36,430 nt of DNA from Candidatus Saccharimonadota bacterium (GTDB taxonomy: Bacteria > Patescibacteriota > Saccharimonadia > Saccharimonadales > UBA10212). The translations under genes were made by a program, and so were the position numbers. Location: assembly GCA_025934715.1 (NCBI GenBank), contig JAICWR010000004.1:1-36430 (forward strand). Reading direction: 5' to 3'. Position 1 is the stretch's first letter. Every line of letters starts with the position of its first letter. Positions 1 through 36,430 of the stretch are shown here, in pieces. The notes under the pieces were generated by a model, which made no database searches, had not been told where the DNA came from, and saw only the letters and a program-made list of their open reading frames with translations.

Positions 1-926
1 CGATTGGTCACATAGTATTCGATTGTCGCGGCCGTGCTGTTGGCCGGGCTGATGACCACGTAGGGCGTGGAGCTGAATTGGTGCGTGAAGCTGATGGTCA
101 CAAAGCATCCGGCCGGCGCGCCGGAGCCGGTGTTGATGTTAATCGAACCGGCTGTGTCGCTGCCGCTGACAGACACCGTGCCGCCACCGCCCAAAGCCGT
201 GCCTCCGGAGCGGCCCGGGCCGCCACCGCTTGACACCAGGTGCTGGTTAAAGGCCAAGTCGCCCCTGATATTAAGCTTGGTCACGCTTAAAGTGGAAACA
301 TCCAGCGCTCCGAAGGTGGCAGTACCACTGACCGACAGGTTGTTTTTAACTGTCAGCTGGCCCTGGATGACCGTGTCTTTGCTGACATTCAGGCCGCCGC
401 TTATACCGATTTGGCCGAAGGTGCCGTTGCCGCCAACCGTGATAGACGGTAACGACAGCGGGCCGCCAACCTTAAGGTTGCCGGCCACGTTCAAATCGGA
501 TCTTAACAGGACCTGGCCTTCGAAAATCGAGTTGCTTTGGACATCCAGGGTGTTTTTGGAATCACCCACCAGCGTGGTGTTGCCTTTGAGGGTCGATAGC
601 TGCTGGTCGGTCAAAGAGCCGGCTTTATTGTTACTATTCTTCGGGGCGCCGGTCTTGATGCTGACATACACCACTATACCGGCCGCCAAAACCAGCAGAA
701 TGAACACAATCAAGTAAAGATTACCGAAGATCATAGATTTTCCCGGCGGGCCCTTCTTTGGCGCCTGGCCGGAAGGTGCGGCTGGCTGCTTATCCGTTGC
801 GGTAGGCGCCTCCGGCGCCTGGCCGGCCTTACCTGCGTCCAGGCTGTCTTCTTCTTGTGGCGCGGCTGGCGGCTGGGGTGGAGCCGCCGCCGGCTCATTA
901 GTTGGTTTGTTTTGGTCTTCGGGCAT
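1..926 (-). CDS. Membrane-anchored fibre/adhesin-like protein (partial; 3' end runs off the window)
   Basis: I read an open frame from ATG at 926 (MPEDQNKPTNEPAAAPPQPP...) to the window edge. It has a Pro/Ala-rich N-terminus, one TM helix (LYLIVFILLVLAAGIVVYVSI), repeated LNVAGNLKVGG / LTVKNNLSVSG beta motifs and a distal VTISFTHQFSSTPYVVISPAN segment. It is absent from the ORF track, presumably because it has no stop in the window. Confidence 0.85.
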   Translation of the reverse strand, partial: MPEDQNKPTNEPAAAPPQPPAAPQEEDSLDAGKAGQAPEAPTATDKQPAAPSGQAPKKGPPGKSMIFGNLYLIVFILLVLAAGIVVYVSIKTGAPKNSNNKAGSLTDQQLSTLKGNTTLVGDSKNTLDVQSNSIFEGQVLLRSDLNVAGNLKVGGPLSLPSITVGGNGTFGQIGISGGLNVSKDTVIQGQLTVKNNLSVSGTATFGALDVSTLSVTKLNIRGDLAFNQHLVSSGGGPGRSGGTALGGGGTVSVSGSDTAGSININTGSGAPAGCFVTISFTHQFSSTPYVVISPANSTAATIEYYVTN

Positions 927-991
927 TTTTTATCGTTTGATTTACTACATCAATAATATAGACGTTAACAGTTTGATACAATATATGGCTG

Positions 992-1672
992 ATGGCCAGG
1001 GGTTATATCTACAGGAGACCGGTTAAGCGTTCGCACTACAGCAACTTCCGGCGCAATCTGGTGATTTTCTTCGCGGCGGTCATCGCGCTTGGCGTTATCG
1101 CCTACTTTATACTGTCAGGCTTGCACCAACCCAACCTGGGGGCCACATCATCGGTCACTAATACCCAGGTCACTGGTAACTTAACCACGTTCACAAACGA
1201 TTATTTCCAATTCCAAGATACCGGCACCTGGGTTTTAGATAAGAAAGATAGCAGCGCCAGCCGCGTTGTTTATCATAAATTCCTAAAAAATGTTCTGGAA
1301 AATGAGCTGATCGTCTATATCAACCAGACCCCGATCCCCTTGTACATAGAAACGCCCAGGGTCTTGCCTGTCCATATCATCAATGACAACCGGCTGTCAG
1401 CTAACAGCGTCTCAAACCCATGTGTCAGCCAGTACGCTAAAGGCGAGCTCCATAAAGTCAAGGAAGTGACTATCAGCGGCGCCCTTATGCTCTGCGACCC
1501 GGACTCAACTGACTACTTTGTAATTTTGAGCGAAATCGGCGGGGACTATACGCTAAATATGAAACGGTCTAGCGGCAAGCCGATAAGCTTTGTCATCACC
1601 TATAAGGACGTCGGCCTGAATCCCCAGCCGGACAGCATCTTAAGCATCGCCTCGACTTTTAAGACCCGCTAA
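992..1672 (+). CDS. Hypothetical single-pass membrane protein
   Basis: 226-aa ORF with a basic N-terminus, one TM helix and two Cys in the outer domain. TGATACAAT lies at 974-982, just upstream. Confidence 0.75.
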   Translation: MARGYIYRRPVKRSHYSNFRRNLVIFFAAVIALGVIAYFILSGLHQPNLGATSSVTNTQVTGNLTTFTNDYFQFQDTGTWVLDKKDSSASRVVYHKFLKNVLENELIVYINQTPIPLYIETPRVLPVHIINDNRLSANSVSNPCVSQYAKGELHKVKEVTISGALMLCDPDSTDYFVILSEIGGDYTLNMKRSSGKPISFVITYKDVGLNPQPDSILSIASTFKTR

Positions 1673-1698
1673 GCGGCAATTTGCTATACTCCTAACAG

Positions 1699-2439
1699 AT
1701 GAAATGGTTACGTTTTGTCAGTCTCGGACTGTTTTCCCTTTTAGGTTTGGGAGGTGTAGCTTTTGCCCAGTATAGTTCGAGTAACTATAAGGCCAACGAA
1801 GTTATTTTCGGCTCGGGCGGCGACAATGGCCAGGCATCTGCTAATTACGAAGCCAGTGTGGCCGCCGGAATACTGGGAGTTGGCTTGTACAGCAGCGCCA
1901 ATTACCAAGCCTATTCAGGCTTTTTGACGCCGGGTGACCCCTTTTTGGAACTGGGCATAGATACGGCTTCTGTGGATTTAGGAAACCTAAGCCCCTCTAG
2001 CACTAATAGCGGGCAGGCAAGCTTCCACGTGCGGGCTTACATAGACAGCGGCTACACTGTGCAGACGGTCAGCCAGCCGCCAACTTACACAAGCGGGACC
2101 CGCAGCCATACTTTACCGGCCAAAGCCACTCTAGGGGCCCCGTCAGTTGGCATAGAAGAATTTGGCATCAACCTGGTCCATAACACTTCACCGGCAGTCG
2201 GCTCTGACCCGGCGCCGCAGCCAAGCAGCGCCTTCGCCACGGGCGTGGCGGCGTCGGGCTACAACACTCCAAACCAGTTTAAGTACAATGTTGGTGATAT
2301 CGTAGCCCAAACACCGTCCGGCAGCAGCGGCTGGGGGCTGACCCAATACACCATTTCTTATATAGCTGACGCCAGTATTTTGACTCCATCCGGTAATTAC
2401 CAGATGGCCCAAGATCTAGTGGTTGTCGCCACATACTAA
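1699..2439 (+). CDS. Secreted WxL/pilin-like beta protein (short paralogue)
   Basis: Signal peptide ending AFA-Q, FGINL..N motif and C-terminus GNYQMAQDLVVVATY, shared in pattern with the next three ORFs. Confidence 0.75.
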   Translation: MKWLRFVSLGLFSLLGLGGVAFAQYSSSNYKANEVIFGSGGDNGQASANYEASVAAGILGVGLYSSANYQAYSGFLTPGDPFLELGIDTASVDLGNLSPSSTNSGQASFHVRAYIDSGYTVQTVSQPPTYTSGTRSHTLPAKATLGAPSVGIEEFGINLVHNTSPAVGSDPAPQPSSAFATGVAASGYNTPNQFKYNVGDIVAQTPSGSSGWGLTQYTISYIADASILTPSGNYQMAQDLVVVATY

Positions 2440-2540
2440 AAAGACAAATTCGCTGACATGTGGAAAACTCCGCCAAAATCTTCTTTACATAGGGACGCTT
2501 ATGTTATAAATTCTCCTTAGGACTCAAAAAACAAAAAAAA

Positions 2541-3950
2541 ATGAAAAAAGTGCGCACTCTTATAAAGGGTCAAATCTACCGGTTATATTTACTGGCCGCG
2601 GCGGTAGTGATAGCCGCAGGCGGCATTATGCCTTTGCTGATGACAGGCCAGGCCGAGGCCTATGGGCAGATCACCAACCGGTCGCTGACGATTTCCTCCG
2701 GCGTGCCCAGTAAGACCAACGTTAAATACTCGTTCACCTTCACACTAGCTTCAACATCCGACGTCCAGAGCCTTAAATTCATAGCCTGTAACGCTCCGGC
2801 TGTCTTCACCTATCCGGGCAGTACCACCAACTGTGTTGCTCCAACCGGTTTGAGTTTCAGTAGCGCGACGTTTGATGCCCCCAGTTTTTCCGGTTGGCAG
2901 GGTGCCACTAACTTTGTGGCAGGCGCCGGCTCAGTGGGGAGCGACTGCGTAGCTGCCGCTAATATTATATGTGCCAACCGGACCGACCTCACAAACCAAA
3001 CGGCTACATCACGCACCATCGCGTTCACCGGCATTACGAACCCCAGTACAGTTAACACGGCCTTTTATGTTGGTATCTACACCTATAGCGATAGCGGCTA
3101 TACAGTTGGAAACCTGGTGGACTTTGGCGCCACCGCGACAGCCGTGACCCAAACGCTTACCACCGATGCGGCTGTGGCTGAAGTTTTGCAGTTTTGCGTG
3201 GGTGCGACCACTGTGGATGACGTCAATAACACCCTACCAGGCAACCTCATAGCCAACGATTGCTCAGGCGTCAGCGGCACCACCGTGGATATCGGTACTC
3301 TGGACACCTCAACAGTGAATATTTCGCCCGTGACAACCGATGGTGGAAATAGTAATAACGCCGTTGCCATGGTACGGAGTAATGCCGGTAATGGTGTGGG
3401 AGTTTATTATGATGCCATCCAAGCCTCAACCGGGACAAACCATCTGGGGGCGCTGCGCATCAGTGGCCAGACTTGTAACACCGTGGGCGACCCCGGGGCG
3501 GACCCCAATGGCAATACCTTTACAGATCCCTGCATAAACTCCGATGGCTGGAACGCCGGCACCGGAAATGCCACCCAAACCGCAATCAGTGCCGGAACTG
3601 AATCCTTTGGAATGACCATAGCCGGCGTCAACAGTAACGGTACGACTTCATACTCTTGCCAGTATGGCGATAGTGGCCAAAGCCTCGCCGTTGGCAACTC
3701 CTGCCACCTGGAGCCACAAACTAACTACCTAGGGGCCGGTGGTACAGGTACCGAAGATTACGGTACAAGCAACGGATTTGCCTGGGATGAAGACGGCAGC
3801 TCCACGATAATCGCCAGCTCCGCTGGATCCTCTGTAAAGCAGGTTGACGACGAAGCCCTTATGGTCAAATTCGCTGGTACCCCGGAAATCACCACGCCGT
3901 TCGGCCGCTACTCCGTGCAAACCGACTTCACCGCTGTACCCACCTACTAG
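2541..3950 (+). CDS. Secreted Cys-containing WxL/pilin-like protein
   Basis: Signal peptide ending AEA, N-domain starting NRSLTISS, several Cys pairs and C-terminus GRYSVQTDFTAVPTY. Confidence 0.8.
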   Translation: MKKVRTLIKGQIYRLYLLAAAVVIAAGGIMPLLMTGQAEAYGQITNRSLTISSGVPSKTNVKYSFTFTLASTSDVQSLKFIACNAPAVFTYPGSTTNCVAPTGLSFSSATFDAPSFSGWQGATNFVAGAGSVGSDCVAAANIICANRTDLTNQTATSRTIAFTGITNPSTVNTAFYVGIYTYSDSGYTVGNLVDFGATATAVTQTLTTDAAVAEVLQFCVGATTVDDVNNTLPGNLIANDCSGVSGTTVDIGTLDTSTVNISPVTTDGGNSNNAVAMVRSNAGNGVGVYYDAIQASTGTNHLGALRISGQTCNTVGDPGADPNGNTFTDPCINSDGWNAGTGNATQTAISAGTESFGMTIAGVNSNGTTSYSCQYGDSGQSLAVGNSCHLEPQTNYLGAGGTGTEDYGTSNGFAWDEDGSSTIIASSAGSSVKQVDDEALMVKFAGTPEITTPFGRYSVQTDFTAVPTY

Positions 3951-3971
3951 CGCCTATACTCCGCTTATCTT

Positions 3972-3999
3972 AAAATCCGCCTTAGCAAGCGGATTTTTT
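3972..3999 (+). terminator. Intrinsic terminator
   Basis: AAAATCCGC-cttagcaa-GCGGATTTT followed by further T residues, 21 nt after the stop at 3950. Confidence 0.75.
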
Positions 4000-4082
4000 G
4001 GTTGTATTGGGAAAGTGCTCATGGTATAAATTAATCAGTACTTTATCGGAGAGAAACACCCGAAACAGATACTCAAACCAAA

Positions 4083-5444
4083 ATGAGTAAAAGTCTTTTT
4101 GTTTTTGCTAAGAAAAAACAGCACCTTGCCGTGCTGGCTTGTTATTTGCTAGCTACAGTGGCGGTCTTTCTTTCTCCTCTCTTCTTGCTAACGGGTGAAG
4201 CCAGCGCCTCCGGCCAGCTTACCCTTAGGTCGCTCACATTAAGCACGGCTCAGGCTAGCGCCACGAACGTCTCTTATACATTCACCTTTAACAATGTCTC
4301 CACGACCGCGATAAAAGGGCTGAAGTTCATTGCTTGTACAACCGCTGTAGGCACCTATGGCGGCGGGAACACTTGTGCCGGAACGAGCACCGCTCCGACA
4401 GGCTTTAGTTTTTCAGCTGGTCCGGCCGCATTTGTGAGCCAGACCGGATTTGCCGACAACGGCATCAGTTTCGCTAGAGATGGCACTGGCGGAACCTATT
4501 GCACCCCGTCGGCTAACGTGCTCTGTGCCAGCAGGTCAGGGAACTCCACCGCTGAAACGACGAATACCACCCACACGATCAAATTTAGCGGCATCGTGAA
4601 CTCGTCCACCACGAACACCGCTTTTTATATCGGTATATATACCTACGACGCAACCACCAACGCCTCGGCATTGGACGGCGGAACAGTGGCCGGCGCCATA
4701 GTCCAGAGCCTGACTGTGAGCGCGCGGGTGGCTGAAATCTTAAACTTTTGTATCGGCAGCACGGCGGTTGATGACGCCACGACTGACCCGACTAACAGTG
4801 GCTCGCACGATTGCTCGGTGATCTCGGGCACGTCTGTGAATATCGGTACTTTGGACTCGGGAGCTGTTAATGTTTCCCCGGTTACCGCAAACGGCGGCGA
4901 TAGTAATAACGGCATAGCAATGGTTAGGAGTAATGCTGCTAACGGCGTCAATGTTTACTACAGGGCTATTCAGGCGTCGACTGGCGCTAACCATCTTGGC
5001 ACCCTTAGGATAACCGGAGCCACTTGTTCTACGCCGGGGAACAGTAACTCAGATGGCTGTATAAACGCCATCGGCAATACCCAGTCCAAAATAACCGCCG
5101 GCTCTGAAGATTTTGGCATGACAGTCGCCGGGGTCAATTGTGGCAGCACCACCAGCTACACCTGTACTTTCTCCACTGGTGCCTATGATCTTGTGCCACA
5201 AAGTCCATATGTGGGCGAAAGCGGCAATAACTTCTGTAATCTCGACACATGCAACACAGCCGGTAGTGGTTTTGCCTGGGATGAGACCGGCACAGCCGAG
5301 GAAATCGCTTCATCAACTGCCAGCGCTACACCGCAGGTTGACGATGAAGCCCTTATTCTAAAATTCGCGGCAACATCCAACATCATCACCCCATTCGGTT
5401 CTTATTCGGTCCAAGCCGATTTCATCGCCGTACCGACTTATTAG
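4083..5444 (+). CDS. Secreted Cys-containing WxL/pilin-like protein (paralogue of 2541..3950)
   Basis: Collinear similarity to the previous ORF: LKFIAC, NTAFY.GIYTY, VAE.L.FC.G, AMVRSNA.NGV, GFAWDE, QVDDEAL, AVPTY. Confidence 0.8.
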   Translation: MSKSLFVFAKKKQHLAVLACYLLATVAVFLSPLFLLTGEASASGQLTLRSLTLSTAQASATNVSYTFTFNNVSTTAIKGLKFIACTTAVGTYGGGNTCAGTSTAPTGFSFSAGPAAFVSQTGFADNGISFARDGTGGTYCTPSANVLCASRSGNSTAETTNTTHTIKFSGIVNSSTTNTAFYIGIYTYDATTNASALDGGTVAGAIVQSLTVSARVAEILNFCIGSTAVDDATTDPTNSGSHDCSVISGTSVNIGTLDSGAVNVSPVTANGGDSNNGIAMVRSNAANGVNVYYRAIQASTGANHLGTLRITGATCSTPGNSNSDGCINAIGNTQSKITAGSEDFGMTVAGVNCGSTTSYTCTFSTGAYDLVPQSPYVGESGNNFCNLDTCNTAGSGFAWDETGTAEEIASSTASATPQVDDEALILKFAATSNIITPFGSYSVQADFIAVPTY

Positions 5445-5474
5445 CCGTCATTTAAGCTAGAATATATAAAGGTT

Positions 5475-6512
5475 ATGTTAAAGAAGAGCCGGGTCTTCAT
5501 ACTATTGGCTGTTGCTTTGCTCTGTGGTTTTTTGGTCGCCAAAGGCCAGACTGCAGCGAGCACCTTTCCCAACCGATCTGTGACTGTATCTTCAGGACTG
5601 CCCTCGGCGGTCACCACTCAAACATTTCGGTTCAACGTCCCCACTGCCTCGGTGGTTGGTTCTATCGTCTTGCAATATTGCTCCAATTCGCCACTATTTG
5701 TGATCCCGTGTGTAGCGCCTGCTGGGCTTGATGCCTCGGCGGCTAACTTAACCAGCCAGTCAGGCAACATCGGCTTTAGTGTAGATAGTGCGGATACTAC
5801 AGCGAGTGAAATCGTCCTGACCAGGACGGCCGCGCCGGGCTTGCTTGTGCCTAGCGCCTATTCTTTTAATAATATTACGAATCCGTCCACCACCGGGACA
5901 ACTTATGTCCGGATTTCGACGCATTCGTCAACAGATGGCAGCGGCGCCGAGGAGGACACCGGTGGAGTGGCATTCGCGACCCTCAATGCTTTTAATATCG
6001 GGGCGTTCGTACCGCCGTTTTTGCAACTATGCGTTGGTATCACAGTGGCCCCAGACTGCTCCACGACCAGCGGCGACAGCATTGATTTAGGAGACCTGTC
6101 ATCAACACGGGCTAATTTCGCCCAATCACAATTCGCGGTGGCAACTAATGACTTGTCTGGTTATACTATCTATTCGCTTGGCACCACCATGACCTCCGGA
6201 AACAACACGATTGCGGCTCTGGGCTCGCCAAGGGCCAGCTTTCCCGGTACGGCGCAGTTCGGTATCAACCTTCGGTCAAATCTCATCCCGCCGATTGGCC
6301 AAAACCCTGTTGGTGTCGGCACCGGAACCCCGACCGCAAACTATAACTTACCAAACCGCTTCACGTACATTGACGGCGACGCCATCGCCGATTCTCCGCT
6401 GACCACTAACTACAACCGCATGACTGTCTCGTATCTTGTGAACGTGCCGTCTAACCAGCCAGCCGGGATTTACGCCACCACCATAACCTACACAGCGATA
6501 GTTTCATTTTAA
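5475..6512 (+). CDS. Secreted WxL/pilin-like protein
   Basis: Signal peptide, NRSVTVSS N-domain, FGINL motif and C-terminus GIYATTITYTAIVSF. Confidence 0.78.
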   Translation: MLKKSRVFILLAVALLCGFLVAKGQTAASTFPNRSVTVSSGLPSAVTTQTFRFNVPTASVVGSIVLQYCSNSPLFVIPCVAPAGLDASAANLTSQSGNIGFSVDSADTTASEIVLTRTAAPGLLVPSAYSFNNITNPSTTGTTYVRISTHSSTDGSGAEEDTGGVAFATLNAFNIGAFVPPFLQLCVGITVAPDCSTTSGDSIDLGDLSSTRANFAQSQFAVATNDLSGYTIYSLGTTMTSGNNTIAALGSPRASFPGTAQFGINLRSNLIPPIGQNPVGVGTGTPTANYNLPNRFTYIDGDAIADSPLTTNYNRMTVSYLVNVPSNQPAGIYATTITYTAIVSF

Positions 6513-6562
6513 TTACCCTGGGGCTTTGCTATACTATTTTTAACTGACCTAACGGAGAAAGA

Positions 6563-7531
6563 ATGCCAAAATTCAAAAAACTGATACCGGCAGTTGCAGC
6601 CTTTTCGCTGCTGTTCAATGCCATACCTTTCGTGGCTGCCCAGCAGGCCCCTAGTGGCAGCGGTTTGAGTATATCGCCCACCATTTCGCAGTACACGATT
6701 AAACAAGGTGGCAGCCAGAGCCTGACGATAACGCTTAAGAACGTGACAGTCGACGCCGTGGTGGCGAAGGGCGAAGTCGATGATTTTAAAGCCGATAACC
6801 TGACCGGCAACCCTCAAATTATCACTAATTCCAACCAAACGTCGCCAAACAGTATCAAACCGTTTGTGAATAACCTGGATGACGTGCCTTTGGCCAAAGG
6901 CCAGCAAAAACAGGTGATTATTGGGCTGGATATTCCTAAAAACACCCCGGCTGGCGCTTACTACGGAGTTATCCGCTACCGCGCCATACCAAAAAACCTG
7001 GCCCAGTCAGGACCGGGCCAGGTGGCTCTGACCGCCAGCGTAGGGACAATCGTGCTGATAACAGTCCCCGGTAATATCCGGACGCAGGTGCATGTTGACG
7101 GGCTGCAAGTTTACCGCGGTGCTCGCTCGGGCACACTTTTTGTCAAAACACCAAATAAAGTCGGCATAAAGATCACCAACTTTGGCAATGGCTTCATCCA
7201 GCCGTTTGGCGATATCGAAATACACGACATGTTTAATAAGAGTGTCGCCAACTTCCCGTTTAACAACCCTAAGCAGCTTGGTAACATTCTGCCCAATAGC
7301 AGCCGGACTTTCACGCACAACTTCAGCGGAGTCCATAAAATCGGACGTTACACTGTGTTGGCAAGTGTCAGCTACGGTAATGGCGGGCAAGTGCTGACTC
7401 TACAGAAAACGTTCTGGTACATACCGGTGTGGCTGATCATCATAATTGTCATTATCCTTGCCGGCTTGTTCTATCTGGCTTACCGTTCCTGGCGGGCATA
7501 TAAACGCAGCCAGAGGCATGGCCGCCGCTAG
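6563..7531 (+). CDS. DUF916/DUF3324-like (WxL-interacting or chaperone-like) membrane-anchored protein
   Basis: Signal peptide; GLSISP..., PKNTPAGAYYGVI, SVGTIVLITVPG, N.GNG..QP.G and IGRYTV motifs; C-terminal TM helix with basic tail. Confidence 0.7.
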   Translation: MPKFKKLIPAVAAFSLLFNAIPFVAAQQAPSGSGLSISPTISQYTIKQGGSQSLTITLKNVTVDAVVAKGEVDDFKADNLTGNPQIITNSNQTSPNSIKPFVNNLDDVPLAKGQQKQVIIGLDIPKNTPAGAYYGVIRYRAIPKNLAQSGPGQVALTASVGTIVLITVPGNIRTQVHVDGLQVYRGARSGTLFVKTPNKVGIKITNFGNGFIQPFGDIEIHDMFNKSVANFPFNNPKQLGNILPNSSRTFTHNFSGVHKIGRYTVLASVSYGNGGQVLTLQKTFWYIPVWLIIIIVIILAGLFYLAYRSWRAYKRSQRHGRR

Positions 7532-7563
7532 CAACGTTTAACACCGCTCCGGGTGGGTGGAAA

Positions 7564-8448
7564 ATGAAAACCAAAAACCTAATCACAAACAAATGGCCCT
7601 GGGTGGCGCTTTTGGCGCCCTTGCTCATCATGTTATTCCCTCCGCCGGCCATAGCGGCCACTTCCGCGTCTGGGTCAACGGGGATCCAGGGTACGGTTCC
7701 CGGGCCGCCGCCTTCGCGCGGCGCCACCATCGACATACCGAGCAACGGCCAGTCTTTCAGTAACCTGCCGATCACCGTCTCGGGCTTATGCCCTGATAAT
7801 ACAACAGTCGAGATCTATAAAAATAATGTCTTCGCCGGTTCGGCGGACTGCTCACACGGCAGTTACAGCCTGCAAATTGATTTGTTCGATGGCCGGAACG
7901 ACTTGGTGGCTAAAGTTTTCGATAACCTCAATCAGGCTGGCCCCAACTCCAACACAGTGACCGTCACTTACCAGTCAGCCGTTCCAGTGGGCGGCCAACG
8001 GATCACTTTGACAACCCAATTTTCTAAACGGGGCGCCAACCCCGGAGAAGTTCTGACCTGGCCGATAACCTTGAGTGGCGGCGTTGGGCCTTACGCCATC
8101 AGCGTTGATTGGGGTGACAGCTCTAACCCTGATCTGATAAGCGAGAGCGCTCCGGGTAACTTTAACATCCAGCACACCTATGCCCAGGCCGGCGTTTATA
8201 AAGTGACTGTCAAAGCCACGGACTCAAAAGGGGACAGCGCCTTCCTCCAGCTGGTGGCCATCGCCAATGGGCCGGCCAAACTAACCGGCGGCAACACCAG
8301 CAACACCAATACGATAATCCAGACTAAAGTATTGCTTTGGCCAGTGATTGCTCTGTTTATTTTAATGCTGGCGTCATTTTTCATTGGCCGGCGCCACCAG
8401 CTTGAAGCCATCAGGAATAAGCTAAAAAAAGGCGATCCACCTCTTTAA
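7564..8448 (+). CDS. Ig-like + PKD domain surface protein with C-terminal TM anchor
   Basis: PKD signature VDWGDS...HTYAQAGVYKVTV, an N-terminal Ig-like domain with a Cys pair, signal peptide and C-terminal TM helix. Confidence 0.78.
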   Translation: MKTKNLITNKWPWVALLAPLLIMLFPPPAIAATSASGSTGIQGTVPGPPPSRGATIDIPSNGQSFSNLPITVSGLCPDNTTVEIYKNNVFAGSADCSHGSYSLQIDLFDGRNDLVAKVFDNLNQAGPNSNTVTVTYQSAVPVGGQRITLTTQFSKRGANPGEVLTWPITLSGGVGPYAISVDWGDSSNPDLISESAPGNFNIQHTYAQAGVYKVTVKATDSKGDSAFLQLVAIANGPAKLTGGNTSNTNTIIQTKVLLWPVIALFILMLASFFIGRRHQLEAIRNKLKKGDPPL

Positions 8449-8455
8449 CCGCCTC

Positions 8456-8464
8456 TGTTATAAT
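8456..8464 (+). promoter_or_regulatory. Extended -10 promoter element of mnmA
   Basis: TGTTATAAT ends 9 nt before the ATG at 8474; no Shine-Dalgarno sequence. Confidence 0.6.
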
Positions 8465-8473
8465 GGTTGGCAA

Positions 8474-9520
8474 ATGAAGAAGGTGTATGTTGGTTTATCC
8501 GGCGGGGTCGATAGCTCCGTCAGCGCTGCGCTACTCAAACAGCAGGGCTATGATGTGGTTGGAGTTTACATGAAAAACTGGACTAAAGATTTACCGGGCA
8601 TGCCTTGCCCGTGGATGGATGACTTCCAGGATGCCAAAAGGGTGGCAGTTCAACTGGGGATAGACTTTAAGGTATACGATTTTGAAAAGCAGTACTTCGA
8701 CAAAGTGGTCAAATACATGCTTGACGGTTTTGCCGCCGGCTTCACGCCCAACCCGGACATTATGTGTAACCAGGAAATAAAATTTAAACTTTTCTTGGAC
8801 ACGGCGCTAAAAGACGGGGCGGACTTGATAGCAACCGGCCACTACGCCAAAACAGCCGGCAGCCAACTAAATATAGCGCATGACAAAAACAAGGATCAGA
8901 CTTATTTTTTGCACCGGGTGCCAGGCAAGGCGTTTAAAAGGACCATATTTCCGCTGGGTGATTTGACTAAGCCGCAGGTAAGGATAGCGGCGAAGAAATT
9001 TGGATTAGTCACAGCCGATAAAAAAGAGAGCATGGGCATTTGTTTTGTCGGCAAAGTCAGTATTAAGGATTTTCTTAAGCAATATATTCAGGAAAAGCCT
9101 GGGAAAATTATTAGCCGAACAGGCCAAACGCTTGGCAGTCACGAGGGCGCTTTTTTCTACACTTTCGGACAGCGGCACGGGTTGGAACTCGGCGGCGGCT
9201 TGCCGTACTACGTCGTCGGCAAGGATATCAAGAAAAACCAAGTTTACGTGACAACTGATTTACAGGATAAAAAATTATGGAACGATAAGATCATATTTAC
9301 CTCGGCCCACTGGATAAACGAGGAGCCTCGGAGCGGCCAAAAACTGGTGGCGCGGACACGGCACCGGGGCAAGCTGATACCAGTCAAAAAACTTAACAAG
9401 TTAAGTGGTTCACGCTGGCGGGCCGATCTAGCGGAAGAAGTCAGGGCCCTAACTCCCGGCCAATCCTGCGTTTTTTACTCCGGGCAGCAGTGCCTAGGTG
9501 GCGGCATCGTCACCAGCTAG
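8474..9520 (+). CDS. mnmA: tRNA-specific 2-thiouridylase MnmA
   Basis: PP-loop SGGVDSS, PNPDIMCNQEIKF, ATGHYA, KDQTYFL, ESMGICF, GQRHGL, TPGQ. Confidence 0.97.
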   Translation: MKKVYVGLSGGVDSSVSAALLKQQGYDVVGVYMKNWTKDLPGMPCPWMDDFQDAKRVAVQLGIDFKVYDFEKQYFDKVVKYMLDGFAAGFTPNPDIMCNQEIKFKLFLDTALKDGADLIATGHYAKTAGSQLNIAHDKNKDQTYFLHRVPGKAFKRTIFPLGDLTKPQVRIAAKKFGLVTADKKESMGICFVGKVSIKDFLKQYIQEKPGKIISRTGQTLGSHEGAFFYTFGQRHGLELGGGLPYYVVGKDIKKNQVYVTTDLQDKKLWNDKIIFTSAHWINEEPRSGQKLVARTRHRGKLIPVKKLNKLSGSRWRADLAEEVRALTPGQSCVFYSGQQCLGGGIVTS

Positions 9521-9558
9521 AATTTTTTATCGTTGTCACCTCTGTTACAATATTGCTG

Positions 9559-11421
9559 ATGACGGCTGAGGAAATTCGAAAAAAATATCTAGAGTTTTTT
9601 GAAAAGAAAGGGCACAAGGCTATCCCACGGGCGCTACTGGTGCCGCAGGACGACCCAACGACCCTTTTCACTGGCAGCGGCATGCAGCCGCTGATCCCTT
9701 ATTTGCTTGGACAAGCGCACCCTGAGGGCGCCCGTCTGGTCGACAGCCAAACCTGCTTTAGGGCCGAGGACATGGACGAGGTCGGCGACAACCGCCACAC
9801 CACTTTTTTTGAGATGCTCGGCAACTGGAGCCTGGGCGATTACTTCAAACAAGACCAGCTGACATGGTTCTGGCAGTTTTTGGCTGAAGAACTAAAGCTG
9901 CCCAAAGACAAACTCTGGGTAAGCTGTTTTGAAGGCGACGAGAAAGCAGGCGTGCCAAAAGACATCGAATCGGCGGATATCTGGAAGAGCCTGGGAGTGC
10001 CGGAAGAGCGCATCGTTTTTTACGGCGCTGAGCATAACTGGTGGAGCCGTGAAGGCCTGCCCGAGCATATGCGCGACGGCGAACCAGGCGGCCCCGACAG
10101 CGAAGTCTATTATGAATTTACTCAAGTCGAACACGACAAAAAATACGGCGAAAAGTGCCACCCCGCTTGCGAGTGCGGCCGGTTTTTGGAAATCGGCAAC
10201 AGCGTGTTTATGACTTACCGAAAAATCGGTGGTAAGTTCGAGGATTTGCCTAAACCGAACGTAGACTTTGGTGGCGGCCTGGAGCGCATTGCTGCGGCGG
10301 TTAATAATGACCCGGATATCTTCAAAATCAGCCTTATAAAACCAATGGTTGACGAGTTGGAAAAATTATCCGGCAAGGGCTATAGCCAGCACCAGACCAG
10401 CATGCGGGTCATAGCGGACCACCTGCGGGCGGCGACCTGGCTGGCGGTCGACGGAGTGGCGCCAAGCAACAAACAGCAGGGCTATGTGATGCGCCGGCTG
10501 CTTAGGCGGGCGATAAGATATGCCTTTGATCTTGGCATAGAGCAGGATTTATGCGACAAAATCGCGCCTACGGTGATAAATCTGTATAAAAATGACTTCC
10601 CCGAGATTGCCGAACGCGAAAAAGAAGTACTAGAAATATTTGGCCGCGAAGAGCGGATATTCCGTCAAACTTTGCGGAGAGGGCTTCAGGAGTTTGATAA
10701 GATCTTGGGAGTGAAATCCACAGGGCTTTTCGATACGGGCACAACACCGCCTCCCATGCGATCCATAATGTATGGTCCTGATATCTTCAAACTTTACGAT
10801 ACATATGGTTTTCCGGTAGAGCTTACTGTTGAAGAAGCGCATAGACGAGGAATAGAACTTGCTGGCGGTTGGCGCAGTGAGTTTGATCACTTAATGTTCG
10901 AGCAACGGCAGCGCAGCCAGACGGCCAGTGCCGGGATGTTCAAAGGCGGCTTGGCTGACCATTCACCAGAGGTAGTTAAGCTGCACACCACAACCCATTT
11001 AATGTACCAGGCGCTGAAAAATGTACTTGGAGATCACGCCGTACAGCGCGGCAGTAACATCACGGCCGAGCGGACCAGATTTGACTTTAGCCATCCTGAA
11101 AAAGTCACCCGCGAACAGCTGGACGAAGTCGAGAAAATCGTGAATCAAAAAATCGACGAAGATTTGCCGGTCACTTGGAAAGAAGAGAAAACCGACGAAG
11201 CCTTTAAAAAAGGCGCCAGCGGCGCCTTTGGCGATAAATACGGTGCCACCGTTAAAGTCTATACTATCGGCGAGCCGGGACACCCCTTCAGCCGCGAAAT
11301 CTGCGGCGGCCCGCACGTGGAGAATACTGGAGCTATCGGTGAAGGCGGTAAAAAGTTCAAAATCACCAAAGAAGAAGCCAGCTCCGCCGGCGTCCGCCGC
11401 ATCAAAGCTGTCCTCGAATAA
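9559..11421 (+). CDS. alaS: Alanine--tRNA ligase (short form, about 620 aa)
   Basis: DPTTLFTGSGMQP, HTTFFEMLGNWSLGDYFK, IADHLRA, LYDTYGFP, editing motifs HTTTH and EICGGPH, ending GVRRIKA. Start placed at ATG 9559 (MTAEEIRKKYLEFF), 7 nt after TGTTACAAT. Confidence 0.96.
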   Translation: MTAEEIRKKYLEFFEKKGHKAIPRALLVPQDDPTTLFTGSGMQPLIPYLLGQAHPEGARLVDSQTCFRAEDMDEVGDNRHTTFFEMLGNWSLGDYFKQDQLTWFWQFLAEELKLPKDKLWVSCFEGDEKAGVPKDIESADIWKSLGVPEERIVFYGAEHNWWSREGLPEHMRDGEPGGPDSEVYYEFTQVEHDKKYGEKCHPACECGRFLEIGNSVFMTYRKIGGKFEDLPKPNVDFGGGLERIAAAVNNDPDIFKISLIKPMVDELEKLSGKGYSQHQTSMRVIADHLRAATWLAVDGVAPSNKQQGYVMRRLLRRAIRYAFDLGIEQDLCDKIAPTVINLYKNDFPEIAEREKEVLEIFGREERIFRQTLRRGLQEFDKILGVKSTGLFDTGTTPPPMRSIMYGPDIFKLYDTYGFPVELTVEEAHRRGIELAGGWRSEFDHLMFEQRQRSQTASAGMFKGGLADHSPEVVKLHTTTHLMYQALKNVLGDHAVQRGSNITAERTRFDFSHPEKVTREQLDEVEKIVNQKIDEDLPVTWKEEKTDEAFKKGASGAFGDKYGATVKVYTIGEPGHPFSREICGGPHVENTGAIGEGGKKFKITKEEASSAGVRRIKAVLE

Positions 11422-11504
11422 ACTGAGCCCCAAACACCTTCCTCAAAACGCTTCACTTCTTAGGTTAAAAGTGGTAATGTTAAGGTGTTCCTAACAAAAC
11501 AAAA

Positions 11505-12524
11505 ATGGCACGGCCAAAAACTAAAAAGCGCCCGCCCAGAAAAACACCCAGGCGTAAAATCAGCTTAATGCTGGCGAATCCGCTGGCGGTCTTTTTATTG
11601 TTGTGCGTCGGCGTTTTTCTATCGGGCTGGACGCTCAAGGCCAAGGGGGCGGATATACGGGTCACGGCCGCAGTCCATGGCCCGGCAGTGACTTCGCCGG
11701 CGGTTATCATGGCTCCGGCTAACAGGCAGCACTTCAAATCAATTCCTATAACCGTGAGCGGCAGTTGCCCGGTTAATGCCGCCTATGTGGAGATATTCCG
11801 CAATGACGTGATGGGCGGCTCGGCGCTTTGCGACGGCAGTGGCGACTTTCAGCTGTCGGTCAGCTTATTTTCTGGCCGGAATGATTTAGCGGCCCATGTC
11901 TTTAACGTCACGGATGACGAAGGCCCGGTTTCACCAACCGTGACAGTTTATTATGACGCGCCAAATCCGCCGCCTCCCGCAAGCCACCAGCCTAACTCAG
12001 GATCCAGCTCCGGTTCATCCGGCGCCGGGTCGAACACGGCTGTGGCCCCGCTATCGCTAACAACCGCGTTCCTATACAAGGGATATTACATTGGGCAGAA
12101 GGTGGTTTGGCCTTTGCGTATCGGTGGCGGAACACCGCCTTATGCCCTAAATGTTAACTGGGGAGACGGCCAAAGCGATGTCATCAGCCGCGGCGTGGCT
12201 GGAGATTTCAATATCAGCCACACCTATTCTGCGCGCGGGGGCTATAAAAACAGTTACACGATTAAAGTTAATGCCGCCGATAGCGCTGGCCAAAAAGCCT
12301 TCCTGCAGTTCTTCGTCATTGTCAACAGTCAAACCGCCGTTGGTCCTGTAGGCGGTATATTTTCCAAGCCGCCGCCTAGCTTACCAGGCAGCCATAGATG
12401 GCTGTGGCTGGCTTGGCCCGCCTATACGGTCGTGCTCATCATGTTCGTGAGCTATTGGCTGGGCGAGCGTGAAGAGCTGATAAAATTGCGCAAAAAAGGC
12501 CTCTTAAAGACCAGGCGGACGTGA
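11505..12524 (+). CDS. Ig-like + PKD domain surface protein (paralogue of 7564..8448)
   Basis: Shares PITVSG.CP, VEI..N.V..GSA.C, LF.GRNDL, PYA..V.WGD and AFLQ with 7564..8448; N- and C-terminal TM segments. Confidence 0.78.
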   Translation: MARPKTKKRPPRKTPRRKISLMLANPLAVFLLLCVGVFLSGWTLKAKGADIRVTAAVHGPAVTSPAVIMAPANRQHFKSIPITVSGSCPVNAAYVEIFRNDVMGGSALCDGSGDFQLSVSLFSGRNDLAAHVFNVTDDEGPVSPTVTVYYDAPNPPPPASHQPNSGSSSGSSGAGSNTAVAPLSLTTAFLYKGYYIGQKVVWPLRIGGGTPPYALNVNWGDGQSDVISRGVAGDFNISHTYSARGGYKNSYTIKVNAADSAGQKAFLQFFVIVNSQTAVGPVGGIFSKPPPSLPGSHRWLWLAWPAYTVVLIMFVSYWLGEREELIKLRKKGLLKTRRT

Positions 12525-12542
12525 GTTGCTTAGGTGTTGGCG

Positions 12543-12551
12543 TGCTATAAT
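12543..12551 (+). promoter_or_regulatory. Extended -10 promoter element of the FtsA-like operon
   Basis: TGCTATAAT ends 12 nt before the ATG at 12564. Confidence 0.6.
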
Positions 12552-12563
12552 TTAACCTGAATC

Positions 12564-13883
12564 ATGGCTATGCTTAACAGGGCCAAGGATCTTGGCCATT
12601 CCCTTAAGAACAAAATTCCTAAAGAACCAACCACCAGGCTGCGCGGGGAGCCGGAAGGCGAATATATGGTGGCGCTGGATGTCGGCACCGAGTTCGTAAA
12701 AGCTTTAATCGGCCGGGTGACCGGCGATGAAGTGGAGATTATTGGCGTGGGCCGGGCCCATCAGGAGCTGGCCGATATGCAAGCCGGCGCCATCGCCGAC
12801 ATCGCCGCCGTGGTGGCTAATTGCGACAAGGCGTTAGCAGCGGCCGAACAACAAGCCGGCGTCAGCGCGCGGACCGCCATGGTCGGCATCGCCGGTGAAT
12901 TGGTCAAAGGCACCACCAGCACCGTCCGCTTCACTCGCAAGAACCCTTCAAAAGAACTTAGCATTGATGAAATGGCCCGAATCATCGAACTGGTGCAGGA
13001 ACGGGCCGAAGCCAAAGCCAGACAGGAGCTGGCCTGGGAGCTCGGCGGCAAAGATGTCGAGGTCCGGCTGGTCAACAGCGCCCTGGTGCGCATCGATATT
13101 GACGGTTATAAAGTCACCAACCCTGTGGGGTTCCAGGGACGGGATATTTTAGTGGAGATGTACACGGCTTTTGCCCCCATGATCCATATCGGGGCGCTGG
13201 AACGCACCGCGGCCGAGCTCGATTTGGAGTTACTCGCAGTGGCTGCCGAACCCTTTGCTGTAGCCCGCAGCGTAGTCGGCGATGACCCTAATGCCAGCGT
13301 CAGCGCCATATTAATGGATGTCGGCGGCGGCACATCGGACATTGCTGTGGTTAATGAAGGCGGCGTGGAAGGGACCAAAATGTTCGGCATTGGCGGCCGG
13401 GCTTTCACCCATGCCATTGAGCGCGATTTGGACATTGATTTCGTCAAGGCCGAAGCCCTTAAGCTCAGCCTGTCGTCAACCCACGAGACCGCCCATAAAG
13501 AGACGGTCGAAAAAGCCCTGCATAAAACCCTGAACGTCTGGATCAATGGCGTCGAACTGGCGTTAAGCGAGTTCACCAAACTGGACCATCTGCCGCACCG
13601 GATACTGCTTTGCGGTGGCGGCTCCAGCCTTAAAATGCTGATAGATAAGCTTGAAAGTTCAGAGTGGCATAAAGCCCTGCCTTTCACCCGAAAGCCCATG
13701 GTCCACCATATTAATCCGCACGACGTCGTGGGTATAACTGATTCAACCGGCAGCATCACCGACCACACCTTTGTGACAGCCATGGGCCTGCTACGGGTTG
13801 GTCTCGACACCCTCAATTCAGCCATCGCTGAAGAAGGAGAGAGCACCATAAAAGGCCGTTTGAACAGAATGCTTAGGGTATGA
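12564..13883 (+). CDS. FtsA-like actin-family ATPase
   Basis: ALDVGTEFVK, AAEPFA, LMDVGGGTSD, GIGGRAFT, LCGGGS. No ftsZ is present in the window, so orthology to FtsA is uncertain. Confidence 0.8.
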   Translation: MAMLNRAKDLGHSLKNKIPKEPTTRLRGEPEGEYMVALDVGTEFVKALIGRVTGDEVEIIGVGRAHQELADMQAGAIADIAAVVANCDKALAAAEQQAGVSARTAMVGIAGELVKGTTSTVRFTRKNPSKELSIDEMARIIELVQERAEAKARQELAWELGGKDVEVRLVNSALVRIDIDGYKVTNPVGFQGRDILVEMYTAFAPMIHIGALERTAAELDLELLAVAAEPFAVARSVVGDDPNASVSAILMDVGGGTSDIAVVNEGGVEGTKMFGIGGRAFTHAIERDLDIDFVKAEALKLSLSSTHETAHKETVEKALHKTLNVWINGVELALSEFTKLDHLPHRILLCGGGSSLKMLIDKLESSEWHKALPFTRKPMVHHINPHDVVGITDSTGSITDHTFVTAMGLLRVGLDTLNSAIAEEGESTIKGRLNRMLRV

Positions 13884-15634
13884 GCGCTAAAATTCCACCA
13901 AAACCGGGCAAGCCGACCAAAGACGTTATTTACGTAGATGTTGATGATGAAATAACCGGCATCATTGATAAGGTCGAAAATTCAGCGCACAAAGTGGTGG
14001 CGCTGGTGCTGCCTAAACGGGCGGCCAGCTTACAGAGCATCGTTAACATGAAGCTTCTTAAGCGCAGCGCTGATGGGGCCGATAAAAACGTGGTTTTGAT
14101 AACCAGCGAGCATGCTTTGTTGCCGCTAGCCGGCGCCGCTGGCTTGCATGTGGCCCGTAACCTCCAAAGCACTCCAGAAATCCCCGATGCGCCGACCGCG
14201 GCTGCAACCGATAAAACTGGCGGGGAATTACCGCCAGAAGCGGTGCCTGGCGAAGAGGCCGCTGAAGACCTCCCCCAAAAATTTGACTATAGCCGGCCGA
14301 TCGGCGCGCTGGCAGCCAAGCACGACGCTGAGAACCCCGAAACGATTGATCTGGATGATGAGGATGAAAAACCGGAGGCCTTGGCCGGGGCGGCAGCCAT
14401 AGCGTCTAAGAAGAAACCAAAGGTCGAAAGGCCTAAAATACCTAACTTCGACCGGTTCAGGATGTTAATTGGCCTCGGGGGCCTGGCGCTGCTCGCCCTG
14501 ATAATTTTTATAATCCTGGCGCTTTTTGTGCTGCCAAAAGCCACAATTAGCATCACCACCACAAGTGAACCCGTTTCGGCCAGCTTTAACCTCAACGCTT
14601 CGCCCGGCGCCCCAGCCGACCCGGCCTCCGGCACTATTCCATCCAAGATCGAAAGTTCTGACTTAACTGGCACCCAGTCTGTGACTGCCACTGGCCAGCA
14701 GAACAAAGGGAATACAGCCACCGGCAGCATATCCATGACGGCCCAAAAATGCTCTGGCAATCTATTCACTCCGCCCAGCGACGTCCCGGCCGGAACCGGT
14801 GTAAGTTCAGGCGGCGCATCATTCATAACACAGGACGACACCTCCTTTCATGGGGTGAGTACGAATGGTAGTTGCGCGACTTATGCCTCAGATAACAACA
14901 CGGACATCACCGCTAATGCCCCCGGATCAAAATTTAATCTCAATAACGCCAACTTCACAGTTTCCGGCCGATCAGACGTGAGCGGGTCCGGTTCGGCCTC
15001 AGGCGGTTCGGATAACATTGTCACTGTGCTTAGCCAAAGCGATGTTGACGGCGCCAAGCAGAAACTGACCAGCGGGACCAAGTCTGATGACTTCGTTAAA
15101 TCGTTTGAAGATAAACTAGCCAGCCAAGGCGAATATGTGCTGACCTCAACGCTTAAAGCCGGCAGCCCGCAAATCACTGCATCGCCTTCTGTCGGCCAGC
15201 CAGCCAGCTCGGCTAACGTCGATATCAAAATCACCTATACTGTCATCGCCCTCCAAAAGTCCGACTTAAGCAAAATAATCGAGGCTAAATTATCCGGACA
15301 GATTGATAAAAAGAAGCAGAAACTCAACGGAAACTTTTTGGGCGACGCCACCATTAACGTATCAAGCCAGGATGCTAAAGGCGACGCTCTGCTTGATGTG
15401 AATATTCAAACCACAGCCATACCGATTATCAATGTAGGCGATGTTAAAAACGTCGCCAAGGGCCACAAAACCGGCGATATCCAGTCAGCCATTGGCAATT
15501 GGGCCGGCGTTAAAAACGTTGATGTCAAGCTAAGCCCGTTCTGGGTCAGCAAGGTGCCTAGCAAAGACAGTAAAATCACAGTTACTTTCCACCAGGTTAA
15601 ATCAGATAGCAGTAAAAACAGCAGTGCCCCCTGA
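13880..15634 (+). CDS. Bitopic membrane protein with baseplate-J-like extracellular region
   Basis: N-terminal alpha/beta domain, acidic linker, TM helix, then an ATGSI...VPAGT...FIT...A..PGSKFN...GGSD pattern resembling baseplate J. ATGA overlap with the upstream gene. Confidence 0.65.
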   Translation: MSAKIPPKPGKPTKDVIYVDVDDEITGIIDKVENSAHKVVALVLPKRAASLQSIVNMKLLKRSADGADKNVVLITSEHALLPLAGAAGLHVARNLQSTPEIPDAPTAAATDKTGGELPPEAVPGEEAAEDLPQKFDYSRPIGALAAKHDAENPETIDLDDEDEKPEALAGAAAIASKKKPKVERPKIPNFDRFRMLIGLGGLALLALIIFIILALFVLPKATISITTTSEPVSASFNLNASPGAPADPASGTIPSKIESSDLTGTQSVTATGQQNKGNTATGSISMTAQKCSGNLFTPPSDVPAGTGVSSGGASFITQDDTSFHGVSTNGSCATYASDNNTDITANAPGSKFNLNNANFTVSGRSDVSGSGSASGGSDNIVTVLSQSDVDGAKQKLTSGTKSDDFVKSFEDKLASQGEYVLTSTLKAGSPQITASPSVGQPASSANVDIKITYTVIALQKSDLSKIIEAKLSGQIDKKKQKLNGNFLGDATINVSSQDAKGDALLDVNIQTTAIPIINVGDVKNVAKGHKTGDIQSAIGNWAGVKNVDVKLSPFWVSKVPSKDSKITVTFHQVKSDSSKNSSAP

Positions 15635-16049
15635 TAGCGAGGAATACCTAGGGGTGGACGCCGGAGCGGCTAAAGTTGGTATCGCCAGGGGTTCAACCGG
15701 CGCCCGTTTGGCTGAACCATTGTTGAGCGTCGAAACTAAGGAAGCGGCCGAGACACTCGCCTCCATAGCTGAAGAAAATCAGGCGGCCGGCATTGTGATT
15801 GGTCTGCCGCGGGGGCTGGACGGACAAGAAACCGCTCAAACCCAGGCAGTTAAAAACTGGGTGGTTGGAATTAAGGAGAAAATTAAACTGCCGCTATATT
15901 GGCAGGACGAGGCGGCGACCAGCCTAGCAGCAGGCGAACTTCAAACCTCAAATTTCAAACATCAAGCTTCTGATGAGCACGCAGTGGCGGCGGCGATTAT
16001 ACTGCAAGATTTCCTGGACACTCCTAAGCAGAGTAGAGTAGTCGTATGA
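15624..16049 (+). CDS. ruvX: YqgF/RuvX family nuclease
   Basis: YLGVDAG..KVGIA, IVIGLP, QDEAATS, AAAIILQDFL. Confidence 0.88.
   Translation: MPPDSEEYLGVDAGAAKVGIARGSTGARLAEPLLSVETKEAAETLASIAEENQAAGIVIGLPRGLDGQETAQTQAVKNWVVGIKEKIKLPLYWQDEAATSLAAGELQTSNFKHQASDEHAVAAAIILQDFLDTPKQSRVVV
15940..15967 (+). repeat. Four degenerate 7-bp tandem units inside ruvX
   Basis: TTCAAAC CTCAAAT TTCAAAC ATCAAGC. Confidence 0.55.
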
Positions 16050-17107
16050 GGAGGTTCCTTCGAGGCCGAAATTATAAGATGGCCGGCAGCCGCTCGCGCT
16101 GGAGGTGGCTATGGATGGGCCTTGGAGCTTTGCTTTTGGCGATTATCGTCGCCGGCGTGTCCTTGTATGTGTGGTACAGCCGGAGCCTGGCGCCGGTTTC
16201 CAGCTCAAAAACCACCCAGCTCTTTGCGGTCAGCGAAGGCACGAGTGTTCATCAGGTCGCAGACGGACTTAAGTCGCTAGATCTTATTCGCAGCCAGAGC
16301 GCCTTCATAATTTACATTGACCTGCACGGCTACCGCGATAAACTCCAAGCCGGCACCTACAAACTCAGCCCTTCGCTATCAGCCCGGGTCATCGCTGGCA
16401 TGATGGCTGGCGGCCAGATTGATAAAAACTGGATAACCATCCTTCCCGGTAAACGGCTGGGCGAGATCAAGCAGGCCTTTAAGCAGGTGGGATATAGCGA
16501 TTCCGAAATAGATGCCGCCTTTACCCCGTCCGTATATAAGGACGAGCCTCTGATCGCTGAGTTGCCGGCCGGCGCCAGCTTAGAAGGGCTGCTTTACCCC
16601 GATTCTTTCCAGCGTGCGGACACCACTCCCGCCAGCACGATTGTCCGCGAAAGCATCGAGGAAATGCAGTCTAAGCTAGCGCCGGATATTATTAACGGCT
16701 TCAAACAACACGGTCTGACAACCTACCAAGGCATAACGCTGGCCTCTATCGTCTACCAGGAATCCGGCAGCTCCGCCATAGAACCCAAAGTGGCCCAGGT
16801 TTTCCTACTGCGCCTTAAAGACGGCATGCGCCTGCAGTCTAACGTGACCGCTGATTACGCCGCTGATATCGCCGGCTTGCCGCGCAATGTGAATATAGAC
16901 TCACCCTACAACACCTATCTTCATGACGGGTTACCGCCCGGGCCAATAAGCAATATGTCAGTTGATGCTCTAGAAGCTGTCGCCCACCCGGCACCAACCG
17001 ATTATCTGTTTTTTGTGGTGGGCCAAGACTGCACCGTCCACTTTTCACACACCCAGGCTGAACACGACGCCGCCATCCAGAAGTACGGATTGGGGTGCAG
17101 CCAATAG
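16046..17107 (+). CDS. mltG: Endolytic transglycosylase MltG
   Basis: N-terminal TM helix, LQAGTY, LEGLLYPD, LASIVYQE, SPYNTY, GLPPGPI, YLFFV. Confidence 0.92.
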   Translation: MRRFLRGRNYKMAGSRSRWRWLWMGLGALLLAIIVAGVSLYVWYSRSLAPVSSSKTTQLFAVSEGTSVHQVADGLKSLDLIRSQSAFIIYIDLHGYRDKLQAGTYKLSPSLSARVIAGMMAGGQIDKNWITILPGKRLGEIKQAFKQVGYSDSEIDAAFTPSVYKDEPLIAELPAGASLEGLLYPDSFQRADTTPASTIVRESIEEMQSKLAPDIINGFKQHGLTTYQGITLASIVYQESGSSAIEPKVAQVFLLRLKDGMRLQSNVTADYAADIAGLPRNVNIDSPYNTYLHDGLPPGPISNMSVDALEAVAHPAPTDYLFFVVGQDCTVHFSHTQAEHDAAIQKYGLGCSQ

Positions 17108-17226
17108 TTGTCAAGTGTCCGCTAACAGATAAGGAAAGCCCCTGGGTGCGATGCTTTTTGGTATAATTAGACCCGTGCAAAGGAGGTCTTTGGCCCCTTT
17201 GCCTGTTTCTTTCCAAGGAGTTCGAC

Positions 17227-18360
17227 ATTCAGCGATTATTTAGAGTGATACGTGAAAATAAAACCTCGCCTTCAGAGGCTTTGCTGGCGTTGGCCTATCC
17301 TTCAGGCCGGCACACTAAAAAAGCCCGGAAACGCCTGTTGCGGATGGGCCTGATAGGTGGGAACCTTCTGCTTCTACTGGTAGTAGGGATATTCATAATC
17401 ACAAACCGCTCGGCCAGCCAAACCGTGCGCGCCAGCACTCTCAGCGGTGCCACCGCCACCGCCGCCTCAGCCTTGAACCCAGTGGATACCTTATCATCGG
17501 CCGAAATCGCGCTGACGGCCGCCCAGTTAACGGACTTGCCGGAGCTTACCGCCATCCATAACCAGGCGGACTCCGATAGCCTCACCCTTGCAGTCGTTCC
17601 CAATGACTCAAGTTCATTAGCCAAACCTCAGATTATTTCCGCCAGCGGTAAGTCTCGGGCAGACATTATCCACTACACGACCCACCCGGGAGACACGGTC
17701 GATTTTCTCAGCAAGAAATTCGGTGTCAGCCAGGACAGTATCAAGTGGTCCAACAATATTAGTAGCAACTCCTTAACAGCCAACCTTAATCTTGTCATCC
17801 CTCCGTTCAATGGCATAGTCTACACTGTTAAAAGCGGGGACACGCCGACTAGCTTGGCGGCTAGGTTCTCGGCCGATGAAAGCCAGCTTATAAGTGTGAA
17901 TGACGCCGAAATCAACGGATTAAAACCAGGCGAGCAGATCGTGATACCAAACGGCAAGATCGCGCCGGCAGTTTTGTCTTACGGTTCATACAGTTCGTAC
18001 TCTGTAGGATCCTTTGCCGCCAGTTACGGAGGGAACGGATACGATTTTGGCAACTGCACTTGGTATGTGGCCAACAAGGTGGCGGTACCTACTAACTGGG
18101 GCAACGCCAACACCTGGGATGATTACGCCCGGCTTAGCGGTTGGACAGTTACAAGCACACCGCCAATACCTTGGCGGCCAGGCATCATTGCTCAAACCGA
18201 CGGAATGAGCTATCTGGGGCATGTGGCCTACGTGGAGGCGGTTTCTCCTGACGGATCACAAATTAAGTACTCCGACATGAATGGCATCGCCGGGTTCGAC
18301 GCAATTGGCTATAGCGGCTGGGTCCCGACCAGCACTTTTGAACACTACATCTACCACTAG
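17227..18360 (+). CDS. LysM x2 + CHAP peptidoglycan hydrolase
   Basis: TM helix, two LysM repeats (YTTHPGDT, YTVKSGDT) and CHAP motifs GNCTWYV, WGNANTW, GHVAYVE, DMN. Start is either in-frame ATT 17227 (SD AAGGAG at 17215-17220) or GTG 17245. Confidence 0.88.
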   Translation: MQRLFRVIRENKTSPSEALLALAYPSGRHTKKARKRLLRMGLIGGNLLLLLVVGIFIITNRSASQTVRASTLSGATATAASALNPVDTLSSAEIALTAAQLTDLPELTAIHNQADSDSLTLAVVPNDSSSLAKPQIISASGKSRADIIHYTTHPGDTVDFLSKKFGVSQDSIKWSNNISSNSLTANLNLVIPPFNGIVYTVKSGDTPTSLAARFSADESQLISVNDAEINGLKPGEQIVIPNGKIAPAVLSYGSYSSYSVGSFAASYGGNGYDFGNCTWYVANKVAVPTNWGNANTWDDYARLSGWTVTSTPPIPWRPGIIAQTDGMSYLGHVAYVEAVSPDGSQIKYSDMNGIAGFDAIGYSGWVPTSTFEHYIYH

Positions 18361-18392
18361 ACCCTATCTTTTAAACCCTATAACCTATAGAC

Positions 18393-19667
18393 ATGTTTGT
18401 AGATAGGGTTGAAGTGAAAATCAAAGCCGGCAACGGCGGGGACGGCGCTTTGAGTTTCCGCCATGAAAAGTTCCGCGCCCGCGGCGGCCCCGACGGCGGC
18501 GATGGCGGTAACGGCGGTAACGTTACTCTAAAGGCCAGCCGTGACCAGAACACCTTGGCGGCGTTCCGGTATAAAAAACTAATCCAGGCCGGTAATGGCC
18601 AATCTGGCGGTAAACGTAAACGCCGCGGTAAAAAGGCCAATGATTTAGAAATCGCCGTGCCAGTTGGCACTATAGTGGTGAATAAACGGGGCGATGCTTT
18701 AGCGGATTTAACAGAAGACGGCCAAACGGCCACCATAGCTAATGGGGGACAGGGAGGCTTTGGCAACGCCCACTTTACCAGCTCGACCCGCCAGGCGCCG
18801 CGCCTCGCCGAAAAAGGCGAAAAGGGCGAAGAGGTCGAGGCTACCTTCGAACTGAAAATGATCGCAGATGTCGGCATCATCGGCCTGCCAAATGCCGGCA
18901 AATCCACATTGTTATCAGTTGTCAGTAGTGCCCGGCCAGAGATAGCCGCTTACCCTTTCACTACCATAACCCCTAATTTAGGGGTTGTTGATATTGACCA
19001 AAAACACAGTTTACTGCTTGCCGATATCCCCGGTCTGATAGAGGGGGCCAGCCGGGGCAAAGGGCTAGGCGATGAATTTTTACGACACGTCGAACGCACC
19101 AGCGTTTTACTTCATCTGATTGATGTTTATAGCGATGACATGGCCGGGGCCTACCAGACCATCATGAAAGAGCTGGCTGACTACAAGGTCGACTTAAGCC
19201 AAAAGCCGCAAATTGTGGCCTTAACAAAGGTGGAAGGGTTTGACGAAAAAAAACTTGATAAAAAGCTTACCCAGTTAAAACAGCTAGTTCCGCGTGGCAC
19301 TTTGGTGTCTGCGATTTCCAGCTCCGGCCAGCAGGGAATTAACGAGCTGCTGAGAATCCTACTAAAGAGAGTTGAGCAGGCGCAAAAGCAGCAAGTGCGG
19401 CGGGCAAAACGGCCGGCCCTGCCGGTCATCGGCCTCAAGCCTGCGGACAATTGGAAAGTCGAAAAAACTAATGATGGATTTTTGGTTACTGGAGGACGAA
19501 TCGAGCGCTTTGCCCGCCGCACCGATTTTGATAATGAAGACGCTATCGACCGCTTGCGTGACATCACCCGCCGCACCGGAATTCTGCGCGAAATGGAACG
19601 GCAAGGCCTTCAGCCAGGCCAAACCATAACCATTGGCCAGCCACCTATCGGTCAGATAGAATACTAA
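18393..19667 (+). CDS. obgE: GTPase Obg/CgtA with C-terminal OCT domain
   Basis: MFVD, GGPDGGDGG, GLPNAGKST, YPFTT, DIPGLIEGA, TKVE. Confidence 0.97.
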   Translation: MFVDRVEVKIKAGNGGDGALSFRHEKFRARGGPDGGDGGNGGNVTLKASRDQNTLAAFRYKKLIQAGNGQSGGKRKRRGKKANDLEIAVPVGTIVVNKRGDALADLTEDGQTATIANGGQGGFGNAHFTSSTRQAPRLAEKGEKGEEVEATFELKMIADVGIIGLPNAGKSTLLSVVSSARPEIAAYPFTTITPNLGVVDIDQKHSLLLADIPGLIEGASRGKGLGDEFLRHVERTSVLLHLIDVYSDDMAGAYQTIMKELADYKVDLSQKPQIVALTKVEGFDEKKLDKKLTQLKQLVPRGTLVSAISSSGQQGINELLRILLKRVEQAQKQQVRRAKRPALPVIGLKPADNWKVEKTNDGFLVTGGRIERFARRTDFDNEDAIDRLRDITRRTGILREMERQGLQPGQTITIGQPPIGQIEY

Positions 19668-19672
19668 GGCCG

Positions 19673-21097
19673 ATGACTTTTTATTTTTTTGATTTGGAAA
19701 CTAGCGGCTTTTCGCCACGCGATGACCGGATCATGCAGTTCGCCGGCCAGCGCACTGATATGGAACTTAACCCTATAGGTGAACCGGATAATATTTTGGT
19801 TAAAATGACGCCCGACGTCCTGCCGCAGCCGGACGCCGTGCTGGTGCACGGCATCACGCCGCAAAAAACCCTAAGTGAAGGCATCACAGAAGCCGAGCTA
19901 TGTAAATACTCAACAAGTCAAGTATTTACCAAAGACACTATCGCCGTTGGTTATAACAACCTTCGTTTCGATAATGATTTCATCCGCTTTATATTCTGGC
20001 GTAACTTCACAGATGCTTATGAATGGGCCTGGAAGGATGGTTGTAGCACCTGGGACCTGCTGGATGTAACTCGGATGACGCGGGCGTTGCGGCCGGAGGG
20101 GATTGAGTGGCCGTTCGCGCCCGACGGCAAACCGACCAACAGTCTGGAATACCTGACCGCAGTCAATAAGCTAGACCATATCGATGCCCATGATGCCCTC
20201 AGTGACGTTAACGCTTCGCTGGCTTGGGCACGTTTACTTAGGAAAAAACAGCCGAAGCTATTCGATTTTTTGCTAGCGCACCGCCAGAAAACCAAAATCG
20301 CGCCACTGGTGACAGCCGGCAAGCCACTGGTTTACACAAGCGGTCGTTACCCTAGTGAATTTAACAAGACCACCGTGGCCGTGATGGTAGCTGAACTTCC
20401 GGACAAATCCGGGTCTTTAATGTACGACCTCCGGACTGACCCTGACGAATTTAAGGACATGCCAGCCGCGGAACTAGCTAAACGATGGAAAGACCGCGGC
20501 GATGACGCCCCTTATTTCCCGGTCAAAGTACTCAAATATAATCGCTGCCCAGCCGTCGCGCCCTTAGAAGTGCTTGAAAAGGATGATGGTTATGAAAAAC
20601 TCAAACTACACAAAGAAATCGTTAAAAAACACCTGCAAAAACTTATGGCGGCTAAGGGTTTTTGCGATAAACTGTTGGAAGCCCAAGAAGATTTGTGGCC
20701 GAAACGTCAAGCCGGGCTGGTAGAGGACCCGCAGAAAGTCGACAGCCAGCTATATGACAAATTCATTAGCGATGAAGATAAAACCAAAATGAGCGCGGTC
20801 AGGGCAGCCAAGCCGGACGGACTAGCGAAGTTAAATATGGAGTTCAAAGACGGCCGGCTCAATCTGTTGCTGCCACTTTATAAAGCCCGCAATTATCCTA
20901 AATTACTCAGCAGTGATGAAAAAATATCCTGGGACGGTTTCCGTGAACAAAAACTGGCTACTAATGGTAAAGCCGATAACTTCTTTAAGCGGCTGGACGA
21001 GCTTGCTAAAACGCCTGGCCTTGACGGCGAAAAGAAGTATCTGCTGGAAGAACTGAACCTCTACGCCCAGTCAGTTTTGCCTACAGGTGTAAGCTGA
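19673..21097 (+). CDS. sbcB: Exodeoxyribonuclease I
   Basis: DEDDh motifs DLETSG, GYNNLRFD, HDALSDV; also QFAGQRTD, LRPEGIEWP and YKARNYP. Confidence 0.93.
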   Translation: MTFYFFDLETSGFSPRDDRIMQFAGQRTDMELNPIGEPDNILVKMTPDVLPQPDAVLVHGITPQKTLSEGITEAELCKYSTSQVFTKDTIAVGYNNLRFDNDFIRFIFWRNFTDAYEWAWKDGCSTWDLLDVTRMTRALRPEGIEWPFAPDGKPTNSLEYLTAVNKLDHIDAHDALSDVNASLAWARLLRKKQPKLFDFLLAHRQKTKIAPLVTAGKPLVYTSGRYPSEFNKTTVAVMVAELPDKSGSLMYDLRTDPDEFKDMPAAELAKRWKDRGDDAPYFPVKVLKYNRCPAVAPLEVLEKDDGYEKLKLHKEIVKKHLQKLMAAKGFCDKLLEAQEDLWPKRQAGLVEDPQKVDSQLYDKFISDEDKTKMSAVRAAKPDGLAKLNMEFKDGRLNLLLPLYKARNYPKLLSSDEKISWDGFREQKLATNGKADNFFKRLDELAKTPGLDGEKKYLLEELNLYAQSVLPTGVS

Positions 21098-21290
21098 GCT
21101 GGCTGCCGGGGCGCGTCGTCAGATAGATTTTTATATAAAACCAATATCGTTCAATGCCGGCAAGGGTTATATGCCGGCGGTAAGCATAAACCAACAGGCC
21201 CGCCACCGGTAACAGAACTAGATATTCGTAAAAAGTAATTTGTAAGTTAGTTCCGGGAATTTGTCCCAGTACGACAATCTCGTTAATCAT
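21081..21290 (-). CDS. Small hypothetical membrane protein
   Basis: 69 aa with one TM helix; GAGGTGG upstream of the start on the minus strand; convergent overlap with sbcB. Confidence 0.6.
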   Translation of the reverse strand: MINEIVVLGQIPGTNLQITFYEYLVLLPVAGLLVYAYRRHITLAGIERYWFYIKIYLTTRPGSQLSLHL

Positions 21291-21445
21291 CGTCCACCTC
21301 GCTATTTAGCTAAACAGTAGCACTAATTTGCTAATTAAGCAAGCGTATTATAAACATAAGCTTGTATGGTGTGGAAATAACTTGATTTTTGTCAAAAATA
21401 AGCGGAAAATTAACCTAAAGCCCAAAAACAAAAAGGAAAATAAAA

Positions 21446-21985
21446 ATGCCAAATGATTCCGAATTGCCGTCAGGTGGTGAAAATCAAACAGCGGAGAATC
21501 TGACTATGCCTCAGCCGGGGGCTGAAGTTACGCCAATAACACCGCAAATTAGGCAAAACGAAGGTGCAATGGCTCACGAATCGCACGGCTATTCTGTTAA
21601 AGCTCCCTCGGAAGAAACTGTAAGCGTACCCGTTCGTGTAGAAGATCCTGAAAAAGCCAGAGTTATGGCGGACGCCGAAGCACCAGATAGAGACGACGCA
21701 GCTGAATTGAGAAATCAAGCGGCTGTACTCTCTGAAGCAAATGGCGCAGCGGATTATGAATTCGCTGATGACTTAGCACGAGATGCGGATATGGTCGATG
21801 GCGTTGCTGAAAAAGCAGGAGAAGAAGCTGGCAGGCAATACGATGCTGAGCATGCTGCGGAAAAGGGCGTATATATAACTCAAGAAACTTTCGATAAGGT
21901 AAGTAGAGCTTTAGCTGACGCACAGCAACTTTTGGAAGATTCCCGCAGCGGAAAACTCCGAGAACAAGCTGAATCCGAGCCCTAG
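21446..21985 (+). CDS. Acidic, helical hypothetical protein
   Basis: 179-aa E/D/A-rich ORF with an A-rich leader containing AAGGA. Confidence 0.7.
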   Translation: MPNDSELPSGGENQTAENLTMPQPGAEVTPITPQIRQNEGAMAHESHGYSVKAPSEETVSVPVRVEDPEKARVMADAEAPDRDDAAELRNQAAVLSEANGAADYEFADDLARDADMVDGVAEKAGEEAGRQYDAEHAAEKGVYITQETFDKVSRALADAQQLLEDSRSGKLREQAESEP

Positions 21986-22028
21986 GTCTAGAAAAGTTTA
22001 GCCAAAGTCTGTATAATACTTTGGCTAA

Positions 22029-24842
22029 ATGAGCGAGTTTATATCTGTTAGAGGCGCGCGCGAGCATAATCTAAAGAACATTTCTTTGGAAATCCCGCGC
22101 AATCAGCTGGTGGTGATCACCGGCCTGTCCGGCTCTGGTAAATCAAGCCTGGCATTTGATACCATTTACGCCGAAGGCCAGCGCCGGTATGTAGAATCAT
22201 TGAGCGCCTACGCCCGGCAATTTTTAGGCCTGATGGAAAAGCCGGACGTTGACCAAATCGACGGTTTAAGCCCGGCCATCAGCATCGACCAGAAATCAAC
22301 CAGTCGCAATCCCCGAAGCACTGTAGCTACAGTGACAGAAGTTTATGACTATTTACGCCTACTGTTCGCCCGCATCGGTGTGCCGCACTGCCCAGTCTGC
22401 GGGAAACCGGTTAACCGTCAAACCTCCACGGCGGTCATTGATAAAATAGCCGGCGGCGAAAAAGACAGCCGCTTGATTATCTTGGCGCCCATTGTAGTTG
22501 ATAAAAAAGGCCAGTTCGAGCATATCCCGGAGCAGTACATGAGGGCTGGTTTTGCCCGCGCCCGGGTCGATGGAGTTATTTACGCGTTGGATGAATTCCC
22601 AACGCTCAACCGGAATTACAAGCACAATATCGAGGTTGTGGTCGACCGTTTGACAAACACCGCCGAGAACCGCGGCCGGCTGGCCCAAAGCGTGGAGCAA
22701 GCCTTTGACATTGCCGACGGGCTGTTAATTGTGAATGACGCCGATAAAAAAACCGACACTCTTTATAGCTTAAAATACGCCTGCGTCGACCATCCTGATG
22801 TGGCTATACCGGAACTCGAACCACGAACTTTCAGTTTTAACAGTCCGCATGGCGCCTGCCCGGTCTGCACCGGTTTGGGTAGCCGGCTGGAAGTCGACCC
22901 CGAGTTAGTGATACCTAATGGCCGGCTGACTATCGCCGAAGGCGCGATTAGGCCCTATAACCGGGTGACCACCGATGCCTGGTGGCTGAAAAAACTCCAG
23001 GCTGTAGGTGAGCGCTACGGGTTTTCTATTCATAAATCCACTGGCGAACTTACTCCCAAACAGCTGGAAATCATCATGTACGGCACCGGCGATGAGACGT
23101 ATCGGGTCAGCTTGGGTATGGGCCGTTCCTTCAACACCACTTATGAAGGGGTTATACCGAATCTGGAGCGGCGGCACCGTGAAACGGAAAGTGACTTTAT
23201 CCGCCGTGACATAGAGCGCTTTATGATGGAGCGGCCTTGCACCGCTTGCCAGGGCAAACGCCTAAAGCCGGAGGTCCTGGCCGTGACCGTGCACAACAGT
23301 TCAATAATGGATATTTGCGAACTAGACATCGATAAAGCGATTGATTTTTTCAGTTCCATGAAGCTCAGCCAGACCGAAGCCAAAATCGCCCACCAAATCC
23401 TTAAAGAAATCAATGCCCGGCTGAAATTTCTGCAGGACGTGGGGTTGAATTATTTAAACCTGGCCCGCAGCGCCGTCAGCTTATCTGGCGGCGAGGCCCA
23501 GCGCATCCGGCTGGCCACCCAAATCGGCTCTGGATTGCAGGGAGTTTTGTATGTGCTCGATGAGCCCAGTATCGGCCTGCACCAGCGGGACAACAGACGA
23601 CTGCTAAATACCTTGGAGCGATTGCGGGATTTGGGGAACAGCGTGCTGGTGGTCGAGCATGACGAAGAAACCATCCGCACGGCCGATTATTTGGTGGATA
23701 TCGGGCCGGGGGCCGGAATCCACGGTGGTAAAGTGGTGGCGGCCGGCCCGCCGCAGCAGGTGGCCAAGGCCGATAAAAGCATCACCTCTGAATTTTTGCG
23801 CGGCGAGCGCAAAATCCACATCCCCAAAAAGCGGCGGGCCGGCAGCGGCAATTCATTGTTTATTAAAGGCGCCCGCGAAAACAACCTGAAAAATATCGAT
23901 GTGAAGATACCGCTGGGCCAGCTGGTGGTCGTCAGCGGGGTATCCGGCAGCGGTAAATCGAGTTTGATAAATGATATTTTGGCCAAAGAGCTGAGCGCCC
24001 GATTGATGCGGGCCCAAGCTGTGCCCGGGCGGCACGACGACATCGAAGGTATTAAACAACTGGATAAAGCAATAGTCATCGACCAATCGCCCATCGGCCG
24101 CACGCCGCGCAGCAACCCGGCTACCTACACCGGAGTCTTCACGCCCATAAGGGAGCTGTTTGCCCAAATGCCAGAAGCGCGGTTGCGTGGCTATAGCCCT
24201 GGCCGGTTCAGTTTTAATGTCAAAGGCGGCCGCTGCGAAAACAGCCGCGGCGACGGAGTCATAAAGATAGAAATGCACTTTATGCCGGATGTTTACGTGC
24301 CGTGCGAGGTCTGCCATGGCAAGCGCTATAACCGCGAGGCCCTGGAAATCCACTATAAAGGAAAGACAATCAGCGACGTGCTGGAAATGACCTGCGAGCA
24401 GGCTCTGGAATTTTTCGGCAACATCCCGGCCGTCGCCCGTAAACTCCAAACTTTAGTGGATGTCGGCCTGGGCTACATCACCCTCGGCCAGCCGGCCACG
24501 ACGTTGTCCGGCGGCGAAGCCCAGCGTATCAAGCTGGCCAGCGAGCTGTCCCGCCGCCCAACCGGCCGGACGCTCTATATCCTTGACGAACCGACCACCG
24601 GCCTGCATATGGCCGACGTCGACAAACTCCTAAACGTCCTGCACGCCCTGGTGGATGCCGGCAACAGCATGATCGTCATCGAGCACAACCTAGATGTCAT
24701 CAAAAATGCTGACCATATCATTGATTTAGGTCCGGAGGGCGGCGAAGCCGGCGGCCTGGTTGTCGCCGAGGGCACCCCAGAGCAGGTCGCCAAGGCCAAG
24801 GACAGCTACACCGGCCAATTCCTTTCTAAACTGTTCCTTTAA
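22029..24842 (+). CDS. uvrA: Excinuclease ABC subunit A
   Basis: GAREHNLKN, two Walker A motifs ([18 protein letters not shown]), two LSGGEAQR signatures, LDEPSIGLH and LDEPTTGLH. Confidence 0.98.
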
Positions 24843-25492
24843 TCTTCAGGTTTATGTCTGAAAAAATAATCCCACTCTTCTTTCAAGCCTTTTTTGAAAC
24901 TGCGCCGGCGCTCCGGGTTTTTAGCGATTCCCCAGATTGCCACACCGTAAAGCAAGATCAACCCGGCGAGCAGGGCGGGGAAGAAATATTCATCGATGTG
25001 GGGCACGCTGGTTCCCAACCAGTAACCAATCAGGGTGATGCTCGTTCCCCACAACGCCGCGCTGATGGCGTTGTATAAAAAATAAGTGCGCTTATCCATC
25101 TTGCCGGCGCCGGCAATAGCTGAGACCAGCGTCCGGATATGGGCGATGAAGCGTGCGGCTATCAATGTGGCCGCGCCGTATTTATCCAAAAATTCTTTGG
25201 TCCGGCTGATATACTCTTCGCGGAACAATAGGCCGGTCTTGCGCTTAAACAGTCGCGGCCCGGCGCGTTCACCGATGACGTAACCTACCTGGTACCCAAG
25301 TATGGCCGATATGATCACTACCAAAAGCAGCCACAATAATGAAAGTTTGCCTTGCCCGGCGAATAAGCCCCCGGTCAGCAGGAGGGTGTCTCCAGGCAGA
25401 AAAATCCCAAGCAGTAATCCGCTTTCAGCGAAAATAGTGAAACCGACCGCTAACAGGCCTCCCGCCTGCAGGATGTGGCTCGCATTAAACAT
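24839..25492 (-). CDS. dedA: DedA family membrane protein
   Basis: [37 protein letters not shown]. Confidence 0.9.
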
Positions 25493-25560
25493 ATATTCAT
25501 TGTATGCTTACCTCTTAAATTTTGGTATAATACCCCTGAACGATAAGGAGTTCTTTTTTT

Positions 25561-26277
25561 ATGGCTGATATTGACGCGCCCGTGAAACTGGAGCAAAGGA
25601 CTGTCATCGGCAAGGGCTTAAACCACCTGCGCCGTGATGGCAGTGTACCAGCGGTTATCCATAACCACGGCCAGGATTCTATCCACGTGATGGGTCCGGA
25701 GCGCGAGCTGGCGAAGGTTTACCATACCGCTGGCAAGCACCACCCGCTTAACCTGGAGGTCGGCACCGACAAATTCCTGGCGCTTATAAAAGACGCCTAT
25801 TTTAATCCGGTGAACCGCCGGTTACAGCATGTGGTTTTTCAAGCGATTAAGCAGGACGAGAAAGTCGAAGCTGAAGTTCCGATCCGGCTGGAAGGCGAAA
25901 TTCCGGCGGAGAAAATCGGCCTGATGATCCTGCACCAACTGGACCACGTCGAAGTTGAGGCTTTGCCCCGGAACCTGCCGGACGAGCTGGTGGCCGATGC
26001 CACTAAGCTAGCCGAACTAGGAGACGAGATAACCGTGGCCGACCTTCAAGTGCCAGACGGCGTGACAGTGTTAACCGAAGCAGAACACCCTATAGCCCGG
26101 GCGGTCGAGACTAAAGCCATGATTTCCGAGGAGGAATTGCAGGCTGAAGAAGCGTCGGCCGAGGAAGGCGAAGAAGGCGAGACCGCCGATGGCGCGGCAA
26201 GCGAGCCCGGACAAGCCCAAGACGGCGCGGAAGGCGAAGCTGCTGGCCAACAGGCTTCCGACAAGCCAAGCGAATAA
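25561..26277 (+). CDS. rplY: 50S ribosomal protein L25 (long Ctc form)
   Basis: GKGLNHLRRDGSVPAVI, VEVEALPRNLP and an acidic tail. Confidence 0.93.
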   Translation: MADIDAPVKLEQRTVIGKGLNHLRRDGSVPAVIHNHGQDSIHVMGPERELAKVYHTAGKHHPLNLEVGTDKFLALIKDAYFNPVNRRLQHVVFQAIKQDEKVEAEVPIRLEGEIPAEKIGLMILHQLDHVEVEALPRNLPDELVADATKLAELGDEITVADLQVPDGVTVLTEAEHPIARAVETKAMISEEELQAEEASAEEGEEGETADGAASEPGQAQDGAEGEAAGQQASDKPSE

Positions 26278-26321
26278 ATACTCAATTTGTTAAGTGTTTT
26301 CGTAGGCCTATAATTTAGCTG

Positions 26322-27827
26322 ATGAATAAGAAGCTGGAAAAGAAGCTTAAAGGTCTGCCGCAGTCACCTGGTGTCTATTTTCATAAGAACGCCAAAGGTG
26401 AAATTATCTACATCGGTAAAGCGGCAAGTTTACGTAGCCGGGTGCGCCAGTATTTTCAAAATAGCCGGGTGCGCGACCCTAAGACAGACTTACTGGTTTC
26501 AGAAATATCGGATATAGAATGGACTGAGCTGGAGAGCGAAGCCGACGCTTTGTTTTTGGAGGCCGAGCTGGTCAAACGCTACTTACCGCCCTACAATATC
26601 CTGCTGCGTGATGATAAATCCCAGCTGTATGTAAGGATCGACTATAAAAGTGATTATCCGACTGTCACGACCGTGCGGCGCCCGCTGGATGATGGCGCCC
26701 GCTATTTTGGCCCATATTTGAACGGTTTTGCCGTCCGTAAGGCTCTGCGTTATTTGCGGCGGGCATTCCCATATGCGGTCAGCCGTCCGGTTAACCAAAA
26801 ACGAGCTAGCTTGCATTATCACCTAGGGCTCGACCCGGGCCTGGAAGATGGGCGTACTACCCTATCTGATTATCGGGCTAACCTGCGTAAACTAATGCAG
26901 TACCTAAAAGGCGAGCGGGTGGCCCTGATGCGTTCGATTGAAAGTGAGATGAAAAAAGCTGCCAAAGCTCAGGATTTTGAGCAAGCCGCAAAGCTGCGCA
27001 ATCAGTTAGGCGCCCTGCGTACCTTGGGACGCCAGACTATCTTTGGCGACCGGGAAATAATCGAGGCCAGCAGCGACCAGGCCCTGGTGGAATTATGTGA
27101 TCTGTTGGGCCTGGCCCGGCCGCCGCGCCGCATAGAGGGGTTTGATATCAGCCATCTACAGGGAACCGATAACGTCGCCAGCATGGTGGTGTTTGTTAAT
27201 GGTTTGCCCGATAAGGCCAACTACCGGAAGTTCAAAATGCGCTTGGCTGGCAACGACGATTTCGGCCATATGGCCGAGACAATCAAGCGGCGGCTTCGCG
27301 ACGAGAATGTTAAAAAATGGGGATTGGGCGACCTGATGCTGATTGACGGCGGAAAAGGGCAGCTGCGGGCGGCGCTTGGCGCCCGGGAGGCCTGCGGTAA
27401 GAAGATTCCGATGATAGGCCTCGCCAAGCGCCGGGAAGAAATCATAGTCGCCAAGGCCGAAATTGTTCCCGAAGAGGTGCCAAAACTGGTCAGCCGCGCT
27501 AAAACCGCTGGCGCCTATGTGGCCGAAACCCCAGATTTCATAAATATAGACCTCCCGTCCGGTTCACATATAGTCAAGCTGCTGCAGCGTATCCGTGACG
27601 AGTCGCACCGTTTTGCCGTCAGCTATCACAGCACCCTCAAGGCCCGCCGGCAAACCGCCAGCGCGCTAGACGAAGTGCCGGGCATAGGGCCGAACACCCG
27701 CAAGAAGCTTATCAGGCACTTTGGGTCGGCCCGGGCTGTCATTAACGCCGACACCGCCCAGCTGCAGAGCCTTTTGGGAAATAGGCGTGGCAGGCAGATC
27801 GCTAAATATTTAACCGCCTTACGCTAA
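26322..27827 (+). CDS. uvrC: Excinuclease ABC subunit C
   Basis: PGVY...IYIGKA..LRSRV, PPYNILLRDDK, UVR motif FEQAAKLRN, RIEGFDIS, IDGGKGQ, RDESHRFA and HhH motif VPGIGP. Confidence 0.95.
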   Translation: MNKKLEKKLKGLPQSPGVYFHKNAKGEIIYIGKAASLRSRVRQYFQNSRVRDPKTDLLVSEISDIEWTELESEADALFLEAELVKRYLPPYNILLRDDKSQLYVRIDYKSDYPTVTTVRRPLDDGARYFGPYLNGFAVRKALRYLRRAFPYAVSRPVNQKRASLHYHLGLDPGLEDGRTTLSDYRANLRKLMQYLKGERVALMRSIESEMKKAAKAQDFEQAAKLRNQLGALRTLGRQTIFGDREIIEASSDQALVELCDLLGLARPPRRIEGFDISHLQGTDNVASMVVFVNGLPDKANYRKFKMRLAGNDDFGHMAETIKRRLRDENVKKWGLGDLMLIDGGKGQLRAALGAREACGKKIPMIGLAKRREEIIVAKAEIVPEEVPKLVSRAKTAGAYVAETPDFINIDLPSGSHIVKLLQRIRDESHRFAVSYHSTLKARRQTASALDEVPGIGPNTRKKLIRHFGSARAVINADTAQLQSLLGNRRGRQIAKYLTALR

Positions 27828-27847
27828 AATTGGTACAATAGACAGTG

Positions 27848-28216
27848 ATGGCTAGGCGTTTGTTGACCAGATTACTGGTACGCTGGGCGGTGTCAGCTCT
27901 GGGACTTTGGATAGCTTCGGCCATCTTAGGGTCCAGCCATTTGGACATTGGCAACGGCTGGAAAACGGTCATCATCGCCGGCCTATTCTTAGCGTTGGTT
28001 AACATGGCCATCAAGCCCTTGCTGGTTATCCTCTCCATCCCGGCCATCATCCTGAGCCTCGGTTTGTTCATGCTGGTGGTCAACGGCTTCTTAATACTGC
28101 TCGTACATTGGATTTATAACCCGCTTTACGTCAAAAACATAGGTTGGGCTATCCTGGCGGGCATCATAATCGGCCTGGTTAATTTTTTGGTGACTAAAAT
28201 TTTGGAGGACATATAA
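27848..28216 (+). CDS. YvlD / 4-TM phage-holin-family membrane protein
   Basis: LVNMAIKPLL..LSIP..ILSLGLF.LVVNG motif. Confidence 0.85.
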   Translation: MARRLLTRLLVRWAVSALGLWIASAILGSSHLDIGNGWKTVIIAGLFLALVNMAIKPLLVILSIPAIILSLGLFMLVVNGFLILLVHWIYNPLYVKNIGWAILAGIIIGLVNFLVTKILEDI

Positions 28217-28217
28217 A

Positions 28218-28433
28218 TTGAACATTTGGAACTATATCACCCTGGTAAGCGTCGTCCTATTAGTGATTCTCATATTAGTGCAGACCAGAGGCGCCAGTTT
28301 GGGTGCTGGCCTTGGCGGCGGCGGCGAAGTTAACACCGTCCGGCGCGGCTCTGATAAGACCCTGCACCAGTTGACCATCATTTTGGTTTTCATTTTCGCG
28401 GCCAGCATCATAATGGACATAGTGGCTAAATAA
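28218..28433 (+). CDS. secG: Preprotein translocase subunit SecG
   Basis: ILVQTRGASLGAGLGG...RRGSDKTLHQLT; TTG start preceded by GGAGG. Confidence 0.9.
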   Translation: MNIWNYITLVSVVLLVILILVQTRGASLGAGLGGGGEVNTVRRGSDKTLHQLTIILVFIFAASIIMDIVAK

Positions 28434-28455
28434 GGGCGGCGCCGGCTCCGCAGCT

Positions 28456-30249
28456 ATGGCAAGAATAGACGATGAGACGAAGCGGCGCCTGGCCCGTAAG
28501 ATGCGGCGCCGGCGCCGCAGCGCGGTTCAGCTCAGCCAGCAAGCGGATGAGCAAATAGAACGGTTGCTAATCAAACGCTTTGGCCGCCTAGCTTCGGTTA
28601 GGCGTTTCGTGGTGCTTTGGATCACTCTGCTTTTAGTGCTTATTCTGGCTGGCGTTCACCAGCTGCTCGGCCTGTCAAATTATTACCAGGATCTCCGGCC
28701 GGTGCCCGGCGGCCTATACACCGAGGGGGTCATAGGTAATTTCACTGACGCTAACCCGCTTTATGCCACGGGCGCGGCCGACACAGCGGTCAGCAGGCTG
28801 GTGTTTTCCGGACTATTTAAATACGATAACCATAATCGGCTTGTCGGAGATCTTGCCCAAGACTACAGCCTCATCGGTCCCCAGCAAACTCGTTACATCG
28901 TGCATCTTAGGCATGGCCTTAAGTGGCAAGACGGCAAGCCTCTGACAGCTAATGACGTCGTCTTCACTTACCAAACCATTCAGAATATCGAAGCGGAGTC
29001 GCCTCTGTACTCCAGCTGGAGCGGCATTAAGGTGACAGAACAAGACCCATACACTGTAGTTTTTGACTTGCCCAATTCACTCAGCGCTTTCCCGTACTCT
29101 TTGACTAACGGGATAATTCCGGCGCACCTGCTTAGTGATATCCAGCCGGCCGACCTGCGTAGCGCGCCGTTTAACACCCAACCGGTCGGTAGCGGACCAT
29201 TTGAATGGAAATTCATAGACGTCACTGGGGGTACCAGTACCGACCGTCAACAGCGAATCAGCCTGGCCGCCTTTAAGAATTATGCCGGTGGCCAGCCAAG
29301 GTTGGATGGTTTCAACCTAATCACTTATTCCGACGAACAGCATATGCTCTCGGCCTTTAGCTCTAAACAAATAGGCGCCATGAGCGGCCTTGACGACTTG
29401 CCCGACTCGCTTAAAAACGACAAGAGCGTCCAAACCTATGTGACGCCGCTCACCACCGCCGTGATGGTTTTTTTCAAAAACTCCGAACCGCCATTTAACG
29501 ACTTATCGGTCAGGCGAGCCCTGGTTCTAGCAGTGGACCGCAGTCAGCTTGACGGCCTGTTCGACAGGCCGGTGCAGCTGGTCGACAGCCCGCTGCTAAA
29601 GGACCAGCTCGGTTACAATCCAACGCTGACCGAACCGGCGTTTAATTTGACAGCAGCTAAACAAGTGCTGGCAGCCGACGGCTGGACGCCCGGCAATAAT
29701 GGCATGATGGTCAAAAAAGGCCAGCCGCTGACTTTCACTTTGACGGCACCGGACACCCCGGACTATACAAAGACGGCCCAGTTCCTGCAGGCGGAATGGC
29801 AGCAGCTAGGGGTCAAACTCCAAGTTAATTATTACGATAACGAAGACCTTCAAACTTCCGTGGTGGCCGACCACAGCTATCAGGCTCTGCTCGACGGCAT
29901 AAGTATCGGCGTTGATCCAGATGTGTATGCTTTTTGGGACAGTTCCCAGGCCTCAATAACTTCGGCTGGCCATCTGAACCTGAGCGAGTATAAATCAACT
30001 ATCGCCGACAGGGCCGTCGAGGCCGCCCGGACTCGCTCGGACGCCAAAGTCAGGTCAGTCAAATACACCCAGTTCCTGACCCAATGGCGAAATGACCTGC
30101 CAGCCCTGCCCCTATATCAGCCAAACTACCTATATATAACCCGTGGCCAGGTTTTCAACTATCAGCGGACAGCCGATAACTCCGCGGCCGACCGGTTTGA
30201 TAATGTGAACAATTGGATGGTCCGTCAAAAGCGGGTGACCGTGCAATAG
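28456..30249 (+). CDS. Family 5 (OppA/DppA-like) ABC substrate-binding protein, membrane anchored
   Basis: LVFSGLF, GDLA, KWQDGKPLTANDVVFT, PVGSGPF, VRRAL; N-terminal TM anchor. Confidence 0.88.
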   Translation: MARIDDETKRRLARKMRRRRRSAVQLSQQADEQIERLLIKRFGRLASVRRFVVLWITLLLVLILAGVHQLLGLSNYYQDLRPVPGGLYTEGVIGNFTDANPLYATGAADTAVSRLVFSGLFKYDNHNRLVGDLAQDYSLIGPQQTRYIVHLRHGLKWQDGKPLTANDVVFTYQTIQNIEAESPLYSSWSGIKVTEQDPYTVVFDLPNSLSAFPYSLTNGIIPAHLLSDIQPADLRSAPFNTQPVGSGPFEWKFIDVTGGTSTDRQQRISLAAFKNYAGGQPRLDGFNLITYSDEQHMLSAFSSKQIGAMSGLDDLPDSLKNDKSVQTYVTPLTTAVMVFFKNSEPPFNDLSVRRALVLAVDRSQLDGLFDRPVQLVDSPLLKDQLGYNPTLTEPAFNLTAAKQVLAADGWTPGNNGMMVKKGQPLTFTLTAPDTPDYTKTAQFLQAEWQQLGVKLQVNYYDNEDLQTSVVADHSYQALLDGISIGVDPDVYAFWDSSQASITSAGHLNLSEYKSTIADRAVEAARTRSDAKVRSVKYTQFLTQWRNDLPALPLYQPNYLYITRGQVFNYQRTADNSAADRFDNVNNWMVRQKRVTVQ

Positions 30250-30258
30250 TCTGCGAAT

Positions 30259-30286
30259 AAAAAACTCCCTTTCAGGGGAGTTTTTT
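30259..30286. terminator. Bidirectional intrinsic terminator between the substrate-binding protein gene and the tRNA-Cys/Leu pair
   Basis: AAAAAACTCCC-tttcag-GGGAGTTTTTT between convergent genes. Confidence 0.8.
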
Positions 30287-30370
30287 GGTGGGAAGAGAGG
30301 GACTCGAACCCTCAAGCCTTGTGGCAACGGATTTTAAGTCCGCAGCGTATACCAGTTCCGCCATCTTCCC
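30286..30370 (-). tRNA. tRNA-Leu (anticodon TAA)
   Basis: Reverse complement is GGGAAGATGGCGGAACTGGTATACGCTGCGGACTTAAAATCCGTTGCCACAAGGCTTGAGGGTTCGAGTCCCTCTCTTCCCACCA: cloverleaf with long variable arm and encoded CCA. Confidence 0.96.
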
Positions 30371-30374
30371 GGGC

Positions 30375-30448
30375 TGGAGGCGCGTACGGGATTCGCACCC
30401 GTGTGAAAGGTTTTGCAGACCTACGCCTAACTCCTCGGCCAACGCGCC
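30375..30448 (-). tRNA. tRNA-Cys (anticodon GCA)
   Basis: Reverse complement is GGCGCGTTGGCCGAGGAGTTAGGCGTAGGTCTGCAAAACCTTTCACACGGGTGCGAATCCCGTACGCGCCTCCA; U73 discriminator and CCA. Confidence 0.93.
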
Positions 30449-30585
30449 TCGATTGGCAAAACTGGAAAAATCGGAAGGTCAGTACAATTATACTAAATTC
30501 ACCTCTTATATATTGCTAAAATCGGTCAAAAACGGTATTGTTTAATCACTAAGCAAAATAAAGAGGTGGGTAGAAGGGGTAGCCA

Positions 30586-30726
30586 ATGAGCTGGGATTGG
30601 AGCTCACCTATTGCACTGGGCATTTTTTTGCTGATGTGCGGCGGCACCGTGGTCTTAATTGGCCTCGGCGCGTCACTTGCTGCCAGCAGCGCCCGCTGGA
30701 CCAGCGGTTCAAACCGACGCCGCTAA
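30586..30726 (+). CDS. 46-aa small membrane protein (not in ORF track)
   Basis: MSWDWSSPIALGIFLLMCGGTVVLIGLGASLAASSARWTSGSNRRR*, with purine-rich AGAAGGGG upstream. Confidence 0.6.
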   Translation: MSWDWSSPIALGIFLLMCGGTVVLIGLGASLAASSARWTSGSNRRR

Positions 30727-30789
30727 TTTAACAGCACCAACAAAGTCGCTAATACTTTCTAAAATAAAAATCCGAATAAAAACTTCACA

Positions 30790-30819
30790 TAAAATTCCCA
30801 TCATATGATGGGAATTTTA
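30790..30819. repeat. Perfect 30-bp palindrome (probable bidirectional terminator)
   Basis: TAAAATTCCCATCAT|ATGATGGGAATTTTA, between convergent ORFs. Confidence 0.8.
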
Positions 30820-30839
30820 GTTCTTAAACGCTACTTGCT

Positions 30840-31382
30840 CTAGTAAGGGTAACCCGAACCGCTGGAAGAAGCCGGCTGGGTGGAACTGGAGCTAGGCTGG
30901 GAGGCCGCGGCCGAAGAGGGCATGGCCACAGAGAAATTCTGAACTCCGTTGCCAGTGACTTGGGTGCCGCTATCGCCAGTGAAGAAGTAAAGCGGATGTC
31001 CGTTGTAAACGTACTGGACCTGTCCGTTATCAGACCGGGTGAGGGTCGTGATTCCCGACGGCAGGCTTGCAGTGGAAGCTTTAGCCGTGTAGGCGGGCCA
31101 GTTCGAGAGGCACGAGCCGGTGCAGTTACTCTTATTTGTGCTGTCGCCGTTGAAGAAGTACAAAGGCTTGCCGCTAGGGTCGGTCAGGATCTTTCCCAGC
31201 TGGGGATCGGTTTTAGTTAGTACAATCGAATTGTTAGTGGCCGGTGTGTTAGCGGTTTGGGAAGTTGTCCCGGGCGAATTGTTCGTGGAAGGGCTGGAGG
31301 ACTTATGGAAAACGGCGAATAAAATCGCGGCGATCACCACCACGACGATTACGCCTATCACTCCCTTGATACTTCTACTCAT
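30840..31382 (-). CDS. COG4315-like secreted repeat protein (Yx(FWY)xxD motif)
   Basis: GKPLYFFNGD...C.GSC..NWP and QYVYNGHPLYFFTGD repeats; N-terminal TM/signal segment. Confidence 0.85.
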   Translation of the reverse strand: MSRSIKGVIGVIVVVVIAAILFAVFHKSSSPSTNNSPGTTSQTANTPATNNSIVLTKTDPQLGKILTDPSGKPLYFFNGDSTNKSNCTGSCLSNWPAYTAKASTASLPSGITTLTRSDNGQVQYVYNGHPLYFFTGDSGTQVTGNGVQNFSVAMPSSAAASQPSSSSTQPASSSGSGYPY

Positions 31383-31441
31383 TCCTATCTCCTAATTAGT
31401 TTATTGCACTAAATAATATTTTACTGAAAAAAACCTGAAAA

Positions 31442-32050
31442 TCAGTCAAACGAACCAGTCTTAACCTCGCCAGCCCTTTCGTAGTTAGCCAAAATAATTC
31501 CGCTGTGCAACGCTTTAGAATCCTGTAGCTTATAAGCGGCTGGGATTGTCCCAGTACCGAATAAGCGTTTTCCGTCCCCAAGTGTAATCGGGTAAATTCT
31601 TAATCGCAGCTCATCAATCAAGTCGTTTTTTAGCAGCGTCTGTATGAGCACACTACTGCCCCACACATGGAACACCGGGCCATCTTCTTTTTTTAAAGCC
31701 TTTAGCTTGGCTACTACATCACCGCTGATAAGCACTGACTCTTTCCAGCTAAGGCCCGGGTCTTTACTGGCCACAACGTATTTTGTGCATCTATTAAACG
31801 GGTCGCCCACCATGCCTTTTTGCTTGGGCCAATAAGTTTTCCAAAGATCATAAGTTTTTCTGCCCAACAGCAAGTCAAAAGGCACGCTTAGTTCTTTTTG
31901 AAGAATTGGCTCCATAGCTTTATCGGAAAACGGCGCGGTCCAGCCGCCATATTTAAAACCTTCCGCCTCATCTTCCTTTGATCCACCCGGAGCCTGCATG
32001 ACACCGTCCAGGGTAAGCATCATAAAAACAACTATCTTCCTCATACCCAT
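31442..32050 (-). CDS. Dihydrofolate reductase / RibD C-terminal family protein
   Basis: TLDGVMQAPGG, LLLGRKTY, WGS..LIQTLL..DLIDE, P.TLG.GKRLF. Confidence 0.9.
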   Translation of the reverse strand: MGMRKIVVFMMLTLDGVMQAPGGSKEDEAEGFKYGGWTAPFSDKAMEPILQKELSVPFDLLLGRKTYDLWKTYWPKQKGMVGDPFNRCTKYVVASKDPGLSWKESVLISGDVVAKLKALKKEDGPVFHVWGSSVLIQTLLKNDLIDELRLRIYPITLGDGKRLFGTGTIPAAYKLQDSKALHSGIILANYERAGEVKTGSFD

Positions 32051-32132
32051 ATCTTAGCAAAAAACACTAAGTTTCGTCAGACCTGTGACACTTTAATTTA
32101 CCTAGTATTTTTGATAGAATTTACCCTGTTAT

Positions 32133-32209
32133 GCGGGTGTAGCTCAGTTGTTTAGAGCGCTTCCTTGCCAAGGAAGAGGCCGTGAGTTAGAGTCTCATCA
32201 CCCGCACCA
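32133..32209 (+). tRNA. tRNA-Gly (anticodon GCC)
   Basis: GCGGGTGTAGCTCAGTTGTTTAGAGCGCTTCCTTGCCAAGGAAGAGGCCGTGAGTTAGAGTCTCATCACCCGCACCA. All four stems pair; TGATAGAAT -10 element upstream. Confidence 0.93.
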
Positions 32210-32570
32210 TCCTTCGACAGGCTCAGGATTGGTGACTATGTATTATCTGTATATTCTTGAATGTGACGATGCCTTTTTATACGTTGGCATTACTAAAGAC
32301 GTGGAGAGAAGGCTCGCTCAGCATCGGAGCAAATATTCACCTCACACAAAGCGTTATAAGAAATTAGAATTAGTCCATACTGAAGAATTTGTGACCAGGG
32401 CAGATGCTGAGCATAGAGAAAGACAGCTCAAGGGGTGGTCAAGGGCCAAGAAAAAGGCATTAATCGAGCAAGATTTTGAAAAACTTACGTTTCTAAGCCA
32501 ATCTAGCCTGTCGAAGGATGGTGCCAAGAGTTTACCCTGAGCTTGCCGAAGGGTCTCATCACCCGCACCA
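32192..32570 (+). mobile_element. Mini-island at tRNA-Gly: GIY-YIG gene between 18-bp direct repeats and REP-like inverted repeats
   Basis: GTCTCATCACCCGCACCA at 32192-32209 and 32553-32570. Perfect 20-bp inverted repeat at 32204-32223 / 32505-32524. Further 15/17 inverted copy at 32536-32552. Confidence 0.75.
32238..32540 (+). CDS. Small GIY-YIG nuclease (UPF0213/YhbQ-like)
   Basis: MYYLYILECDDAFLYVGITKDVERRLAQH...AEHRERQLKGWSRAKK. Start moved to ATG 32238 because the track start lies inside the tRNA. Confidence 0.9.
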   Translation: MYYLYILECDDAFLYVGITKDVERRLAQHRSKYSPHTKRYKKLELVHTEEFVTRADAEHRERQLKGWSRAKKKALIEQDFEKLTFLSQSSLSKDGAKSLP

Positions 32571-32655
32571 ATGAATCTTTGAATATCAGCACCAAATGCG
32601 GCTGGGGCAACCACACACGTCTTTTTTACCGGCTTGGTGTATGATTTAGGTACAC

Positions 32656-33753
32656 ATGCGTATCGGCATATTATCCGCTCAACTTAGCGAGCTGGATAAC
32701 AGGGAAAACAGGCGCTTTGCAAGAGAAATCCTGCTACTGGGCCACCGCGCCGTAATTATAAACTATCGTGATGCCGTTATCGTAACGACCAAAAATAAAC
32801 AAGTGCTGTATCAACCCAACCGGCAGGGAATATTAAGGCCGGTCAGGGTCCATGCCGTAATCCCACGTATTAACGAAGCTGACTCCAAGTCAATAAATCT
32901 CGGCACCTTGGCCCTTGAGTGTTTGATAGCCGGCGGAGCCTACTCAACGGCTTCGCCATCTGCAATCAGACTATCCAAAGATAAAACGCACAGCCTGCTT
33001 GCTATGTCTAGCGCCGGGATCACTACCCCAAGGACGGCCGCTATCTCCACCTCCGCAGACAAGGTGCTTGACCTTGAAAAAGTCCTTAAGGTGGTTGAAC
33101 CAACCGCTAACAGAAGATTAATCATCAAAACCAATATAGGCACAGGCGGCAAAGGTGTGATGCCGGCTAACTCCAGAGGCGAAGCCCGGGCGATAGTGGA
33201 GGGTTTTTTATCAAACTCAATACCGATACTTTTGCAACAGTTTATTGAGCCGACTAAAAAAGATCACTATATAGACTTTAGGATTTACGTAATAAATGGA
33301 AAATACGCCGGCACTATGATTCGCGAAGCTACTCGTCCCGGGGAAGTTCGGGCAAACATAGACCTGGGAGGCAAAGCAATCTTCTACCAGCCGACTCAAG
33401 AAGAAATAAAAATGGCCGAGGCGGCATGCGAAGCGGTGGGCTTAACGATTGCCGGCGTCGATATCATACCTTCTGGCAATAAGCGTTTTGTGATCGAAGT
33501 GAATAGCAGCCCTGGGTTCGCTTTTGAGGAAATCACCGGGACGAATTTAGTTAAAAGAATGGCGCGCCAGGCAATCGCTGGCGTTGATTTGGATCAGGTG
33601 TCAGCGCCAACCAAGATAAAAGAGGTGCTTAATACACCTGTGCCAATTCCTACCCCTAAAGTTATCAGAAAGGCCCGGCCCAAGATCAGCAAAGCCCTTT
33701 CGCCCGAGGCGATTAAACAAATCAGGATCAAAGTCAAATCAATCTCCGAGTAA
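32656..33753 (+). CDS. RimK-family ATP-grasp ligase
   Basis: AVIPRI, KDK, IIKTNIGTGGKGV, LLQQFI, DFR, RANIDLGG, GVD, EVNSSPG; basic C-terminal extension. Confidence 0.88.
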   Translation: MRIGILSAQLSELDNRENRRFAREILLLGHRAVIINYRDAVIVTTKNKQVLYQPNRQGILRPVRVHAVIPRINEADSKSINLGTLALECLIAGGAYSTASPSAIRLSKDKTHSLLAMSSAGITTPRTAAISTSADKVLDLEKVLKVVEPTANRRLIIKTNIGTGGKGVMPANSRGEARAIVEGFLSNSIPILLQQFIEPTKKDHYIDFRIYVINGKYAGTMIREATRPGEVRANIDLGGKAIFYQPTQEEIKMAEAACEAVGLTIAGVDIIPSGNKRFVIEVNSSPGFAFEEITGTNLVKRMARQAIAGVDLDQVSAPTKIKEVLNTPVPIPTPKVIRKARPKISKALSPEAIKQIRIKVKSISE

Positions 33754-33774
33754 CGGCCCTAGGTGTTAACGTGC

Positions 33775-34263
33775 CTAGGCGTTGACGTGGAAGCTGAGTG
33801 TGGCCAGGGTGACTTGCTTGTTATGGCTGTTGTAGTACATGGTTGCGGTGCAGTCAGCCGAGCCGCCGGTCCAAGCGCCCGAGGTCAGCTTTAAGAAATC
33901 CTGATAGGCGAATGGGTTTCCACTGTAGAAAGATGCGTCAGCATGCAGCACTAACACCCCGTTTTGATAGCAGGCGGTTTTAACAGAAGGAGCTGAGGTG
34001 GCGCCAGAGGAAACGCTGTATGTGATCGTATCGTTATAGTTGGGCAGGCCATCATTATTAAGATCATCGGATAACACCAAACTAAGGGTGTTACCACCAC
34101 CACCATTTCCACCCTTATGGGGCGCGGCCAGGCTTACCCAAAGGGCAAAAGCTCCAACTAGGGCGAACACCAAAACGTACATCACAAAATCGCGGTGCGA
34201 GAACGTTGCCTTCTTTTTGACCGAATTAGATTTTCTTTTTGCCATTTTTCTTTTCCTAACCAT
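33775..34263 (-). CDS. Hypothetical secreted/membrane-anchored protein
   Basis: Basic N-terminus, TM helix, DLNNDG (Ca-loop-like) and two Cys. Confidence 0.75.
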   Translation of the reverse strand: MVRKRKMAKRKSNSVKKKATFSHRDFVMYVLVFALVGAFALWVSLAAPHKGGNGGGGNTLSLVLSDDLNNDGLPNYNDTITYSVSSGATSAPSVKTACYQNGVLVLHADASFYSGNPFAYQDFLKLTSGAWTGGSADCTATMYYNSHNKQVTLATLSFHVNA

Positions 34264-34289
34264 ATTGTGGGCTTAAATTCTTATGATTG

Positions 34290-34317
34290 ACTATATCTGT
34301 ATCCTTAACTATGTCAA
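34290..34317 (-). promoter_or_regulatory. Sigma70-type promoter
   Basis: Minus-strand TTGACA-N16-TATAGT upstream of 33775..34263. Confidence 0.6.
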
Positions 34318-34341
34318 TGGGGCTGTGGATAAATAGGGAAT

Positions 34342-34370
34342 AAAAAGCGCGGGCCGGTCGAGCGGCCCGC
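34342..34370 (-). terminator. Intrinsic terminator
   Basis: GCGGGCCG/CGGCCCGC stem followed by a T-run on the minus strand. Confidence 0.65.
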
Positions 34371-34436
34371 ACCACAATTTGTTTGTTTGGTTTTATTGTA
34401 AACTGTCCGCTTGTGGATTTTTGGTGTGATATTTAC

Positions 34437-34877
34437 TTAGGCCATCATGGCGCCGATAATCAGCCCCATCACAAAGAGCGTGACCAGCCGGTTGCCTAAG
34501 TTTATATAAAGTTTAGTTTTGGGTCGCGGATCAAACACGTCGTGCGCGACCAAAGCCGTGGCAGCAAACCCCACCCAGCTCAAAAAAGCCACGTCTAGAG
34601 CCGATGCCATCCAGCTGACACCCAGGTAACTATGTACGTACACAGTGAAAAGTGACATCACATAAGCTGTCAAAAACGAAACGATGAGCAAGATCGGCAT
34701 CACTTTAGCCCGGCCCCGCCTCATTTCCTTTTCAGTCACCCCTAGGGCTTCGCCCCAAGCCGGTCCAAACAGGAGCGGGCTGTACCAGATAATTCCGACA
34801 ACGATTGCCGACAGCCCGGCTAGTATCCACCCCCATACACTTACATGCGCGTATAAATGCGTGCTAAACGTATTCAT
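34437..34877 (-). CDS. DUF1761-family membrane protein
   Basis: G.IWYSPLLFGPAW, WVGF and IN.G motifs; four TM helices. Confidence 0.82.
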   Translation of the reverse strand: MNTFSTHLYAHVSVWGWILAGLSAIVVGIIWYSPLLFGPAWGEALGVTEKEMRRGRAKVMPILLIVSFLTAYVMSLFTVYVHSYLGVSWMASALDVAFLSWVGFAATALVAHDVFDPRPKTKLYINLGNRLVTLFVMGLIIGAMMA

Positions 34878-34978
34878 TTTATTGCTCCCACATTACATGG
34901 TTGGATTATACGCCCGAAGCCTTAGCCGGACAATACGGCAAAAGCGGAGTATAATAAGGGTAGAGCCGAGGTGGCTTT

Positions 34979-35218
34979 ATGAACAACGGTGAATTTGAGC
35001 GGCGCGTCGAAAAGGTCCGGCAAACCAGGGAATTTGGCCGGCAGATCAGCCGGTTTCTTGGAGATTTGACGCTTAAGCTAGTGGCTTTGGGCCGCAGCAA
35101 GTCCGTGGAGCAAGACGTGTCAAAGATTGGCAATGAAGCCTTCCGCGAAAAATTCGGCTACGACCTACTCGATGAAGCCTTGCCGGATGTGGAAAAAACC
35201 GGCAAGAGCGATGAATAA
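34979..35218 (+). CDS. Small hypothetical protein
   Basis: 79-aa charged ORF with GAGGTGG Shine-Dalgarno and TATAAT upstream. Confidence 0.55.
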   Translation: MNNGEFERRVEKVRQTREFGRQISRFLGDLTLKLVALGRSKSVEQDVSKIGNEAFREKFGYDLLDEALPDVEKTGKSDE

Positions 35219-35264
35219 AGATTAGCCCAAACTAGTAATAAAATACTTGACTTGTTAAGTATTT

Positions 35265-35444
35265 TTATTCGTGCCTGGCTTTGAAGATGGTTTGGAAGGC
35301 GAAGTACATCACAGGGAGGCTTAGGATACCGGTTATGAACTGGGGCAAGCTGGTGGCTTCGCCCGGCTTAGCGATGTCGTGGAAGAACAAAAAATCCACG
35401 AACACGAATCCAATAATAATTGTTAAACTTAGTATTTTTTTCAT
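35265..35444 (-). CDS. 59-aa two-TM small membrane protein (not in ORF track)
   Basis: MKKILSLTIIIGFVFVDFLFFHDIAKPGEATSLPQFITGILSLPVMYFAFQTIFKARHE*, with TATAAT shortly upstream on the minus strand. Confidence 0.7.
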   Translation of the reverse strand: MKKILSLTIIIGFVFVDFLFFHDIAKPGEATSLPQFITGILSLPVMYFAFQTIFKARHE

Positions 35445-35472
35445 TGAACGTATTTATTATATACCACTTATG

Positions 35473-35500
35473 AAAAAGAGCCCGAATTTTCGGGCTCTTT
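35473..35500 (-). terminator. Intrinsic terminator of 35522..35893
   Basis: AAAGAGCCCGAA-tt-TTCGGGCTCTTT with a T-run on the minus strand. Confidence 0.8.
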
Positions 35501-35521
35501 CGCTGTTGTTTGGAGTAAAAC

Positions 35522-35893
35522 TTAACGAGTTTGTGGGTTGCCGCACAGAGTACTGTTATTGGTAGCTGTTGCTTGACCATCGGCACCGTTGCTATTTTGT
35601 GCATTTCCCGCGAGTGAGTTTCCAGAGCTGTCAGTAGCTCGGCCTGAAGTGCTGTTCCCGAAGTTAAAATCTTTCCCAAAAGCACCAAAAGCACCATGAC
35701 CTGCGCAGGGGGTGTTCATAGTAGCAGTGTCAAATCCTGGCTGAGTTCCATAAGCGGAGCCATCGCCAGCACTGCTGGCAAGAGCTGGGACGGCGAAACC
35801 GGCAACCATTACAACACTGGCGCCAACTCCTATTACGTATTTTTTAATACTCCTTTTGCCTCTTTGTACTTTTTGGCCATAGCGATATACCAT
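35522..35893 (-). CDS. Small secreted G/N/S-rich protein with C..HGAF..C motif
   Basis: Strong SD (AGGAGGTG), signal peptide ending VPALA, two Cys. Confidence 0.8.
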   Translation of the reverse strand: MVYRYGQKVQRGKRSIKKYVIGVGASVVMVAGFAVPALASSAGDGSAYGTQPGFDTATMNTPCAGHGAFGAFGKDFNFGNSTSGRATDSSGNSLAGNAQNSNGADGQATATNNSTLCGNPQTR

Positions 35894-35962
35894 AACACCT
35901 CCTAAAATTACTGTGTAATTTAATAATAATCCTCAAATCCGCACAGTAAAATTGCTTACGAT

Positions 35963-35990
35963 AAAAAAGAGCCCCATGGACGGGCTCTTT
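35963..35990 (-). terminator. Intrinsic terminator of 36009..36308
   Basis: AAAGAGCCC-catggac-GGGCTCTTT with a T-run on the minus strand. Confidence 0.8.
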
Positions 35991-36008
35991 AACTTTACAA
36001 ACGTTTAC

Positions 36009-36308
36009 CTAGGCCTGGCAATTAGTATGGGAGTTATTGCTTCCAGTAGCACCCGGATCCTGACCAACAGCACCGTCGTGGTAACCTGGCGTACCACCAG
36101 CTTGTCCTAAGAATCCGAAGTTACCGTTTACATTTGCGAAAGCACCGTGCGCTGATCCGCATGCAGAAGATTGATCTGATGCGGCGTGGCTAATGGCTGG
36201 AATAGCCACGGCAAAACCCATGCCGCTAACGGCCATTATTGCTGAGGCGGCAATTGCTACCTTTACCTTTATCTTTTTAATACCTTTTTCAAGGTCATAC
36301 TTTGCCAT
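36009..36308 (-). CDS. Small secreted G/N/S-rich protein with C..HGAF..C motif (paralogue)
   Basis: SD AAGGGAG, signal peptide ending ISHA, CGSAHGAF...ATGSNNSHTNC. Confidence 0.8.
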   Translation of the reverse strand: MAKYDLEKGIKKIKVKVAIAASAIMAVSGMGFAVAIPAISHAASDQSSACGSAHGAFANVNGNFGFLGQAGGTPGYHDGAVGQDPGATGSNNSHTNCQA

Positions 36309-36376
36309 TTGTTTTCTCCCTTTTTATTAACTTTTAAGGTAAGCATAAGCTGCTACAAGTTGGCTAAGCCGTCAAT

Positions 36377-36409
36377 AAAAATCAGCGCCCTTCGGGGCGC
36401 TGATTTTTT
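36377..36409. terminator. Bidirectional intrinsic terminator with cUUCGg loop
   Basis: AAAAATCAGCGCCC-TTCG-GGGCGCTGATTTTT. Confidence 0.8.
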
Positions 36410-36430
36410 GGAAGCTAGAATTGACTAGCG

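What the first reader, a model, noticed from the sequence alone, without database searches (positions are those of the whole stretch)
32192..32570. 361-bp integrase-free GIY-YIG mini-element at the tRNA-Gly 3' end, framed by direct and inverted repeats
Seen in sequence: the last 18 nt of tRNA-Gly (GTCTCATCACCCGCACCA, 32192-32209) recur exactly at 32553-32570, like attL/attR. The only gene between them is a 100-aa GIY-YIG nuclease, with no integrase or transposase. A perfect 20-bp inverted repeat (GCACCATCCTTCGACAGGCT 32204-32223 / AGCCTGTCGAAGGATGGTGC 32505-32524) includes the tRNA's own GCACCA end. A third copy (CCTGAGCTTGCCGAAGG, 32536-32552, 15/17 match) carries the nuclease stop codon and abuts the duplicated tRNA end. 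Established: tRNA 3' ends are classic integration sites, normally for tyrosine integrases. From recall, CCTTCGACAGGCTCAGG-type REP-like repeats occur beside small GIY-YIG genes. Inference: a minimal selfish element in which the GIY-YIG protein acts on its flanking repeats and targets tRNA ends.
Basis: partly seen in the sequence, partly recalled or inferred. Interest (0 to 1): 0.82.

Follow-up and report, generated by a model that had tools for sequence, protein, structure and literature searches.

The report
GIY-YIG mini-cassette embedded at tRNA-Gly
A 343-base insert holding only a tiny nuclease gene sits directly behind a glycine tRNA gene and ends with a copy of that tRNA's tail; the same layout recurs at many tRNA genes across this group of very small bacteria, so it looks like a little-described kind of selfish DNA.

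Summary
tRNA-Gly(GCC) lies at 32133-32209. Its last 18 nt recur exactly at 32553-32570. A perfect 20-bp inverted repeat, a 15/17 inverted copy of a 17-mer and an intact 100-aa GIY-YIG ORF lie between them.

It is not a one-off. In 61 related genomes, probably Saccharimonadales, 24 of 78 GIY-YIG homologues lie within 300 bp of a tRNA. All 24 are co-oriented with it, against about 6% adjacency expected by chance. In 13 of them the far side of the gene carries a 10-21-nt copy of that tRNA's 5' or 3' terminus. In a Patescibacteria-wide sample, 67 of 89 loci examined are tRNA-adjacent.

Two same-genus filled/empty site pairs show precise insertion. One is at the same tRNA-Gly 3' end. No integrase lies in the element.

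Best reading: a minimal, integrase-free GIY-YIG cassette (Slx1/UPF0213 type) riding in a tRNA transcription unit. Its mobility is shown for relatives, not for this copy, and the nuclease mechanism is inferred.

The 17-mer is a repeat found in many phyla and rarely linked to GIY-YIG (1 of 80 loci). The idea that the protein acts on its repeats remains untested.

The parts
32133..32209 (+). Intact tRNA-Gly(GCC) with encoded CCA. It is the host gene of the cassette.
   Evidence: ARAGORN. Rfam tRNA model, 70.4 bits, E 3.9e-15.
32192..32209 (+). Direct repeat, copy 1: the last 18 nt of the tRNA, from the T-loop to CCA. It is 21 nt with one mismatch if counted from 32189.
   Evidence: (D1).
32210..32552 (+). 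Cassette body, 343 bp: a 28-nt leader, the ORF and the tail. With one repeat copy the period is 361 bp.
   Evidence: Sequence read directly. Boundaries follow from the direct repeat.
32211..32227 (+). Left terminal 17-mer, one base after the CCA.
   Evidence: (I2). The closest homologue, G025:C6, has an almost identical leader (same bases except one extra T).
32204..32223 (.). Left arm of the perfect 20-bp inverted repeat. It spans the tRNA's last 6 nt and the start of the 17-mer.
   Evidence: I1. In the RNA minimum-free-energy fold it pairs with the right arm.
32238..32540 (+). GIY-YIG nuclease gene, 100 aa plus TGA, of the small stand-alone Slx1/UPF0213 type. Its last ~12 codons are encoded by the repeats.
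   Evidence: Pfam PF01541, E 3.1e-17. PDB 1zg2 and 1ywl, both 'UPF0213' proteins, at E 5e-10 and 1e-9. Y5, Y15, G17, R25, H29, E61 and K65 are conserved in 66-68 of 68 relatives and all are present here.
32505..32524 (.). Right arm of the perfect 20-bp inverted repeat, inside the 3' tail of the ORF.
   Evidence: I1.
32536..32552 (-). Right terminal inverted copy of the 17-mer (15/17). It contains the stop codon and abuts repeat copy 2.
   Evidence: (I2). The terminal inverted repeat was reached by 1 of 200 shuffles.
32553..32570 (+). Direct repeat, copy 2: an orphan copy of the tRNA 3' end, followed by the native flank.
   Evidence: Metagenome contigs with 0 differences bridge this junction (records 8 and 16).
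31442..32050 (-). Left neighbour (context only): RibD_C-domain gene, divergent from the tRNA.
   Evidence: Pfam PF01872, E 4.6e-17. The same arrangement is found in same-genus G004.
32656..33753 (+). Right neighbour (context only): RimK-like ATP-grasp gene.
   Evidence: Pfam PF08443, E 8.3e-30. Its orthologues in G002, G008 and G018 have no tRNA nearby.

Best explanation
The 361-bp unit belongs to a family of minimal, integrase-free selfish cassettes that is common in Patescibacteria. Each cassette is little more than an 80-100-aa stand-alone GIY-YIG nuclease gene (Slx1/UPF0213 type) with a short structured leader and tail. It sits co-directionally inside a tRNA transcription unit, either just behind the tRNA (as here) or just in front of it. 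On its far side it is bounded by a partial copy of that tRNA: the 3' terminus from the T-loop to CCA, or the 5' terminus from +1 to the D or anticodon loop. One tRNA copy therefore stays intact.

Shown:
- the anatomy of the unit;
- the recurrence of the layout and its strict co-orientation with the tRNA;
- that the duplicates are anchored on the tRNA termini;
- precise presence/absence between congeneric genomes;
- conservation of the catalytic residues.

Inferred:
- the cassette has no promoter of its own and is read through from the tRNA promoter;
- the nuclease makes a break at or in the tRNA gene, and repair copies the cassette in, in a homing-like way. The partial tRNA duplication would come either from staggered cuts at a loop and at the gene end, or from microhomology-mediated repair of the kind reported for phage SegB;
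- because the protein has no DNA-binding domain, target choice is more likely by DNA structure (hairpins, tRNA-gene cloverleaf) than by a long sequence.
For: Anatomy in the window.

Relatives:
- 33 of 61 genomes hold 78 homologous places, up to 7 per ~0.6-Mb genome.
- 24 of 78 lie within 300 bp of a tRNA, and 19 within 100 bp. All 24 are on the tRNA's strand. Expected adjacency is about 6%, giving a binomial P of 1.4e-11.
- 13 of the 24 have a copy of 10 nt or more of the tRNA terminus across the gene. The copy starts at +1 when the tRNA is downstream (10 loci) and ends at CCA when it is upstream (3 loci). One further locus has a 9-nt copy.
- Controls: 0 of 25 reversed tRNAs and 12 of 500 shuffled tRNAs reach 10 nt.
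- Background in this genome: 2 of 46 tRNAs carry any end duplication.

Phylum sample:
- 148 of 201 genomes have matches, about 503 in all.
- Of the 89 loci examined, 67 are within 300 bp of a tRNA, and 66 of those 67 are co-oriented.
- 36 of them carry terminus-anchored duplicates, up to 37 nt at the 5' end and 12-30 nt at the 3' end.

Filled/empty pairs:
- G012 has tRNA-Gly(GCC), then a 363-bp GIY cassette, then a 12-nt copy, then the flank. Same-genus G035 has tRNA-Gly joined directly to the orthologous flank.
- G035 has a cassette between the tRNA-Met promoter and +1. G012 has the promoter 11 nt from the tRNA, and the upstream gene is 77% identical.

Other evidence:
- One cassette lineage sits at two different tRNAs, Asp in G007 and Gly in G012. 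Each copy is flanked by the local tRNA's 3' end.
- The window's cassette and G012's hit the same tRNA-Gly site but have 18-nt and 12-nt duplicates and 37% protein identity, so they are independent events.
- Catalytic residues are conserved.
- The closest homologue (G025:C6, 54% identity) has the same leader except for one extra T, but an in-frame TGA. That fits the decay expected of a selfish gene.
- No recombinase lies in the unit.
- Precedents in print: SegB cuts at the 3' end of tRNA genes via the T-psi-C motif (PMC2330249, abstract and passages read). SegB associates with tRNA genes and drives microhomology-based segmental duplication (PMC13096335, abstract and sections 10 and 12 read). 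GIY-YIG ORFs occur in non-intron insertions of CPR rRNA genes (PMC11270868, passages read).
Against: - No empty allele, circle or junction was found for this copy. Synteny with rimK is not conserved. The one syntenic same-genus contig ends exactly at the tRNA. The metagenome contigs were short and showed only the occupied right junction.
- The window protein's three closest relatives are not next to a tRNA: 1261 bp, 987 bp and none within 1.5 kb.
- Homologues outside the phylum are almost never tRNA-linked: 0 of 20 and 1 of 34 loci.
- Terminal inverted repeats stand out in only 4 of 9 cassettes of the 3' type. Duplicate lengths vary widely, which does not fit a fixed staggered cut.
- An intact tRNA copy remains beside the nuclease gene, so how self-cleavage is avoided is unexplained.
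- tRNA-end duplications without any ORF exist, with no GIY remnant. Such duplications can therefore arise or persist without the gene.
- Related genomes are not independent samples.
- The phylum profile was built from tRNA-adjacent members, and only 89 of the 148 listed non-own rows were examined, out of about 503 matches. The 75% figure may therefore be inflated.
- No nuclease activity, transcript or movement has been observed.
Confidence: 0.6

Rival explanations
1. The GIY-YIG gene is a resident nuclease that drives or tolerates local 'accordion' duplication of tRNA-plus-nuclease segments, as phage SegB does. The partial tRNA copies would be collapsed remains of tandem amplification. The arrangement may serve the host, for example through tRNA dosage, rather than spread as a parasite.
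For: SegB promotes segmental amplification through microhomology between a tRNA 5' region and its own 3' end (PMC13096335, section 12 read). Some loci carry nearly whole second tRNA copies, for example 55 nt in L359, positions 17-72 in L358, and tandem tRNA-Glu copies in G017. Duplicate lengths form a continuum from 9 to 55 nt.
Against: The filled/empty pairs show gain or loss of the gene together with the duplicate, not merely a copy-number change. Up to 14 paralogues per genome sit at different tRNAs. There is no evidence that any tRNA is present in more than one intact copy at these loci, apart from G017.
Confidence: 0.15
2. The gene is a host gene functionally linked to tRNAs, for example in processing, repair or quality control of tRNA genes or transcripts, and is co-transcribed with them. 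The duplications would be by-products of slippage at tRNA genes, and the element would not be mobile.
For: Co-orientation is strict, 24 of 24 and 66 of 67. The family is very common in the phylum, in 148 of 201 genomes. A fusion of a Slx1-like domain to a TrmH tRNA methyltransferase has been taken as a hint of an RNA role (PMC1564403, passage read). Some clades have short branches and conserved positions.
Against: The distribution is patchy and the copy number ranges from 0 to 14. Different tRNAs are occupied in different genomes. Reciprocal filled and empty sites occur within one genus. A nonsense-mutated copy exists. Only 2 of 46 tRNAs in this genome show end duplications, and 1 of those 2 is the GIY site.
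Confidence: 0.12
3. The system is like REP/RAYT. The GIY-YIG protein would mobilise the dispersed 17-mer repeats, and its own gene is flanked by them in the way RAYT genes are flanked by REPs. The tRNA-end copy would be incidental.
For: The gene is flanked by inverted copies of the 17-mer. The 17-mer, at 2 mismatches or fewer, has 5 copies in this genome and 14 in G025, which holds the closest homologue. Across the 61 genomes the reversed-pattern control gives 1 hit in total. 9 of 10 genomes with two or more copies have a GIY-YIG gene, against 21 of 44 genomes with none. Leaders resembling the motif precede several homologues.
Against: Only 1 of 80 loci from many phyla that carry the exact 17-mer has a GIY-YIG gene within the stretch held. 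44 of the 61 relatives have no copy, and 21 of those still have GIY-YIG genes. The tRNA-terminus duplication recurs in cassettes that lack this motif. REP sequences are lineage-specific, whereas this motif is exact across phyla.
Confidence: 0.08
4. The unit is a remnant of a larger island that integrated at the tRNA 3' end through a tyrosine integrase and was then deleted down to one gene between attL and attR, as in a cis-mobilisable element.
For: Direct repeats made of a tRNA 3' end are the classic signature of such integration (established knowledge). Integrase-free inserts bounded by tRNA 3'-end copies exist in this genome and in relatives.
Against: The unit holds no integrase, and the genome shows only one tyrosine recombinase and no serine recombinase. 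The same single-gene layout recurs at dozens of tRNAs. Most cases are on the 5' side with 5' duplications, which integrase islands do not make. The filled/empty pair differs by exactly the cassette.
Confidence: 0.03

Closest known systems
Phage T4/T6 SegB, a free-standing GIY-YIG homing endonuclease in the tRNA gene cluster (PMC2330249; PMC13096335)
   Same: It is a GIY-YIG nuclease gene lying among tRNA genes. SegB cuts at the 3' end of tRNA genes, recognising the T-psi-C stem-loop motif. It is statistically associated with tRNA genes in phage genomes, and it can generate segmental duplications through microhomology with a tRNA 5' region.
   Different: SegB recognises a 27-bp site. That it is a longer, two-domain protein is recalled, not tested here. 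The window protein is 100 aa with only the catalytic domain and gives only weak PHROG matches, E 3e-4. SegB is in phages, whereas these cassettes are in cellular genomes. They are flanked by partial copies of the adjacent tRNA, and they occur at either end of the tRNA.
GIY-YIG-encoding insertion sequences in rRNA genes of CPR bacteria (PMC11270868)
   Same: They occur in the same phylum. They carry small GIY-YIG ORFs inside insertions in structural RNA genes, the insertions are not introns, and they lie at the tops or bases of stem-loops.
   Different: That paper's main text does not mention tRNA (0 occurrences). Here the host gene is a tRNA, the insertion is accompanied by a partial duplication that keeps one gene copy intact, and the frequency is far higher. 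The paper calls rRNA-borne GIY-YIG sparse.
Bacterial stand-alone Slx1-like / UPF0213 GIY-YIG proteins (PDB 1zg2, 1ywl; Slx1 cluster of PMC1564403)
   Same: The size and domain content match. The sequence matches at E 5e-10 and 1e-9 over residues 2-78. These are the minimal GIY-YIG variant without auxiliary domains.
   Different: That family is described as mainly vertically inherited and as a presumed repair protein (PMC1564403, passages read). No link to tRNA genes or to mobility is described in the passages I read.
Integrase-mediated islands at tRNA 3' ends, and their integrase-less derivatives
   Same: A direct repeat formed by the tRNA 3' end brackets the inserted DNA, and the tRNA is kept intact.
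   Different: There is no recombinase. In the family, 5'-end duplications are the majority, and duplicate length is variable.
REP/RAYT (REPIN) systems
   Same: A single small nuclease-type gene is flanked by inverted copies of a short repeat that is also dispersed in the genome.
   Different: The enzyme is GIY-YIG, not an HUH tyrosine transposase. The repeat is shared across phyla and is mostly not linked to the gene.

Membership tests
GIY-YIG nuclease superfamily (Pfam PF01541) | A match to the domain model above its curated cut-off | tested here: met
   63.1 bits against a cut-off of 22.6, covering profile positions 1-76 of 78.
GIY-YIG nuclease superfamily (Pfam PF01541) | The two Tyr motifs, the catalytic Arg and the metal-binding Glu are present | tested here: met
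   Y5, Y15, G17, R25, H29, E61 and K65 are present and conserved in 66-68 of 68 relatives. They are invariant in A1. The assignment of roles to residues is from recall.
Stand-alone bacterial Slx1-like / UPF0213 | About 100 aa, catalytic domain only, and closest solved relatives are UPF0213 proteins | tested here: met
   100 aa. The only PDB hits are 1zg2 and 1ywl. There is no NCBIfam match.
Stand-alone bacterial Slx1-like / UPF0213 | Absence of the C-terminal Asn typical of the UvrC/homing-endonuclease lineage | not tested
   The feature is taken from PMC1564403. I made no structural alignment to UvrC or I-TevI.
Free-standing GIY-YIG homing endonuclease (Seg type) | A separate DNA-binding domain that gives a long recognition site | tested here: not met
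   Only about 22 residues lie beyond the catalytic domain, and these are encoded by the repeats.
Free-standing GIY-YIG homing endonuclease (Seg type) | The gene is present or absent at otherwise homologous loci of close relatives | tested here: inconclusive
   Met for related cassettes. No informative relative exists for the window's own locus.
Free-standing GIY-YIG homing endonuclease (Seg type) | The enzyme cleaves the allele that lacks the gene | not testable with these tools
   This needs a biochemical assay.
Integrase-type tRNA-integrating island or its remnant | A tyrosine or serine recombinase encoded in or beside the element | tested here: not met
   No such ORF lies between the repeats. 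The genome has one PF00589 hit on contig C25 and no PF00239 hit.
Integrase-type tRNA-integrating island or its remnant | Direct repeats formed by the tRNA 3' part | tested here: met
   An 18-nt exact repeat.
REP/RAYT (REPIN) | An HUH Y1 (RAYT) transposase gene | tested here: not met
   The only gene is GIY-YIG.
REP/RAYT (REPIN) | The gene is flanked by inverted REPs that are also dispersed in the genome | tested here: inconclusive
   The gene is flanked by inverted copies. There are only 5 copies at 2 mismatches or fewer in the genome. The motif is shared by many phyla and is mostly far from any GIY-YIG gene.
Classical DNA transposon / IS (TIR + TSD + transposase) | Terminal inverted repeats at both ends | tested here: inconclusive
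   Present here (15/17, reached by 1 of 200 shuffles). They stand out in only 4 of 9 cassettes of the 3' type.
Classical DNA transposon / IS (TIR + TSD + transposase) | A target-site duplication of fixed length | tested here: not met
   3' duplicates are 9-30 nt and 5' duplicates 10-37 nt.
Group I intron with a homing endonuclease ORF in a tRNA gene | A ribozyme core | tested here: not met
   No Rfam match other than the tRNA at E of 0.01 or below. Only about 40 nt of the cassette lie outside the ORF.

The most novel reading that the evidence does not exclude
Patescibacteria harbour a phylum-wide class of nuclease-only mobile elements. A minimal Slx1-like GIY-YIG protein, guided by DNA structure rather than by a long sequence, inserts its own gene into the loops or ends of tRNA genes. 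The tRNA is regenerated by partial duplication, so several of the ~45 tRNA genes in a sub-megabase genome each carry a passenger that is expressed from the tRNA promoter. This would be a mobility mechanism outside the known transposase, integrase and classical homing-endonuclease schemes.
Probability: 0.3. Interest if true: 0.85.

Novelty: new variant of a known kind. Interest (0 to 1): 0.72.

Why it matters
If this reading is right, the smallest known bacterial genomes tolerate many copies of a one-gene parasite lodged in essential tRNA genes. Here that means up to 14 copies in a genome under 1 Mb.

It would give the widespread but functionally obscure stand-alone GIY-YIG (UPF0213) proteins a concrete, testable role. 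It would extend the SegB-tRNA link from phages to cellular genomes. It would also explain pseudo-tRNA fragments, and possibly assembly breaks, beside tRNA genes in these metagenome-assembled genomes.

The 100-aa enzyme and its roughly 20-nt ends form a very small system for studying structure-guided DNA cleavage.

Tried and rejected
- **Empty site for this copy.** rimK orthologues in G002, G008 and G018 have no tRNA nearby, so the tRNA-Gly to rimK interval is not conserved. tRNA-Gly loci of 30 relatives were compared. Only same-genus G004 keeps the RibD_C/tRNA-Gly arrangement, and its contig ends on the tRNA's last base.
- **Public runs.** 20 listed runs hold part of the stretch, none more than 0.23 of the sampled words. 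Contigs of X1, X2, X4 and X5 were laid. They were short, they bridged the right junction (records 8 and 16), and they gave no joint across the cassette. This is not evidence of absence.
- **G034 versus G007 at tRNA-Asp.** This is not a clean empty site, because a different ~690-bp insert is present.
- **G035 versus G012 at tRNA-Gln.** G035 holds a different tRNA-Gln, so the pair is not usable.
- **tRNA-Leu(CAG) locus.** The alignment was inverted and unclear, and I did not follow it.
- **Idea that the 17-mer is a conserved loop between co-varying stems.** 12% of 89 instances have a flanking stem of 5 bp or more, against 7% in shuffled pairings. This is too weak to claim.
- **Rfam.** No family covers the motif or the cassette.
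- **ORF-less tRNA-end duplications as decayed GIY cassettes.** No hit had E below 1.
- **G012's tRNA-Gln as cargo of the cassette.** Rejected, because G000 has the same tRNA type.
- **Literature.** Nine full-text searches found no description of tRNA-embedded GIY-YIG cassettes in cellular genomes. Supplementary Data 2-3 of PMC13096335 and Table S3 of PMC11270868 could bear on this.
- No structure, complex or large protein-database search was run.
Full report
**1. The observation**

The window holds three tRNA genes, and tRNA-Gly(GCC) is at 32133-32209 on the + strand (Rfam 70.4 bits).

- Its last 18 nt recur exactly at 32553-32570. No shuffle of the window gives two matches, and the 714-kb genome has no third copy at up to 3 mismatches. 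With one mismatch the repeat is 21 nt, and its period is 361.
- Between the copies lies one real ORF, 32238-32540, of 100 aa. It matches Pfam GIY-YIG at E 3e-17.
- A perfect 20-bp inverted repeat (32204-32223 / 32505-32524) includes the tRNA's last six bases.
- The 17-mer at 32211-32227 has an inverted 15/17 copy at 32536-32552. That copy contains the stop codon and touches the second 18-mer.

**2. The organism and the protein**

The genome is 714 kb in 33 contigs, 52% G+C and 94.85% complete. The nearest RimK-bearing public records are titled Saccharimonadales or Saccharibacteria, so this is a member of the Patescibacteria (CPR).

The protein's only solved relatives are the two 'UPF0213' proteins 1zg2 and 1ywl, at E 5e-10 and 1e-9 over residues 2-78. 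It is therefore the minimal stand-alone GIY-YIG type that Dunin-Horkawicz et al. place in the Slx1 cluster (PMC1564403, passages read).

- Y5, Y15, G17, R25, H29, E61 and K65 are conserved in 66-68 of 68 relatives, and all are present here.
- About 22 residues follow the catalytic domain, and they are encoded by the repeats.
- There is no NCBIfam match and only weak PHROG matches.
- The genome has one tyrosine recombinase, on contig C25, and no serine recombinase.

**3. Is it a one-off? Relatives**

A six-frame search of 61 related genomes (same genus, family or order, G000 included) found 78 homologous places in 33 genomes, with up to 7 per genome. I fetched all 78 with flanks and oriented them on the GIY-YIG strand.

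- 24 of 78 have a tRNA within 300 bp and 19 within 100 bp. In all 24 the tRNA is on the same strand. The tRNA is upstream in 9 and downstream or overlapping in 15.
- From the tRNA density of G000, about 6% adjacency is expected, giving a binomial P of 1.4e-11. Related genomes are not independent, so this P overstates the case.
- I searched the far side of each gene for pieces of the adjacent tRNA. 13 of the 24 loci have a copy of 10 nt or more, always anchored on a terminus:
  - With the tRNA upstream, the copy ends at the 3' end: window 18 nt, G007 tRNA-Asp 12 nt, G012 tRNA-Gly 12 nt.
  - With the tRNA downstream, the copy starts at +1. There are ten such loci, with copies of 10-21 nt, at Ser, Glu, Met, Lys, Arg (two), Gln (two) and Asn (two).
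  - A fourteenth locus has a 9-nt 3' copy, which lies within the noise.
- Controls: reversed tRNAs reach 10 nt in 0 of 25 cases and shuffled tRNAs in 12 of 500.
- Background: only 2 of the 46 tRNAs of G000 show any end duplication. These are this one and tRNA-Ser(CGA) on contig C27, which has a 155-bp ORF-less insert.

**4. Fine structure**

In the 5' type, the upstream pseudo-copy often runs on to about position 28. It carries a G+C-rich hairpin inserted in the D-loop. The ORF starts 10-25 nt later and usually reads a few codons into the intact tRNA.

In the 3' type, the cassette begins directly after CCA. G012 (Gly) and G007 (Asp) share a ~90-nt structured leader although they sit at different tRNAs, and each is followed by the local tRNA's last 12 nt. 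Their proteins are sisters in the tree (98/70 support).

Terminal inverted repeats that abut the tRNA end on the left and the duplicate on the right stand out in 4 of 9 3'-type cassettes. These are the window, G012, L402 and L425, each reached by 2 or fewer of 200 shuffles. They do not stand out in the other five.

Proteins also cluster by target: three tRNA-Asn cassettes (100/97 support) and two tRNA-Gln cassettes. Ten of the 78 rows contained a stop and were left out of that tree.

**5. Evidence of insertion**

Two genomes of one genus give reciprocal filled and empty sites.

- In G012, tRNA-Gly(GCC) is followed by a 363-bp cassette, a 12-nt copy of the tRNA end, and then a flank. In G035 the same tRNA is followed at once by the orthologous flank.
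- In G035 a cassette lies between the tRNA-Met promoter and +1. In G012 the promoter is 11 nt from the tRNA, and the upstream gene is 77% identical.
- A third pair, G036 and G023 at tRNA-Met, agrees, but it rests on only about 25 nt of flank.

For the window's own copy I found no informative relative and no empty-site read.

The window's cassette and G012's occupy the same position behind tRNA-Gly(GCC). Their duplicates are 18 nt and 12 nt, and their proteins are 37% identical. They are therefore separate events at one kind of site.

The closest homologue of all (G025:C6, 54% identity) has a leader that is the same except for one extra T, including the four bases that in the window are the tRNA's ACCA. 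It has no tRNA beside it and carries an in-frame TGA.

**6. Breadth**

A profile of 16 tRNA-adjacent proteins (A1) was searched in 201 genomes drawn evenly from the phylum. 148 have a match at E 1e-8 or better. There are about 503 matches, and up to 14 in one genome.

I examined 89 of the 148 listed rows that are not from G000: the best 29 (one per genome), ranks 36-55, and ranks 111-150.

- 67 of the 89 have a tRNA within 300 bp, and 66 of those 67 are co-oriented.
- 36 of them carry terminus-anchored duplicates.
- 5' copies end at positions 10-13, 17-23, 27 or 31-37, that is in or beside the D and anticodon loops.
- 3' copies start at positions 58-64, in the T-loop, or at position 43.
- Some pseudo-copies are nearly whole tRNAs with a loop replaced.

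The profile came from tRNA-adjacent members, and the 353 lower-scoring matches were not sampled, so the true share may be lower.

Outside the phylum, homologues of the window protein are almost never tRNA-linked: 0 of 20 genome loci and 1 of 34 metagenome loci.

**7. The 17-mer**

At 2 mismatches or fewer it has 5 copies in G000 and 14 in G025, and it is found in 17 of the 61 relatives. The reversed control pattern gives one hit in all.

The exact 17-mer occurs in at least 119 stretches of the species-representative genomes, from many phyla. About 69 such stretches would be expected by chance for a random 17-mer in 596 Gb; that figure is my own arithmetic. The instances share extended flanks and tandem or inverted arrangements, so many are clearly not chance matches.

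Only 1 of the 80 loci returned has a GIY-YIG gene, directly downstream of the motif. No Rfam family covers it. Related 'GAGC...GTCGAA' leaders do precede several homologues.

A link between this repeat and the nuclease is therefore possible for one subfamily, but it is not general.

**8. How it most likely works**

*Shown.* These are compact cassettes with an apparently active nuclease gene. They are co-oriented with a tRNA and bounded by a terminus-anchored partial tRNA copy. They are gained or lost precisely between close relatives and are present in many copies at different tRNAs.

*Inferred.*
- The cassette is expressed by read-through from the tRNA promoter. The leader is 28 nt long. The simple scan placed no promoter-like site on the + strand between the tRNA's end and the start codon, and it found no terminator-like site anywhere in 31950-32750.
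- A nuclease-made break at the tRNA gene is repaired from a cassette-bearing copy.
- The duplication arises from staggered cuts, one in a loop and one at the gene end, or from microhomology-mediated repair.

The protein lacks any DNA-binding domain, and breakpoints cluster in loops. I therefore favour recognition of DNA structure, in line with the structure-specific activity of eukaryotic SLX1 (PMC8287910 and PMC4407285, search listings only).

*Unexplained.*
- How the intact tRNA copy escapes cutting.
- Why the 20-bp inverted repeat contains the tRNA's last six bases.
- Why pseudo-copies carry hairpins in their loops.

**9. Comparison with what is known**

The nearest precedent is phage SegB. 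It is a free-standing GIY-YIG homing endonuclease in the T4 tRNA cluster that cuts at the 3' end of tRNA genes through the T-psi-C motif (PMC2330249). It is associated with tRNA genes across phages and drives microhomology-based segmental amplification (PMC13096335).

In CPR bacteria, GIY-YIG ORFs are known in non-intron insertions of rRNA genes (PMC11270868). That paper's main text never mentions tRNA.

The present cassettes differ in four ways. They are in cellular genomes. They encode only the catalytic domain. They occur at either end of tRNA genes. They carry partial tRNA duplications.

They fail the defining tests for integrase islands, REP/RAYT systems, classical IS elements and group I introns (see the membership table). 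Nine full-text searches found no description of them. Subscription journals and supplementary files were not covered.

**10. Verdict**

Best explanation, at confidence 0.6: a tRNA-embedded, nuclease-only selfish cassette. It is a new variant of the free-standing homing-endonuclease theme and is widespread in Patescibacteria.

Interest is 0.72. The pattern is strong, easy to test and apparently undescribed, but the mechanism and the activity of this particular copy remain inferred.

Noticed in passing
window 32211-32227 and 32536-32552; loci L157-L236: The exact 17-mer occurs in at least 119 stretches of species-representative genomes from many phyla (Chloroflexota, Actinomycetota, Cyanobacteria, Bacteroidota, Alphaproteobacteria, CPR and others). 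It often appears in tandem or inverted arrays with shared extended flanks. No Rfam family covers it, and a full-text search for the string found no paper.
   Followed up: partly
G000 contig C27:9068-9328 (outside the window): tRNA-Ser(CGA) is followed by a 155-bp ORF-less insert and then an exact 18-nt copy of its 3' end. The insert has no GIY-YIG remnant. It is the only other tRNA-end duplication among the genome's 46 tRNAs.
   Followed up: partly
G000 contig C25:8962-11276 (L002): The genome's second GIY-YIG paralogue (9629-9883, minus strand, 34% identity) lies about 600 bp from tRNA-Arg(CCT) and about 870 bp from the genome's only tyrosine recombinase gene.
   Followed up: no
L074 (G010:C14:48284-48678): A tRNA-Gly(GCC) 100% identical to the window's is flanked by two orphan copies. 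A copy of its first 25 nt lies 152 bp upstream, and a copy of its last 23 nt lies 118 bp downstream. There is no GIY-YIG gene between them, and the upstream insert looks like a pseudo-tRNA with hairpins in its loops.
   Followed up: partly
L079 (G004:C21, same genus): This is the only relative with the same RibD_C/tRNA-Gly arrangement, and its contig ends exactly on the last base of the tRNA. The break could reflect a repeat or a polymorphic insert there.
   Followed up: no
L328 (G035:C21) versus L138 (G012:C3): At a syntenic locus, two same-genus genomes carry very different tRNA-Gln(TTG) genes. G012's matches the type in G000, while G035's differs over most of its length and is followed by about 330 bp of extra sequence.
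   Followed up: partly
window 32133-32600: In the RNA minimum-free-energy fold (z-score -4.7), the 20-bp inverted repeat sequesters the first tRNA 3' end, and the acceptor 5' strand pairs with the second 3'-end copy. The ORF is enclosed in a long-range helix.
   Followed up: no
window 30286-30448 and 32133-32209; L090 (G012:C4): tRNA-Leu(TAA), tRNA-Cys and tRNA-Gly(GCC) lie within 2 kb of one another both here and in G012, in different relative orientations. In both genomes the tRNA-Gly carries a GIY-YIG cassette.
   Followed up: no
L023 (G025:C6:346998-347293): The closest homologue (54% identity) has a leader almost identical to the window's (one extra T) and an inverted copy of that leader in its tail. 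It also has an in-frame TGA in the catalytic domain and no adjacent tRNA, so it is probably a decaying copy.
   Followed up: partly
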